Origin: Ancylobacter sp.
GTDB taxonomy: Bacteria > Pseudomonadota > Alphaproteobacteria > Rhizobiales > Xanthobacteraceae
Assembly: GCF_965279025.1 (NCBI RefSeq)
Contig: NZ_OZ257132.1
Location: forward strand, 1,993,318-2,057,317
DNA: 64,000 bases
Direction of reading: 5' to 3'
The first letter of the stretch is position 1, and the number at the start of each line of letters is the position of its first letter. Shown here in pieces: positions 1 through 64,000 of the stretch. The translations under genes and the position numbers were made by a program. The notes beneath the pieces were generated by a model. That model saw only the letters and a program-made list of their open reading frames with translations. It was not told the DNA's origin and made no database searches.

Positions 1-725
1 TGGCGGTCGCCACCATCGCGGTGGAAGCTGGCTACATCACCGCGCAGGAAGGCGAAACGCTGGTGCGGCTCGACACGCCGGCCGGCGTGGTGCCGGCGCG
101 GGTGAAGGTGGAGAACGGCCGCGCCGTCTCGGTCACGCTGGAGATGCCGCTCAGCTTCCTCTACCAGCGCGACGTGCGGGTGGAGACCAAGAGCTTCGGC
201 ACGGTGCGCGCCGACATCGCCTTCGGCGGCGATTTCTACCTCATCGTCAAGGGTTCCGACCTCGGCCTCGACCTCACCACCGACAATGCCTGGGCGCTGG
301 TGAGCGCCGCCGCCGAGCTGCGCGCCGGGCTGAAGGACATTCCCGTCCAGCACCCCACGCTCGCCCATGTCAACGAGATCTATCAGATCGAGATCGTCGG
401 CGAGGGCGACGGGGTGCGCTTCGACGGCAAGAACGTCGTGGTCTGCCCGCCCACCGTCATCGACCGTTCGCCCTGCGGCACCGGCACCGCCTCGCGCATG
501 GCGATGCTGCACGGCAAGGGCGAGCTGAAGGTCGGCGACACCTTCCGCCATGCCGGCATTCTCGACACCGTCTTCACCGGCGCGATCCATGGCGAAGACA
601 GGGTCGGCGAATTGCCGGCGATCCGCTGCACGGTGACCGGCTCGGCCTATCTCACCGGCAGCTTCAACTTCTTCCTCGACCCCAACGACCCGTTCCAGCA
701 GGGCTTCCGCCTCACGGGCGTCTGA
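1..725 (+). CDS. proline racemase / hydroxyproline epimerase superfamily protein, 5'-partial (continues off the left edge)
   Basis: The frame is open from nt 3. The C-terminal motif 'DRSPCGTGTASRMA' carries the second catalytic Cys of the family. It is a paralog of 3941..4936. Confidence 0.8.
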   Translation, partial: AVATIAVEAGYITAQEGETLVRLDTPAGVVPARVKVENGRAVSVTLEMPLSFLYQRDVRVETKSFGTVRADIAFGGDFYLIVKGSDLGLDLTTDNAWALVSAAAELRAGLKDIPVQHPTLAHVNEIYQIEIVGEGDGVRFDGKNVVVCPPTVIDRSPCGTGTASRMAMLHGKGELKVGDTFRHAGILDTVFTGAIHGEDRVGELPAIRCTVTGSAYLTGSFNFFLDPNDPFQQGFRLTGV

Positions 726-748
726 GGAACCGGGTTCAGGAGAGGCTC

Positions 749-2224
749 ATGTCCCACGATTTCGACCCGAATGGCGTCACCGCGATCACCGATCATCTGA
801 TCGGCGGGCGTCGCGTCGCCGGCGACGGCGCGGAGATCGCGCTCCTTCGTCCCTCGGACGGCGCGCCCATCGGCACCATCCGGGCGGCGGACGAGGCGCT
901 GGTGGACGAGGCGATGCGCAACGCCGCCGGGGCCCGCACCGCCTCCGGCTGGGCCAGCGCCACCGCGCTGGAACGGGCGGGCGTGCTCAAGGCGTGGGCC
1001 GACCTCATCGACGCGCGGCGCACCGAGCTGGGGCGGCTGGAAGCGGCGACGACGACCCGGCCGGTGGCCGACGTCATCACCCGCGACCTCGTCCGCGCGG
1101 CGGGCGCGGTGCGCTATTTCGCCGAATGGGCCGACAAGATCGAGGGCACGCTGATCGCCGGTGCGAACAGCGGCACCACCTTCCTGAAGCCCGAGCCCTA
1201 CGGCGTCATCGCTTCCATCGCGCCGTTCAACTTCCCGGCCATCAACGCCATCTGGAAGTCCGCCCCGGCGCTCGTCACCGGCAATGCGGTGGTGCTGAAG
1301 CCATCCGAGCTCACCCCGTCCTCGGCGGTGAGGATCGCCGAGCTGGCTATCGAGGCCGGCCTGCCCGCCGGCCTGTTCAACGTGGTGCAGGGCGCGGGCG
1401 CCACCGGCTCGGCGCTGGTGCGGCATCCGCTGACGGGCAAGATCACCTTCACCGGCTCTTCCGCCACCGGCGCGCGGGTGATGGCCGATGCGGCGATGAC
1501 CGGCACCAAGCCGCTGACGCTGGAACTCGGCGGCAAGACGCCCCAGCTGGTGATGGACGACGCGCATGATCTCGACGCGCTGGCCGCCACCATCGCCGGC
1601 GGGTTCCTCGCCAATGCCGGACAGGTCTGCACCGCCGGCACGCGGCTGATCGCGCCGCGCCGCCTGCTGGACGAACTGACGGCGAAGATCATCGGCATCG
1701 CGCAGGCGCGGGTGGCCGGCGCCACCTGGGATACGCGGGCGAGCCTTCCGCCCATCATCAGCGAGAAGCAGGCGGCGCGCATCGACGCCATGCTCGCCGA
1801 AACCGTGGCCAATGGCGCCACCATCCTCACCGGCGGCCGGCGCTGCGCCAACATGAACGCCGGTGCCTATGTCGAGCCCACCGTGCTGGCCGGCGTGCCG
1901 GATACATCGGTGGGTTTCCGCGAGGAATTCTTCGGTCCCGTCCTGTCCGTCTACGCCTATGACGACGAGGACGAAGCGCTGGCCATGGCCAGCCACCCCA
2001 GCTACGCGCTGGCCGCCAGCCTCTACACCACCAGCGCCGCCAAGGCGCTCGCCCTGCCGGCGCGTCTCAATGCCGGCACGGTGTGGGTCAACGGCCATGG
2101 CCGCCAGCCCGATTTCGCCACCCCGCAGGGCGGCTTTTCCGGCTCCGGCTTCGGCAAGGAGATGGGGCGCGCGGGGCTTGAAGGCTTCCTGCGCTTCAAG
2201 ACCGTCTGGCTCAATCACGGCTGA
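749..2224 (+). CDS. NAD(P)-dependent aldehyde dehydrogenase
   Basis: 491 aa with ALDH hallmarks 'FTGSSATGARV', 'LELGGKTPQLV', 'QVCTAGTR' and 'EEFFGPVL'. An AGGAGAGG Shine-Dalgarno sequence precedes the ATG. Confidence 0.9.
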   Translation: MSHDFDPNGVTAITDHLIGGRRVAGDGAEIALLRPSDGAPIGTIRAADEALVDEAMRNAAGARTASGWASATALERAGVLKAWADLIDARRTELGRLEAATTTRPVADVITRDLVRAAGAVRYFAEWADKIEGTLIAGANSGTTFLKPEPYGVIASIAPFNFPAINAIWKSAPALVTGNAVVLKPSELTPSSAVRIAELAIEAGLPAGLFNVVQGAGATGSALVRHPLTGKITFTGSSATGARVMADAAMTGTKPLTLELGGKTPQLVMDDAHDLDALAATIAGGFLANAGQVCTAGTRLIAPRRLLDELTAKIIGIAQARVAGATWDTRASLPPIISEKQAARIDAMLAETVANGATILTGGRRCANMNAGAYVEPTVLAGVPDTSVGFREEFFGPVLSVYAYDDEDEALAMASHPSYALAASLYTTSAAKALALPARLNAGTVWVNGHGRQPDFATPQGGFSGSGFGKEMGRAGLEGFLRFKTVWLNHG

Positions 2225-2228
2225 GAAC

Positions 2229-3926
2229 ATGTCCGAACACGCATATGACTACATCGTCGTCGGCGGCGGCGCGGCGGGTGCCGTCCTCGCCAGCCGGCTG
2301 TCGGAAGCCTCGAACCTGAAGGTCGCGCTGGTCGAGGCCGGGCCGGACACGCCCCCCGGCGCCGAGCCCGCCGACACGCTCGATGCCTACCCGATCGTCG
2401 CCTATTTCAACCGGCTCTATCACTGGCAGAACCTCGCCATTCATCTGCGGGACCCCAAGCCGGGGGCCGAAGGCCGGCGCTACGAGCAGGCGCGGGTGAT
2501 GGGCGGCGGCACCTCCATCAACGGCCAGTTCGCCTTTCGCGGCGTGCCCTGGGACTATGACCACTGGCGGGAAGCCGGCGCCGAGGGCTGGGGCTGGGAC
2601 GATGTGCTGCCCTATTTCCGCAAGCTGGAGACCGATCTCGATTTCGGCGACAGCCAGATGCATGGCAGCCACGGCGCCCTGCCGCTGCGCCGCATTCCCG
2701 AGAGCGACTGGTCGCCCTTCGCGAAGACCGTCGCGGGCGTGTTCGACAAGCAGGGCATCCGCAATATCGGCGATCATAACGGCGTCTTCGACGACGGCTA
2801 TTTCCCGATGACCATCAACAATGTGAAGGGCGAGCGCGTCTCCACCGCCCGCGCCTATCTCACCCGCGAGGTGCGGGCGCGGCCAAACCTGACCATTCTC
2901 GCCGATACCGAGATGAAGGATCTGCTGTTCGAGGGGCGCCGCGTCACCGGGCTCACCGCCGTCGGCCCGCAGGGGCCGCTGACGCTGAGCGCGCGCGAGG
3001 TCATCCTCTCCACCGGCGCGCTGCAGACCCCGGCGTACCTCATGCGCGCCGGCATCGGCGATGCCGCGCATCTGGGCGAGCACGGCATCGCGGTGCGCGC
3101 CGACCGGCCCGGCGTCGGGCAGAACCTGCAGGACCACCCGATGGTGGCCTTCGCGGCCTATCTGCCGAAATCCGCCCGCCTGCCCGCGACCCAGCGCCGC
3201 CATATCCAGATCGGCTACCGCTACACGTCCGGCCTGCCGGAGACGACGCCGGGCGACATGTTCGTGCTGCCCTCCAACCGCGCAGCCTGGCACCCGCTGG
3301 GGCGGCGGCTCGCCTCGATCCTGGTCTGCGTGAACCGGCCCTATTCGACCGGCGAGGTGCGGCTGCGCGGACGCGACGCGGCGACCGCGCCCTTCGTCAA
3401 TTTCCGCCAGCTTTCCGACGAGCGCGACCTGAAGCGGCTGGAGGACGGCATGCACCGCCTGTGGGGCATCGTGTCCGATCCCGCCATGGACGGGGTGATC
3501 GACAATGTCTTCCCCGCCACCTTCTCCGAGCGGGTGCGCAAGCTCGGCGCGGTGAACCGCAAGAACTGGTTCATGACGCTGATGGCGGCGGGAATCATGG
3601 GCACCGGCCCGCTCTCCCGCCGGCTGATGATCGAGAACATCATCACGCCCGGCCTCAAGGCGCGCGAGATGATGGGCGACCCGCAGGCGCTGCGCGACTG
3701 GATCATGGAAAACGCCTGCGGCAGCTGGCACGCGTCCGGCACCTGCCGGATCGGCCGCCCGGACGATCGCCGCGCCGTGGTCGACAGCGCCGCACGGGTC
3801 ATCGGTGTCGAGGGCCTGCGCGTGGTCGACGCCTCGATCATGCCGGCGGTGATCAGCGCCAACACCATGCTGACCACCATCATGGCCGGCGAGAAGATCG
3901 CCGACGCCATCAAATCCGGCCGCTAG
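2229..3926 (+). CDS. GMC-family FAD oxidoreductase (choline-dehydrogenase-like)
   Basis: N-terminal Rossmann motif 'YDYIVVGGGAAGAVLASRLSE' and C-terminal 'WHASGTCRIG...VVDASIMP'. The real start is the internal ATG at 2229. The track ORF starting at 1863 overlaps the upstream ALDH gene. Confidence 0.9.
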   Translation: MSEHAYDYIVVGGGAAGAVLASRLSEASNLKVALVEAGPDTPPGAEPADTLDAYPIVAYFNRLYHWQNLAIHLRDPKPGAEGRRYEQARVMGGGTSINGQFAFRGVPWDYDHWREAGAEGWGWDDVLPYFRKLETDLDFGDSQMHGSHGALPLRRIPESDWSPFAKTVAGVFDKQGIRNIGDHNGVFDDGYFPMTINNVKGERVSTARAYLTREVRARPNLTILADTEMKDLLFEGRRVTGLTAVGPQGPLTLSAREVILSTGALQTPAYLMRAGIGDAAHLGEHGIAVRADRPGVGQNLQDHPMVAFAAYLPKSARLPATQRRHIQIGYRYTSGLPETTPGDMFVLPSNRAAWHPLGRRLASILVCVNRPYSTGEVRLRGRDAATAPFVNFRQLSDERDLKRLEDGMHRLWGIVSDPAMDGVIDNVFPATFSERVRKLGAVNRKNWFMTLMAAGIMGTGPLSRRLMIENIITPGLKAREMMGDPQALRDWIMENACGSWHASGTCRIGRPDDRRAVVDSAARVIGVEGLRVVDASIMPAVISANTMLTTIMAGEKIADAIKSGR

Positions 3927-3940
3927 GACAGGGGAACGAC

Positions 3941-4936
3941 ATGGCGATCCGGCGCTGGATCTCGACCATCGACAGCCACACGGCGGGACACCCGACCCGG
4001 GTGGTGACGGGCGGCGTGCCCGTCCTCCATGGCGACAGCGTCGCCGCGCGGCGCGACGATTTCCGCGCCCGTTTCGACCCGCTGCGGACCTTCCTGCTGC
4101 ACGAGCCGCGCGGCCATGCCGCGATGGTGGGCGTGGTGATGACGGAGAGCCGGGTCGCCGATTTCGGCGCCTTCTTCCTCGGCAGCTACAAATATCTGGA
4201 GATGTGCGGCCACGCGACCATCGGCCTCGCCGTCACGCTCGACCATATGGGCCTTATCGGCCCTTCCGACCAGCCGGAGAGCCGCTTCACGCTGGAAGTG
4301 CCGGCGGGGATCATCACCGTCAGCGTCACCCGCGTTGGTGGTGCCGTCGCCGCCGTCACCTTCGAGAACGTGCCCGCCCACGTGGCCGCCGCCGATGTGC
4401 CGCTGGCGGCAGGCGGGGTGAGCGTCTCGGCCGATGTGGTGTGGGGCGGAAATTGGTATGGCCTCATCGAGGCCGCCGCGGCCGGGGTGGAGCTGACGCC
4501 GAACGGTGTGTTGCACGCCATGGCGACCGGCGCCGCGCTGAAGGCCCGGCTCAACGCCCTGATCCGCGAGGGCGGCGTGGCGGGCGCTTCCGAGCCCATC
4601 GACTCGATCCTGTTTTATGAGACGCAGTTCGACGAAAAGGGCGTGGTCAGCCGCCAATTGGTGGTGCTGGAATCCAACAAGTTCGACCGCTCGCCCTGCG
4701 GCACCGGCTCCTCCGCCCGCCTCGCCCAATTGGTGGCGCGCGGCGTGATCGGCCTCGACCAGCCGATCCGCACCCGCAACATTCTCGGTGTCGACTTTTC
4801 CGCCACCGCCCGCGCCATCGAGGGGCGGGCCGGCGCCATCCAGCCGCACATCGTCGGCCTGGCTCACATCACCGGCGAGCATCGCTTCACACTCGCCGAC
4901 AGCGACCCCCTGCCGGACGGCTTTCTCTGCCGTTGA
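3941..4936 (+). CDS. proline racemase family enzyme with a Cys/Cys catalytic pair (4-hydroxyproline 2-epimerase or proline racemase type)
   Basis: 'IDSHTAGHPTRVV' at the N-terminus, first catalytic Cys in 'YLEMCGHATIG', second in 'DRSPCGTGSSARLA'. Start taken at the ATG at 3941, preceded by GGGGAA. Confidence 0.85.
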   Translation: MAIRRWISTIDSHTAGHPTRVVTGGVPVLHGDSVAARRDDFRARFDPLRTFLLHEPRGHAAMVGVVMTESRVADFGAFFLGSYKYLEMCGHATIGLAVTLDHMGLIGPSDQPESRFTLEVPAGIITVSVTRVGGAVAAVTFENVPAHVAAADVPLAAGGVSVSADVVWGGNWYGLIEAAAAGVELTPNGVLHAMATGAALKARLNALIREGGVAGASEPIDSILFYETQFDEKGVVSRQLVVLESNKFDRSPCGTGSSARLAQLVARGVIGLDQPIRTRNILGVDFSATARAIEGRAGAIQPHIVGLAHITGEHRFTLADSDPLPDGFLCR

Positions 4937-4979
4937 GGCCAACATTCGGCCCGCACTCCCCGGGCCCAGGAGACCATTG

Positions 4980-6434
4980 ATGACCGACCATTCCGCCTAT
5001 GACGAGACCATCGAGCTGCTGATCGACGGCGTCTGGTGCCAGGGCTCCGACGGCAGGAGCGAGGTGCTGGAGAACCCGGCTACCGGCGAGGCGCTCGGCA
5101 CCGTGCCGCACGCCTCCGACGCCGATCTCGCCCGCGCGCTTGAGGCCGCGCAGCGCGGCTTCAAGCTGTGGAAGGCAATGACCGCGCAGGCGCGCTACAC
5201 GCTGATGATGAAGGCGGCGGACCTCATCGAGGTGCGCAAGGAGCGCATCGGCCGCCTCCTGACACTGGAGAACGGCAAGCCGTTGGGCGAAGCGGTGCCG
5301 GAAGTGCAGTTCGCCGCCGATGCCACCCGCTGGTATGCCGAGGAGGGCAAGCGCGCCTATGGCCGGATCGTGCCGGCCCGCATGGCCAATGTCCGCCAGA
5401 TGGTGCTCAAGGAGCCCGTGGGTCCCGTCGTCGCCTTCGCCGCCTGGAACTTCCCGTCCTCCAACGTCATCCGCAAGATCGCCGGCGCGCTCGGCGCAGG
5501 CTGCTCGATCATCATCAAGCCGGCGGAAGAGACGCCCGGCACGGCGGTGGCCATCGCCCGCTGCTTCCAGGAGGCCGGGCTGCCGGCGGGCGTGCTCAAT
5601 GTCGTGTTCGGCGAGCCCGCCCATGTGAGCAAGGTGCTGATTTCCTCGCCGATCCCGAAGGCGGTGACGCTCACCGGTTCCACGGCGGTGGGCAAGCAGT
5701 TGCAGCGGCTGGCGTCCGACACGCTGAAGCGCTGCACCATGGAACTGGGCGGCCATGCCCCGGTGATCGTGCATGGCGATGCCGATCTCGATCTCGCGGC
5801 CCGCACGCTGGTGGCGTTCAAGTTCCGCAATGCCGGGCAGGTCTGCACCTCGCCGACGCGGTTCTTCGTGCATGAGCAGCTCTACCAGCCTTTCGTCGAG
5901 CGCTTCGTGGAGCTGGCGTCGGTGCTGAAGGTCGGCAACGGCCTCGATGCCGGCACACAGATGGGCCCGATGATCGCCCGCCGCCGCCTCGCCGTCATGG
6001 AAGAACTGGTGAACGACGCCGTCGCCAAGGGCGCCGAGCTGAAGCTGGGCGGACGGCGCATCGGCAATCACGGCCATTTCTTCGCGCCGACCGTGCTGGC
6101 CGACGTGCCGGCCGATGCGGCCATCATGTCGACCGAGCCGTTCGGCCCCATCGCGCCGATCACCTCGTTCGCCGGCTTCGACGAGGTGATCGAGCGGGCG
6201 AACGCCCTGCCTTACGGCCTCGCCTCCTTCGTCTTCACCCGCTCGGGCGCGCTGGCGGCCCGCACCGAGGAAGCGCTCGATGCCGGCCTCGTCGGCGTCA
6301 ACCACATGGCGGTGTCGACGCCGGAGACGCCCTTCGGCGGCGTCAACGAATCCGGCTACGGCTCGGAGAGCGGCATCGAGGGGCTGGACGCCTTCCTGCG
6401 CACCAAGTTCGTCAGCGAACTGGCGGCGCTCTGA
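4980..6434 (+). CDS. aldehyde dehydrogenase (alpha-ketoglutarate-semialdehyde / succinate-semialdehyde dehydrogenase-like)
   Basis: 'LTGSTAVGKQ', 'MELGGHAPVIV', 'QVCTSPTRF' and 'EPFGPIAPI'. Start at ATG 4980, preceded by AGGAGA. The context is hydroxyproline-type catabolism. Confidence 0.85.
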   Translation: MTDHSAYDETIELLIDGVWCQGSDGRSEVLENPATGEALGTVPHASDADLARALEAAQRGFKLWKAMTAQARYTLMMKAADLIEVRKERIGRLLTLENGKPLGEAVPEVQFAADATRWYAEEGKRAYGRIVPARMANVRQMVLKEPVGPVVAFAAWNFPSSNVIRKIAGALGAGCSIIIKPAEETPGTAVAIARCFQEAGLPAGVLNVVFGEPAHVSKVLISSPIPKAVTLTGSTAVGKQLQRLASDTLKRCTMELGGHAPVIVHGDADLDLAARTLVAFKFRNAGQVCTSPTRFFVHEQLYQPFVERFVELASVLKVGNGLDAGTQMGPMIARRRLAVMEELVNDAVAKGAELKLGGRRIGNHGHFFAPTVLADVPADAAIMSTEPFGPIAPITSFAGFDEVIERANALPYGLASFVFTRSGALAARTEEALDAGLVGVNHMAVSTPETPFGGVNESGYGSESGIEGLDAFLRTKFVSELAAL

Positions 6435-6477
6435 CGTCCCCGGCGGACCCGCGCGGCGGCGGATCACCGCAAGGCTG

Positions 6478-7317
6478 CTAACGGGGCGTGTCGAAGTCGG
6501 TCGCGATGGAGATGTCGCGCCAGGCGGCGATGTCGGCCCGGAAGGCGTCCAGCTTGTGCTCCGCTATCGCGTGGGCGCGCGGCCCGATGGGAAGGTGCAG
6601 CGGCGGGTTGTCGGCATCGACGGCCTGCAGCATGACGGCGACGGCTTTCGCCGGGTCGCCGGCCTGCCGGCCGTCATTGGTCTGGCGGTAGCGACGTCGC
6701 GCCGGCACCGTCTCGGCATAGGCGGCGATCTCGCGCGCCGCGGCGTTCATCGAGCGGCCGAGGAACGCGGTGCGGAAGGGGCCGGGCTCGACGATGATCA
6801 CGCGCACGCCGAGCGGACGCAGTTCGTCGGCGAGCGCTTCGGACAGGCCCTCCACCGCGAACTTGCTCGCATTGTAGAAGCCGAAACCCGCCGAACCGGC
6901 GATGCCGGCGCCGGAGGACAGGTTGACGATGCGGGCTCCGCCGCGCTTGCGCAGTGCCGGCAGGGCGGCCCGCGTCGTCTCGATCAGGCCGAAGAGATTC
7001 ACCTCGAACATCGGCCGATATTCGGCGGGCTCGCCCTCCTCGATCGCGCCGATGAAACCGAAGCCGGCATTATTGACCAGGACGTCCAGGCCCCCGAACG
7101 CGCTTTCGGCCAACGCGACCGCCCTCGCGGCGGCACCGGGCACGGTGACGTCGAGCGCGAGGCTGCGCACCGTGTCGGGATAGCGCGCGCACAGCTGCTG
7201 CAGCGCATCTGTCGAACGCGCCGTGGCGACGAGGCGGTCGCCGCGTGCGGCCACGGCCTCGGCAAGCTGCTCGCCCAATCCGGACGAGCATCCGGTAATC
7301 AGCCAGGTTTTCATCAT
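6478..7317 (-). CDS. SDR-family oxidoreductase
   Basis: 'MKTWLITGCSSGLGEQLA' (TGxxxGxG), 'NNAG' and 'YNASKFAVEG' (YxxxK). Tandem ATGs at 7317/7314 follow GAAGGAG, and the longer track ORF is an upstream extension. Confidence 0.85.
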   Translation of the reverse strand: MMKTWLITGCSSGLGEQLAEAVAARGDRLVATARSTDALQQLCARYPDTVRSLALDVTVPGAAARAVALAESAFGGLDVLVNNAGFGFIGAIEEGEPAEYRPMFEVNLFGLIETTRAALPALRKRGGARIVNLSSGAGIAGSAGFGFYNASKFAVEGLSEALADELRPLGVRVIIVEPGPFRTAFLGRSMNAAAREIAAYAETVPARRRYRQTNDGRQAGDPAKAVAVMLQAVDADNPPLHLPIGPRAHAIAEHKLDAFRADIAAWRDISIATDFDTPR

Positions 7318-7670
7318 ATTCTCCTTCATCGGAATGGCGCGCGGCGGAAGCCGACGCAAACAACGGCCGGCGCGCGCGCCGGCTATGGGGATGAGGCGAA
7401 TGTAGGCGTTTGGATTTGTTCGGTAACTGACAGTACCGTACGATCTCCGTTCATTTCTGTCAGGGGCGACCATAGCCGTGCCGGCACGCTGGGCGCCGCC
7501 TTCGGGCGCTCGAACAGGTCACCGCCATGCGCTTTTCAGAGAACGGCCGACGGTTTCATTCTGACGGATGATGGCCATGCCATCATCGCTCTGGCGGAGC
7601 AGAGAGGGCGCGCTGGCTCTGACAGATCACGGTGCGTTCCCGGCGCTGTAGCTGCAGCGGCGCCTCGCCG

Positions 7671-8723
7671 CTAGCGCTCGGCGGCGGCCGTGCGGATCAG
7701 CGAATCCAGCATCCGCTTGCGCTTGGCCTCGTAGTAATAACCCTTGGCATAGAGCGTCACCGCCCGCTTCTCGTCCCGCCCGGCGACGCGATAGGCATTG
7801 GCGAGATAGGCGACCGCGTAGGTCATGTTGGTGTCGGCGTCGAGCAGATCCGTCGGCGAGCCGCGGAAGCCGAGGCCGCGCGCCGTGTCGACGCGGATCT
7901 GCATCAATCCCCAATAGGGCCCGTGGCGCTGCCTCGGGTCGAACTTGCTCTCCCGCCAGGCCACGCGGCGGACAAGCGTCGCGGGCACATCGAAGCGTTC
8001 CGCGTGGCGCTGGATCAGCGCCTCGATATGCGCAGGTGCCCGCTCGGCCGTCGGCCGGCTGCTGGCGGGCTCGGGGCTGTTATCGATGGGCGCCGCAGCG
8101 TCCTCCTGCGGGGTGTCGGCCTCGATGTCGGCAACGATGTCGGGCACCGCTGCCACGAGGTCCGGCTGGGGCTCCGGCGCGGCCATGGCCAGAGCCGTGG
8201 CGGGTGCCGTCTCCGAAAGGCGCGGCGGCGGCAGCGGCGCCACCGCCGGCATGACCGTGCTGCGGATCTCCGCAAGACGTTTCGGCGGCAGGGGAACGGG
8301 AGACGGCACATCGGAAGGCGCGGCGGCAGCAGCGGAGGCGGCGGCGGATCTCCGCGCCGGCAGCGCGATCGTGGTCACCCGATGCGACGTCTCGATCCGA
8401 GTCGCCACCTCGCCTTTCACCACCAGCCACCCGCCGGGCGGCGCGTCATGCGGCACGGTCACCCAGCTGGCATAGGAGGGAGCGACCAGATCCGCCCGCG
8501 CATGGGGGAGGGGCGTGAGAAGCACGGCACGAATGGTCTTGTCGGCTGGCCGCGCGACAGGCTGGGCCGGCGTCGTGGCAGACCCGTTCGACGACCGGGT
8601 CGAGGCCGGCGCCACGGGCTGCGGGGCAGAGGCCGCCCATGCCGGCGATGCGCCCGGCAGGGCGCCAAAAACCACGGCGCCCACCAGCGCCGGCAGCGCG
8701 CCCGCGCGTAGCCTTCGGTTCAT
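7671..8723 (-). CDS. exported lytic transglycosylase (SLT domain) with a Pro/Ala-rich linker
   Basis: Signal-like 'MNRRLRAGALPALVGAVVFGALPGASPAWA'. The C-terminal SLT core is 'WRESKFDPRQRHGPYWGLMQI...YAVAYLANAY'. The start codon choice is uncertain. Confidence 0.75.
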   Translation of the reverse strand: MNRRLRAGALPALVGAVVFGALPGASPAWAASAPQPVAPASTRSSNGSATTPAQPVARPADKTIRAVLLTPLPHARADLVAPSYASWVTVPHDAPPGGWLVVKGEVATRIETSHRVTTIALPARRSAAASAAAAAPSDVPSPVPLPPKRLAEIRSTVMPAVAPLPPPRLSETAPATALAMAAPEPQPDLVAAVPDIVADIEADTPQEDAAAPIDNSPEPASSRPTAERAPAHIEALIQRHAERFDVPATLVRRVAWRESKFDPRQRHGPYWGLMQIRVDTARGLGFRGSPTDLLDADTNMTYAVAYLANAYRVAGRDEKRAVTLYAKGYYYEAKRKRMLDSLIRTAAAER

Positions 8724-8877
8724 TCGTTGCTGTGCCGCTCGCGATCTCACGCCGCTGCGTAGCACAATTAACCAAGGTCGAAAACGCCGCTCTCGCCGCG
8801 TCGCCCTGCGCGGGCTGGCTACCGCCCGGAGCATGTGCCCGGCACCCGCCTACAGGCGGCGGCCCGCAGCGTCCGGC

Positions 8878-10377
8878 TCAAGCCGGCGACAGCGGGATGC
8901 TCTGCTCGAACCGGAACAGGTTATCCGGGTCGTAGCGACGCTTCACGGTGCTCAGCCGCGCGAGGTTTTCGCCGTAATAGGCCTGCTGCCAGTCCTTCAG
9001 CGTTCGGTCGGGGAAGTTCACATAGGAGCGCGCGAGCACGAAGCGCTGCATGTCGGCGAAGTAATCGTCGAGCCACCGGGCCTGCTGCTCCACCAGCTGC
9101 GGCGGATCCAGCGGCGACCAGGTCCGCTCCATCTCGAAGATGAAGTTGGACCCGCGATGCACATAGGCGGTCTCGTCGGGCTTCTTGTCGCCGACCGCGC
9201 CGCCGATCGCGAACAGAATTCCCATATTCGTCTGCCGCATCGCGCCGCCCGGCCATTTCGACATCCAGGACAGCGACGCCTCCAGGGCATCGGCGGCCAG
9301 TTGCTCGCGTACCATGCTCGAGCGGACGTCGAAGAACCCTTCGGGGTCGTCGGTCACCAGATAGTCGCGCGCCTCCCAGTAGCTCATCTGCCTGATATAG
9401 GCGCGCGCCGGCTCCAGCAGGCGGAACAGCGGCTGGATCAGCTCGCGGAAGGCACTCTCCGGGCCGTAGAACAGGCCGAGCGTCTGTGCGGCCAGCTGGT
9501 CGCGGCCGGGGAAAGCCCCGGCCTGTTCGGCGGCGACCTTGCTGCGCGTGGAGATGTCGCGCGGGTTGTTGAGCTGCAGGTCCTGCAGCGCCAGCATCAG
9601 CTCGACCTGCTTTTGCGCCGGCCAGACGATGTTGAAGACCGTCACCTCCCGCACCGGCACCATGCGATAGGTCAGGCTCGTATGGATACCGAAATTCCCG
9701 CCGCCGGAACCGCGCAGGGCCCAGAACAGGTCGGCATTCGTCTCGCTGCTGGCGGTGATCGGTTCGAGGCTCGCCGGCACCAGCTCGGTCGACAGCAGCC
9801 TGTCGCAGGTCAGCCCGGCATGCGTGCTGGCAAAGCCCCAGCCGCCGCCGAGCGTCAGGCCGGTGACGCCGACCGTCGGGCAGCGGCCGGACGGGATGGC
9901 AAACGGAAAGGCGCTCAGCACGTTGGCCACGTCCTGATTGGTGGCGCCGCCCTGCACGGTAAGGGTCTGCTCGCCGGGATCGACGCTCACCCGGCGCAGG
10001 GCGCGCACATCGATCAGCAAGCCCGGCGTGGTCGAGTAGCCGGCATAGGAGTGACCGCCGGAGCGCACCGCGAACACTTCGCGATTGTCGCGCGCCCAGC
10101 GCAGGCACCGCACGACGTCGCCCTGCGAGGCGCACAGCGCAATGGCGCGCGGCAGCACATTGTCGTAGCGGGCATTGTTGGAACGGGCGCTGTAGCGGTA
10201 GGCGTAGTCGTCCGGCAGCAGAAGCCGGCCCTGCATGTCGCGCGCGAGCGCCGGCAGGCCGCCATCGCCCGCGTTGATCGCGAACTGGGCGAAAGCTGCG
10301 TTCGGCGCTGCCGCAAGCGCCGCGCCCGCAGCAGCGCCTGCGCCGATAAATCCGCGCCGGGAAAAAGTCGTCGCCAT
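8878..10377 (-). CDS. Tat-exported FAD-linked oxidase (PCMH-type FAD-binding domain plus BBE-like C-terminus)
   Basis: Tat signal 'SRRGFIGAGAAAGAALA', 'VRSGGHSYAGYS', 'ALRGSGGGNFG' and the C-terminal 'YYGENLARLSTVKRRYDPDNLFRFEQSIP'. Confidence 0.85.
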   Translation of the reverse strand: MATTFSRRGFIGAGAAAGAALAAAPNAAFAQFAINAGDGGLPALARDMQGRLLLPDDYAYRYSARSNNARYDNVLPRAIALCASQGDVVRCLRWARDNREVFAVRSGGHSYAGYSTTPGLLIDVRALRRVSVDPGEQTLTVQGGATNQDVANVLSAFPFAIPSGRCPTVGVTGLTLGGGWGFASTHAGLTCDRLLSTELVPASLEPITASSETNADLFWALRGSGGGNFGIHTSLTYRMVPVREVTVFNIVWPAQKQVELMLALQDLQLNNPRDISTRSKVAAEQAGAFPGRDQLAAQTLGLFYGPESAFRELIQPLFRLLEPARAYIRQMSYWEARDYLVTDDPEGFFDVRSSMVREQLAADALEASLSWMSKWPGGAMRQTNMGILFAIGGAVGDKKPDETAYVHRGSNFIFEMERTWSPLDPPQLVEQQARWLDDYFADMQRFVLARSYVNFPDRTLKDWQQAYYGENLARLSTVKRRYDPDNLFRFEQSIPLSPA

Positions 10378-10532
10378 CGCTGAAGCCCCCAGACAATGGG
10401 CTCAGCTTACACGGTCGTCGGTGAATTTTCTCTGACCGCGCCGCGAGGACCCCACCCTGCTCGCCGCGCTCAGCCCGCGCGCCACAGGTGGGGCGGACAA
10501 TGCAGGCGCGGGCCGGGCGGGTGGAAGGCGAT

Positions 10533-11654
10533 CTAGGGCAGATAGGCGTCGGCGCCGATGGCGATGATGTCTTCTTCGCTGAGCGTGCGGTTCCAGTGTG
10601 AATAGAGCGTCTGGCGCGCGGCCGGCAGGCCGACCTCCCGGCGCAGATAGCGATGGATCTGCCGGAAGGCCTTGTGCTCGCAGCCACCCCAGAAGAAGGC
10701 GCGGTCTGGATCGGCCGGCCACGCGACGGATCGTACCGCGTCGGGGAGCAGGGCGGTGGTGCCGGGGGCAGCGCCGGCACGATGCAGCCAGCGCAGCTCG
10801 ACTCCGGGGGGATGGGCCAGCGGCGGCTGTTCGCCCGGATTGTCGACCTCAATGAACGCCGTACCCCGCGCTGTGGCGGGAAGCTGTTCGAGAAGGCGCG
10901 CAATGCCGGGAAGGCCGGTTTCGTCGCCGGCCAGCACATAAAAATCCGCCGGCTTCACCCCATTGGCGGCGGGTCCCAATATGCCGACAATATCCCCGGG
11001 CGCCGCGTCCAGCGCCCAGCGCGTCGCCGGGCCGGGCCGCGCGTGCAAGGCGAAGTCGATGGTGATCTCGCCCGCGGCGGCGTCGATCCTGCGGAGCGTG
11101 TAGACGCGCGTCGTTAATTTCTGCTGCTGCGGCCACAGCACATGGCCGCGATCATCCAGCACCGGCCATTGCGGCGCCGAAACGTCCTTCGGCTGGAAGA
11201 TGAGCCGGCAATGGAGCTGGTCCGGGCGGTCGTAGCGCGCCAGATTCGCGCCCTTGAAGACGATGCGGCGCATGCGTGGGGTCAGCGCCTCCACCTGCGC
11301 GACCTCGAGCACGCGCAGGTCATCCGGAGGTGCGGGACCGAGTTGGTCGCCGCTCCAGACGATATCGAGCTTTTCGCTTGCGGCTATGAAGCTGATCGGC
11401 CCGACCAGCGCATGCTTCAGCCGGTTGAAGGCGGTGGGGTCGGGTGTTTCCACCGCGAGCCGCAGCAGGCCGGGGCGCGCGTCGAGGCGGGCACGCCCGA
11501 AGGGGCCGGTAATTTCATAGGCCCCATCCTCGCCTTCGACGCGCATGTCGTGGGTGGCGATGGCGGCGAGGATCGGGTCGAGGAATTGGGCGAGCCTTGG
11601 AAAGTTGACGCTTGCCGTGGCGCGGTAGAGACGCGGCTCCGCCGGCGGCATCAT
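10533..11654 (-). CDS. siderophore-interacting (SIP/ViuB-type) FAD reductase with an N-terminal extension of about 110 aa
   Basis: 'RVYTLRRIDAAAGEITIDFALH' and 'YVLAGDETGLPGIARLLEQLP'. Its start overlaps the upstream stop (ATGA at 11651-11654). Confidence 0.8.
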   Translation of the reverse strand: MMPPAEPRLYRATASVNFPRLAQFLDPILAAIATHDMRVEGEDGAYEITGPFGRARLDARPGLLRLAVETPDPTAFNRLKHALVGPISFIAASEKLDIVWSGDQLGPAPPDDLRVLEVAQVEALTPRMRRIVFKGANLARYDRPDQLHCRLIFQPKDVSAPQWPVLDDRGHVLWPQQQKLTTRVYTLRRIDAAAGEITIDFALHARPGPATRWALDAAPGDIVGILGPAANGVKPADFYVLAGDETGLPGIARLLEQLPATARGTAFIEVDNPGEQPPLAHPPGVELRWLHRAGAAPGTTALLPDAVRSVAWPADPDRAFFWGGCEHKAFRQIHRYLRREVGLPAARQTLYSHWNRTLSEEDIIAIGADAYLP

Positions 11655-12805
11655 GGCGTGCCCTCTTTCTCGTGCAGCGAGATCCAGAGCGGGCCGTCGA
11701 TCGGTTGGCTGAGGAAGCGGTCATTGATCTGCGACAGCGTCGCGGCGGGATCGAGGTCGCGGCAGCGCTGCGGGTGCAGCCATTTTGCCGCGACCTCGAC
11801 GAACAGCACATTCAGCGGCGGCACGCCGATCAACCCGGTCCAGATGGCGTGCACGCGGCCGTTGCGCACGCTCGCCATCTGGTCGAAGCCGGTGCGGCCC
11901 GCGAGGCGCGCCAGCGCCTTGCGCGCGGCATCCGGATCGAGCCCCGGCGCGATGGCGGGGCGGCCGCCGGCGGCCCAGCCGCCGCCGGAGGCGATGTAGG
12001 CCTCGTGCGGGGTGCTGATGAGATATTCGAGATGCAGCTTCTGGAACCAGGGCGCCGTCACCGCCGGCAGGGTGCGGCCACCCGCACGCGCAAGCAGGTC
12101 GCCCCAGATGCGGTTGCCCGCCGCCCAGCAGCAGTCATCGACGGTCGACTGGATTTCCAGATAGGTGGTGACGGGCGCGGCGCCGACGAGACGATGCCGA
12201 ACCTCCGCAAGGCGCCGGTCGACGAACGCCGCATAATCGTCCGCCTTCGCCTGCACGCCGAGCAGCTCTCCCCACATCCGCAGATAAGCCCGCAGATCCC
12301 GGCCGCTTCCCGCCCCCGCGTCAGGCGCGTTGCTGGACGCATCGCTGAAGACCACCGGAATGCCGTTGTGCTCCAGCCATTGCACCAGCGGGTCGCGCGC
12401 CCCCTCCGGCGCCATGAAGAGGTTCGCCACCACGAGATCGGGCGAAAGCGCGGCGATCTTCTCGCGGGAAATCGAATCGGCGGTCATCTGGCCGACGGTG
12501 TCGATGCGGCGCCCCCGCTGCATCCGCGCTTGCAGCACCGCACTGTCGATCCGCTCGGTGGCGGCCCAGCCGACGACGAGCGCCGCCGGGTCGGCGTGCA
12601 GCACGGACATGCTGAGGATATCCCGCGCTTCCAGCAGGATGATGCGCCGGGGCGGCGCGGGCAGCGATACCACGCGGCCCGCCATGTCGGTCACGGTCAG
12701 GGCGGTCTCTGCGAGCGCCGCCTCCGCCTGTCGTGCGGCAAGCAGGCCACCGAGCGCCAGCGCGGCGCAGAAGCCGCGTCGGTTCAGCCGCGCGCCGGCT
12801 ACCAT
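11651..12805 (-). CDS. periplasmic iron-siderophore ABC substrate-binding protein (FecB/FhuD-like)
   Basis: Tat/Sec-like leader 'RLNRRGFCAALALGGLLAARQAEA'. It is translationally coupled between the TonB receptor and SIP genes. Confidence 0.75.
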   Translation of the reverse strand: MVAGARLNRRGFCAALALGGLLAARQAEAALAETALTVTDMAGRVVSLPAPPRRIILLEARDILSMSVLHADPAALVVGWAATERIDSAVLQARMQRGRRIDTVGQMTADSISREKIAALSPDLVVANLFMAPEGARDPLVQWLEHNGIPVVFSDASSNAPDAGAGSGRDLRAYLRMWGELLGVQAKADDYAAFVDRRLAEVRHRLVGAAPVTTYLEIQSTVDDCCWAAGNRIWGDLLARAGGRTLPAVTAPWFQKLHLEYLISTPHEAYIASGGGWAAGGRPAIAPGLDPDAARKALARLAGRTGFDQMASVRNGRVHAIWTGLIGVPPLNVLFVEVAAKWLHPQRCRDLDPAATLSQINDRFLSQPIDGPLWISLHEKEGTP

Positions 12806-14973
12806 GTGTAGCGCAGGCCCGCCAGGACGAGCCGGCCATTGCCGAACTGGCAGTAATAGCCCGAGCTGCAGCTGGAATAGTAATCGACATCGAGAAGGTT
12901 GGTGACGTTGAGCGTGCCCTGCAGGCCTTGAAACCTCTGGTCGAGAACGCCGAAATCATAACGCAGCGCGGCGTCGACCAGCGTGTAGCCGTCGACCTTC
13001 AGGGTGTTGGCATTGTCGGCATAGCTCGAACCGACGAAGCGCACGCCGCCGCCGACCATCAGGCCCCGCAGCACCCCCGTGTCGAAGGTGTAGCCCGCCC
13101 AGAACGAGCTGAAATAGTTCGGCACCGCCTGCGGGTGCTTGCCGATATCGGCGGCGACGGTCGACTGGGTGATGGTGGTGTCGAGCAGCGTCACGGCGGC
13201 GATCACCTCCAGATTGCGGGTGACATTGCCCCGCGCCTCGAATTCCAGCCCGCGCGAGCGGATCTCGCCCTGCTGGACATTGAAGCCGGGAATGACGTCC
13301 TGGGTCAGCACGTTCTGCTGGCGGATGTCGAAGGCGGCGACGGTGAACAGCGCGTCCATCCCCTGCGGCTGATATTTCAGGCCGACTTCATATTGCTCGG
13401 CCGTGGTGGGGACGAAAGGCGCGCCGTCGGCATCGACGCCGATGACCGGTTCGAACGAGGTGGAGTAGCTGGCATAGGGAGCCAGCCCGCTGTCGAACAG
13501 GTAGAGCAGGCCGGCGCGGTAGGTGGTGGCCTCGCTCTCCTGCTGCGAAGAGCTGGCGGCCAGCAGGTTGTCGGTGTCCTGCTGCAGCCAGTCGTGCCGC
13601 ACGCCGAGCACGGCGCGGAAGCCGCCAAAGCTGAGCTGGTCCTGCGCATAGAGGCCCGCCTGCCAGAGCGACTGGTCGCTGTCGATCACGGTCGCGAGCG
13701 GACCGACGGGCTGGCCATATTGCGGAAACACCACGTTCAGCGGCGTCGCCGCGCCCATCTGGTACTCCCACCCGCTCGTTGAATTCTGGTAGTCGACGCC
13801 GAGCAGCACCTTGTGCTGGACCGCGCCGGTGGCGAAATCGAGCTGCGCGTGATTGTCGGAAGAGATGCCGCCGACATCTTCGATCGACTTCACTGCATAG
13901 CGCGGAATGAGCCCGGCCGAGGTGATCGGGCCGGCCATCTGCAGCGACTGGAAGTCGACGTCGACATGGGAATAGCGCAGGCTCGACCGGAAGGTCAGCA
14001 GCGCGTCGAAGCGATGCTCGAACTTGTAACCGATGCCGTATTGTTCGCGCTCGAACGAGTCATAGGCGGGGTCGCCAATATTCAGATCGCGGTCGAGCAA
14101 GGGCTGGTAGGCCGCCGGCGCCAGCGCTCGCGCGTAGAGCGAGTTGAAATAGCCACCGTCCGGGTCCTTCTGATAATAGCTGTAGAGGGTCAGCGACGTG
14201 TCGGCGTCGGGCTGCCACGTCACCGCCGGCGCGACCCCGATCCTCTCCTCGTCGACATCGTCATATTGCGTGCCCGACTGGCGTCCGATGGCGCTGAAGC
14301 TGTATTGCCACGTGCCGTCCTCGGTCAGCGCGCCCCGCGAGGTAAGCCCGCCCTGGAGGCGGCCATAGCTCCCCCCTTCGAGGCGAAGCTCATTATAGGG
14401 CTCGGCGGAGGGCGCGCGGCTGATCTGGTTGACGATGCCGCCCGGGCTGACCGCGCCATAGAGCACGGCCGAGGGGCCCTTCAGCACGTCGATGCGGTCG
14501 AGCAGGAACGGGTCGATGGCGGTCTGGGCGAAGGCCTGGCCACGCGGCAGCTTCAAACCGTCGAGGAAGCTCACATAATTGGTCGCGGTGCCGAACGATC
14601 CGAACCCGCGGATGAAGATGGAATCGTAGCGGCCATTGGTGTCGCGATCCGAGAGCACGCCGGCCGTGTAGCGCAACGCCTCGCTGACGGTTTGCGGGTT
14701 CTGCTCGTCCATCTGGCGCCGCGTGACGCTGGTCACCGATTGTGGCGTCTCCAGAACGGGCGTGTCGGTGCGGGTCGCCGTCGCGCTGCGCCTGAGCAGC
14801 AGGGTGTCGCGGGTATCCGTGGGCGCGGTGCCGTCCTCGACCACCGTCACGGTGTCGAGCTGTATGGCGGGCTCCTGGGCCCAGGCGGCACTTGAGGCCG
14901 CGCTCATGGCGACCAGCAACGCGCCGATGGATACGGCGTGATGCCGCCCGAACATACTGTGCTGGATCATCAT
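12799..14973 (-). CDS. TonB-dependent siderophore receptor
   Basis: Signal peptide 'SIGALLVAMSAASSAAWAQEP', plug motifs 'ETPQSVTSVTRRQMDEQ' and 'IDVLKGPSAVLYG', and a C-terminal beta-barrel ending 'AGLRYTW'. The start is at the tandem ATGs 14973/14970. The track ORF reaching 15351 is an extension. Confidence 0.9.
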   Translation of the reverse strand: MMIQHSMFGRHHAVSIGALLVAMSAASSAAWAQEPAIQLDTVTVVEDGTAPTDTRDTLLLRRSATATRTDTPVLETPQSVTSVTRRQMDEQNPQTVSEALRYTAGVLSDRDTNGRYDSIFIRGFGSFGTATNYVSFLDGLKLPRGQAFAQTAIDPFLLDRIDVLKGPSAVLYGAVSPGGIVNQISRAPSAEPYNELRLEGGSYGRLQGGLTSRGALTEDGTWQYSFSAIGRQSGTQYDDVDEERIGVAPAVTWQPDADTSLTLYSYYQKDPDGGYFNSLYARALAPAAYQPLLDRDLNIGDPAYDSFEREQYGIGYKFEHRFDALLTFRSSLRYSHVDVDFQSLQMAGPITSAGLIPRYAVKSIEDVGGISSDNHAQLDFATGAVQHKVLLGVDYQNSTSGWEYQMGAATPLNVVFPQYGQPVGPLATVIDSDQSLWQAGLYAQDQLSFGGFRAVLGVRHDWLQQDTDNLLAASSSQQESEATTYRAGLLYLFDSGLAPYASYSTSFEPVIGVDADGAPFVPTTAEQYEVGLKYQPQGMDALFTVAAFDIRQQNVLTQDVIPGFNVQQGEIRSRGLEFEARGNVTRNLEVIAAVTLLDTTITQSTVAADIGKHPQAVPNYFSSFWAGYTFDTGVLRGLMVGGGVRFVGSSYADNANTLKVDGYTLVDAALRYDFGVLDQRFQGLQGTLNVTNLLDVDYYSSCSSGYYCQFGNGRLVLAGLRYTW

Positions 14974-15065
14974 GTCCTCTTGGACCCCTTCGCGCCAGAA
15001 CGACCCGCCCGAGGCGCGGCGCACACCCGGAGAGCCCGACTTCAACAGGCTTCGGAGATATCTAA

Positions 15066-15080
15066 ACGGGACGATCCCGT
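15066..15080. promoter_or_regulatory. perfect 6-3-6 palindrome ACGGGA-CGA-TCCCGT in the TBDR/TetR divergent intergenic region (candidate operator)
   Basis: Read directly from the sequence. It lies between the TBDR start (14973) and the TetR start (15221). No binding data are available. Confidence 0.25.
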
Positions 15081-15220
15081 CCAGTTTATTCATGTGATTT
15101 ATCAGTAGATTAGAATTGGAATGGGTTGCAGTTGGCGCTAAAGAGCGGCATGTGCGATGGGACGTTGTCGCCGCATGTCGTCGCATCGCCCATGTCAGGG
15201 CGATCGGCAAGGGGGAGTAC

Positions 15221-15898
15221 ATGGTCGAACGAAAGGTGCCGCCTCGGGGGCCACGCGGCGGTCGTCCCACGCGGGGGAACGCGCAGGAGCCGGTCGAGCG
15301 CATCCTTGAGACGGCGACCCGCCTGTTCGCCTCCCGAGGTTTTGCCGGCACCTCGATCGATCAGGTCGCCGCGCTCTGCGGCGCCGGCAAGGACACGATC
15401 TATCGGCGCTTCCCGTCCAAGGTGGCGCTGTTCCAGGGGGTGGTCGAACAGGCACGTGCGCGCGCACTGGGGCGGCTTCAGGAACTGGCACCGATCGAGG
15501 GCGGGGCGAGGGAGCGCCTGAGAGGACTGTTGCGCACCTTCCTCGCCATCAACATGGAGCCGGAACTGATCGCGCTGAAGCGCATCACCTTCAGCGAGGC
15601 CGTGGTGTTCGAGAAATCGGGCGCCGTTCCCTCGCAGCCCGATCCGCTCATGGCGCGCCTGGTCGAGACGGTCGCGGCGGCGCAGGCGGACGGCGTGCTG
15701 CGGGCGGGCAACCCGGAGGACATCGCCGCCCACCTCATCTACAGCCTGGTGGCCATCCCCACGGCCGACGCCTTGCTCGGCGGCGCTCGTTACGAGGAAC
15801 CGCAGCAACTCGACCGGCATTTCGAGGCCGTGTGCGAATGGCTGATGGCGGGCGTAGCGTCGCCGGTGCCGGAACGGTCAGGCGACAGGATCGGCTGA
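15221..15898 (+). CDS. TetR/AcrR-family transcriptional regulator
   Basis: HTH region 'ILETATRLFASRGFAGTSIDQVAALCGAGKDTIYRRFPSK'. A GGGGGAG Shine-Dalgarno sequence precedes ATG 15221. Confidence 0.85.
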   Translation: MVERKVPPRGPRGGRPTRGNAQEPVERILETATRLFASRGFAGTSIDQVAALCGAGKDTIYRRFPSKVALFQGVVEQARARALGRLQELAPIEGGARERLRGLLRTFLAINMEPELIALKRITFSEAVVFEKSGAVPSQPDPLMARLVETVAAAQADGVLRAGNPEDIAAHLIYSLVAIPTADALLGGARYEEPQQLDRHFEAVCEWLMAGVASPVPERSGDRIG

Positions 15899-16194
15899 CC
15901 GTCAAAGGCAGGGTGACGGATGTGCCGCCCGCCCGCCCGGGCGGGGCGATCTTCGCACGGGCCTGGGCCCGCCCGGTGCAACCCTGCCGGCGGGCGGCGC
16001 TGAGCGCGATGCGGTGCGCACGGGTGGAGGCATCCTCGGCCAGACGGGCACTCAACGGATGGTGCCCTGGCGTGAGCCTGCAGAATCCGCCTTCGGGCGC
16101 CGAACCGGCGGTCAACGTGCTGTCCGTGCCGTTGCGTTCTACGCAGGGTGCCGCATCGGGCATCCTGGATAACCCGCCCGGGAGTTCGAAGCCC

Positions 16195-17400
16195 TCACTC
16201 GGGATAAGTTTCGCCTTTGTCCGGTGCATCCTTGTGGAACAGGATGAACACCAGGGGGTTGCCGGGCTCGGCCATCGCATCGCTACGCTGGCCGGTCACC
16301 TCTCCCGCCACCTGGCTGGTGTATTCGGCGACCACGTCGCCAAAACTGTTGCGCTGGATGGCGAGCTTCTGTCCGGGTTCCACCTTGTCGTTGAGCCTGA
16401 CCAGATGCTCGACGATCCCGCCCTCGCTCGCCAGGATCGGGAAGGCGCTGTTGCCGACGAAGACGCTCACGTCCTTGCCCGTCCGGCCCATGGGCCCGGC
16501 GACGATGCCGTGATGCTTGAGGACATTCATCGTGCCCTCCACGAACAGCGCGATCATGTCGAGGTCCAGCACGCGCGCCGCACCGATCTCCGGTGTGAAG
16601 GCGGGGATGCCCACATCCATGAAGGCATTGTGCAGCACGCCGGGATAGACGTGATTGTCGAAGACCTGGCTCACCGGATAAAGCTCCACCATCGCCTTGA
16701 CCTCGGGCACGTCCATGCCGGCGATGTTGAAGGCGGCGACCTCGAACCCGGTCGTCCCGGTGTGAAAGTCGATGGCGGCATCGGCGTTCGGCTGCAGCAG
16801 CCGTTTGAACAGCAGGCCGGCATGCCGGCTGGGCGCGGTGAGGCCATTCTCATTGCCGGGCCATTCCCGGTTCATGTCGATCAGGTCGGCGCCCCGGCCA
16901 GCATTGGGCCATCGGCGCTGCAGGCCCTCCATAGCCGGGCGGGACACGTCGGTAACCGCCATGACGGTGCCCGACATCTCGGCCGGATCGAGGCCGTTCA
17001 TCACGGTCTGGACCGTGTGCACGGAACTCATCTCGTCGCCATGCACGCCGCTGACCAGAACGACACGCTTGCCCGGCCTAGCTCCCCTGGCGACGGTCAC
17101 GGACACATACCAGTGCTGCCCGCTGGGCATCTCGACGCCCTGAAAATACAGCTGATGCTTCTTCCCCGGCTCCAGATCATCGACGTCGAGCGTGCTGACG
17201 ACCTTTCTCCCCTGGATGACATCGCCGGTATAGACGGTTGCGGATGCAGGATCGGATGCCGGGCCGGCAGCGTTTTGCGCGGAGCCCTCGGCGCTGGCGG
17301 AAGCAGCATGGGCGACGAGCCCGGCGGAGGCGCCGATGGTTGCAGCGGAGGCGATGATGAAGTCGCGGCGATCGAGGCGCTCGTGCGGCTTGTTCGACAT
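16195..17400 (-). CDS. Tat-exported succinylglutamate desuccinylase/aspartoacylase-family (M14-like) zinc hydrolase
   Basis: Tat motif 'DRRDFIIASAATIGASAGL' and 'VVLVSGVHGDEMSSVHTV', typical of the AstE/AspA family. Start at ATG 17400. Confidence 0.7.
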   Translation of the reverse strand: MSNKPHERLDRRDFIIASAATIGASAGLVAHAASASAEGSAQNAAGPASDPASATVYTGDVIQGRKVVSTLDVDDLEPGKKHQLYFQGVEMPSGQHWYVSVTVARGARPGKRVVLVSGVHGDEMSSVHTVQTVMNGLDPAEMSGTVMAVTDVSRPAMEGLQRRWPNAGRGADLIDMNREWPGNENGLTAPSRHAGLLFKRLLQPNADAAIDFHTGTTGFEVAAFNIAGMDVPEVKAMVELYPVSQVFDNHVYPGVLHNAFMDVGIPAFTPEIGAARVLDLDMIALFVEGTMNVLKHHGIVAGPMGRTGKDVSVFVGNSAFPILASEGGIVEHLVRLNDKVEPGQKLAIQRNSFGDVVAEYTSQVAGEVTGQRSDAMAEPGNPLVFILFHKDAPDKGETYPE

Positions 17401-17524
17401 GGCGTGGAGCCTTCCTGTGATTTGCCCGCCCTTCTGCACGAAAGGTTACGCCCGGCGACGCCGAGTGCAAGGCAGCCGCGCGCGCCGCAGCCTGGTGCCC
17501 GCTCGCGTGCGGCCGCCGACGCTT

Positions 17525-18496
17525 CTAGATCAGGCACTCATCCAGGACGGCGGTCAGGCTCGCATCATCGAGGTTGCGGCCGATCAACACCAAGCGGCTG
17601 CCGTCTGGCGCCTCATCTGCAGGCTCCAGTTCGAACCTGTCGCCAACAAGGTGAAACAGATACCGAATGTCGTGATCGGCGATAGACAGCCAGCCCTTCG
17701 CCCGGAACAGACCGGCAGGACGTTCGCAATCGAGGAATCGCTGGAAGCGCGACAGGGCGAAGGGACGCTGTCGCACGTAAGAAACCGCGGTGAACCCGCC
17801 GTGCGCCCCCAGGGGCTGCGGCTTTGGCTCGTTCCAGGCGACGAATTTCTGTCCGGCCGCGAAGGCATGAAGGTCGAGCAGAATGTCGAGTGGCGCCTCG
17901 CTTCGTACGGTCTCGACAATGCGGATACGCGGATTGAGATCAAGCAGGCGCAAGGTGACGGTCGATACCCGCGCGCGGGCGAGATCACATTTGTTCAATA
18001 GCACCATGTCGGCATGGGCGATCTGGCTGCGGGCGACCTCGACATCTGACAGGTCGCTGCCGAAATGCTCGGCATCGGCGACCGCGACGATGCCGCTCAG
18101 ACTCAGGCTCTCGCGAAAGGGCGCGGCCAGCACCGTGAGCGCCACCGGCAGCGGGTCGGCGACGCCGGAGGTCTCGATGATGATGTGATCGACCGGCTGC
18201 GTGCGCTCCAATATCTGCACGAGATTGTCCATCAGGTCGCTGGCGAGCGAGCAGCAGATGCAGCCATTGGAGAGCTCCAGCAGACCGTCCTCGGTGGACG
18301 AGATCAGTTCGGCGTCGATATTGACGTCGCCGAGGTCATTGACCAGTACGGCGGCGCGCAAACCCCGACGGTTGGCGAGGATATGGTTCACCAGCGTGGT
18401 CTTGCCGCTGCCGAGAAAGCCGGTGATCACGGTCACCGGCGTGCGGGCACCGGGAGCGCGGGAGGGCGGGCGAAAGGTTCGAGGCGCGGCGAACAT
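17525..18496 (-). CDS. COG0523-family (CobW/YjiA/ZigA-like) GTPase metallochaperone
   Basis: P-loop 'ITGFLGSGKTTLVNHIL', metal-binding 'GCICCS' and a CobW C-terminal domain. Confidence 0.85.
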   Translation of the reverse strand: MFAAPRTFRPPSRAPGARTPVTVITGFLGSGKTTLVNHILANRRGLRAAVLVNDLGDVNIDAELISSTEDGLLELSNGCICCSLASDLMDNLVQILERTQPVDHIIIETSGVADPLPVALTVLAAPFRESLSLSGIVAVADAEHFGSDLSDVEVARSQIAHADMVLLNKCDLARARVSTVTLRLLDLNPRIRIVETVRSEAPLDILLDLHAFAAGQKFVAWNEPKPQPLGAHGGFTAVSYVRQRPFALSRFQRFLDCERPAGLFRAKGWLSIADHDIRYLFHLVGDRFELEPADEAPDGSRLVLIGRNLDDASLTAVLDECLI

Positions 18497-18505
18497 GGAG
18501 AACCT

Positions 18506-19525
18506 TCAGTCCGGCTTCGCCACGCCGGGAGGGTCGGCCGCAAAGGTGTAGGTCGTGCCGATGGCGGACTGGCTGACGCTCTCCCCATAGGCCTCCGCCA
18601 GCGCGTGCAACGCGCGCCAGCCGGTACAGTGGCCGGTGATGATGTGGCCGATGTCGAAGGGGCGCAGCCCCTCCACCGTCTCGGGAATGAGCGTCTCCAT
18701 CACCCCGCCCAGATGCAACCCGCCCATGACGGCGTGGATCGGCAGGCCCGGGAAAAGCGCCTGCACCTGCGTGCACACATTGACGATTCCCGCATGCGAG
18801 CAGGCGCTGAACACGATCAGGCCAAGATCGCGCACATGCACCACCAGCATGCGCTCGTCCATCAGGAAGGGATCCGGCCGCCATTGGTCATTCGGGCCGG
18901 GACGGGACAGATGATCGGTGCGGCCCTTCTCGAAGCTGCTGACGCGCGGGATTTCGCCGCTGTAGTAAAAATGACCGTCGAGCAGCAGGCGCTCCCCGTC
19001 CTCATTTACCACGCGCCCGCCGAGCGCTTCCATCTGGGCAGGCGTCGGGACATTGGCGACGGGAATGACCGCACCGCTCTTCAGCAGCACGCCGCGTTCG
19101 TTGAACATGCCGGAATTGACGTGGACCGTCGGCGAACCGTTGTGTTCGCAGATCGCGGCGATGGCCTCGGGCAGCGCGCCCATGTGATCCCAATGGCCGT
19201 GGCTGACCGCGATGGCCTCGACCGAACCGAGGTCGAGGCCGAGATTCTTGACGTTCCGCAGGAAGATCGCGCCTTCGGGACCGGCGTCGAACAACAGCGT
19301 GTGCTCGGTATCGTCCCGCTTCGTGCGCAGGAGCAGGCCATAGCCAAGGTTGGCGGCAAGGAGAGTTTCGCCGGAAATCACGCCCGCGCCAGCGTTCACC
19401 ACATTGGTGAACTCGGAGACAGCAAACAGCGTCTTGCTGACATAGGTGTCACTGACATTGTCGGTGATAACATCCACCGTCAGCGCATCGACCGGCAGCA
19501 GATGCGTTGCCGTCCTGTTTGTCAT
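18506..19525 (-). CDS. MBL-fold metallo-hydrolase (COG1237-like)
   Basis: 'AVSHGHWDHMGA' (HxHxDH) and 'FSACSHAGIVN'. It is the first gene of a same-strand three-gene run. Confidence 0.8.
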   Translation of the reverse strand: MTNRTATHLLPVDALTVDVITDNVSDTYVSKTLFAVSEFTNVVNAGAGVISGETLLAANLGYGLLLRTKRDDTEHTLLFDAGPEGAIFLRNVKNLGLDLGSVEAIAVSHGHWDHMGALPEAIAAICEHNGSPTVHVNSGMFNERGVLLKSGAVIPVANVPTPAQMEALGGRVVNEDGERLLLDGHFYYSGEIPRVSSFEKGRTDHLSRPGPNDQWRPDPFLMDERMLVVHVRDLGLIVFSACSHAGIVNVCTQVQALFPGLPIHAVMGGLHLGGVMETLIPETVEGLRPFDIGHIITGHCTGWRALHALAEAYGESVSQSAIGTTYTFAADPPGVAKPD

Positions 19526-19680
19526 GGCCTCTCTCCGCTGGCGCGATGGCGCTCATCTGACCTCCGAGGCTCGGCAGAGATCAGGCCGCCACCGAGGGTA
19601 CGAATCCCTCGTTGCACTATAGCGGGCTCCCGGGTGGTTTGCGTGCCATCCATGCCGGTCGCCGCGAGGCTACAGCTCCC
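19526..19680 (-). promoter_or_regulatory. structured 155-nt leader upstream of the MBL / COG0523 / M14 operon (function unknown)
   Basis: Minus-strand RNA hairpins: CGAGGG-ATTCGTA-CCCTCG (19593..19611), and an 8-bp stem CUGAUCUC/GAGGUCAG (19557..19584) that needs a G.U pair and therefore forms fully only in the sense RNA. Confidence 0.3.
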
Positions 19681-20496
19681 TCAAATTGGCAAACCGAATT
19701 GCTGGCGCAGCGCCTTGTCGAACAGCCGGGCGGGCATGAGGCGGCGCAGCAGGCTAACCTGTTTCGCCACCTTGCCCACCGGGTAGCGCAGCCTGTGGCG
19801 GGACGCCGTGGCCGCCCGGAGCACCGCTTCCGCCACCTCTTCCGGCGTGACCGCCTTCGGCAACGACTTCCTGATGAAGTCATGAACCCAGGCGCGGCCG
19901 CCATCGTACTCCGGCTTCTTGGCGTCAGGCTCCAGCGCGCTCTGGTCGAAATTGCCGGTCACCGTTCCGGGCTCGATCAGGGCGACGCGGACATTGAAGG
20001 CGCGGACCTCGTGATCGAGCGACTCGGAATAGCCCTCAACAGCGAACTTGCTTCCGGCATAATGGGCCGAATACGGCGCGGGGATGAACCCGAGCGCGCT
20101 GCTGAGATTGACGATGCGGCCCTCCCCGCGCGCCCGCATCGACGGCAACACCGCGTTGATGACCCGGACAATTCCGAACAGATTGACGTCGTAAAGGCGC
20201 TGAACCTGCGCGGTCGAGGATTCCTCGGCGCCCCCGAACATGCCGACGCCTGCATTGTTGACGAGAACGTCGATGCGTCCGGTGCGCGCGAGCACCTCCG
20301 ACACGAGGGCGGCCACCGAGCCGTCATCCGTCACGTCGCAGGCCAGCATCGTGACATGGCCCGGGGCGGTTCCGCCCGGTTTGCGGCTGGTGCCGAAGAC
20401 GGTGAAGCCTGCCCGCGTGAGGGCCTCGGCGCTCGCCCGGCCGATGCCGGACGACGCCCCCGTCACAAGAGCGGTTTTCGGAGAGTGAGAGGACAT
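19681..20496 (-). CDS. SDR-family oxidoreductase
   Basis: 'ALVTGASSGIGRASAEAL', 'NNAG' and 'YAGSKFAVEG'. Confidence 0.85.
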   Translation of the reverse strand: MSSHSPKTALVTGASSGIGRASAEALTRAGFTVFGTSRKPGGTAPGHVTMLACDVTDDGSVAALVSEVLARTGRIDVLVNNAGVGMFGGAEESSTAQVQRLYDVNLFGIVRVINAVLPSMRARGEGRIVNLSSALGFIPAPYSAHYAGSKFAVEGYSESLDHEVRAFNVRVALIEPGTVTGNFDQSALEPDAKKPEYDGGRAWVHDFIRKSLPKAVTPEEVAEAVLRAATASRHRLRYPVGKVAKQVSLLRRLMPARLFDKALRQQFGLPI

Positions 20497-20610
20497 AGTT
20501 GCTGATCCGGTTTGCTGGACGAGGGAACGGGCGCGTCATTGCGGCCCACATAGTCGCCGCCGGCTGGCGCCGCAGGGCCGGCCATGCGGCAGGGTGAGGC
20601 GCCGCCGCCG

Positions 20611-21612
20611 TTACTTCAGCCGGACGACGACCTTGCCTTTGGACCGTCCGGTATCGAGATAGGCCAAGGCCTCGTTGGTCGCTTCGAACGGGAAGACCCG
20701 ATCCATGATCGGGCGTATGGCCCCGGCCTCGATCAGCGCCGTGATCCGGCTCAACTGCCCGCCATCCGCCCGCATGAACAGGAAGGAATAGCCGATGCCT
20801 CGGCGTGAGGCCTTCCTTCGGATACCGAAACTCAGAAGGCGCATGAGCTGCCGCAGCCCCCAGTTCAAGCCCTTCTGCCGGGCGAAATCGGGGTCCGGCG
20901 GGCCGGAGATGGAAATCAGCTTTCCGCCGGGCTTCAGCACGGTCAGGGATTTTCGGAGCGTGTCGCCGTCCAGGCTGTTCAAGACGACATCGTAACCCGT
21001 CAGGACTTTCTCGAAGTCCTGCGTCTTGTAGTCGATCACGACATCGGCGCCGAGGCTTCGGACCAGATCGACATTGGCGGTGCTGGTGGTGGTCGCGACC
21101 GTTGCGCCGATGTGCTTGGCCAGTTGGATTGCGAATGTCCCGACGCCGCCCGAACCCGCGTGGATGAGGATCTTCTGCCCGTTGCGCAGACCGGCGCGGT
21201 CGACCAGGGCCTGCCAGGCGGTGAGCCCGACCAGAGGGATGGACGCGGCCTCCTCCATGGTCAGGTTCTTCGGCTTCAGCGCGAGATCATCCTCATGGAC
21301 GGCAATCCGCTCCGCGAAGGTTCCAACCCGGCCATCGCGCGGACGTGCATAGACCTCGTCGCCCGCCTTGAAGCGGCGGACCTTCGTGCCAACCCGCGCG
21401 ACCCTTCCCGCCATGTCGTGCCCCAGAATCAAAGGCGGGCGATAGGGAAGAATCGGTTTGAAGGCGCCATCTCGGATTTTGGCATCCAGAGGGTTGAGCC
21501 CGGCGGCGTAGACCTCGACCAGGACATCCTCATCCCCCACTTCCGGCTCCGGCCTGTCGCCGAAGCGCAGGACGCCGCTCTTCTTGTACGTATCGAGGGT
21601 GAAGGCCTTCAT
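20611..21612 (-). CDS. NADPH:quinone oxidoreductase / zinc-type alcohol dehydrogenase-like (MDR family)
   Basis: 'MKAFTLDTYKK...DVLVEVYAAGLNPLDAKIRDG' and 'ILIHAGSGGVGTFAIQLAK'. Start at the internal ATG 21612. The track ORF extension is Arg/Pro-rich noise. Confidence 0.85.
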   Translation of the reverse strand: MKAFTLDTYKKSGVLRFGDRPEPEVGDEDVLVEVYAAGLNPLDAKIRDGAFKPILPYRPPLILGHDMAGRVARVGTKVRRFKAGDEVYARPRDGRVGTFAERIAVHEDDLALKPKNLTMEEAASIPLVGLTAWQALVDRAGLRNGQKILIHAGSGGVGTFAIQLAKHIGATVATTTSTANVDLVRSLGADVVIDYKTQDFEKVLTGYDVVLNSLDGDTLRKSLTVLKPGGKLISISGPPDPDFARQKGLNWGLRQLMRLLSFGIRRKASRRGIGYSFLFMRADGGQLSRITALIEAGAIRPIMDRVFPFEATNEALAYLDTGRSKGKVVVRLK

Positions 21613-21704
21613 GAGGGTGCGCTCTCTGGATTCCTGCGGATAACCCGCCACCGGTCGGAGGGCCGGGACTGTTGCCGGCGAGCCGGGCCGTGGCGGGCAA
21701 AGGC

Positions 21705-22493
21705 TCAGTCGGCCGTCCGGTAACGCGCGGCGGCGTGTTCCTGGCGGGTGTTCGGCAGCATGGCCTGACGCGCCGCCTGAAAGGCGTTCCACTGTTCCAC
21801 ATCGGGCAGCGGCGGGATGGTGACGGCCTCGCGGCGGTCGAAGCCGGTCATGGCGGCATCGACCAACTCGTTGACGTCCATCACCCCGGTCATGGTGCTG
21901 ACATCGGCGCCGACATGGCCCCATAGCTCGGTGCGCGTGGCGGCGGGAAGCACCGCCTGCACATAGACGCCCTTCGGGCCGAGCTCGAGGCTGAGCCCCT
22001 GCGACAGGAACAGCGCGAACGCCTTGGTGGCACCATAGACGGTCATGGCAAATTCCGGCGCCAGCCCGACCACCGAGCCGACATTGACGATCGCGCCCGC
22101 GCCGGCCTGTGCGAGACGCGGCGCGATCGCACTGGCCAACCGAAGGACGGCGGTGGTGTTGAGGGCAAGCAGCTGCGCGACATCATCGGTGCTCTGCTCG
22201 ATGAAGCTGCCGCCAATGGCCGTTCCAGCATTGTTGATCAGGATACCGATGCGGGCGTCGTCGCGCAGCCGGGCCTCCACGGCCGCGAGGTCGGCGGGCT
22301 GTGTCAGGTCGGCCGCGATGATGTCGATCGCCACGCCAGTCTCTTCGCGCAGGCGAGCCGCCAGCGCCTCCATGCGCGCCGTGTTGCGGGCAACCAGCAC
22401 CAGATCATGGCCACGGCGGGCAAAACGTTCGGCATAAGCCGCGCCGATGCCGGTCGAGGCGCCGGTGATGAGAACGGAGGGATGGGCGGGCAT
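21705..22493 (-). CDS. SDR-family oxidoreductase
   Basis: 'VLITGASTGIGAAYAERFARRGHDLVLVAR', 'NNAG' and 'YGATKAFALF'. Start at ATG 22493. Confidence 0.85.
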   Translation of the reverse strand: MPAHPSVLITGASTGIGAAYAERFARRGHDLVLVARNTARMEALAARLREETGVAIDIIAADLTQPADLAAVEARLRDDARIGILINNAGTAIGGSFIEQSTDDVAQLLALNTTAVLRLASAIAPRLAQAGAGAIVNVGSVVGLAPEFAMTVYGATKAFALFLSQGLSLELGPKGVYVQAVLPAATRTELWGHVGADVSTMTGVMDVNELVDAAMTGFDRREAVTIPPLPDVEQWNAFQAARQAMLPNTRQEHAAARYRTAD

Positions 22494-22525
22494 GGGTTGC
22501 TCTCTCGTCAATTCGTGGCCATATA

Positions 22526-22569
22526 CATGATGAACATCATGATTGATTCTAAATATGACGATCATCATG
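22526..22569. promoter_or_regulatory. candidate TetR operator pair in the SDR/TetR divergent region
   Basis: A perfect palindrome CATGATG-AA-CATCATG (22526..22541) and an imperfect palindrome ATGACGATCATCAT (22555..22568) share the CATCATG half-site. Confidence 0.3.
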
Positions 22570-22603
22570 TAATTGTCAATGACGTGCGTCGGAGGAATCT
22601 GAA

Positions 22604-23167
22604 ATGAAGGTCAGCCGCGAGCAGATGGCGGAGAACCGCCGCCGCATCCTCGACGCTGCCAGCGTGCTGTTTCGCGACAGAGGGTTCGATGCCGTCAGCG
22701 TTGCCGAGGTGATGAAGGTGGCCGGGCTCACCCATGGCGGCTTCTATGGGCATTTCGGTTCAAAGGATGATCTGGTCGCGCAGACGCTGGTCCACGCCCT
22801 GGCGGTGGACGCTGGCGGAAATGGCGATTTCAACCATTATCTGCGCACCTATCTGTCGCCGCGCCATCGCGACAACCCGGCCGCGGGTTGCCCCGTGGCG
22901 GGCCTTGCCGCCGCCATCCGCCACCAGACCCCCGCGGCACGCGCGGCGATGACGGAAGGGCTTCGCTCGCAGATCGCCCGTATCGAGACGGCGCTCCCGG
23001 AGGCGCCTCCGGCCGACCGGCGTCAGGCAGCGATTGGAAGCTGGGCCGCGATGATCGGCGCGGTTATACTCGCCCGCGCCATTGATGACCCCGCTCTTTC
23101 AGACGAAATTCTCGAGCAGACCCGGGCCTGGATCGAGGCGGGGATCGAGGAGGGGGCAGCCCTGTAA
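22604..23167 (+). CDS. TetR/AcrR-family transcriptional regulator
   Basis: 'ILDAASVLFRDRGFDAVSVAEVMKVAGLTHGGFYGHFGSKDDL'. Confidence 0.85.
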   Translation: MKVSREQMAENRRRILDAASVLFRDRGFDAVSVAEVMKVAGLTHGGFYGHFGSKDDLVAQTLVHALAVDAGGNGDFNHYLRTYLSPRHRDNPAAGCPVAGLAAAIRHQTPAARAAMTEGLRSQIARIETALPEAPPADRRQAAIGSWAAMIGAVILARAIDDPALSDEILEQTRAWIEAGIEEGAAL

Positions 23168-23425
23168 TTCCGAGGCCCACGAGTGGAGTTGGATCGCATC
23201 TTCGGCTAGCGGCACGCCACCCACCAATTCGACGTGGACTTCGAAGCGTGCGTTACGAAGGTAGCCTTTGCGTCAATTTCGCCCTCGGCAACATGGGGCG
23301 ATACGTCAGCAGCTCGATTGACGTCCCCAATAGCTGACGGACAGTCACCGGCCCCAAGCCGGTCATTCGTCATAGCGGCTGTGAGCCGGCGGCTTTTACT
23401 CATGGGATCGGCGGGCCCGCGGCGG

Positions 23426-23851
23426 TCAGCTTGCCGGGATGAAACGCAGCGTGCCGGCCCGGCGCGTCGGCTTTCCGGTGTCGCTGGTGTGGTTGATGCC
23501 GTCCATGACCGGCACCTCGGGAAAATCGAACGGGCTTATGCCGTCGAGGCAGGCGACGTTGACGGCGTACAGGCGCTGGTCGGAGCGGCGCTGATGGTGG
23601 GTGTAGATTCCGCAGCGCGAACAGAAGAAGTGCTGCGCGGCGCCGGTGTGGAAACGGTAGCTGGTCAGCATCTCCGCGCCCTGCAAAATGTCGATCCCAC
23701 CCATTTCAGCCATCACCACCACCGCGCCGCGCATGCGGCAATAGGAGCAGGTGCAGCGCCGGATCGAGTTGAAGCCCTCGCTGAGCGCCAGGGTGAAGCG
23801 CACCGCCCCACAATGGCACTGGCCAGATCGCGTGTTCATGTCGCTCGCCAT
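23426..23851 (-). CDS. GFA (glutathione-dependent formaldehyde-activating / CENP-V-like) family protein
   Basis: 141 aa with Cys clusters 'GQCHCGAVRF', 'RCTCSYCR' and 'FCSRCG'. An AAGGA Shine-Dalgarno sequence precedes ATG 23851. The 382-aa track ORF is an artefactual extension. Confidence 0.75.
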   Translation of the reverse strand: MASDMNTRSGQCHCGAVRFTLALSEGFNSIRRCTCSYCRMRGAVVVMAEMGGIDILQGAEMLTSYRFHTGAAQHFFCSRCGIYTHHQRRSDQRLYAVNVACLDGISPFDFPEVPVMDGINHTSDTGKPTRRAGTLRFIPAS

Positions 23852-23898
23852 GTCGTTCCTTGTCGATGTCTCACGCGGCGCCGGCCTGCGTCGCGCGC

Positions 23899-25137
23899 TC
23901 ACCGCCTTGCCAGCTTCGGCCCGAGGGCGAGGGCGAGCGGCAGGTTGACGAGTGCGGCGACGGCGGTTCCCAGCGTCGCGATGACGGGGCCGGCCTGATC
24001 GCCTATCGCGCCGAACAGCAGCGGCGACAAGGCCCCCGAGCCGATGACGCCCGTATAGAAGATGGCGAAGGCCCGCTCGGTCCGATCCGCCGGTGCCAGT
24101 TCGGGCACGGTGCCGTACAGCACCGAGGACGTGCCGTTCAGCGTCAGCCCGAGCAGTGGCAGGAGCACCAGCAGCGGCCCAAGCGGCAGGAAGGCGGCAA
24201 GCGCGATCATCAGCGCCGTGAGCCCCTCGGTACACAGGGTGACTCCGACAATGCCCCAGCGCTGGGCGAGCCAGCCGCAGGCCAGCTTGCCCGCCGCACC
24301 GCCCAGGAAGACCAGCGCCAGCGCCGTGCCGATGAGCGGCTGCGAGGCCCCCTTCAACTGCAGCAGGAAGGGCAGGAAGGTGAGGAAGCCCATGCGCACG
24401 CCGGTGTCGATCACCCCGATGGACAGCAGCAGCGGGAAGCCGCTTCCGCCGCGCGGCGGCGCGGAACGCTGGGCGGGAGGCGGCGGGGCGGGCGCGATCT
24501 TCGGCATGGAGACGGCGATGAGGCCGGCGACCGCGATCCCCGCCAGCGCCAGCAGCCAGAGCGAGGGGCGCCATGGCGCGAAGGACAGGCCAAAGGCAAG
24601 CGCCGCCGGAATGATCGCCTTGCCGAGGTCGCCGCTGAAATTATAGGTGCCGAGCGGCCCGCGCGCCGCCGATCCATAGGCGCGCGATACCGCGCTGGAG
24701 GCGATGGGATGCTGGACGCTGGAGCCGGCCCCGGCGAGGAACAGCGCCGCGCAGAGCCCCAGCGCGCCGCCGCTGAAGCCGGCCAGCCCATAGCCGGCCG
24801 CGGCGATCAACGTGCCGAGGATCAGCACCGCGCGCCCGCCCATATGATCGGCGAGCCAGCTCGCCGGCACCTGCAGCGCGGCCATGGCCCCGGCATAGAG
24901 CCCGCGCAGCAGCGCCAGCGCGACATAGTCGAGCCCGAACTCGGCCCGCCAGACCGGAAGCAGCACATAGATCGCGTCGGTGTAGCCATCATGCAGCGCG
25001 TGGGCGAGGCCGGAGAGCACCAGCGTGCGCCGGCGCGTGTCCGGCGGGCAGGACGGCGCCGGCGACGCGGCGGATCGGGACAGGAAGGATGCTTTTGTCA
25101 CTTCATCGATATGCGACGGCTGGACGGCGGGCCGCAA
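23899..25137 (-). CDS. MFS transporter
   Basis: 412 aa of hydrophobic 12-TM-like sequence, divergent from a LysR gene. Confidence 0.8.
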   Translation of the reverse strand: MRPAVQPSHIDEVTKASFLSRSAASPAPSCPPDTRRRTLVLSGLAHALHDGYTDAIYVLLPVWRAEFGLDYVALALLRGLYAGAMAALQVPASWLADHMGGRAVLILGTLIAAAGYGLAGFSGGALGLCAALFLAGAGSSVQHPIASSAVSRAYGSAARGPLGTYNFSGDLGKAIIPAALAFGLSFAPWRPSLWLLALAGIAVAGLIAVSMPKIAPAPPPPAQRSAPPRGGSGFPLLLSIGVIDTGVRMGFLTFLPFLLQLKGASQPLIGTALALVFLGGAAGKLACGWLAQRWGIVGVTLCTEGLTALMIALAAFLPLGPLLVLLPLLGLTLNGTSSVLYGTVPELAPADRTERAFAIFYTGVIGSGALSPLLFGAIGDQAGPVIATLGTAVAALVNLPLALALGPKLARR

Positions 25138-25174
25138 ACGACTAATTTCACCGCATGACGTCAGATAAACTCAC

Positions 25175-26080
25175 ATGACCGCCCCCTCGAAAGAACGCCC
25201 ATTGCCGCCGCTCAACGCCGTGCGGGCGTTCGAGGCGGCGGCGCGCCGGTTGAGCTTCAAGGACGCTGCGGCGGAACTCGGCGTCACCCATGGCGCGGTC
25301 AGCCGGCAGATAAGGCTGCTGGAGGAATGGCTCGGCCCGCCGGCGCTGTTTCGCCGTCTGAGCCACGGCGTCGCCCTCACGGCTGAGGGCCGGGCGCTGC
25401 TCGCCGATATCCAGCCCGCGCTGGAGCGCATCGCGCGAGCGGCCTCGGCCCATGGCAGCAGGCCCAGCGGCACGGTGGTGCTGAAGGTAAACGCGCTCGC
25501 CACCTTCAGCCTGCGCTGGCTGGTACCGAAGCTCGGCCGGCTGCGCGAGGCGCATCCCGACATCGCCATCGACCTCACGACCGGCAGCGAGCCGGTGGAC
25601 GGGCTGGCCGGCGAGTACGACCTGATCATTCGCGGCGGGCCGGATGCCTTTAACGGCTTCGAGGCCCGCCTGCTGTTGCCGGAGCGGCGGCTGCCCGCCT
25701 GCAGCCCGTCGCTGTTGCACCGCCAGCCGCTGGACGAGGTGGGCGACCTGGCGCGGCACACGCTTTTGCAGGTCGCCAGCATGCCCCGGCTGTGGCGCGA
25801 CTGGTTGGCGAAGGCCGGGCATGGCGCGCTCGAACCGGCGGCGACGCTGATGCTCGACCATTTCTACCTCTCGATCCAGGCGGCGGTAGACGGGCTCGGC
25901 GTGGCAATGGCGCCGTCCACCCTGATCGAGGATGATCTGCGAGCTGGGCGGCTGGTGACGCCCTTTCCGCAGATCTCGCTGCCGTCGCGCGGCTATTTCG
26001 CCTACACCCCGGTCGACTCGCCGCTGCGCACCGCCAGCGAAAGGGTCTGCGCGTGGATCGAGGCGGTGCCCGCACATTAG
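25175..26080 (+). CDS. LysR-family transcriptional regulator (GcvA-like)
   Basis: 'LPPLNAVRAFEAAARRLSFKDAAAELGVTHGAVSRQIRLLEE' followed by a substrate-binding domain. Confidence 0.9.
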   Translation: MTAPSKERPLPPLNAVRAFEAAARRLSFKDAAAELGVTHGAVSRQIRLLEEWLGPPALFRRLSHGVALTAEGRALLADIQPALERIARAASAHGSRPSGTVVLKVNALATFSLRWLVPKLGRLREAHPDIAIDLTTGSEPVDGLAGEYDLIIRGGPDAFNGFEARLLLPERRLPACSPSLLHRQPLDEVGDLARHTLLQVASMPRLWRDWLAKAGHGALEPAATLMLDHFYLSIQAAVDGLGVAMAPSTLIEDDLRAGRLVTPFPQISLPSRGYFAYTPVDSPLRTASERVCAWIEAVPAH

Positions 26081-26260
26081 TGGCGGTGCTGGCTAGCGGC
26101 GACCGACAATGGGAGGCGTAGTCTCTATCCCCACCGCACCTCCGGCCGCCTTCGGGCACAGGTCTACCGGCACGGAGAGACGCACGGTGGAGGCCGAGAG
26201 CGTTGCGCGTGAGCTGTCAAAGGTCAGCCCCAGGAATGGCGATAGCCGCTTGGTCGACAG

Positions 26261-26377
26261 GCCCAGAGGGCGCTCAACGGTCGATCTGGGGTGCAGCAAT
26301 TTAAAAATGTGGGGCGGCTAACAGGCCTCGTCCCGAAACTTGTTCGAAATCAAAGATTTAAGCTAAATAACTGGCGG
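26261..26377. repeat. left copy of the island-flanking imperfect direct repeat (attL-like)
   Basis: It aligns with 47287..47421. Shared blocks are GTGCAGCAATT[T/C]AAAAATGTGGGG (26291..26314 vs 47323..47346) and a 21-bp core TTTAAGCTAAA[T/A]AACTGGCGG (26357..26377 vs 47401..47421). The last 6 nt of the right-hand core copy are the 3' end of tRNA-Ser. Confidence 0.7.
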
Positions 26378-26431
26378 GCCGCGAGCGACCAAGAAGAGAA
26401 CTATGTGTTCGCTATAGCCCTATGATGCCTG

Positions 26432-27532
26432 ATGACCCACTGGATCCGTTGGCGATGTCCGCTGTCGGAAACTTCGCCGCGTTTCTGGCTGATGAGGCTG
26501 CTGAGTTTGTGGTCCCCACTCAAGCGAGGCGAGACCTACCCACTACGACTGCAATATGCGACTAACGTACGATCTCGAACGTTGGTGGCGACGACAGTGA
26601 AGCTCATTTGCAATTTGAGACGGAAGTTCGACGCATTCATCGGAGTCGAAGACGGCAGGCAAAGCACGCCAGGCCTTTTCTATCTATTTTTGTTCGCCGC
26701 CGGACTTACCATCATTGTGTTCGCTGTAGCCATATTAGGGCGTGGCAGCGCCCAGGAGATGGGTCCGTTCGGCGACTTCATAGGCGGCACCCTCAATCCG
26801 CTCCTGACGTTCCTTACCTTCATGGGGCTACTGGTCACCATCGTGCTACAGCAGACGGAACTGCGGGATACGCGGGCCGAGCTGGAACGTTCTGCAACCG
26901 CCTTAGAGAAGCAGATCCATGCCACCGACCGACAAAACTTCGAATCCACGTTCTTCCAGATGCTTACGCTGCACAATACCATCGTGAACTCGATCGACCT
27001 TTTCTACAGTGGTCGGAAGCGCGCACCAGGGATTAGCACTCCCAAGGGGGCGCGAGATACGAAAGGCCGCGACTGTTTCAGCCAATTTTTTGAGAACTTC
27101 AAAGAAGAATACGTCAAAACAGCAGGCCATCCGGATCGCGAACGTCTCCAATTGGCTTACGATGCATTCTGGCAGCGCCGACAGCAGGATTTGGCGCACT
27201 ACTATCGATACTTATACAATGTTCTACGGTTTGTACATGAAGCGAAAGGGATCGAGGACCGCGGACCATACGTTAAGCTATTGCGAGCGCAGCTCTCCGA
27301 CTTCGAACTTATTATGCTATTCTATACGGCGCTAAACAAACATGGAATAAATTACTGGAGTTATATCCATGAGTATCAGCTGTTTGACAATCTCCCTGTA
27401 GGAATGTTGATCGATCCGATTCACGAGACGTACTATTCTCCGCGGTCCTTCGGCGCGCCAAAGCGACGGCCGCCCGCTGAATGGCCACCCGCGAAGCTGG
27501 CTGAGCAATCCGACGCCCGTCAGGGCGGCTAA
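26432..27532 (+). CDS. AbiC-like putative abortive-infection membrane protein (two N-terminal TM helices plus a cytoplasmic helical domain)
   Basis: TM segments 'GLFYLFLFAAGLTIIVFAVAILG' and 'LNPLLTFLTFMGLLVTIVLQQ'. They are followed by 'FESTFFQMLTLHNTIVNSI', 'HYYRYLYNVLRFVHE' and 'LLRAQLSDFELIMLFYTALN', which match my recollection of the putAbiC family. The start is uncertain: in-frame TTG/GTG codons at 26582/26585/26597 may be the real start. Confidence 0.55.
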   Translation: MTHWIRWRCPLSETSPRFWLMRLLSLWSPLKRGETYPLRLQYATNVRSRTLVATTVKLICNLRRKFDAFIGVEDGRQSTPGLFYLFLFAAGLTIIVFAVAILGRGSAQEMGPFGDFIGGTLNPLLTFLTFMGLLVTIVLQQTELRDTRAELERSATALEKQIHATDRQNFESTFFQMLTLHNTIVNSIDLFYSGRKRAPGISTPKGARDTKGRDCFSQFFENFKEEYVKTAGHPDRERLQLAYDAFWQRRQQDLAHYYRYLYNVLRFVHEAKGIEDRGPYVKLLRAQLSDFELIMLFYTALNKHGINYWSYIHEYQLFDNLPVGMLIDPIHETYYSPRSFGAPKRRPPAEWPPAKLAEQSDARQGG

Positions 27533-27779
27533 GGTTTCCGGAGCTTCGCTAGCACAACCTAGCAAACCGACTGCTCTCCAAGCCAGCATGCATCAGCGCC
27601 AATCCGGGGGCATTGGCGGGGCGCAAGGACAAAAGGAGAGCTATGTGTGATGTCTGTCCGCGTCAGCCTCTATCGCTACTATGCTTTGGGCATGAGATCC
27701 ATGTCCACCTGAACACGAGCGATCTTGCGGCGCTGAAAGTTTGGAACCAGCGCCTTCCATTGTTCATAGCGTCGCCAAC

Positions 27780-29894
27780 TCACGCTTCGCGTGCCGTCCC
27801 GGCAAGGGTGAGGAGTGTTCCTTTCGGCTTTCGGTCGTAGGTAGAGCGACCTTCTAGCATCTGAACAAAAGCGTCATTTCGATTACTCGCCCTGTCAACA
27901 AGTCTATCAAATGCAATTACTTCTAGCATTAGGTTTAGTGCGGAGTAATATCTATAAGCCATCTGTCCGCCATAATTTGTAATAGTAAAGTCTTCCATCT
28001 CCAAGTACGCCTTGAGACTATCGTTCCAATCCGCCAAAACATATCCGCGAACCATCATGTCCTGAGGAATAATTATCTCTCTTCCTCCAGAGGTATTAAT
28101 TTTCCCCTTTTTCCGGATGTCCAAGATCTGTTTTTTCAGCTGGTCAACAGGATCATTCGTTAGGCTATCGCTATCGGCCGCGTACCCCTTCTTCTGCGGG
28201 CGCTTCATCTCAACGACCATCAGTTCGTTCTGATTGTTTATAAGGAGGTCATGCGCATACTGGCCCCTAGCCCGATAGCTGCCATCCGGCGTGCGATCGC
28301 TCGAAATGTATTGTGCGTAAGCGAGATCGTCATCGAGAATCCAGAGGTTGTGAGAGCTATAATCGACCTCTTCACTGTCCTTGTAGCGAGGATAGATCAG
28401 CTCGTGAACCTTGTCCTCTGTTGCGAGCCCGTCCGCCTGCTTCTTTAATAACTCACGAAATATCTGAATTACGTGATTTCGGTAGGACACGTATACGGCC
28501 AATGCCTCTTTTGCATCTTCTGGAATTTTTGTCTTAACGATGTGAACCAATTGATCGACACTTACGGTATGATCAATTTTTGTAAAGTCGAATTTCTTTC
28601 GGAATCTCTCAACAAATAAATCCTGGGCCAACTGCTCCCGCGTCTCGGTGATCGAGCGCTTTTGCACAAAGTCGGCAGCAGACTTATCACCCAGCCCGCG
28701 ACGAAGAAGAGGATCAATTGCAATCAGGTGCTCAACCTCGGCGACCATCTTGGCTCGGCGCTCGGCCGTGTAAGCCTCCTCAATATCGAGGATATGCTGC
28801 TTTGCTATCGCAATAAGATGATCTTTGATGGATTTTCTCCTACCCGCATGATCTATCTTTCCATGTAGATTGGTAATTCTATCTCGAGACTGAGATGACA
28901 CGAAGAAATCGCTTGAGACGGCAACTAGATAATAATACCGCCGAACGGCACCGTCTATCTCTTCAGAAAACGGCTTGTCATTCAATCCAGATGAAATATT
29001 TTCAAGATCGCTTGCCGCGCGATTGTTTGCATAGAAATATAGTCTGTGCTTCTTGGCTTTATCTTCGCCAACTCTAAAATAATCAAATCTAAATTCACGT
29101 TCAACGTGTCCAATATCCAATTTATCAATCTTAGAGCCACCCGTTGAGAGAGATTTGTAAAAATAATCGTGAAGATTTAGCTTTTCGCTCTGAACGGTTA
29201 GGGAGAAGTGTTTTGGAATCTTCTTTTGAATAAATTCAATTAGAAAATGATCAAGGAGCGCCGTAGCAATAGTATCTAGAGCAGATCCATCAAAATACTG
29301 ATCGCCATCCAAATTAAAGAATACCCGTGAAGTCGACTGAGGTGACTTCATCAGCACAGTCAAGCCTGTTTCGAAACGATGCTTTCCAATCGTAGCGTCG
29401 GGGCTCACCTCGATGAGGTTGTCCTCAACTGCGAACGGCTCGTACCTGTAGGAATGGCCGGACGTGCCGCCTACCGCGTCAAACTGGCTTGAGGAGTAGT
29501 AAACTTCGTCAAATATCCTGAATGCGATGAATCTGCCGAACCCCTTGCCGCCACGTTCGTATTTGTTGCCGGTTAGAGGGGTAAGGAACGCTGTTAAATT
29601 TTTCTGATCGAACCCAACGCCGTTATCGATGATCTGGATCTCACAGCCTTCCGCATTCAACTCGATCTCAATGCGCCCGTTCGTCTCGACCTCGTCACCC
29701 CAACGTTCTTCGATGGAATGGATGGAGTTGGACACAGCCTCATAGAGAGGGAACAGAAACCCCTGAAGGCCATCCGGTAGGGTCGCCCGCTTCACCTCAG
29801 TTTCGAGGTCAATTATCCTGTGCTTCACATCTGACCTCGATACGCCGGCATGCTCACCGTTAATGGAATAGCGAACGTCACCACACCGCAGCAC
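27780..29894 (-). CDS. GHKL (Bergerat-fold, HATPase_c_3-like) ATPase fused to a C-terminal PD-(D/E)xK, Shedu/DUF4263-like nuclease domain
   Basis: N-terminal motifs 'LYEAVSNSIHSIEE', 'IQIIDNGVGF' and 'ERGGKGFGRFIAF'. C-terminal motifs 'VHELIYPR', 'HNLWILDDD' and 'AHDLLINNQNELMVVEMKRPQKK' (D-x13-ExK). About 40% GC. An alternative GTG start at 29828 follows GAGG. Confidence 0.6.
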   Translation of the reverse strand: MLRCGDVRYSINGEHAGVSRSDVKHRIIDLETEVKRATLPDGLQGFLFPLYEAVSNSIHSIEERWGDEVETNGRIEIELNAEGCEIQIIDNGVGFDQKNLTAFLTPLTGNKYERGGKGFGRFIAFRIFDEVYYSSSQFDAVGGTSGHSYRYEPFAVEDNLIEVSPDATIGKHRFETGLTVLMKSPQSTSRVFFNLDGDQYFDGSALDTIATALLDHFLIEFIQKKIPKHFSLTVQSEKLNLHDYFYKSLSTGGSKIDKLDIGHVEREFRFDYFRVGEDKAKKHRLYFYANNRAASDLENISSGLNDKPFSEEIDGAVRRYYYLVAVSSDFFVSSQSRDRITNLHGKIDHAGRRKSIKDHLIAIAKQHILDIEEAYTAERRAKMVAEVEHLIAIDPLLRRGLGDKSAADFVQKRSITETREQLAQDLFVERFRKKFDFTKIDHTVSVDQLVHIVKTKIPEDAKEALAVYVSYRNHVIQIFRELLKKQADGLATEDKVHELIYPRYKDSEEVDYSSHNLWILDDDLAYAQYISSDRTPDGSYRARGQYAHDLLINNQNELMVVEMKRPQKKGYAADSDSLTNDPVDQLKKQILDIRKKGKINTSGGREIIIPQDMMVRGYVLADWNDSLKAYLEMEDFTITNYGGQMAYRYYSALNLMLEVIAFDRLVDRASNRNDAFVQMLEGRSTYDRKPKGTLLTLAGTAREA

Positions 29895-30116
29895 CGCTCT
29901 GCACGTCTGTCCCTGTCACTAACATTTGCTATCAGGATGAAGCGTTGGAGGGAAGTTGGGAGCGCAGGCACCTAGCCAGCCCGGTGCCATTTAGCGGCGA
30001 CGCATCTCCGGCGGGCCGAGGTCGCTGTTCGACCGCTCTCCCCGGGTGATTTCGACCGCATCGTCGCGCGCGGCCTCGATGACCGCGCGCCACTGCTTCC
30101 GCGCACGGATACGGCT

Positions 30117-30578
30117 GTGCCTCAGAACGGATTCAGCGAAGAACAGGCTCCCTTTGTGTTTGAGGAGAGTCGGGAACGCGTCAGCTATCTTTCGTCGCGG
30201 ATCGTGCGGGATCGCGTCTTCCGACGCATCGTTCTACGCGCCTATGATGAGCGCTGCGCCATCAGCGGCTTGAAACTCATCAATGGCGGCGGGCGGGCCG
30301 AGGTCGCGGCTGCGCATATTCAGCCGGTTCAGGCGAACGGTCCGGATATCGTCAGCAATGGATTGGCTTTGTCAGGTACGGCGCACTGGATGTTCGACCG
30401 GGGGCTGATCAGTCTGACGGACGATCTCGACGTGCTGATCTCCCGGCACGCCAACGATCCCGATGGCGTGCGCGCCTTCATCAATCGGAGAGGACGCGCA
30501 ATTGCCCCGCAACGGGCGTTCGAGCGTCCGCATCCGCACTTCCTGCGTTGGCATCGGGAGCACTGCTTCAAGCAGTGA
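30117..30578 (+). CDS. HNH endonuclease (HNH_2-type), probably 5'-truncated
   Basis: 'FRRIVLRAYDERCAISGLKL...AAHIQPV...NGLALSGTAHWMFDRGLISL'. The frame is open upstream to 29976 with no ATG. The composition break lies just upstream. Confidence 0.6.
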   Translation: MPQNGFSEEQAPFVFEESRERVSYLSSRIVRDRVFRRIVLRAYDERCAISGLKLINGGGRAEVAAAHIQPVQANGPDIVSNGLALSGTAHWMFDRGLISLTDDLDVLISRHANDPDGVRAFINRRGRAIAPQRAFERPHPHFLRWHREHCFKQ

Positions 30579-31233
30579 GGCCGACTCCATCGTGACGCTG
30601 CAACTGCAGCAAGCCCCCGACATCCCTGCGGATGCGCCGCAGCTCTGGCCACGGGAAATGCCGCCCCTCGGCGCCATCCGCGCCGACGGCAAGCAGCACG
30701 TCGAGCTTCGTGGAGAGGCCGCGCAGAGACGTGGCTTCCGCTGCAAGAACTCCCTTCATCAGGCGCTCTTCTTCGTCGGAAGCCGCCTCCTCTTGCTGTC
30801 GAGCGACGGAGTAGCCGATGGCGCGATCCGCGTCGTCCCAGCGTTGTTGATGTTTGCGCAGCGCGGCCGCAACTTCATCGCGCCGAGTGCTCAGCGACGG
30901 CACATCGGCCGCAAGCTCATCGAACTGTCGCAGTGAGCTGATGCGAATCGCAGACGGCAGCTCGGCTGCAACAAGGACCGCCTGCGGAAATCCGATCGTC
31001 CGCGCGAGTTCGGACTCCAAACGCTGCTGTTTCCGACACAGGGCGAGCGTGCGCCGATGAGCGGCGCTCCACGCTTCCCACGCGAGAACGGCCGCATCAG
31101 TTGCGCCACCATCTAGCGGCGCGGATGCAGTCGAACGGTTGAAAGAGGTTCCACCGACCGTCAGCAGGGCGGCAGACAGAACGTCCCTCCGGGATGGCCG
31201 GGACAGACTCGTGGTAATCTCAGAATCAGCCAT
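30568..31233 (-). CDS. hypothetical protein with a Tat-like leader
   Basis: 'MADSEITTSLSRPSRRDVLSAALLTVGG' followed by a helical Ala/Arg/Glu-rich body. I recognise no family. Confidence 0.4.
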   Translation of the reverse strand: MADSEITTSLSRPSRRDVLSAALLTVGGTSFNRSTASAPLDGGATDAAVLAWEAWSAAHRRTLALCRKQQRLESELARTIGFPQAVLVAAELPSAIRISSLRQFDELAADVPSLSTRRDEVAAALRKHQQRWDDADRAIGYSVARQQEEAASDEEERLMKGVLAAEATSLRGLSTKLDVLLAVGADGAEGRHFPWPELRRIRRDVGGLLQLQRHDGVGLTA

Positions 31234-31365
31234 GATCCGAGCTCCAATCAGCTTGGTTGTGGTCAGGCCGGGATGGGTGTTCGCGCACTCACCCCGGCCG
31301 CTATACGTGCAATGCACGTGCATGACTCTGCCTCGAACTACGCCGGATCGCAAGCAATAAGGCCG

Positions 31366-31554
31366 ATGACGAAACAGCCCTTCACTACCCGCATTGATGC
31401 TGACGTACTCGCGCTGGCGCGCCAGCTCGCTGACGCCGAGCGGCGATCGATTACGGCTTTGATTGAAGTTGCCTTGCTCGAATATGCCGAGCGTCGCGGC
31501 ATCTCAGTCGCCGAAACATCGCAAGAGGTCGCCCAGCCTAAGCGCGGCAAATGA
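31366..31554 (+). CDS. ribbon-helix-helix (CopG/Arc-like) DNA-binding protein
   Basis: 62 aa. 'FTTRIDADVLALARQLADAERRSITALIEVALLEYAERRG' shows the RHH strand-helix-helix pattern. Confidence 0.55.
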   Translation: MTKQPFTTRIDADVLALARQLADAERRSITALIEVALLEYAERRGISVAETSQEVAQPKRGK

Positions 31555-32208
31555 TACCGAGATCGGCGACTTCCACGATCAACCGATAGCACGTCCAGCT
31601 TCCGTTCATTGCTGCTCATGCGCACAAAAACTGCGACCTCTGTGCAGATCGGCGGCAGTTTCTCTGCAAGTTTTCTGCACGGCGATGCACATCCATTGAC
31701 ATCACCAGTGCAGACTCGACGCCGGTTGGGCTGCCGCTTGGACGGCTTTTGCCCGCGAATCCGCCGCTTCGCCGATCTCGCGTCCGACAGCGCTCGTGGT
31801 AGCCTCGGTGCCCGCAGCGTGTCAGCGGCTCCCGCTGGCCAAAACGTGGCCTTCTCGGTCAGAACTTGGTAGTATATTCGGCCGGTATTTTCTGAATTAG
31901 CTGGCAGGCAGTGAAGAAGAAGAAATTGAGCGCAAGATAAAGCGATCTGTCGATCGCAATGTCTGGCGACATTGTCCGGTTGTCTGCACATTGGTTTTGG
32001 CAGATTGAGGCACCGTGCGGAGCCCAAATCTTAGGGTGCTGAGGGATGGGTCGGCTGACGTAACGTCCTGATCTGGCTTGGAGTTGTTGGCCGAGACCGC
32101 AATGTGCGCTCCGCCCTTTGCACGCTGAGACAAGTCTTTGAGCGCCAATCTGCGACCCCGCCGTTTCTACGCTTGATACTCTGGGGCGACGCCGTTCATC
32201 GTGCCTGC

Positions 32209-32876
32209 ATGTCACAGGAAGACAGGGACACGTTCCGAGTACGCCCAGGCCGGATCCGTCAGCGCGGCACGCGACAGAGCAGCCTTGCGGCGCTGCCGTT
32301 CCGGCGCCAAGTTGAGATCGCGGTGCGCGAGGCCGGCGGCTGGTCGGGCCGGAAGGAAAGCGGGCGCTACAACGCCCGCGGCCGCGGTGTCCGGGCGGTA
32401 AGCGCGCTGTCCGGTGTTGACCGCGGCTGGAAGGTCGATGCGGGTGGGCGGTTCCGTTCTCGCCGCGTGGTGGTGAAGGCGCGAGTGGTGAAGCTCGGCG
32501 TCGTGCGGGGCCGCGGAGGTCGCAAGACGGTCGGTGCTTCCGCCAAGGCGGTCGATGCACATCTGCGCTATCTCCAGCGCGACGGTGTGACGCCCGACCG
32601 GCAGAAGGGACGCTGCTATTCGGCATTCGAGGATGAGGCCGATGGCAAGGTCTTCCTGGAGCGCGGTCGCGAGGACCGTCACCAGTTCCGCTTCATTGTC
32701 GCACCAGAAGATGGATTGCAGCTCGGCGACCTCAAAGGCTTCACCCGCGAGCTGATGGGGCAGATGGAAAGCGATCTCGGAACCAAGCTCGACTGGATTG
32801 CCGTCGATCATCACAACACCGGCCATACCCACACCCACGTGCTGGTGCGAGGCGTCACCGATGAGGGACGTACCCT
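32209..32876 (+). pseudogene. conjugative relaxase (VirD2/MobA-type, DUF3363-family N-terminus), 3'-truncated by IS insertion
   Basis: 'FRVRPGRIRQRG...HLRYLQRDGV...HQFRFIVAPED...WIAVDHHNTGHTHTHVLVRG' (histidine triad). The reading frame runs straight into the IS terminal repeat at 32877. Confidence 0.7.
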
Positions 32877-32935
32877 TGACCTGAGACCCATTTCTCCTCC
32901 GGCTTAAGAGAGAGTCCGAGGGTTGATTTGTGGCC

Positions 32936-33775
32936 TCATGCGGCCTCGGTTTCCAGTGCGATTGTTGCCGCGAACTCGGCAGGGGATCGATTGCCGAGAG
33001 CTGAATGGGGACGGTTCACATTGTAGTCCTCCTTCCATGAGGCGATAGCGGCGCGAGCCTGGGGCAGGTGCGAGAACAGTGTCTCGTTCAAACATTCGTC
33101 CCGGAAGCGGCCGTTGAAGCTCTCGACGAAGCCGTTCTGCGTGGGCTTGCCGGGCGCGATGTAATGCCATTCGACGCCGGTCTGCTGGCACCATTTGAGC
33201 ACCGCCATCGAGGTTAGTTCAGTGCCATTGTCCGACACGATGGTTGAAGGCTTGCCCCGAACAGCCATGATCTCGTCCAGCTCGCGCGTCACTCGAAGGC
33301 CGGAGAGCGAGGTGTCGACGACCAGTGCCAGGCACTCCCGGCTGAAGTCGTCGACAACGGCCAGCACCCGGAAGCGGCGGCCGTCCGTGAAGGCGTCCGA
33401 CACGAAATCGAGACTCCAGCGAAGGTTGACCCGATCCGGCACCAGCATAGGCCGTCTTGTGCCAAGCGCCCGTTTGCGACCACCTCGCCGACGCACCTGG
33501 AGCTTTTCCTCTCGATACAGCCGGCGCAGCTTCTTCTGGTTCATCACGATGCCCTGACGCCGCAGCATGACGTGGATCCGTCGGTAGCCGAAGCGGCGGC
33601 GCTCGCCGGCCACGGCTTTCATGGCGTCGCGCAGGGCCGCATCGTCAGGACGGACGCTTCGATAGCGCATACTGGTGCGATCGAAGCTCAATGCCTTGCA
33701 CGCCCGACGCTGGCTCACCCCGTGCTCGGCACAGGCATGGGCCACGGCTTTACGCCTCACATCGAGCGTCACCAT
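32936..33775 (-). CDS. IS3-family transposase OrfB (DDE integrase core)
   Basis: '[13 protein letters not shown]', 'WSLDFVSD', '[11 protein letters not shown]', '[28 protein letters not shown]'. Confidence 0.9.
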
Positions 33776-34035
33776 TTTTTTGAGGCGACATCCTTCAGGA
33801 TAGCGTTGTCCAGCATCTGCTCGGCGAGCAGCTTCTTCAGGCGGGCGTTCTCATCCTCAAGCGCCTTCAGCCGGCGGGCATCCGACACGTCCATGCCGCC
33901 ATACTTTGCCTTGAACTTGTAGAAGGTCGCCGAGGAGATGCCGTGCTTGCGGCACACGTCAGCGGTCTTCGCCCCCGCCTCCTGCTCCTTCAGCATGCCG
34001 ATGATCTGCTCTTCCGTGAACCGTGAGGCTCGCAT
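33769..34035 (-). CDS. IS3-family transposase OrfA (HTH)
   Basis: '[70 protein letters not shown]'. A GGAG Shine-Dalgarno sequence precedes ATG 34035. Confidence 0.9.
33775..33781 (-). other. programmed -1 frameshift slippery heptamer (A AAA AAA) at the orfA/orfB overlap
   Basis: A run of 7 T on the plus strand sits exactly where the orfA stop and orfB start overlap. This is the canonical IS3-family arrangement. Confidence 0.6.
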
Positions 34036-34168
34036 CGTCCGTCTCCGTGATCGACGGACTCTACTCAAATCTGGAGGAGGATCGGGGTCTCAGGTCAGCG
34101 ACGGAAAGGCAGAATTTGCTAAGCCGGCCAATCTGTTCCCGTACGAGCTTAACCGCTATTGCAAATTC

Positions 34169-37100
34169 ATGGGGTATTTGGCCCCCAACCTTGTAGTTTG
34201 CCCGACCGTAAACAGCAGGGGAACTGGCTGGGTCGAGGATAATATCGTCCTTGACTTCAACGGGAGCGGGACCGACGACTTTATCTGGTCGCAGTCATAT
34301 CGTGGAAACTGCGAGGGCCTAACTCAATGCCCGCATCTACGAGGTGGGTCAGATGTCTACAGCATTGACCACACCAAGCCCACGAACAAGCTGAGCATAA
34401 AATCGGTCACCATTCCAACGCCGTGGTATCAGTTCAGTCTCAGGGATCCCGTTCCGTATAAACACAATATCGTCGTCGGCGACTTCAACGGCGATGGCGG
34501 CGAAGACATATTTATGACGAGTGATGCCGTCGGCGTTACAACGGGGTCCGCCATTCGGCTGTTCAGCTATAATGGGTCTGCCTTGAGCGGACGAACCGTT
34601 ACAATCGCCGGTCTGTCCACATTGCCGGCGAGTTCGTTTCCTTCACCGTCATTTGCTGCGCCAGACATTGACGGCGATGGCCGGTCGGAACTCGCGCTCG
34701 GCACGAAACTCTATAACTTGAACGCGGCGGGCGGGAACTTCGCTCCCAGAGCAACGATCCAGAAGGCCACGTATTCTGCCGATTTCAATGGCGATGGGAA
34801 GTCGGATCGCATTGCGATGGGTGCCGGCGGCGGCACAGCCCTTTCTATTGCGTACTCAAACGGCGCGACGTTCGACCCCCCCGTAGACGTTGTCAGTCTC
34901 AACTACGATTCACCTCGTATCACCCTTGGGGACTTCGATGGCGACGGCCGGGCCGATATCGCTTTCCAGCCCAGGAGCCAGACCTATTCGAACCTCACCA
35001 CCCGCGTTTATCTTTCGCGTGGGTCGCAGCCTTGGGAGCGGATCGATCTGCCTCCCATCTATGGAGCGGCCGACTTTAATGGCGACGGGCGGGCGGACAT
35101 CATCAGGGCTGCCGCCACTCAAGTCTACAACTCGACGAGGGTGAACTATTCGCTCGACGGCCGGGTGTATCTGGCGACCTTTGGCGTGCCGGACCTCCTG
35201 ACCTCCGTCACCACACCTTACGGCGCCATGACCAGCGTGACCTATGCGCCGTCCTCGGAATGGACGCGCAGCAATCGGCTGCCCTCGACCTACCAGACGG
35301 TGAAGGAAGTCTCGGTCTTCGACGGCCGGGCCACCACCTCGACGACAAAATACGCCTATGCCGGCGCGCTGTATGACTTTGCCGAGCGGCGCTTCCTCGG
35401 CTATCGCACCGCCACCATGACGCTGCCCTGCGAGAGCTGGGAGACGGCCTGCCCGACGCGTGAGTACACCTTCCGCCAGGATGTGGCGTCCGCCGGCAAG
35501 ATCGAGCGGCTGGTCTACCGGGACGACAGCGGCGTCGTGTTGCGCGAGGATGGCGAGAGCTACGAGGACATCCGGCTGGACCTGCCGCCGTTCTTCTCCC
35601 GCAACACCGCCTCCGAGCGGGTGATGTGGGCCGGCGGCCAGTCCCGCACCGCCCGCACCGAGCGGGTCTTCGATGTCTACGGCAATGTGACGGCGCTGCA
35701 GGAGCGCGGCCTCGTCGGCGTGGCGCAGGACGATCGCTCGACGGTAAAGGCCTTCGCGCCGAACAGCACCGCCTACATCGTCGACAGGCCACGCGAGGAG
35801 CTGCGCTATGGCTCTGGGGGCACCTCGAGCACGCCGCTGGCGCGCAGCCTGGTGTTCTATGACGGGGCCACGGTGAACGCGACGCCGCCGGTGCGCGGCG
35901 ACCCGACGAAGATGCGGCGCTGGCTCGGCCCGGCGGATAACTGGGTGGAGCGAACCGCCGAGTATGACAGCTACGGCAACCGCACCGCCGAGATCGACGA
36001 GGTCGGCAACCGCACCGAACATGTCTTCGATCCCGTCCATCACCTGCTGGAGGTCGAGACCAAGCAGCCGCCCTATTTTGACGGCGATACCCGCTTCCGC
36101 ACCACCACCGCGTGGAACCCGACCTGCCGCACCGCGGCGGTCGAGACCGACATCAACCTGCAGCCGACCACCCGCTCCTATGACGCGCTGTGCCGGCTGA
36201 CCCGACTGGTGCCGCCCGGCAATGACTTCCGGGGCTATGAGTACCGAGACATCGGCAATCCGGCGAGCCAGGGGATCATCGTCACCCGGCCCGGCGCAAC
36301 GGCGGCGGGCGATGCCTGGACCGGCTACTTCTTCGACGGGCTCTCCCGCGCCTATCTGACCTCGTCGCGCGGGCCGGCGGCGAACCAGGCCATCGTGCTG
36401 CAGCGCAGCTTCACCACGCGCGGCGAGATCGCCACCCTCTCTCTGCCCTATTACCAGAACGAGACGCCGCAGTTCTCGAACATGACCTATGACGGCCTCG
36501 ACCGTCAGACCCTCACCGTCCTGCCAGACGCGGCAACCATCACGCAGAGCTACGGCCTCAGCGCCGCGCCGCTCGGCCTTGTCAGCGCGACCACCACCGA
36601 CCCCAACGGCAATGTCGCGGTGGTCCACACCGACGCCTTCGACAACAAGGTCCGCGAGGACCGCATGCTCGGCGGCTTCGCCGTCTCCACCAACTATGGC
36701 TGGGATGGGCTTAACCGGCTCGCCACCATCACCGATCCGATCGGGGCGCCGTGGTCCTATCAGTACGACACGCTGTCCCGCCGAACCGTCGCACAGGATC
36801 CCGATGCCGGGGCGTCGTCTTACAGCTATGACGCCGCCGGCCGAATGCTGTCCCGCACCGATGCACGCGCCACTGTGACCACCTTCACCTATGATCGGCT
36901 CTCGCGCGTCACCTCGCAGACGGTGGCGCCAAGCGGCGGGCCCTCCGAGGCCACAACGTCCACCTATGACGAGGCGCGCGCCGGCTTCTACAATGTCGGC
37001 AAGCTCACCACACAGACCAAGGCCAACATCTCCACCACCCGCACCGACTACGACATGGCCGGCCGGGCGGTACGCGAGCAATGGACGGTGCCGCCCTCAG

Positions 37101-38983
37101 GCACAGGGTCAGAGACCTTCACGCTGGAGACCCGCTATGACGAGGGCGGGCGCCTGCGCGGCAAGAGCTTTCCCAATGGCGACGTCGTCGGCACGCCGGC
37201 CAATCCGTGGACCTATAACGAGGCCGGCCGGCTGCTCACCGTCCCCGGCCATGTCAGCGCCTTCCTCTATGACGCCGCCGGCAAGACGACCTCGGCGACC
37301 TACGCCAATGGCGTGACCACCGCCTTCGCCTATTCGCTGCCGCGCGGCTGGCTCGACCAGGTCACCACGGCGAAGGCCGGTACCACGCTGTTCCAGGCGA
37401 TCTATGCGCACGATGCCGGCGGGCGCATCACCTCGGTGGCCACGTCAGGCACCGCGCCGACCGTGCCGGGCGACAGCTGGACCTATAGCTATGACGACCT
37501 CGACCGGCTGATCACCGCGGACAATACCGACGACAGCCGCGACCAGAGCTTCACTTATGACAATGCCGGCCGCCTGACCTCAGCCACAGGGGTCGGCGCC
37601 TACACCTATCCCGCGCCGACCGCGCCTCGCCCGCATGCGCCGCTCACCATCGACGGCGCGGCGCTGAGCTGGGATGCCGGCGGCAACCTCACCAATGGGC
37701 GCGGACGCACCCTCGCCTGGGACGGCGAGAACCGTCCTGCCACCATCACGCTCGCCGGCGCCAGCGTGGCGATGACCTACGGCCCCGAGGGCGAGCGGCT
37801 AAAGAAGACCACCGCGACGGAGATCCCGCCGGGCTCGGCCTGCACATCCCCGGCGCCGCAGAAGGTGACGCTCACCGTTACCGGCGATATCGAGCGGGTG
37901 ACCTCCTATTCGTGCGAGGGCACGCCTGCCGCCTGGACGGCGAAGACCTCCTGGCGGCTCGATGTCCACGCCGACACGCAGCTGGTGACGCCGGATGCCG
38001 GCGGCGCCACCGCGCCGGTGTTCCTGCATCGCGACCATCTCGCGAGCGTCAAGCTCACCACCGACGCCACCGGCTGCGTCGCCAGCCGCTCGGCCTATCG
38101 CCCCTATGGCGACCGGACGCAGGCGGAAGCCCCATCCGTCCCCGGCTGCTCGCCCGCCGCGCCCGCAGAGCCGCGCGGCTTCATCGGCGAGCGCCACGAT
38201 CCGGAGACCGGCCTGCTCTATCTCCACGCCCGTTATTACGACCCGGTGATCGGGCGGTTCCTCTCCCCCGACACCCTAGACCCGATCGAGCCCGGCGTCG
38301 GCACCAACCGCTACGCCTATGCCGACAATGATCCGGTCAACAAGAGCGATCCGAACGGGCATCAAACCAGCGATAATGCTTCAGACCGCACTACAGGTGT
38401 AGGCAGCGAGGGCGAGGGAAAAGAGGGCGCCAACAACGCAAACGAAAACGCCGACTCCTCTAACTCAAACCAGACAGAAACTGAGCTCGACACGATAACG
38501 GTCGAGAAGGCGCGCAAAGCTAAATTGGGGGGGGCTTCCGGCAAAGGAACGACCCAACTCGCGATGATGGCGCGGCGCAATAAAAGTTTGCCTCCAGAGC
38601 TGGACAACTTCTCGGGCGGCGGTGGGCCTCCCTTGGTTAGTTCGCGAGGAGCCGGCCCGGTAAGCGGGAGGTGGGGCGGGCGATATTACAAAGGAGATGG
38701 AGGCGGATGGACAAATGCGTTGGAGCACATACTTTACCGACATGGGCCCAATACCGAAGCTACGGGAGTAAGTAAATTCGCGCCAAATACGACCACGAGG
38801 GACATAAAAAGCATGGTTGACGAGACATTAAGAGTTGGCAAATCCACTTTCACGGGTCGCGGAGGCTATACGATTGAACATGATTTCGGTCGAAATATCG
38901 GAATAAGAATAGATGGCACTCCTACAAATAATCTACGCGTTCATGTTAGAGATGGTGAAATCGATACAGCTTATCCATTTTAA
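34169..38983 (+). CDS. TcB/TcC-like FG-GAP (VCBS) + RHS/YD-repeat polymorphic toxin, N-terminally truncated by the IS
   Basis: FG-GAP repeats ('[12 protein letters not shown]', '[11 protein letters not shown]', '[12 protein letters not shown]', '[13 protein letters not shown]', '[12 protein letters not shown]'). A TcdB-mid-like '[19 protein letters not shown]'. Many YD repeats. RHS core end '[15 protein letters not shown]...[19 protein letters not shown]'. Native sequence begins at 34098, and the first native in-frame ATG is at 34169. Confidence 0.85.
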
Positions 38984-38998
38984 ATAAAGGAGATAAAT

Positions 38999-39241
38999 GT
39001 GATTGACCTCTTTTTGTCTGTCTTTTTAAGAGAGGAGGTGACTCCATATGTAAAGAAGTTGCTTTGCTCTAAAATAAACAATAGAACAACCATGATAATC
39101 GATAAAATAGGACTAAATAAGTATGATATAACGATAGATTTTGAGAAAAATACCGTTCTAATAGAAGAAATAACGTTTATCGAATTCGCTGAAGTTCGAG
39201 AAATGTCTATTTCAGAATTCCTTGAAATGCTTAAGTGTTGA
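38999..39241 (+). CDS. putative cognate immunity protein for the RHS C-terminal toxin
   Basis: 80 aa at about 27% GC, starting 16 nt after the toxin stop. AAGGAG lies 6 nt before the GTG start. No family recognised, so the call rests on position. Confidence 0.55.
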   Translation: MIDLFLSVFLREEVTPYVKKLLCSKINNRTTMIIDKIGLNKYDITIDFEKNTVLIEEITFIEFAEVREMSISEFLEMLKC

Positions 39242-40090
39242 TTGCGTTTTTTGTCCGACGTAGCCGACGAATAGGGGGGGGCTTATAATTGGACAAGATC
39301 GGCTGAGTGCGGTGATTATTGGCATTATTCTACCCAAACATCTAATCGATTCCCGCATCGGCATGAATGCCGCGAAAGCTCTGGCCGAGGTTTCCTCGCC
39401 CCATGCGCGGCGCGATGGTGGTGGAGTTCACCGCGCTGATCTCGGACTGCAGCTGACGGATCTTCGCAAGCGCTTGGTCGATCGAGGCGGCATCGATCGC
39501 CGGTGCCACGCGGGTGGCCGCGACGTCGTTCAGCGCGGCTTTCGCCTCGCCTGCGGTGCTCGTGAGCTCGCGTAGCGCGGCGCCGCCCTCGAAAGCATCT
39601 GAGCGATCCCGCGGAGAGCTGCGGCAGCATGGGCCTGTCGTAGGATGCGGGACGCACTCTGATGGCAGGGCCTTCCAATGCGCGCCGTCTTGGCAGGTTA
39701 TGCCGTCTTAGGGAGATCATGTCGCCGGATAACAGGTGTTTTGCGGCAGGCCACGCGTCTCCCCATGTGGCCGTCACCGGCACCCTGCGGAAGTGGCCGA
39801 CAATCCCTGCCGCATTGGCCAACTGGCCAGCAACGGCAGGCGAGGGTTATTCGGCAGTGATCGGCCAAAAGCCATCTTCTTTCGGCTGCGCGGAGCGGCT
39901 TGATCGCTGGGCTCCCTCCGGCTGTCGTCGCGCATCGACCGAGTGGCAACTAGGGATCTGGGGGGCAACGCCCTCGCAGGACCGAGCGTTGCAGAGACCG
40001 CGGGAGTTCCGCGGCTGCACCCAAGGGACAAAATCCCAGGGGAGGAGACGTCGAGATCAACCGGCGCACGGTGCGCCCAAGGGGATCTCA

Positions 40091-40378
40091 ATGACACTCG
40101 CCTCGCTGCTTCTCGTCATCCTCGCCTCCTTCATCCACGCCGCGTGGAACCTGCTCGCCAAGCGCGCGGCCTCGGTCGGGCCGGCGTTCGTCTTCGCCTA
40201 TAATCTGGCCGCTCTCCAAACTGGCGCCTCGCTCACTCTGGTCGCGCCGATGCGCGAGATGTCGATGATGGTGGGCGCACTGATGGGGATGTTGATCCTC
40301 AAGGAGGCGGTGGGGCCGTGGCGGCTGGCAGGATGCGGCGTCCTCATCGCGGGCGTCATTGTGCTTGTAGCAGCATGA
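40091..40378 (+). pseudogene. EamA/DMT-family transporter remnant (first TM helix joined to the last TM helices)
   Basis: 'LLLVILASFIHAAWNLLAKRA' joined to 'MMVGALMGMLILKEAVGPWRLAGCGVLIAGVIVLV'. It is only 95 aa against roughly 290 aa for this family, which suggests an internal deletion. Confidence 0.35.
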
Positions 40379-40668
40379 GTTACGGTGCGAGCCAAGGCAG
40401 GACGATGCCGCTGATTATGCGGCGGTCGATATGCGGCTTGTCGCGCGTATCCGTCGACAAATGCGGCGCTGTCCGACGCAACACTCCGTGAGTGGCTCAG
40501 CCTCCGCTCCCGCCACTAAGGGCAAATACAACCGCCAGCGCAAACTCTGAATAGCAATTGAGGGGGCAGCATTTTACGCGACCCGCAATGCGGTTGTCAC
40601 TATCCCGACCCGGTTGTCCTGTTCGGCCGCCCTAGTTTGCGTTCCGAATTAACCAACCGATTCTCGGT

Positions 40669-42336
40669 TCAGGCCGTGCGCTGCGCGAGATAGGCGTGGA
40701 TCTGCGACACGACAGCCGCCCCCTCGCCCACGGCCGCCGCGACACGCTTGGTGGAGCCGGCGCGCACGTCGCCAATGGCGAACACGCCGGGCCGGCTGGT
40801 CTCCAGCGGCAGGATCGGCGTCCCGGCCGCGCCGCCGGCGTCTGGTCCCGTCAGGATGAAACCCTGAGGATCGACCGCGACGGACCCGTCGAGCCATACC
40901 GAATTGGGATCCGCGCCGATGAACAGGAAAAGGTGCTTCACCGGCAGCCGCAATGTCTCTCCCGTATCGCGGTTGCGGCAAGTCACCGCCGTCAGTCCCT
41001 GCGTGCGGTCGCCTTCCAGCGTATCGATCTCGGTACGGGTATGGATCTCGACATTGGGAAGCGCGGCGATGCGATCGATGAGATAGCGCGACATCGAGGC
41101 TTCGAGCCCCCCAGCGCGAATGATGAGATGCAGGCGCTCCACCTTCGGGGCGAGGAAAGCAACAGCCTGCCCCGCCGAATTGCCGCCGCCGACCAGCACC
41201 ACTTCCTGGCCACCGCAGAGCTTGGCTTCGACGGGCGAGGCCCAGTAGGCGACGCCGGCGCCCTCGAATTCCGACAGGTTCGCGATGTCCGGGCGCCGGT
41301 AGCGCGCGCCGGTGGCGATCACCACCACCCGCGCGCGGACCGTCCCATGATTGGAAAGATGCAGCCGATGGGATTGGTCCTCGCCCACCTCTCCGTCGAG
41401 ATGCGCAGCCGCCAGCGGGATGGCGAGTTCCGCTCCGAATTTCTGTGCCTGGTGATAGGCGCGCGCGGCCAGCGCCAAGCCCGATATGCCGGTGGGAAAG
41501 CCAAGGTAATTCTCGATCCGGGCGGAGGCTCCCGCCTGTCCGCCCATGGCACGCTGGTCCAGCACCAGCACCGAGAGGCCTTCCGACGCCGCATAGACGG
41601 CGGTGGCGAGGCCGGCCGGGCCGGCCCCGACAATGGCCACGTCATAGAGGGTATCGGGCTTCAGTTCGGGAAGCATGCCCAGGCAGGTGGCGACCTCGGC
41701 GATGGACGGGCGCTTGAGCACCGTGCCGGTCGGGCACACCAGCAGCGGCAGTTCATCCGGCAGAATGCCCAGCCGCTCGACGACGGCGCGGCCTTCATCG
41801 CTCGTGGTGGAATCGAGAGCGGTGAAGGGGTAGCCGTTTCGCGTCAGCAGACCTTCGATCATGACGCGGTTGGTCTCGCCCTGCCGGCCGATCAGCACCG
41901 AGCCGGCGGTGTCGCCCTCCAGCAGGCCAACGCGGCGCAGGATCAGCGCGCGCATCAAAACCTCTCCCACCTCAGCCGAGCCGATGGCGAGGGCGCGAAG
42001 ATGGGCGGCGTCGAGAGGTAACGCCCGGCAACCCTCCGGGCCAGCGGTGGCGGCAGCCAGAGAGGGGCGCCCGGCCAGCTGGCTGATCTCGCCTGTGAAC
42101 TGGCCGGCCGCCTGCACGACGATCGGCTTTTCATGGCCGAGCCCATCGCGACGCACGACCACGATCGAACCTTGCACGATCAGCCAGGTGGGCACCCCCA
42201 CATCGCCGACATTGAACAGCGGCGCGCCGGGCTCGAACCGCCCTTCCGGCCCGCTGGCAAAGCGCATCATCGTTTCCATCTGCACCGTGTTGAGTACCGG
42301 AAACATCTGCTGCCTGCGCTCGTCGATGAGGCTCAT
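40669..42336 (-). CDS. cyclic-nucleotide-binding domain fused to a thioredoxin-reductase-like FAD oxidoreductase
   Basis: cNMP-like N-terminus 'LFNVGDVGVPTWLIVQGSIVVVRRD...GEISQLAGRPS', then 'YDVAIVGAGPAGLATAVYAASEG', 'VLVGGGNSAGQAV' and 'GVFAIGDVR'. Start at ATG 42336. Confidence 0.8.
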   Translation of the reverse strand: MSLIDERRQQMFPVLNTVQMETMMRFASGPEGRFEPGAPLFNVGDVGVPTWLIVQGSIVVVRRDGLGHEKPIVVQAAGQFTGEISQLAGRPSLAAATAGPEGCRALPLDAAHLRALAIGSAEVGEVLMRALILRRVGLLEGDTAGSVLIGRQGETNRVMIEGLLTRNGYPFTALDSTTSDEGRAVVERLGILPDELPLLVCPTGTVLKRPSIAEVATCLGMLPELKPDTLYDVAIVGAGPAGLATAVYAASEGLSVLVLDQRAMGGQAGASARIENYLGFPTGISGLALAARAYHQAQKFGAELAIPLAAAHLDGEVGEDQSHRLHLSNHGTVRARVVVIATGARYRRPDIANLSEFEGAGVAYWASPVEAKLCGGQEVVLVGGGNSAGQAVAFLAPKVERLHLIIRAGGLEASMSRYLIDRIAALPNVEIHTRTEIDTLEGDRTQGLTAVTCRNRDTGETLRLPVKHLFLFIGADPNSVWLDGSVAVDPQGFILTGPDAGGAAGTPILPLETSRPGVFAIGDVRAGSTKRVAAAVGEGAAVVSQIHAYLAQRTA

Positions 42337-42432
42337 GGCACGTACTCTCGCTGGATTTCGCTGGGCGGGCTCACGGCCTGCGGGTAAGGGCGGCCGACGT
42401 GGCAAGGGCGCCAACGCCGGCAGTCCGATGTG

Positions 42433-44163
42433 TCAACGTGGCAGGAGGTTCTGCTTGGCGAGGTCGATGACCTCGTCGCCGCGCCCGCTCATCACCGCGC
42501 GGATCATCCACAGGCCGAACCCCTTGGCCTGCTCGATGCCGATGGTTGGCGGCATGGAGAGCTCCTGCTTGGCGGTCACGACATCCAGCACTGCCGGGCC
42601 ATCATGTGCCAGCATCTGCGCGACGGCGCCCGGCAGGTCGCCGGGGTCCTCGACCCGGACGCCGAGAATGCCCATGGCGCTGGCCATGGCCGCGAAATTC
42701 GGATTCTTCAGGTCGGTGCCGAGCCCGACAAAGCCCGCCGCCTTCATCTCAAGCGCGACGAAGCCGAGCACGCCATTGTTGAAGATCACGACCTTCACCG
42801 GCAGCCCCTCCTGCGTGAGGGTGATGAGATCACCCATCAGCATGGAGAACCCGCCATCGCCGGAGAGGGAGATGACCTGTCGCTTGGGCTGCGACGCCTG
42901 GATGCCGATCGCCTGCGGCATCGCATTGGCCATGGAGCCGTGCGCCAGCGAGCCCACGAGCCTGCGCTTGCCGTTCATCGCGAGATAGCGCGCCGCCCAG
43001 ATCGTCGGCGTGCCGACATCGAAGGTGAAGGCGGCATCCTCGGCGGCGAGGTCGCTGACGACCTTGGCGAGATATTGAGGGTGGATCGGCTTGTTGCCGG
43101 GCGTCCCGACGGCCAGATCGTCCAGCCCCTTTCGCGAGCGCGTGTAGCGGGCGAGACTGTCGTCGAGATGGCGGCGGTCCGTCTTGGGGGTAAGAAGCGG
43201 CAGCAGCGCCGCCAGCGTCGCCCGCACATCGCCGACAATGCCGAGGTCGAGCTTGCAGCGCCGGCCGAGCTGGGCCGCCCGGATATCGACCTGCGCGATC
43301 TTTATGCCGGTCGGCAGGAACTGCTTGTAGGGAAAATCGGTGCCCAGCATCAGCAGCACATCGCAGGAATGCATCGCCTCATAGCCGGAGGCGAAGCCGA
43401 TGAAACCGGTCATGCCGACATCGTAAGGGTTGTCGTACTCGACGCATTCCTTGCCGCCGAGCGCATGCGCGATGGGGCTTTTGAGCGCCTCGGCCAGCGC
43501 CATCAACTCAGGGTGGGCGCCGGCGCAGCCCCGTCCGCAGAACAGGGTCACACGACCTGCATCGTTCAGGAGATCGGCGAGCGCCTCGATCTGAGAGACC
43601 CCCGGCGTCACCACCGGGACCGGGGGCAGCAGCCCCGCCGCCGGTGAGACGCCGCGTTCCGGTGCGGCGCGCAGCGCCACATCGCCGGGGATGACGACGA
43701 CAGCCACGCCGCGCTCGCCGACCGCCGCGCGGATCGCGTTTTCGAGCACATAGGGCATCTGCGAGGGATCGGACACCATCTCGCAATAGACGCTGCATTC
43801 GCGGAAAAGGTTCTGCGGGTGCGTTTCCTGGAAATAGCCGCCGCCGATTTCCGAGGAGGGAATCTGCGCGGCGATAGCCAGCACGGGGGTGCGGGTCCGC
43901 TGGGCATCGAACAGGCCATTGATCAGGTGCAGATTGCCCGGCCCGCACGAGCCGGCGCACACGGCGAGCTTGCCCGTCACCTGGGATTCCCCGGCTGCCG
44001 CGAAGGCCGCCGCTTCCTCGTGTCGGACATGCACCCATTTGATGGCGCTGTCCCGCAGGGCTTCCGTCATGCCGTTCAGGCTGTCGCCGACAACGCCATA
44101 AATGCGTTCGACGCCCGCCTGATCGAGCGTATCGATGATGAGTTCCGCGATGTTGCGTGACAT
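42433..44163 (-). CDS. poxB: thiamine-diphosphate-dependent pyruvate dehydrogenase (quinone) / pyruvate oxidase
   Basis: '[27 protein letters not shown]', '[42 protein letters not shown]' and '[14 protein letters not shown]'. Start choice is between 44163 and 44181. Confidence 0.8.
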
Positions 44164-44664
44164 TGGCCTGGTCTCACCCATGCGTTGGCGCTAGGCGCGC
44201 CAGGAAAAAGGGAATCTGCCTATCAGCCCTGCGAACAGAGGTGCGCGATGAGCCGAAGTGCGATCCAAGCTAGCGCGCAGTGGGAGGCGAACCAGACCGA
44301 CAAACGTGTCGGCGGACCATACCTAGGGATCGTGCTGTGACGCTCAGTGGAGCCTGACCTGTGGCGTGTGGGCTGTTACGTCCTCAGAGCCTACGAAGCC
44401 AAGCAAAGCCTATCCGTTGGTAGGCAGAGCCGGGGTGGGCAATCTGAGCCTAGGTATAGGTGCGTCCTTCGGCACCAGAAGCGACGAAAATCCGCCCATG
44501 CCAGCACAGCTGCTTGCCTATGAAGCCCCTCGTCGATTTGTGCCGTTCGCTCAAAGGGACCGAGGGCTCTTAGCCGAACTCGTGCCCCTGCAAATCGTCA
44601 TCGCGATGATGATGATGGCGTAAGGGCTGGACGGCAGAACTCAAAATCGCCGGCTCGCTGTATT

Positions 44665-45138
44665 TTATGCATCACCTGAGCGACTACGTGCGGCGGGTGA
44701 TGCGATGGACGGGCGATCGGACCCGTCAGGCGGCAATCTCTTGACGATTTTTACTTGGTTAGCCTTAGGCGTGGTGGTATCGGCCGACGTCGCCATTGTT
44801 CGCTCTCCAGCGAATGCCGGCAGGTCGGGCTGCTCGGAGAGCAGCTGCCAGACGCGCTTGGCGCATTCGACGAGGTGGTCGCAGGAAGACGTGATGGCGG
44901 GGTCATTCATCCCGGAATTGATGGAGTTGCGGCGCAGGGCCGCCGCTTGAAGCATCATCCCGGTAAGCGCATTGGCAATTTGGCCGCGCTGATCGGCAGC
45001 CGCGCGTGAAAGAGCCTCTTCCACTTCGTCCCCCTTCCAATCGGTGGCGTCCTCACTGTGCAGGGCGGTTGTTTTGTCCACGATCGACGAGACCGGACAT
45101 TCCGAGCGCGCCGTCAGACGCCATTGAGAAGGTTTCAT
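44665..45138 (-). CDS. hypothetical protein
   Basis: A 157-aa ORF in a region of intermediate GC. No motifs recognised, and its coding status is uncertain. Confidence 0.3.
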   Translation of the reverse strand: MKPSQWRLTARSECPVSSIVDKTTALHSEDATDWKGDEVEEALSRAAADQRGQIANALTGMMLQAAALRRNSINSGMNDPAITSSCDHLVECAKRVWQLLSEQPDLPAFAGERTMATSADTTTPKANQVKIVKRLPPDGSDRPSIASPAARSRSGDA

Positions 45139-45616
45139 GCCAATGGCCTTCAGGTATCCTGCGTTCCCAAAGAATGACGTAGCAGTGTCGCTCGGCGGCG
45201 CGTGTTAAAATTCGCAAATCCGCCTTCCCTGGCGAGCGGCTCAGAGGAAGCGCCGGCCTATTTGAAGGGGTGAGTCCGCGCCGCTTCGCTCGACAGCTCC
45301 TTGGCCTCCCGCACCACCACCTGATCGACCTCACTCGCGCAGCGACGGATCAGCGGCGAAAGCAACACATCGGCCTCCATGGCGCGTCCCTGCGTTCGCC
45401 ACAGGCGGGCAAGGCTGACCGCCCCGAGCCAAACCTGCCTCCTCTGAAAGGAAGCCTTGAATCAGTCAAACAGCGATTTGGGAATCCCTTTTGTCAACAA
45501 AGCCTAGCTTGACGCTAGATGCCGACAGTCTGCTTCCGGCCCCAAACCGGCCATTCGTCCTCATTGCAGCGAACCCCTGCCTCCGCCGCCACGGAGCTGT
45601 CTTGTCGCTCGGCGCC

Positions 45617-45799
45617 TCACGCCTTCTTCGCCGGCGCCGTCCTAAGTTCATCGAGATAGTCCGCCCACACCTGCATCATGCGCACGCGCTCGTCCCAATA
45701 TTCGGCGGCGTGGGTGTAGGCGCGGCGGATGGCGTTGGCGTCCCGATGCGGTAATCCAGCATCAATGCAGGCGAACAAGGTGGTCGGGCCGGCATGCAA
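45617..45799 (-). pseudogene. C-terminal remnant of a tyrosine (P4-type) integrase
   Basis: 'LPHRDANAIRRAYTHAAEYWDERVRMMQVWADYLDEL' resembles the extreme C-terminus of tRNA-targeting integrases. I found no upstream catalytic domain in any frame. Confidence 0.4.
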
Positions 45800-46227
45800 T
45801 CGACCACCTCGGCAAAGAGCGTAGCGAGCAATCGGCCAAGTGCCCTTCGGGCGAACGGCTCAACGGCTCAGCTGCGGTGCACGCCGAAATGCTCCCCTCC
45901 GAACTGCACTCACCCATGCCACGGGTATCGGCTGCGCAGTCGCCCCAACGGGAGAGCCGTGAGCCGAGAGGCTGCCTCCGCGAGCTTACCTTCGGCGTGC
46001 TGGCCTGCGCTCGAAGGTCACCACGCATGTCCGCTCTGGCTATTTGTCCATTCGGATGGCTTGGCGGGGAATGGGCCGATCGTTGCGGCCGGTCTGCTGG
46101 GTGCTTAACGTGCCGAAGCTGCCACTTCTTGCCGGAAAGCAAAGGGGTCTCAGAGAGTCTTATGGATGACCCATGGCGCTGGCGACTTCAGAAACCTCGC
46201 ATTTAGGTCGGAAGGCAGGAGCTCCCC

Positions 46228-47235
46228 ATGCGCGTTGGACGGTTCACAGCCCTGCTGTTCATTAGCTTCCTGACCGTGGGCGCCGCCTGCGCCCAGACGT
46301 GGGAAGAGGCCGATCCGGCCATGGCGGGCTGGTCCGTAGATCGGCTGGAGGCTGCCCGGCAGCAATCCGCGGCTCTAAAGCCGACTGCGCTGATGATCGT
46401 GCAGGACGGGCGGGTGATCGCCCGCTGGGGCGACACATCCCACAAGGTGAACGTCGCGTCCGTCCGCAAAAGCCTCCTCAGCGCGCTTTACGGCATTGCA
46501 GTCAGTGAGGGACGTATTGACCTGTCGGCGAGCCTTGCCGCGCTCGGCATTGACGACAATCCTCCCCGCCTCACGGACGAAGAGAAGACTGCCACCGTGC
46601 GCGATCTGCTGACGTCGCGGTCGGGCATCTATCACCCCGCTGCCCATGAGACGGCGGACATCAAGCGGAAGCGACCAAAGCGAGGAAGCCACCCACCCGG
46701 GTCGTTCTGGTTTTATAACAACTGGGATTTCAACGCTCTGGGGACAATCTACCGGCAGCAGACCGGCGAGGACATCTTCCAGAGCTTCGAGCGCCGCATT
46801 GCGGCACCCATCGGCATGGAGGATTTCTCGGTCAAGGACGGCCGCTACGCCCTGGAGAGGCTGTCCGAGCACCCTGCCTATCCGTTCCGGCTGAGCGCCC
46901 GCGATGCGGCCCGGTTCGGCCAGTTGTTCCTGAATGATGGGGTGTGGGGCAACGCGCAGGTCGTCCCGGCTTCATGGATCAGGGAATCGACCACGACCTA
47001 TTCCTCGGCGAGGCGGATTCGGCAGGGCTATGGCTATTTGTGGTGGACGCTTCCGGAGGACACATGGGGAGAAAACGCCTTCTACGCGTCGGGCTATGGC
47101 GGCCAGATCATCGCCGTCGTGCCGGCCAAGCGGCTGGTGGTCGTGCAGACCGTTGATCTGAGCCAGAATCCGAAGGGCATCCGGACAAGCGCCTTCATCG
47201 ACCTTTTGAAGGAGATCGCCTCCGCTTCACGGTAA
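46228..47235 (+). CDS. exported serine hydrolase (beta-lactamase / transpeptidase-like family)
   Basis: Signal peptide 'MRVGRFTALLFISFLTVGAACAQ', SxxK motif in 'VASVRKSLLSALYG', and 'ASGYGGQ' near the C-terminus. Confidence 0.75.
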   Translation: MRVGRFTALLFISFLTVGAACAQTWEEADPAMAGWSVDRLEAARQQSAALKPTALMIVQDGRVIARWGDTSHKVNVASVRKSLLSALYGIAVSEGRIDLSASLAALGIDDNPPRLTDEEKTATVRDLLTSRSGIYHPAAHETADIKRKRPKRGSHPPGSFWFYNNWDFNALGTIYRQQTGEDIFQSFERRIAAPIGMEDFSVKDGRYALERLSEHPAYPFRLSARDAARFGQLFLNDGVWGNAQVVPASWIRESTTTYSSARRIRQGYGYLWWTLPEDTWGENAFYASGYGGQIIAVVPAKRLVVVQTVDLSQNPKGIRTSAFIDLLKEIASASR

Positions 47236-47286
47236 GGGGTCGAACCGCAGCGCACGATCGGGCACCCGTAGGACCGGAAGAACGCG

Positions 47287-47421
47287 GCCCACGCGAGAGG
47301 GCGATCAATGGTCGGTCGGGGCGTGCAGCAATTCAAAAATGTGGGGTAAAATGAGGGTGACTGAGCTAATTCAGTCGAAAAACGCTTTATAAATCAATGC
47401 TTTAAGCTAAAAAACTGGCGG
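47287..47421. repeat. right copy of the island-flanking imperfect direct repeat (attR-like), overlapping the tRNA-Ser 3' end
   Basis: See 26261..26377. The core copy at 47401..47421 ends inside the tRNA acceptor 3' strand. Confidence 0.7.
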
Positions 47422-47505
47422 AGGGAGCGGGATTCGAACCCGCGATACGGTTTCCCGTATACACACTTTCCAGGCGTGCGCCTTCAACCACTCGGCCACC
47501 CCTCC
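47416..47505 (-). tRNA. tRNA-Ser (anticodon GGA), 90 nt with a long variable arm and encoded CCA
   Basis: Folded by hand: acceptor GGAGGGG/TCCCTCC, anticodon stem CACGC/GTGTG with loop CT-GGA-AA, variable arm TATACGGGAAACCGTATC, T-arm GCGGG-TTCGAAT-CCCGC, then a discriminator G and CCA. Confidence 0.9.
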
Positions 47506-47680
47506 GTCGCCCGGCCGTGGAGGCCGGAACCTTCGACCGGGGCGGGGCCAGCCCGCCGAACCGTCGAAGAGGCGCGGAATATAGCGAAGCGCGCCACTCT
47601 GGCAAGCCATCCGCGCCGATCCGTTCGAGCAATCGCGCGAGGCTGGGGAAAAGGCGGGCCGGTGCGGGCCTGTGCGCCGG

Positions 47681-48049
47681 TCAGTTCAGCGGCGCGCCGG
47701 TCGAGGTGATGGCGCAGGTCGCGGCGTCGGCCCGCGGGCCCATCAGGTTCACCCGGTCCTGGCCGGTCGCGCCGGCGACGATGTTGTAGATCGTGGTGCC
47801 GGCCGAGCCCGCCGGCTTTCCCCTCGCGGTGAACGCGCAGGAGACGCCCACCGAGCCTACCGTGGCGGCGGTGTTGTTGGCCACCGTTACCCCCATTACC
47901 GTCCCGACCTCATTGGTGAAGAGGTCGCCATGGCTGAGGACGAGGCCGGGGAATGTCGGGTCGGCCTGCTGCGCGCCGGCGGGGAGGGCGGTCCCCGTCA
48001 GCAACAGCGCGGCGAGGACGGGGAGAGATGATTTCCGGCTGTACGACAT
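47681..48049 (-). CDS. small exported hypothetical protein
   Basis: Signal peptide 'SSLPVLAALLLTGTALPAGAQQ' followed by a Gly/Thr/Val-rich beta-like body of 122 aa. Confidence 0.5.
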   Translation of the reverse strand: MSYSRKSSLPVLAALLLTGTALPAGAQQADPTFPGLVLSHGDLFTNEVGTVMGVTVANNTAATVGSVGVSCAFTARGKPAGSAGTTIYNIVAGATGQDRVNLMGPRADAATCAITSTGAPLN

Positions 48050-48536
48050 GAGCTCCCCGCGATCCGCTGCAGCGTCCGGGCCGTAGACCAGGCACGGGCC
48101 GCGCCGGCGCAGCCTAGTCGATGCGCGGTAAAAGTCGAGACAGCGGTTGGCGCGCGCGCCAGCCGAAAGGGCAGGGAAGGGGGACGGAAGGGGCTGGCGA
48201 GGGGGGACGGTTGGCAGGGCCCGCGCCAGTCATCGCAAGTCTTGCCCGCCCCCGTGCCGGGCTGGTGCGGCCGATGGGCTACCCCGGTGTCCTGGTGCCT
48301 TAATAGTGTGGCGCCGGGTGAACTATATCCACTGTCCCGCCGGCCCCCTGGGCCGGTTGCTCGGGGATTCGCGGTGTTTACCGGCGCATGGAAAGCGCAA
48401 GATCACGAGGGTATATTTCGCAGTATTCTGTTTCTGGAACATTTCTTTTTATTGAATACGAGAAGTCTCGCGCAACTAGACAAGGGGGCGCCCGGCGGTA
48501 TAGTCCGGTGCGGAAGTGTCGCCACGGGAGAGTGGA

Positions 48537-49838
48537 ATGGGTCCCAGCGTGTATCAGGCCGGTCGGCGTCGTGTTGCAGCCGGCTTGCTGGGTGTCGGGA
48601 TGGCCTCCCTGCTGCTCGCGGCATGTTCGGAAGAGAACAAATATGTTGCTCCCCCGCCGCCGCAGGTCACGGTCGCCACGCCCGTGCAGCAGGAGGTGAC
48701 GCGCTACCTCACGTTCACCGGCAACACGGCCTCCATCAATTCGGTCGATCTGGTCGCCCGCGTCGAGGGCTTCCTGATGTCGATCGACTACAAGGACGGC
48801 GCGGTGATGAAGAAGGGCGACCGGCTCTTCCTCATCCAGCAGAACACCTACCAGGCCAATCTCGACCAGGCGAAGGCGCAGCTCGCCTCCGCCCAGGCGC
48901 AGCTCACCAACAGCCAAGCGGAATATCAGCGCCAGTCGACGCTCGGCCAGCAGGATTTCTCCTCGCAGGCAACCGTGGACAAGGCGCGCGCCGCGCGGGA
49001 CGAAGCCGCCGCCTCGGTGGATGTCGCCAAGGCCAATATCGAGGTCGCCACCATCAATCTCGGCTACACCACGGTGCTGGCGCCGTTCGACGGCATCGTC
49101 ACCCGCCACCTTGCCGATGTCGGCCAGCTTGTCGGGCACACCGAGCCGACCAAGCTCGCCACCATCGTGCAGATGAACCCGATCTACGCCTATTTCAACA
49201 TCAGCGAAAATCAGGTCCTGCGCATCAAGGACGCGCTGGCGGCGCAGGGCCGGACCATCGAGGAGGTCAAGCAGATCGAGATCGATCTCGGCCTGCAGAA
49301 TGAGGGCGATGACTATCCCCACAAGGGCCGGCTCGATTATGTGGCGCCGGAGGTCGATCCCGCGACCGGCACGCTGCTGGTGCGCGGCGTGTTCGACAAT
49401 CCCACGCTGCAGCTGCTGCCCGGCCTGTTCGTGCGGGTGCGCATTCCCGCCCAGAAAATCCCGAACGCCTTCCTGGTCGCCGATACGGCGATCGGCACGG
49501 CGCAGCAGGGCAAATATGTGCTGGTCGTCAACGCGGACGACGTGGTCGAGCAGAAGATCGTCACCGTCGGCCAGCAGATGGGGGCCTACCGGGTGATCGA
49601 AACCGGCCTGGCGGCCGGGGACCGCGTCGTCGTCGGCGGCATCCAGCGGGCGACGCCGGGCTCCAAGGTCGCCCCCATCGTGGGCAATGCGGATGGCAGC
49701 ACGGGGGCGCCGCCGGCCGCCGCGGGCACCGACGCAGCCAAGACCGACGCAGCCAAGACCGACGCAGCCAAGACCGACACGACAAAGACCGACGCGGCGA
49801 AAACCGATACGGCACCTGCGGCCAAGCCGGCGAACTGA
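48537..49838 (+). CDS. RND efflux periplasmic adaptor (membrane fusion) lipoprotein
   Basis: Lipobox 'LLLAAC'. 'TGNTASINSVDLVARVEGFL', coiled-coil 'QANLDQAKAQLASAQAQLTNSQAEYQR' and 'YTTVLAPFDGIV'. Start at ATG 48537, preceded by GGGAGAG. Confidence 0.85.
   Translation: MGPSVYQAGRRRVAAGLLGVGMASLLLAACSEENKYVAPPPPQVTVATPVQQEVTRYLTFTGNTASINSVDLVARVEGFLMSIDYKDGAVMKKGDRLFLIQQNTYQANLDQAKAQLASAQAQLTNSQAEYQRQSTLGQQDFSSQATVDKARAARDEAAASVDVAKANIEVATINLGYTTVLAPFDGIVTRHLADVGQLVGHTEPTKLATIVQMNPIYAYFNISENQVLRIKDALAAQGRTIEEVKQIEIDLGLQNEGDDYPHKGRLDYVAPEVDPATGTLLVRGVFDNPTLQLLPGLFVRVRIPAQKIPNAFLVADTAIGTAQQGKYVLVVNADDVVEQKIVTVGQQMGAYRVIETGLAAGDRVVVGGIQRATPGSKVAPIVGNADGSTGAPPAAAGTDAAKTDAAKTDAAKTDTTKTDAAKTDTAPAAKPAN
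49728..49817 (+). repeat. six tandem 15-bp units (ACCGACGCAGCCAAG and variants) encoding (TDAAK)n at the adaptor C-terminus
   Basis: Three perfect units at 49728..49772 are followed by three degenerate units. The translation is 'TDAAKTDAAKTDAAKTDTTKTDAAKTDTAP'. Confidence 0.85.
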
Positions 49839-49942
49839 GCGCCCGGCGGCGGACCGCCGGCGCACCCCATGACGACGTACCGAATGCCGGCCAAAGACTT
49901 TGCGACTTCCGCCCCGGCCCGCCCGAACCGAAGGCCCGTGAC

Positions 49943-52900
49943 ATGATTTCCCGCTTCTTCATCGAACGGCCGGTTCTCGCCAACGTCCTCGCGCTGGTTT
50001 TCGTGCTGATCGGCGCCATCGCGCTCTACACCCTGCCGGTGTCGCAATATCCCAATGTGGTGCCGCCCACCGTCCAGGTGACGACGCTCTACCCCGGCGC
50101 CAGCGCCCGTACGCTGGTCGACACGGTGGCGCTGCCGATCGAGCAGCAGGTCAACGGCGTCGAGGGCATGCTCTACATGCAGTCGACCAGCGCCAGCGAC
50201 GGCTCCTACACGCTGACCGTGACCTTCGCCATCGGCACCGACCCGGACATGGCGCAGGTGCTGGTGCAGAACCGGGTAGCCATCGCGCTCGCCTCGCTGC
50301 CGCAGGCGGTGCAGGTGCAGGGCGTCACCACGCAGAAGAAGTCCACCGCCATCCTGCAATTCGTGGCGCTGTATTCGCCGGATGGGCGCTATGACAGCCT
50401 GTTCCTCGCCAATTACGGCGTCATCAGCCTGCAGGACGAGATTGCCCGCCTCAACGGCGTCGGCAACGTCAATATTTTCGGCGCCGGCCAGTACGCGATG
50501 CGGGTCTGGCTCAACCCGGACGAGTTGCAGGCGCGCCAGCTGACGCCGCAGGACGTCGTCAGCGCCATCCAGCAGCAGAGCCAGGAAGTGGCGTCCGGCG
50601 TGGTCGGCATGCCGCCGGTGCCGAAGGGGCAGAACTTCCAGTTCACCCTGCTGATGGACGGCCGGCTCAACGATGCCGCCGACTATGAGAACATCATCGT
50701 CAAGGTCTCGAACGCCGATGGCGGCCGCATCACCCGCCTGCGCGATGTGGCGCGGGTCGAGCTCGGCGCGCAGACCTACAGCCAGACCTTCACCTTCAAC
50801 GGCAAGGCCTCGGCCTCGCTCGGCATCTACCAGCTTCCCGACGCCAATTCGCTGCAGGTGGCGACGGAAGTGCGGGCCAAGATGGAGCAGCTCGCCAAGA
50901 GCTTCCCGCCCGGCCTCGCCTATTCCATCCCCTTCGACACCACGGTGTTCGTCAACGCCTCGGTGTCGGAGGTCTACAAGACGCTGTTCGAGGCCGGCAT
51001 CCTCGTGCTCATCGTCATCCTGGTGTTCCTGCAGGACTGGCGCGCCATGCTGGTGCCGGCGACGACGGTGCCGGTCACCATCATCGGCACCTTCGCGGCG
51101 ATGGCGGCGATGGGCTTCACGGTCAATCTGTCGACCTTGTTCGCCATCGTGCTGGCCATCGGCATCGTGGTCGACGACGCCATCGTCATCGTCGAAGGCG
51201 TCGCGCGCCACATCGAGCGCGGCCTGTCGGGCCGCGAGGCGGCCGAGAAGGCGATGGACGAACTGCTCGGGCCGATCATCGGCATCACGCTGGTGCTGAT
51301 GGCGGTGTTCCTGCCGGCGGCATTCATGCCCGGCCTCACCGGCCAGATGTACAAGCAGTTCGCGCTGGTCATCGCCGCCACCGCCTTCATCTCAGCGATC
51401 AACGCCCTGACGCTGAAGCCGACGCAGTGCGCGCTGTGGCTGCGCAAGCCGGTGCCGGAGGATCAGCGCAACTTCTTCTATCGCGGCTTCAACAAGGTCT
51501 ATAACCGGGCCGAGCACTGGTATGCCGGGCTCATCCACCACATGGTCAAGGCGAGCGCTGTCGTCGTCACCATCGGCCTGGTGCTGATCGGCCTTGCCAT
51601 ATGGGGCCTCACCCGGGTGCCCACGGGCTTCCTGCCGACCGAGGACCAGGGCTATGTGCTCATCGGCGCGCAGCTGCCCGACGCCGCCTCGCTCCAGCGC
51701 ACCAACGAGGTGATGGCGCAGATCTCCGCTATTGCCCAGAAGACGCCGGGCGTGAAGGACGTCATCGCCATTTCCGGCGTCTCGGTGCTCGACAACAACG
51801 CCACCCTGCCCAATGCCGGCGTCGCCTATGTCATGCTCAATTCCTGGGACGAGCGCGACAAGGCCGGGCAGGGGCTGCTCTGGATCTATCAGACGCTGAG
51901 CAAGGAGCTGCAGCAGGTCGAGGGTGCGGTGCCCTTCGTGCTGGTGCCGCCGGCGATCCAGGGCGTGGGCAATGCCTCGGGCTTCACCATGATGGTGCAG
52001 CAGAGGGACGGCAGCTTCGACTTCCCCGAGCTGCAGGGGGTGACGCAGCAGATCGTCGCCAACGCCTCGACCCAGACGGCGCTGCAGCGCCTGTCCACCT
52101 CGTTCCGCGCCAACGTTCCCCAGCTGCTTTTGAAGATCGACCGCATCAAGGCCGAAACGCTGGGCGTGACGGTCGGCCAGGTGTTCTCGACCGTGCAGGG
52201 CTATGTCGGGTCGAGCTACGTCACCCAGTTCAACCAGTTCGGCCAGACCTTCCAAGCCTATATCCAGTCCGAGCCGGATTACCGCCGCACCCCGGAGGAA
52301 ATCCTCAACCTGAAGATCCGTACCCCGGACGGCACCATGGTGCCGCTCGGCACGCTGGCGCAGGTGGAGCAGGCCTTCGGGCCCTCGCTGATCACGCTGT
52401 ACAACCTCTACCCGGCCTCGACCATCCTCGGCGGGCCGGCGCAGGGCTTCTCCTCCGGCCAGGCGCTCGACATCATGGACCAGATCGCCGATTCCACCCT
52501 TCCGGGCGGCATGGGCTTCGAGTGGAGCGCCATGTCCTATCAGGAGGTGGTGGTCGGCAACGAGGTGTACTTCGTCTTCGGCCTCGCCATCCTGCTGGTC
52601 TATTTCGTGCTGGCGGGCCAGTATGAAAGCTGGATCCTGCCCTTCGCGGTCCTGCTGGCGGTCCCACTGGCCTTGCTCGGCACAGTGGGAGCCCTTACGG
52701 GGCTGGGCATTTCCAACAACCTCTATACGCAGATCGGCCTGATCCTCCTCATCGCCCTCTCCGCCAAGAACGCCATTCTGATCGTGGAGTTCGCGCGCGA
52801 GAAACGCGCCGAGGGCATGGACATCGTCGAGGCCGCCACCGAAGCCGCGAGGCTGCGATTCCGGCCGATCCTGATGACCTCCTTCGCCTTCATCCTCGGC

Positions 52901-53119
52901 GTCCTGCCGCTGGTGCTGGCCACCGGCGCCGGCGCCGCCTCGCGCAAGTCGATCGGCATCGCGGTGTTCAGCGGCATGCTGGCGTCGACCTGCCTCGCCG
53001 TGCTGTTCGTGCCGTCCTTCTACACGGTGCTGCAGCGCTTCGAGGAATGGCGCTCGCGCGGCAAGGCGCCGGCGGGCACCGGCTCGCCGGTCGATGGGGC
53101 GCCGCATTCGGCGGCGTGA
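49943..53119 (+). CDS. RND-family (AcrB/HAE1-like) efflux permease
   Basis: 1058 aa. It begins 'MISRFFIERPVLANVLALVFVLIGAIAL' and has the typical 12-TM layout with two large periplasmic loops. Confidence 0.9.
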   Translation: MISRFFIERPVLANVLALVFVLIGAIALYTLPVSQYPNVVPPTVQVTTLYPGASARTLVDTVALPIEQQVNGVEGMLYMQSTSASDGSYTLTVTFAIGTDPDMAQVLVQNRVAIALASLPQAVQVQGVTTQKKSTAILQFVALYSPDGRYDSLFLANYGVISLQDEIARLNGVGNVNIFGAGQYAMRVWLNPDELQARQLTPQDVVSAIQQQSQEVASGVVGMPPVPKGQNFQFTLLMDGRLNDAADYENIIVKVSNADGGRITRLRDVARVELGAQTYSQTFTFNGKASASLGIYQLPDANSLQVATEVRAKMEQLAKSFPPGLAYSIPFDTTVFVNASVSEVYKTLFEAGILVLIVILVFLQDWRAMLVPATTVPVTIIGTFAAMAAMGFTVNLSTLFAIVLAIGIVVDDAIVIVEGVARHIERGLSGREAAEKAMDELLGPIIGITLVLMAVFLPAAFMPGLTGQMYKQFALVIAATAFISAINALTLKPTQCALWLRKPVPEDQRNFFYRGFNKVYNRAEHWYAGLIHHMVKASAVVVTIGLVLIGLAIWGLTRVPTGFLPTEDQGYVLIGAQLPDAASLQRTNEVMAQISAIAQKTPGVKDVIAISGVSVLDNNATLPNAGVAYVMLNSWDERDKAGQGLLWIYQTLSKELQQVEGAVPFVLVPPAIQGVGNASGFTMMVQQRDGSFDFPELQGVTQQIVANASTQTALQRLSTSFRANVPQLLLKIDRIKAETLGVTVGQVFSTVQGYVGSSYVTQFNQFGQTFQAYIQSEPDYRRTPEEILNLKIRTPDGTMVPLGTLAQVEQAFGPSLITLYNLYPASTILGGPAQGFSSGQALDIMDQIADSTLPGGMGFEWSAMSYQEVVVGNEVYFVFGLAILLVYFVLAGQYESWILPFAVLLAVPLALLGTVGALTGLGISNNLYTQIGLILLIALSAKNAILIVEFAREKRAEGMDIVEAATEAARLRFRPILMTSFAFILGVLPLVLATGAGAASRKSIGIAVFSGMLASTCLAVLFVPSFYTVLQRFEEWRSRGKAPAGTGSPVDGAPHSAA

Positions 53120-53366
53120 GCGGGCGCGAGGCGGCAGGGTCGCGCCCGCCCGGCCTTGTGCGCGCCCAGCCTTGCGTGCGCTATCGCCTCAAATCGCGGC
53201 ACTGTGCTGACGCTTCGCTGGGCGCCTCGTGTGGCGGGCCGGGCGAGGCGGGCGCGCGACGCCCCATTGCCCTGCGGCACGATTCCTGCGTTCATCCCCG
53301 TGGTTCCGCCCCGCCTGCGCGCCTCCCGGCGCGCGTGCCGTGCTCTTCCCTGGTTAGTTGGTGCCT

Positions 53367-56300
53367 ATGACAATCTTCGCGAGCTTGCATCACGTCACGG
53401 CCTACAGCTATGACCGCCCGGTCTCGCTGGGCCCCCAGATCATCAGGCTGCGGCCCGCGCCCCATTGCCGAACCCCGGTGAAGAGCTATTCGCTCAAGGT
53501 CACGCCTTCGAACCATTTCGTGAACTGGCAGCAGGACCCGTTCGGCAACTGGATGGCCCGTTTCGTCTTCCCGGAGAAGGCGACCGAGTTCCGCGTCGAA
53601 GTCGACCTCATCGCCGATATGACGGTCTACAACCCGTTCGATTTTTTCATCGAGGAATATGCCGAGAAGCTGCCCTTCGCCTATCCCACCGGTCTCGCCA
53701 AGGAACTGATCCCTTATCTGGAGCTGGAGGAGGGCGGCCCGCTGCTCGACGGCTTCGTCGAGACCATCCGCCCGCCTGCCGGCGCGCCCACCGTCGACTA
53801 TCTGGTCGAGCTGAACCAGAAGGTGCAGCAGCGCGTGGGCTACCTCATCCGCCTGGAACCGGGCGTGCAGACGCCGGACGAGACGCTGTCGCTGGCCTGC
53901 GGCTCCTGCCGCGATTCCGGCTGGCTGCTGGTGCAGGTGCTGCGCCGGCTCGGCCTCGCGGCCCGCTTCGTCTCCGGCTATCTCATCCAGCTCAAGCCGG
54001 ACGTGAAGGCGCTGGACGGCCCGACCGGCACCGAGGTCGACTTCACCGACCTGCACGCCTGGTGCGAGGTCTATCTGCCCGGCGCCGGCTGGATCGGGCT
54101 CGATCCCACCTCCGGCCTGCTGTGCGGCGAGAGCCATTTGCCGCTCTGCGCCACGCCGAACCCGGTCTCGGCGGCGCCTATCACCGGTGGCTTCGTGGCC
54201 GAGGAAGGGACCAAGACCGACTTCGAATTCGAGATGAAGGTCACCCGCGTCGCCGAGAAGCCGCGTGTCACGCTGCCCTTCTCGGATGAGGCGTGGGCGG
54301 CGCTCGATGCGCTCGGCGACAAGGTGGACGCGGACCTCGCGGCGCAGGATGTGCGCCTGACCATGGGCGGCGAGCCCACCTTCATCTCGATCGACGACTA
54401 CCAGGGCGCGGAATGGAATACCTCGGCGGTGGGGCCAACCAAGCGCGCCCGGGCGGATGACCTCATCCGCCGGCTGCGCAAGCGGTTCGCCCCCGGCGGC
54501 ATGCTGCATTATGGCCAGGGCAAGTGGTATCCCGGCGAAAGCCTGCCGCGCTGGACCTTCTCGCTCTACTGGCGCAAGGACGGCAAGCCGATCTGGCGCG
54601 ACCCCGCCTTGATCGCCACCGAGGCCGCCTCCACCGCCTCCATCACGCAGGCGCAGACCTTCATCGAGGCGCTGGCCGACAGCCTCGGCGTCGGTGCCGG
54701 CTATGCCGAGCCGGCCTATGAGGACCCCGCGCACTGGATCGTCAAGGAAGGCGATCTGCCGGACAATGTCGACCCGTTCGACACCAAGCTGGAGGATGCC
54801 GAGACGCGCGCGCGCTTCGCCCGCGTCTTCGAGCGCGGTCTCGGCAAGCCCAGCGGCTATGTGCTGCCGATCCAGCGCTGGCAGGCCCGCGCCGCCCGCG
54901 GCTGGGTCAGCGAGAAGTGGCGGTTCCGGCGCGGCCGCATGTTCCTTGTGCCGGGCGATTCGCCGGCCGGCTTCCGGCTGCCGCTGGCGAGCCTGCCCTG
55001 GGTGCCGCCGGCGGCCTATCCCTACGTCAATCCCGCCGACCCCATGACCATCTCCGGCGACCTGCCGGATGCCGAGACCCTGCACCAGCGCTACCGCCGC
55101 AGCGCGAGCGAGGAGCCGCACCAGGAGCAGGTCGACCAGGTGCTCACCGGCACCGGCTCGGTGCGCACCGCGCTCACCGTCGAGCCGCGCGACGGTCGCC
55201 TGTGCGTGTTCATGCCGCCGACCGAGCGGCTGGAGGACTATCTGGAGCTGCTCGCCGCCATCGAGGTGACGGCCGAGGAACTCAAGCTGCCCGTGCATAT
55301 CGAGGGCTACACGCCGCCGGTCGATCCGCGTCTCAACGTCATTCGTGTCGCCCCCGATCCGGGCGTCATCGAGGTGAACGTCCATCCCGCCGCCAATTGG
55401 AAGACCTGCGTCGAGATCACCCGCGATCTCTACGAGGAAGCCCGCCTCTCGCGCCTCGGCACCGAGAAGTTCATGGTGGACGGGCGGCACACCGGCACGG
55501 GCGGCGGCAACCATGTGGTTGTGGGCGGCGCCATGCCGGCCGACAGTCCGTTCCTGCGCCGGCCGGACCTGCTCAAGAGCCTCATCACCTTCTGGCAGCG
55601 CCACCCCTCGCTGTCCTACCTGTTCTCCGGCCTGTTCATCGGCCCGACGAGCCAGGCGCCGCGCGTCGACGAGGCGCGCCATGACAGCCTCTACGAACTT
55701 GAGATCGCCATGGCGCATGTGCCGACGCCCGGCAAGGGCATGGCGCCGCCGCCCTGGCTGGTCGACCGGCTGTTCCGCAACCTGCTGACCGATGTCACCG
55801 GCAACACCCACCGCTCCGAGATCTGCATCGACAAGCTGTTCTCGCCGGATGGGCCGACCGGGCGGCTCGGCCTCGTCGAGTTCCGCTCCTTCGAAATGCC
55901 GCCGGACTGGCGCATGTCGCTCGCCCAGCAATTGCTGCTGCGCGCGCTCATCGCCTGGTTCTGGCGCGAGCCGCAGGAGGGCCCGCTGTCGCGCTGGGGC
56001 ACGGCGCTGGGCGACCGCTTCATGCTGCCGCATTTCGTCTGGGCCGATTTCAGGGACGTGCTGAACGATCTCGGCCGGGCGGGCTACCATGTCGATCCCC
56101 TGTGGTTCGAGGCGCAGCGCGAATTCCGCTTCCCCTATTTCGGGCAGGTCGAGCATGGCGGCGTGACGCTGGAACTGCGTCAGGCGCTGGAGCCCTGGAA
56201 TGTGCTCGGCGAGGAAGGCGCGGCCGGCGGCACGGTGCGTTTCGTCGATTCCTCGGTGGAGCGCCTGCAGGTGCGGGTCGACGGCCTCAATCCCGCCCGC

Positions 56301-56678
56301 CACGTCGTCGCCTGCAATGGTCGCCGCCTGCCGCTGATGCCGACCGGGCGATTCGGGGAATATGTCGCGGGCGTGCGCTTCAAGGCCTGGCAGCCGGCCT
56401 CGGGCCTGCACCCGACCATTCCGGTGCAGGCGCCGCTCACCTTCGACATCGTAGATGTCTGGTCGAACCGGTCGCTGGGCGGCTGCGTCTACCATGTCGC
56501 CCATCCCGGCGGGCGCAACTATGACAGCTTCCCGGTGAACTCCTACGAGGCGCAGGCCCGTCGCCTGGCGCGTTTCCAGAACAACGGCCACACGCCGGGA
56601 TATCTTCTCGTGCCGCCGGAGGAGCCCTCCGCCGAGTTCCCCGCGACGCTGGACCTGCGGCGGCCGGCGCGGATCTGA
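53367..56678 (+). CDS. large transglutaminase-like / DUF2126-family protein
   Basis: N-terminal '[28 protein letters not shown]', transglutaminase core '[27 protein letters not shown]...[19 protein letters not shown]', then a long DUF2126-like C-terminal region. Confidence 0.8.
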
Positions 56679-56797
56679 GGCGATCCGTGCTTCATTCGCG
56701 CCACAGTTCGCCACTGCCGCTCCCCGCGCGCCGCTTGGTGCGTGCGGCAGCGGCGCGGGGATGGTATGCCCGTCCTTTGCGGGGGTGAGAGAGAGCC

Positions 56798-59311
56798 ATG
56801 CCCGGTCGCAGTGACCCGAAGGCACGCACGCGCCGCTTCGAAGAGGCGGCGGTTGAGGCGTTGCTGGCGGACTACAAGCCGTTGCCCGGCGTCCATGATG
56901 AACTCGTGGACGCGGAGGGCCGGCCGCGTGCGCACTGGACCGCCCTGCTGGCGGCGCTGGCGGAGATGGGCGTCGACGAGGTCAACCGCCGCTTCGGCGC
57001 CGCCGATCGCCACCTCTACCGCTCCGGCGTGTTCTACCGCGTCTATGACGACCCGAATGGCGGCGAGCGGCCCTGGCCGATCTCGCATCTGCCGCTCGTC
57101 ATCGACGCCGCCGAGTGGCGGGCGCTGGAGCAGGGGCTAATCCAGCGCGCGCAGATGCTGGAAGCGCTGCTGTCGGATCTCTATGGCGAAGGGCAGTTGG
57201 TGCGCTCGGGCGCGCTGCCGGCGGCGGCGGTGGCCGGCAATCCCGATTTCCTGCGCCCCATGGTCGGCGTCGACCCGCATGGCGGCAGCTTCCTCAAGAT
57301 CTACGCCGCCGATATCGGCCGCGGGCCGGACGGCAATTGGTGGGTGCTGTCCGACCGCACCCAGTCGCCCTCGGGCGCGGGCTATGCGCTGGAGAACCGC
57401 ATCGCCATCGCCCGCGCGCTGCCGGACCTCGCCCGCTCGCTCAACGTCATGCGGCTGGCCAGCTATTTCCAGGGCCTGCGGGCGGGGCTGACCAAGCTCG
57501 ACCGCTCCGGCGAGGGGCGGGTGGGGCTGCTCACCCCCGGCCCGCTCAACGAGACCTATTTCGAGCACGCCTATCTCGCCCGCTATCTCGGCTTCGTGCT
57601 GCTGGAGGGCGCTGATCTCACCGTACGCGACAACATGGTGTATGTGCGCACCGTGGCCGGCCTCAAGCGGGTGGACGTGCTGCTGCGGCGCCTTGATGCC
57701 GACTATGCCGACCCGCTGGAGCTGAACCCGTCCTCACGCCTCGGCGTGCCCGGACTGATGCAGGCGATCCGCGCGGGCGGCGTGGCGATGGTCAACGCGC
57801 TCGGCGCCGGCGTGGTCGAGGCGCCGGCGATGATGGGCTTCTTGCCACGCCTCGGCAAACAGGTGCTGGGCGAAGCGCCGGTGCTGCCCAATGTCGCCAC
57901 CTGGTGGTGCGGCCAGCAGGCCGAGCGCGAGCGGGTGCTCGACAGCCTCGACGATCTCGTCATCGCTCCCGCCTTCCGCCGGCCGGTGCCGGGTGCGCTG
58001 GCGGACGGCCCGGTGATCGGTGCCGATCTCGACCCCGCCCAGCGCGCGGCGGTGGAGCACGCCATCCGCACGCGCGGCGTCGACATTGTCGGGCAGGAGG
58101 CGGTGCGCCTGTCCACCATGCCGGTGTGGCGCGATGGAAAGCTGGAGCCGCGCCCGTTCATCCTGCGCATCTTCGTGGCGGCGACCGAATCGGGCTGGAC
58201 CGTCATGCCCGGCGGCTTCTGTCGCGTTTCCGACAGCCTCGACGCCCGTGCCGTGTCCATGCAGGGCGGCGGTCGCTCGGCCGATGTGTGGGTGCTCGAC
58301 GCCGCGCCGGTGGAGCAGACGACGCTGCTGCCCGCGCCCGGCACGGTGGAGGTCAAGCGCCAGACCGGCCCGCTGCCCAGCCGCGCGGCGGATAATTTCT
58401 TCTGGCTCGGCCGCTATGTCGAGCGGGCCGAATGCACGCTGCGCCTGCTGCGCACCCTGGCCGGCCGCCTGTCCTCCACCGCCGATGGCGGCGGCGGCTC
58501 GGTGCCGGCCCTGCTCGATCTCCTGAAGGACTGGGGCGCGGTTCCCGACGAACTCACCCGCGCCCGGCCGATCCGCCATGTGCTGGCGGCGCTGACCCGC
58601 CGCGATCGGCCGGGCGCCATTCCCAACCTCATCGACAATGCCCGCCACACCGCCTCGGTCATCCGCGACCGGCTTTCGCCCGATGCCTGGCGCACCCTGG
58701 CCGATCTCGGCCTGATGATGGCCGAGCCGGCCCCCGCCGCAAGCGCCGAGCCGGACGCCTATGAGCGCGCCGACCGTGCCTTGCGGGCGCTTGCCGCGTT
58801 TTCCGGCCTCGCCTCCGAGAACATGAACCGGCTCGCGGGCTGGCGCTTTCTCGATCTCGGCCGGCGTATCGAGCGCGCCATCGCCTCCTGCCGCTTCGCC
58901 CGCGCGCTGGTGGGCGAGACGCCGAGCGCCAGCACGCTCGACGTGCTGCTGGAGCTGTGCGACAGCCAGATCACCTACCGTTCGCGCTATGTCATGGTGG
59001 AAAGCCGCGCGCCGGTGCTCGATCTCGTGCTGCTCGACCCCGTCAATCCGCGCTCGCTCGCCTTTCAGATCTTCGCCATCAGCGATCATCTCGACGTGCT
59101 GCCTGGCCATGCCGGCGATGCGCTGCCGCCGCCCGAGGAGCGCCTCGCCGCCCGCCTGTCGGCGACCATGAAGGCGTTCGACGCGGTGGAGTTCGACAAT
59201 GCCCGTCTCAGCCAGATCGAGGCCCGGCTGATGGAGCTCTCCAACGACGTAGCGGAGCGCTATTTCATCCACCGCCAGCCGGTGGAAACGCCGTGGGACC
59301 TCTTGGCATGA
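56798..59311 (+). CDS. circularly permuted type-2 ATP-grasp protein fused to an alpha-E domain
   Basis: 837 aa with 'YDELVDAEGRPRAHW', 'VVLTPG-like LLTPGPLNETYFEHAYLARYLG' and 'DLTVRDNMVYVRT'. The C-terminal part, 'NFFWLGRYVERAE...SENMNRLAGWRFLDLGRRIERA', is typical of alpha-E. Confidence 0.8.
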   Translation: MPGRSDPKARTRRFEEAAVEALLADYKPLPGVHDELVDAEGRPRAHWTALLAALAEMGVDEVNRRFGAADRHLYRSGVFYRVYDDPNGGERPWPISHLPLVIDAAEWRALEQGLIQRAQMLEALLSDLYGEGQLVRSGALPAAAVAGNPDFLRPMVGVDPHGGSFLKIYAADIGRGPDGNWWVLSDRTQSPSGAGYALENRIAIARALPDLARSLNVMRLASYFQGLRAGLTKLDRSGEGRVGLLTPGPLNETYFEHAYLARYLGFVLLEGADLTVRDNMVYVRTVAGLKRVDVLLRRLDADYADPLELNPSSRLGVPGLMQAIRAGGVAMVNALGAGVVEAPAMMGFLPRLGKQVLGEAPVLPNVATWWCGQQAERERVLDSLDDLVIAPAFRRPVPGALADGPVIGADLDPAQRAAVEHAIRTRGVDIVGQEAVRLSTMPVWRDGKLEPRPFILRIFVAATESGWTVMPGGFCRVSDSLDARAVSMQGGGRSADVWVLDAAPVEQTTLLPAPGTVEVKRQTGPLPSRAADNFFWLGRYVERAECTLRLLRTLAGRLSSTADGGGGSVPALLDLLKDWGAVPDELTRARPIRHVLAALTRRDRPGAIPNLIDNARHTASVIRDRLSPDAWRTLADLGLMMAEPAPAASAEPDAYERADRALRALAAFSGLASENMNRLAGWRFLDLGRRIERAIASCRFARALVGETPSASTLDVLLELCDSQITYRSRYVMVESRAPVLDLVLLDPVNPRSLAFQIFAISDHLDVLPGHAGDALPPPEERLAARLSATMKAFDAVEFDNARLSQIEARLMELSNDVAERYFIHRQPVETPWDLLA

Positions 59312-60213
59312 AATACGACATTCACCAGAGCACCGCCTATTCCTACGCCTCCTCGGTGCCGGTGGCGCGCCATGTGGTGCGCATGGTGCCGGTCGACCGG
59401 CCGAACCAGCGCGTCGTCGCCAGCCATTTCGTCGTCGAGCCCGAGCCGGTGGAATGGACCGAGACGCGCGATTTCTTCGGCAACAAGGTGGTGCATATCC
59501 GCATCGAGACTCCGCATAAGAGCTTCACCGTGAAGACGCGGGCGCGGGTCGAGGTGGACGCACCCGCCGCGATCGCCCCCGATTCCGGCCCGAGCTGGGA
59601 GGAGACGCGGGAGGCTGCCGACGAGAGCCTCGATCTTTCCGCGCTGTCGCCGGCGCACTTCCTCTTTGCCAGCCCTGTCGTGCCGCTGAGCGAGCCGATC
59701 ACCAGCTGGACGGCCGAGAGCTTTCCGCCGGGGCGGCCGATGCTGGCCGCCTGCATCGACCTGATGACGCGCGTCTTCACGGATTTCACCTACGATTCGC
59801 GCGCCACCGACGTGTCCACGCCGGCACTTGAAGCCTTCACCATGCGGCGCGGGGTGTGCCAGGACTTCGCCCATATCATGATCGCCGGCCTGCGCGGCCT
59901 CGGACTGCCGGCGGCCTATGTCTCCGGCTTCCTGCGCACCGAGCCGCCGCCCGGCAAGGAGCGGCTGCAGGGCGCGGACGCCACGCATGCCTGGGTGGCG
60001 GTGTGGTGCGGGGAGGAGATCGGCTGGCAGGGCCTCGATCCCACCAACGACCTTCTTGTTGCCACCGATCACGTCGTGCTGGCCATCGGCCGCGACTACA
60101 CCGATGTCGCTCCCATTGGCGGCGTGGTGTTCGGCTCGGGCAAACAGAAGCTGAATGTCGAGGTGGACGTCATCCCCCTGCCGGCAGAGCCGCCCGCCGT
60201 ATCGAAGCCATAG
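59308..60213 (+). CDS. transglutaminase-family protein (Bact_transglu_N plus transglutaminase core)
   Basis: 'MKYDIHQSTAYSYASSVPVARHVVRMVP', 'GVCQDFAHIMIAGLRGLGLPAAYVSGF' and 'HAWVAVWCGEEIGWQGLDPTN'. An ATGA start/stop overlap couples it to the upstream gene. Confidence 0.85.
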   Translation: MKYDIHQSTAYSYASSVPVARHVVRMVPVDRPNQRVVASHFVVEPEPVEWTETRDFFGNKVVHIRIETPHKSFTVKTRARVEVDAPAAIAPDSGPSWEETREAADESLDLSALSPAHFLFASPVVPLSEPITSWTAESFPPGRPMLAACIDLMTRVFTDFTYDSRATDVSTPALEAFTMRRGVCQDFAHIMIAGLRGLGLPAAYVSGFLRTEPPPGKERLQGADATHAWVAVWCGEEIGWQGLDPTNDLLVATDHVVLAIGRDYTDVAPIGGVVFGSGKQKLNVEVDVIPLPAEPPAVSKP

Positions 60214-60396
60214 CGCGCGGCCTCGTCCGTCCGGGCCGCCATAGGCCGATCCGGGATCGCCCGCCCGCTTTGCGACGGGAAGACGCCGGCGAGACGTGTT
60301 GCCGATTCAATCCGAGGCGAAAGCGCTCTAGACATAGCCGGGACGCCCCCCGAATCGCGCCGCAGCCGAGCGAGCCTCTCATGATCGACCGCCCCC

Positions 60397-61740
60397 ATGA
60401 CTGACCGCGTCCCTGCCGCCGACGTTGAAGCGGACGGTTTTCTCGCCAGCCTGGCCGTCTATCTGCGCCCGCGCGTTCTCATCGTGGTGCTGCTGGGGTT
60501 TTCCTCCGGCCTGCCGCTGGCCCTGTCGGGCGCCACGCTGACCATCTGGATGGCCGAGTCGCAGGTGAACCTCACCACGATCGGCCTCTTCGCTCTGGTC
60601 GGGGTGCCCTATAATTTCAAGTTCATCTGGGCCCCGCTGGTCGACGCGCTGGACGTGCCGCTGCTGGGGCGGTGGCTCGGGCGACGGCGCGGCTGGCTGG
60701 TGTTCACCCAGCTTCTGCTCGTGCTCGCCGTGGTCTGGCTCGGTTTCCAGGACCCGGTTCTGTCGCCCTGGCATGTGGCCTTCGGCGCCCTGCTGGTCGC
60801 CACCGCCTCCGCCACGCAGGACATCGTCGTCGACGCCTTCCGCGTCGAGAGCCTGGAGGTGCGCGAGCAGGCCGCCGGCATGGCCGGCTATGTCGCCGCC
60901 TACCGGGTGGGCATGCTGGCCTCGGGCGCCGGCGTCGTGCTGCTGGTGGCATGGTTCGAGGCGCTGGGCGCGCCGCGTGCCGATGTGTGGGCCTATGGCT
61001 ACCTCGCCGCCGCGGCGATGGTCGGCGTCGGTCTGTTCGCCGCGCTGATGGCCAAGGAGCCGGCGGGCCACCCGGTGACCCGGCCCGAGGAAAACGTGCT
61101 CCGCCGCATCGGCGAGACGGCGGTTGGCGCCTTCAGCGAATTCCTGACCCGCAACAGCGCGGTGGCCATCCTGCTGTTTGTGGTGCTTTTCAAGTTCTGC
61201 GACGCCTTCGCCGGCACGCTGACCGGGGCCTTCGTCATCGGCATCGGCTTCGACAAGGCGACCTATGCCGGCGTGGTCAAGGGCGTGGGCTTCGCGGCGG
61301 CACTGGCCGGCGGCTTCGCCGGCGGGGTGATCGCCCGCGCCCTGCCGCTCTCCACCGCGCTCTGGGTGGGGGGCATCCTGCAGATGCTCTCCAACCTCGC
61401 CTTTTCCTGGCAGGCCTGGATGGGCGTGAACGTGCCGGCGCTGATGACGACCATCGTGGTCGAGAATTTCGCCGGTGCCATCGGCACGGTGATCTTCGTC
61501 GCCTATATCTCGGCGCTGTGCGGCAACCGCGCCCACACCGCCACCCAATACGCGCTGCTCACCGCGCTCGCGGCGGTGGGGCGCACCTTCCTCGCCTCCT
61601 CCGCCGGCTTCGTCGCGGTGGAGACGGGGTGGATCGTGTTCTTCGCCATCACGTCGGTGGCGGCCCTGCCGGGGCTGGCGCTCCTGGCCTATCTGCAGGC
61701 GCGCGGCCATTTCCGGGAACTGGCCGCCGGCAGCCGGTGA
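60397..61740 (+). CDS. ampG: AmpG-family muropeptide MFS permease
   Basis: 'LLGFSSGLPLALSGATLTIWMAESQVNLTTIGLFALVGVPYNFKFIWAPLVD' is characteristic of AmpG/PAT-family transporters. Confidence 0.8.
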   Translation: MTDRVPAADVEADGFLASLAVYLRPRVLIVVLLGFSSGLPLALSGATLTIWMAESQVNLTTIGLFALVGVPYNFKFIWAPLVDALDVPLLGRWLGRRRGWLVFTQLLLVLAVVWLGFQDPVLSPWHVAFGALLVATASATQDIVVDAFRVESLEVREQAAGMAGYVAAYRVGMLASGAGVVLLVAWFEALGAPRADVWAYGYLAAAAMVGVGLFAALMAKEPAGHPVTRPEENVLRRIGETAVGAFSEFLTRNSAVAILLFVVLFKFCDAFAGTLTGAFVIGIGFDKATYAGVVKGVGFAAALAGGFAGGVIARALPLSTALWVGGILQMLSNLAFSWQAWMGVNVPALMTTIVVENFAGAIGTVIFVAYISALCGNRAHTATQYALLTALAAVGRTFLASSAGFVAVETGWIVFFAITSVAALPGLALLAYLQARGHFRELAAGSR

Positions 61741-61814
61741 GGCTGCAGCGCCGCAGCTTGTAGTCTGCAGTGAAATGCAGCAGCTCCCGCAGTTGCGCCG
61801 GGGGAAACAACCGC

Positions 61815-62420
61815 TCAGAAGCTGGTGCGGGCGCGGATGGCGGCGGAGAGCGTGCCCTCGTCGAGATAGTCGAGCTCGCCGCCCACCGGCACGCCATGGG
61901 CGAGGCGCGTGACCTTCACCTGCGCCTCGCGCAGAAGCTCGGTGATGTAGTGGGCGGTGGTCTGTCCATCCACCGTTGCGCCAAGCGCCAGAAGGACTTC
62001 CGTCACCGCGCCGCCATGCGCCCGCTCGACCAGCGCGGCAATGTTGAGGTCGTCGGGACCTATTCCGTCCAGCGGCGAGAGCGTGCCGCCGAGCACATGG
62101 TAGCGCGCATTCAGCGCCGCCGCCCGCTCCAGCGCCCAGAGGTCCGACACGTCGGCGACGACCACCAGCAGGGAAGGGTCGCGCGTATCGTCGATGCAGA
62201 TCGAGCAGGGATCGCGCACATCCATATTGCCACAGACGCGGCATGTGCAAATCTTGCCGAGCACATCCTCCAGGGCGCTGGAAAGCGGGCTCATCAGCTG
62301 CTCCCGCTTCTTGATCAGGTGCAGCGCCGCCCGCCGGGCCGAGCGTGGGCCGAGGCCGGGCACGCGGGCGAGAAGCTGGATCAGGCGTTCGATCTCGGGG
62401 CCGGCAACGGCGCGGGGCAT
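61815..62420 (-). CDS. recR: recombination protein RecR
   Basis: '[26 protein letters not shown]', zinc finger '[16 protein letters not shown]' and Toprim '[15 protein letters not shown]...[19 protein letters not shown]'. Start at ATG 62420. Confidence 0.9.
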
Positions 62421-62610
62421 GGCATCCTCAAGGCCGGCGGCGTGCGGGCCGGTGGTCACGGTCTAGCGCAGCCGGGCAGGGGTCGCCAAGGGCCACGGCA
62501 ACCCGTCCGTCCCATCGCCGCACGGGCGCTCCGGTTTTGCTCGACACCCGACAAGGGGGTTGCTAACCCCGATGAGGACCAATGTACGTGTCTCTTCCGG
62601 GGGGGAACCG

Positions 62611-64000
62611 ATGACGACGACGAAGGCCGCCGCACGCGCCGTCCCGCGCCTTGTCATCGGGTGCCTGCCAATCCTGCTGCTGGCGGCCGCGTCACCCGCC
62701 CACGCGGCCGAGGGGCAGGGGATAGACGGGGCGGCGCTGCCGCTGGTCTGGGGCCTGCCCTTTGTGGGCATGCTGCTGTCGATCGCCATCATCCCGCTGC
62801 TGGCCGGGCATTTCTGGCACCATCATTACGGCAAGGTGGCGCTGTTCTGGGCGCTGGCTTTCCTCGTGCCGTTCATCGCCGTCTTCGGCGCGGGCCTGAC
62901 GGTGTATGAGGTCGCGCACGCGGCGCTGCTGGAATACATCCCCTTCATCATCCTGCTGTTCTCGCTGTTCACCATCTCCGGGGGCATCCTGCTTACCGGC
63001 AATCTGCATGGCAGCCCGGGCGTGAACACCAGCCTGCTCGCCATTGGCACGGTGCTGGCCAGCCTGATCGGCACCACGGGTGCCTCCATGGTGCTGATCC
63101 GCCCGTTGCTGCGCGCCAATGATGGCCGGCGCTTCAACGTCCACACCGTGGTGTTCTTCATCTTCCTGGTGTCGAACATCGGCGGCTCGCTGACGCCGCT
63201 GGGCGACCCCCCGCTGTTCCTCGGCTTCCTGAAGGGCGTGGATTTCTTCTGGACCACGCAGCATCTCTTCCACGACACGGCGACGGTGGCGCTCATCCTG
63301 CTCGGCGCGTTCTATCTGCTCGACCGCTATTTCTATGCGCGCGAGGAGAACCTGCCGCCCAAGCCCGACCCGACGCCCGACACGGAGCGTCTCGGCCTGC
63401 GCGGACTGCGCAACCTGCCGCTCCTCGCCGGCGTCATTGCGGCCATCCTGATGAGCGCGCTGTGGAAACCGGGCATCGCGTTCGACATTTTCGGCACCCA
63501 TGTGCCGCTGCCCTCGATCGCCCGCGACCTCGGCCTGCTGGCGCTGGCCGGCATCTCTATCTGGATCACCCCCGCCTTCATCCGCGAGCGCAACGGCTTC
63601 GACTGGGAGCCGATCCGCGAGGTCGCCAAGCTTTTCGCGGCGATCTTCCTCACCATCATCCCGGTGATCGCGATCCTGAAGGCGGGGGCGAGCGGCGCGC
63701 TGTCGCCGCTGGTGGCGCTGGTGACCGACGAGGCCGGTGGGCCGGTGAATGCCGGCTATTTCTGGATGACCGGCCTGCTGTCGGGCTTCCTCGACAACGC
63801 GCCGACCTATCTGGTCTTCTTCAACCTCGCCGGCGGCGACGCGCAGGAATTGATGACCCGCCATGCGGTGACGCTGGAGGCAATTTCGGCAGGTGCGGTG
63901 TTCATGGGCGCGCTCACCTATATCGGCAACGCGCCCAATTTTATGGTGCTCGCCATCGCCAGGAGCCGTGGCGTCGCCATGCCGAGCTTCTTCGGCTACA
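62611..64000 (+). CDS. sodium:proton antiporter-like / ArsB-NhaD-superfamily permease, 3'-partial (runs off the right edge)
   Basis: Translated by hand (not in the ORF track because no stop is reached): 'MTTTKAAARAVPRLVIGCLPILLLAAASPAHA...HFWHHHYGKVALFWALAFLVPF...GASMVLIRPLLRAN...NIGGSLTPLGDPPLFLGFLKGVDFFWT'. The 390-aa antisense ORF is its shadow. Confidence 0.7.
   Translation, partial: MTTTKAAARAVPRLVIGCLPILLLAAASPAHAAEGQGIDGAALPLVWGLPFVGMLLSIAIIPLLAGHFWHHHYGKVALFWALAFLVPFIAVFGAGLTVYEVAHAALLEYIPFIILLFSLFTISGGILLTGNLHGSPGVNTSLLAIGTVLASLIGTTGASMVLIRPLLRANDGRRFNVHTVVFFIFLVSNIGGSLTPLGDPPLFLGFLKGVDFFWTTQHLFHDTATVALILLGAFYLLDRYFYAREENLPPKPDPTPDTERLGLRGLRNLPLLAGVIAAILMSALWKPGIAFDIFGTHVPLPSIARDLGLLALAGISIWITPAFIRERNGFDWEPIREVAKLFAAIFLTIIPVIAILKAGASGALSPLVALVTDEAGGPVNAGYFWMTGLLSGFLDNAPTYLVFFNLAGGDAQELMTRHAVTLEAISAGAVFMGALTYIGNAPNFMVLAIARSRGVAMPSFFGY

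Follow-up and report, generated by a model that had tools for sequence, protein, structure and literature searches.

The paraMORC3 family was defined by Iyer, Abhiman and Aravind in 2008 as proteins with a GHKL and S5 module followed by a C-terminal domain of restriction-endonuclease (RE) fold bearing the pattern E-D-ExK; its members are prevalent in Proteobacteria and Bacteroidetes, where they stand alone in mobile hotspots, without conserved neighbours (PMC2292703). In 2023, Gu et al. listed proteins with a GHKL domain and an Hsp90-like "N24" middle domain as type 1D Shedu, having reached the GHKL-bearing proteins by converged PSI-BLAST from the DUF4263 domain of B. cereus, and speculated that the Hsp90-like module senses a phage protein as "client" (bioRxiv 10.1101/2023.08.10.552793). 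VcSduA (A1552VC_00276; AWB73059.1), from VSP-II of the Vibrio cholerae WASA lineage, was then reported by Adams et al. (Nat Microbiol 2025) to give phage protection alone, in cultures at every MOI tested; E27A and K557A mutants were made, protection required both the ATPase residue E27 and the nuclease residue K557, and a dimer was favoured, a tetramer model being poorly supported (PMC12137116). Protection at all MOIs suggests that phage DNA is destroyed directly, rather than that infection is aborted. The GHKL family is placed in DUF4263 in this literature (bioRxiv 10.1101/2023.08.10.552793; PMC12137116).

Here we characterize a gene of this kind in a 64,000-nucleotide stretch of DNA from Ancylobacter sp. 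(the window). We consider it very likely that the gene, horizontally acquired into a variable alphaproteobacterial island, codes for an anti-phage nuclease that works alone and belongs to the VcSduA / paraMORC3 / Shedu type I-D family, although the identity of its clade to the experimentally validated VcSduA is only about 26%. A preliminary description of the DNA had recognized a GHKL ATPase joined to a PD-(D/E)xK nuclease, and in this it was right; its suggestion that the gene was undescribed is contradicted by the reports of paraMORC3 (PMC2292703), Shedu 1D (bioRxiv 10.1101/2023.08.10.552793) and VcSduA (PMC12137116). Since paraMORC3 had anticipated this architecture in 2008 and VcSduA proved functional in V. 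cholerae in 2025, the gene is an ordinary additional member of its family and not a new system; with the architecture also catalogued within Shedu in 2023 and its anti-phage action already demonstrated, its discovery value is small.

Gene, reading frame and start

The mechanical open reading frame proposed in the preliminary description is present on the minus strand at 27780..29894 and comprises 704 aa counted from the first GTG, and all of the strings quoted from its translation were found in it (LYEAVSNSIHSIEE, IQIIDNGVGF, ERGGKGFGRFIAF, VHELIYPR, HNLWILDDD, YISSD, AHDLLINNQNELMVVEMKRPQKK and VDQLKKQILDI). Judged from the sequence, translation most likely starts at the GTG of 29826-29828 (V23 of the frame), giving 682 aa, because a GAGG lies 6 nt upstream and orthologues start MKH(K/R)xIDL; the 22 codons upstream of this GTG are probably not translated. 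The gene caller's product for the frame (P0001) also has 682 aa, and residue numbers throughout follow this numbering. Many orthologues are 63-80% identical to the window protein over its whole length, and the gene is real and intact. A scan for promoters and terminators gave no signal above shuffled background. Features of the locus are collected in Table 1.

Table 1. Features of the window, in order of position.
Feature	Position	Strand	Basis
Low-GC islet, about 51% GC, holding the GHKL-nuclease gene and an independent putAbiC gene	26100..30100		GC scan
putAbiC	26432..27532	+	PF16872, E=7e-18
GHKL-ATPase/PD-(D/E)xK nuclease gene (VcSduA / paraMORC3 / Shedu type I-D family), complete, 682 aa from the most likely start	27780..29828	-	ORF translation, gene caller, orthologue starts
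C-terminal tail, aa 661-682 and stop, predicted disordered	27780..27848	-	pLDDT <50 at residues 666-682
Predicted PD-(D/E)xK nuclease domain, aa 463-660	27849..28442	-	AF2 core, conservation, Pfam clan matches
Nuclease motif I, E471 (H475 likewise invariant)	within 27849..28442	-	
Nuclease motif IV, Q563	28140-28142	-	
Nuclease motif III, E540-M-K542	28203-28211	-	
Nuclease motif II, D527	28248-28250	-	
Helical linker, aa 334-462, long helices, invariant R450	28443..28829	-	modelled secondary structure, conservation
Beta-rich middle domain (S5/transducer-like, Hsp90-middle-like), aa 171-333	28830..29318	-	AF2 pLDDT ~90, Foldseek, conservation
Invariant R317 of the middle domain	28878-28880	-	family conservation
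Bergerat-fold GHKL ATPase domain, aa 1-170	29319..29828	-	Pfam HATPase_c, invariant motifs, Foldseek
ATP-lid GGKGFG	29535-29552	-	ATPase domain
DNGVG motif	29613-29627	-	ATPase domain
N-box PLYEAVSNSIHSIE (E30, N34)	29709-29750	-	motif in ATPase domain
GAGG, Shine-Dalgarno-like, 6 nt upstream of the GTG start	29835..29838	-	read from sequence
tRNA-Ser, sole tRNA of the window, 17.5 kb from the gene	47416-47505		

Domain organization and conserved residues

An AF2 model of the window protein using 101 diverse homologues (pLDDT 87.9, pTM 0.72), together with residue conservation, gave the domain order Bergerat ATPase, Hsp90/TRAP1-like middle domain, helical linker and C-terminal nuclease; in an earlier model from 47 close homologues the C-terminal domain was poor (pLDDT 35-75). 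The N-terminal assignment of the preliminary description withstood a profile check: the window protein matches Pfam HATPase_c above its gathering score (E=7e-6), and among 72 diverse family members 59 match HATPase_c and 56 match HATPase_c_3. Residues E30, N34, D68, G70, G72, G96 and G98 are invariant among 101 members that are 21-29% identical to the window protein, as are R317, R450, E471, H475, D527, E540 and K542, and Q563 is conserved in at least 90% of them. Since HATPase_c scores above the gathering level and these residues are invariant across the 101 members, the motif set is not a product of chance, and on this sampling of sequences both catalytic motif sets appear invariant across the family.

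Full-length models were compared by Foldseek with the PDB (twice) and with BFVD. The matches listed were to Hsp90, TRAP1 and topoisomerase ATPases, all of them to the GHKL part, with Hsp90/TRAP1 on top among those listed (E~1e-11) over about 450 columns corresponding to the N-terminal and middle domains. The ATPase had been likened to MORC and paraMORC proteins; the GHKL/paraMORC-style assignment holds, but by fold the module lies nearer to Hsp90/TRAP1 than to MORC. Similarly, what had been taken for some 300 aa of helical sequence is helical only at about residues 334-462, whereas residues ~171-333 form a beta-rich, S5-like domain of Hsp90/MutL type. Profile searches gave a weak match with the transducer region of Mlh1 (E=0.034), and weak matches to the DNA_mis_repair domain were obtained as well.

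The C-terminal core was modelled as alpha-beta-beta-beta-alpha-beta with pLDDT >90 (elements H467-478, E507-509, E528-532, E535-541, H560-574 and E592-599), and E471, D527, E540-x-K542 and Q563 are located on these predicted elements, an arrangement generic to the PD-(D/E)xK superfamily and not specific to Shedu. The modelled fold and the invariant E471, D527, E540 and K542 bear out the PD-(D/E)xK core recognized in the preliminary description, with its spacing corrected from D-x13-E-x-K to D-x12-E-x-K. Sporadic matches of the nuclease domain to five Pfam families of the PD-(D/E)xK clan were obtained across the 72 diverse members searched. In the C-terminal tail, which is missing from most of the wider family, G660, D665, R666 and L672 are conserved within the alphaproteobacterial clade.

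Extent of the family and relationship to VcSduA

A profile search from the clade of the window protein returned 2105 matches, 391 of them at E<1e-30 and nearly all 650-700 aa in length; the family exceeds 2,000 clusters at 50% identity and keeps one architecture. BLASTP aligned residues 1-399 of VcSduA with the window protein over 299 aa (26% identity, E=9e-18), pairing VcSduA E27 with E30; to the family representative P0170, itself recovered by the profile built on the window protein's own clade, these 399 residues show 52% identity. On the strength of these comparisons of sequence, the window protein is homologous to VcSduA. The invariant lysine column, occupied by K562 in P0170 and K559 in P0208 (the representatives closest to VcSduA), fits K557; by position, and not by alignment (VcSduA was compared over residues 1-399), K557 fits K542 of the window protein. 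Near-orthologues already figure among the VcSduA hits tabulated by Adams et al. (MacSyFinder), contrary to the preliminary view that no system of this architecture had been characterized: Rhizobium sp. CB3171 QA648_RS08190 (P0004) and Tritonibacter mobilis PEPIB2_RS21625 (P0103), respectively 79% and 65% identical to the window protein, and a third member of its clade from Silicimonas algicola.

Annotation resources recover little of this. PGAP labels members of the family "ATP-binding protein" or "hypothetical protein", and the window protein had no match at family level in PADLOC v2, NCBIfam or PHROGs. Run on that protein, the PADLOC v2 models of Tiamat (TmtA) and other systems returned noise only; TmtA matched one of 72 family members (E=1.3e-6), presumably through the common GHKL domain. 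When the PDB was searched by sequence, the protein itself and profiles A1, A3 and A4 gave only marginal matches to histidine kinases, Mlh1 and coiled coils, and no nuclease or Shedu chain. With a profile of the C-terminal domain, 5.8 billion proteins yielded fragments of the same family only; no protein with another N-terminal part was among them, and none carried a PF14082 annotation. Since PADLOC v2, NCBIfam and Pfam SduA_C do not flag its proteins, a family exceeding 2,000 clusters is invisible to these libraries.

Genomic context

The gene has a GC content of 46.8%, against 65.7% for the window, and its islet is bordered by host DNA of 65-70% GC; the hand counts of the preliminary description (22/60 at 28801-28860 and 43/60 at 25201-25260) are exact, and the AbiC-like neighbour noted there is confirmed as putAbiC. 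Attribution of the locus to a tRNA-associated island was rejected, because the nearest and only tRNA is remote (Table 1) and ordinary metabolic genes lie between it and the gene. The GHKL-Shedu gene flags a small conflict island in an alphaproteobacterial chromosome, whose other members are the AbiC-like gene, an Rhs toxin, IS3 and an HNH remnant; the last of these is a truncated gene, as is a relaxase fragment also present in the neighbourhood. A genome-wide scan for the locus returned a single locus and was uninformative.

At eight homologue loci the neighbours are unrelated, and flanking ORFs lack mutual similarity. Homologues occur stand-alone in variable contexts rich in mobile elements; one, on a Tritonibacter plasmid, adjoins an Abi_C gene, and some stand between housekeeping genes. 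We rejected putAbiC as a functional partner because no putAbiC homologue adjoins any of the eight loci, and likewise a conserved small upstream partner gene, because the upstream ORFs differ among homologues and are unrelated. This is a single-gene system, without a conserved partner gene. Its low GC and the mobile-element contexts argue for an accessory, horizontally moving gene, and the reading as a horizontally acquired, single-gene defence is supported by the domain searches, the model, conservation and homology to a validated system.

Affinity of the nuclease domain and alternative readings

The C-terminal domain had been described at the outset as a nuclease of DUF4263/Shedu type. For the family consensus of this domain SduA_C is indeed the best Pfam match (E=0.0015), spanning model positions 14-159 of 159, but at 19.1 bits it falls below the cutoff of 27, and the window protein itself gave no SduA_C match, even as a C-terminal fragment at E<=10. 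Single members of the 72 matched SduA_C (E=0.0077) and the PADLOC SduA model (E=0.0012). Such profile scores point weakly to DUF4263 in particular. It is possible, if doubtful, that the protein belongs to the same defence family but that its nuclease is RecB/Cas4-like or a separate PD-(D/E)xK lineage, "Shedu" being then a label of convenience; it would be a paraMORC3 in its own right, dimeric and GHKL-driven, not tetrameric as in the Shedu type. The paraMORC3 C-terminal domain led Iyer et al. to nucleases of the RecB family (PMC2292703), a helix with the pattern NPxxQxxxY, similar to the QxxxY motif of RecB type, occurs in the wider family, and support for modelling VcSduA as a tetramer is poor (PMC12137116); SduA_C moreover stayed under its gathering threshold in every test, and the C-terminal profile found neither a PF14082-annotated protein nor a solved Shedu chain. 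Set against a separate lineage are the near-complete span of the consensus match to SduA_C, the PADLOC SduA match of one member, the passage of converged PSI-BLAST from B. cereus DUF4263 to GHKL proteins, and an E..D..ExK..Q order common to the family and B. cereus Shedu.

Many single-protein defence nucleases act abortively, and an Abi-type gene adjoins the gene here as an Abi_C gene does on the Tritonibacter plasmid; defence might accordingly take the form of abortive infection or general toxicity, a triggered nuclease degrading host and phage DNA until the cell dies. We hold this to be quite unlikely: the Abi genes alongside are not conserved as partners, Shedu of B. cereus does not act abortively either, and VcSduA protects at all MOIs tested (PMC12137116). 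A role outside immunity, as a MutL/MORC-like enzyme of DNA repair or chromosome manipulation or as an orphan part of a restriction-modification (R-M) system encoded elsewhere, is very unlikely. Iyer et al. thought that stand-alone paraMORC3 might act independently of R-M (PMC2292703), and the homologues between housekeeping genes could be read in this sense; yet one family member suffices alone for phage protection (PMC12137116), the distribution is patchy, and the low GC and mobile-element contexts speak for an accessory gene. That the gene is a decaying remnant without activity, as its truncated neighbours might suggest, is scarcely credible, given a frame uninterrupted at full family length, the retention of all family-invariant residues and the identity to orthologues along the entire length.

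Proposed mechanism

For an anti-phage nuclease of the VcSduA type, we propose that ATP binding would dimerize the N-terminal domains, as in other GHKL enzymes, and that dimerization would shut a clamp of middle domains and linkers round a ligand, for which invading DNA or a DNA end is the likeliest candidate; this conformational cycle would then license cleavage by the pair of C-terminal nuclease domains. The gamma-phosphate is sensed by R380 in Hsp90 and by K307 in MutL, and by analogy R317 of the middle domain is a candidate for, and probably serves as, the corresponding sensor. Carried over from VcSduA E27 and K557, protection would be expected to require the ATPase glutamate E30 and the nuclease lysine K542. 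Less probably, and in line with the speculation of Gu et al., it could be a phage "client" protein, instead of DNA, that the Hsp90-like module senses.

Comparison with known systems

With paraMORC3 the window protein shares the GHKL domain, the S5-type middle domain, the invariant E-D-ExK residues and the stand-alone context. That family differs in having been defined purely computationally, in a setting of R-M systems, and its nuclease was tied by its authors to the RecB family, not to DUF4263 (PMC2292703). Canonical Shedu (SduA of B. cereus B4264; DUF4263/PF14082) is likewise a single-protein immune nuclease in which a variable N-terminal regulatory module governs a C-terminal nuclease, and the order of motifs is the same (E204/D249/E264-K266/Q295 in B. 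cereus, E471/D527/E540-K542/Q563 here). Canonical Shedu, however, assembles into tetramers or octamers, the homotetramer forming through the nuclease domain, and is controlled by an sPC4/Whirly N-domain and by the motif-II loop, whose rearrangement brings about activation, whereas the GHKL family is predicted to form a GHKL-type dimer dependent on ATP hydrolysis, and the window protein, unlike canonical Shedu, lies under the Pfam SduA_C threshold.

Hsp90, TRAP1 and HtpG provide the best listed structural matches for residues ~1-450 (Foldseek E~1e-11), at sequence identities of 11-16%; in place of the C-terminal dimerization domain of Hsp90 stand the helical linker and nuclease. Under the NCBIfam HSP90 model, whose cutoff is 455 bits, the window protein reaches 14.5 bits, and the likeness is one of fold only, outside membership of the Hsp90/HtpG family. 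A GHKL and transducer module associated with nuclease activity also recalls MutL and MORC, but the C-terminal endonuclease of MutL is not of PD-(D/E)xK type, and Foldseek puts members of the Hsp90 family first among the matches listed.

From VcSduA the window protein is set apart by an identity of only about 26%. Its alphaproteobacterial "MKHKxIDL" clade has AHD before beta-2, at motif II, where RPD is usual in the family, is shorter by some 13 residues in the stretch joining beta-2 to beta-3, and adds the conserved, disordered C-terminal tail. These differences raise the prospect of a functionally distinct GHKL-Shedu subtype, which we think unlikely; were it so, the changes could mean another trigger, another target (such as plasmids or ICEs and not phages) or another mode of autoinhibition. 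What the two proteins have in common is a single-gene architecture, a nearly equal length (673 aa in VcSduA and 682 aa here), and the GHKL motifs with their N-box, in which the catalytic glutamate E27 of VcSduA corresponds to E30.

Coding sequence and start site

Translation of 27780..29894 on the minus strand gave an open frame without interruption, 704 codons long from its first GTG, in which every ATPase and C-terminal string quoted in the preliminary description was found. The GTG at 29828 is most likely the real start, since the resulting 682 aa is the length of the gene caller's product (P0001), all orthologues open with MKH(K/R)xIDL, and a GAGG lies 6 nt upstream; residues of this window protein are numbered accordingly. 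The gene has a G+C content of 46.8%, the surrounding islet (26.1-30.1 kb) 51% and the window 65.7%, in agreement with the low-GC islet noticed earlier by hand counts that were both exact (22/60 at 28801-28860; 43/60 at 25201-25260).

Domain organization and predicted fold

Pfam searches placed HATPase_c at residues 29-106, just over the gathering score, and HATPase_c_3 under threshold, with no match at the C-terminus. An AlphaFold2 model built from a diverse alignment (mean pLDDT 87.9, pTM 0.72) resolved the domains tabulated below; the centre, formerly taken for about 300 aa of helical sequence, is a beta-rich domain followed by a helical linker. Foldseek aligned about 450 model columns with the N-terminal and middle domains of Hsp90/TRAP1 (E~1e-11), and its top matches in BFVD were viral Hsp90 and type II topoisomerase ATPases, which together mark the ATPase module as Hsp90-like in fold. 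Profile searches added weak MutL-transducer similarity.

Features of the window protein, its catalogued relatives and its neighbourhood
Feature	Position	Strand	Evidence or remark
Bergerat ATPase	aa 1-170		AlphaFold2 model
Beta-rich middle domain	aa 171-333		AlphaFold2 model
Long helical linker	aa 334-462		AlphaFold2 model
C-terminal domain, canonical alpha-beta-beta-beta-alpha-beta order	aa 463-660		AlphaFold2 model
N-box LYEAVSNSIHSIEE	N-terminal part of 27780..29894	-	translation
IQIIDNGVGF and ERGGKGFGRFIAF	N-terminal part of 27780..29894	-	translation
VHELIYPR, HNLWILDDD, YISSD, AHDLLINNQNELMVVEMKRPQKK, VDQLKKQILDI	C-terminus of 27780..29894	-	translation
MFS transporter	23899-25137	-	left islet border, ~70% GC host DNA
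LysR regulator, divergent from MFS gene	25175-26080	+	left islet border, ~70% GC host DNA
putAbiC, 366 aa	26432-27532	+	PF16872 E=7e-18; PHROG 8999 E=1.5e-34; weak PADLOC AbiP/AbiC
HNH ORF, 153 aa	30117-30578	+	NF045808 103 bits vs cutoff 180; PADLOC HNH E=8.5e-21
ORF with weak MobA/VirD2 relaxase-domain match, partial model cover	32104-32907	+	E=8.5e-5, 23.3 bits vs cutoff 24.6
IS3-family element	32936-34068	-	two ORFs, orfA and orfB
IS3 transposase orfB	32936-33775	-	NF033516, E=7e-71
IS3 orfA, HTH_Tnp_1	33769-34068	-	E=9e-25
Rhs/Tc-type polymorphic toxin, 1681 aa, plus the ORF after its tip	33938-39241	+	FG-GAP, TcdB_toxin_midN, RHS repeats
80-aa low-GC ORF after Rhs tip	38999-39241	+	likely immunity protein
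MacSyFinder hit #453, Rhizobium sp. CB3171 QA648_RS08190			NZ_CP121652.1, sequence MKHKSIDLASEVKRAALPDGLQGF...; = P0004/L001, 79% identical to window protein
MacSyFinder hit #524, Tritonibacter mobilis PEPIB2_RS21625			= P0103/L004, 65% identical to window protein
MacSyFinder hit #157, Silicimonas algicola			same clade as window protein

Family and conservation

More than 270 close homologues (63-80% identity), mainly from Alphaproteobacteria, carry no annotation beyond 'ATP-binding protein' or 'hypothetical protein'. From 1.84 billion cluster representatives their profile retrieved 2105 proteins at E<=1e-3, of which 391 reached E<=1e-30. Nearly all the proteins retrieved were 650-700 aa and matched end to end. 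In an alignment of 101 of these, 21-29% identical to the window protein, the invariant residues comprised E30, N34, D68, G70, G72, G96 and G98 on the ATPase side and R317, R450, E471, H475, W496, S510, D527, E540 and K542 in the remainder. Q563 and D600 were conserved to 90% or more, and RPDI...IxEFKRP...NPIxQxxxY is the consensus of the family. Such invariance of ATPase and nuclease residues indicates selection on both catalytic centres across the family. The wider family, more than 2,000 clusters at 50% identity labelled 'ATP-binding protein', 'sensor histidine kinase' or 'hypothetical protein' in public records, is missed by SduA_C (PF14082, DUF4263), PADLOC v2 and NCBIfam, and nonetheless includes one experimentally validated defence system. 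A match of one member to the PADLOC Tiamat model TmtA (E=1.3e-6) hints that this system contains a related GHKL module.

The nuclease domain and its relation to Shedu

Assignment of the C-terminal domain to the PD-(D/E)xK superfamily, as first proposed, is well supported. The invariant E-D-ExK-Q residues fall on the correct secondary-structure elements of the model: E471 in the first helix, D527 where beta-2 begins, E540-x-K542 in beta-3 and Q563 in the next helix. The spacing is D-x12-E-x-K, correcting the D-x13-E-x-K originally counted. Among 72 diverse members, moreover, six of the scattered non-GHKL Pfam matches were to families of this clan (PDDEXK_9 twice; Uma2, HSDR_N_2, NucS_C and SduA_C once each), far above chance for a clan that makes up well under 1% of Pfam.

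Narrower placement in DUF4263, the Shedu label initially applied, is weaker at the level of sequence. In its favour, SduA_C is the best Pfam match of the majority-rule domain consensus (E=0.0015), in an alignment spanning model positions 14-159 of 159; the SduA_C match among the 72 members has E=0.0077, and a single family member matches PADLOC SduA (E=0.0012). Against it, the consensus scores 19.1 bits vs a cutoff of 27, SduA_C does not match the window protein at all, and a profile search with the C-terminal domain only recovered neither a PF14082-annotated protein nor a solved structure.

Membership in the VcSduA family

The Vibrio cholerae homologue VcSduA (A1552VC_00276) is a 673-aa protein that combines a GHKL ATPase at the N-terminus with a PD-(D/E)xK (DUF4263) nuclease at the C-terminus (Adams et al., Nat Microbiol 2025, PMC12137116). 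BLASTP of its residues 1-399 against the homologues gathered here gave 52% identity to P0170 over the full query length (E=1e-146), 50% to P0208, and 26% over 299 aa to the window protein (E=9e-18), where VcSduA 22-295 aligns with 25-309 and E27 stands opposite E30. In the family alignment, E30 corresponds to E27 of P0170 (678 aa); K542 corresponds to K562 of P0170 and to K559 of P0208 (670 aa), numbers expected by position if this lysine is VcSduA K557, the VcSduA comparison itself extending to residue 399. Most decisively, the authors' 543 MacSyFinder hits contain three proteins of the window protein's clade. Together these observations place the window protein in the catalogued VcSduA family.

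Genomic context

At eight homologue loci no conserved partner gene was found: neighbours differ at every locus, and the small upstream ORFs are mutually unrelated. Some homologues are single-gene insertions among housekeeping genes (Rhizobium, Devosia); others lie on a plasmid or in regions rich in integrases and transposases. A Tritonibacter mobilis plasmid (loci L004/L005/L006) carries what looks like a small defence cluster bordered by IS elements: YAcAr and NTP_transf_8/DUF6788 genes are found upstream of the homologue, and Abi_C (PF14355) follows it after about 80 bp in the same orientation.

The neighbour earlier called AbiC-like is indeed a putAbiC gene, convergent with the GHKL-nuclease gene within the low-GC islet; because no putAbiC homologue was found beside other family members, it looks like an independent abortive-infection-type gene. 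The left islet border is ordinary host DNA, whose high GC makes the long overlapping ORFs on both strands (23899-26080) artefacts; the MFS gene occupies the stretch of strong AT skew (0.35) at 24-25 kb. Outside the islet, the window holds an HNH endonuclease, a relaxase fragment, an IS3 element and an Rhs toxin. The HNH ORF covers only the C-terminal half (positions 157-284 of 284) of the phosphorothioated-DNA-binding restriction endonuclease model NF045808; it appears 5'-truncated at the islet's high-GC edge, and an insertion bringing in the defence genes may have severed it. Opposite-strand ORFs at 30568-32626 matched no family, and the relaxase ORF is probably the remnant of a mobilisable element. 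IS3 orfA overlaps the annotated Rhs start on the other strand, so the true start is probably further downstream. The Rhs core ends [16 protein letters not shown]...DPNGH, followed by a C-terminal tip of about 250 aa with no Pfam match; between 38.0 and 39.5 kb G+C falls to 47-58%, as is usual where a toxin/immunity cassette has been swapped. A tRNA-associated island, as suggested beforehand, is not borne out: the window's only tRNA, tRNA-Ser (47416-47505), lies 17.5 kb from the gene, beyond a TPP enzyme, a flavin oxidoreductase and a beta-lactamase-family gene. Taken as a whole, the context is consistent with the GHKL-nuclease gene being an accessory defence gene that moves horizontally and lies in a variable conflict island.

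Proposed mechanism and comparison with known systems

The window protein has intact ATPase and nuclease centres, an Hsp90-like two-domain ATPase and single-gene organisation. ATP binding would drive N-terminal dimerisation, whereupon a clamp of middle domain and linker could close round invading DNA or another ligand and thereby position or license the two nuclease domains for cleavage. By analogy with the gamma-phosphate sensors of GHKL enzymes (Hsp90 R380, MutL K307), the invariant R317 of the middle domain is a plausible candidate for this role.

The preliminary description was essentially right in reading the gene as an ATPase coupled to a nuclease for defence, although not in considering it undescribed. 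The family agrees point by point with paraMORC3 as defined in 2008 by Iyer, Abhiman and Aravind (PMC2292703): a GHKL plus S5 module followed by a conserved C-terminal restriction-endonuclease-fold domain with E-D-ExK, common in Proteobacteria and Bacteroidetes and frequently encoded by a lone gene that lacks conserved neighbours. Gu et al., running PSI-BLAST to convergence from the B. cereus DUF4263 domain, counted within type 1D those Shedu homologues that pair a GHKL fold with 'N24', a relative of the Hsp90/MORC/topoisomerase middle domain (bioRxiv 10.1101/2023.08.10.552793). VcSduA, predicted to be an entwined dimer whose middle domain resembles a clamp, strongly protects E. coli from T1-like Drexlerviridae and V. 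cholerae from vibriophage X29. The effect is robust whatever the MOI and is lost with E27A or K557A, both centres being required and immunity direct, not abortive. About 1.2% of genomes encode a homologue, and Adams et al. equate the family with paraMORC3 (PMC12137116). Judged by its sequence, the window protein is thus a further member of a family already described, catalogued and validated by experiment. What retains interest is how poorly the family is annotated, how GHKL-type Shedu works, and how this alphaproteobacterial clade diverges from VcSduA.
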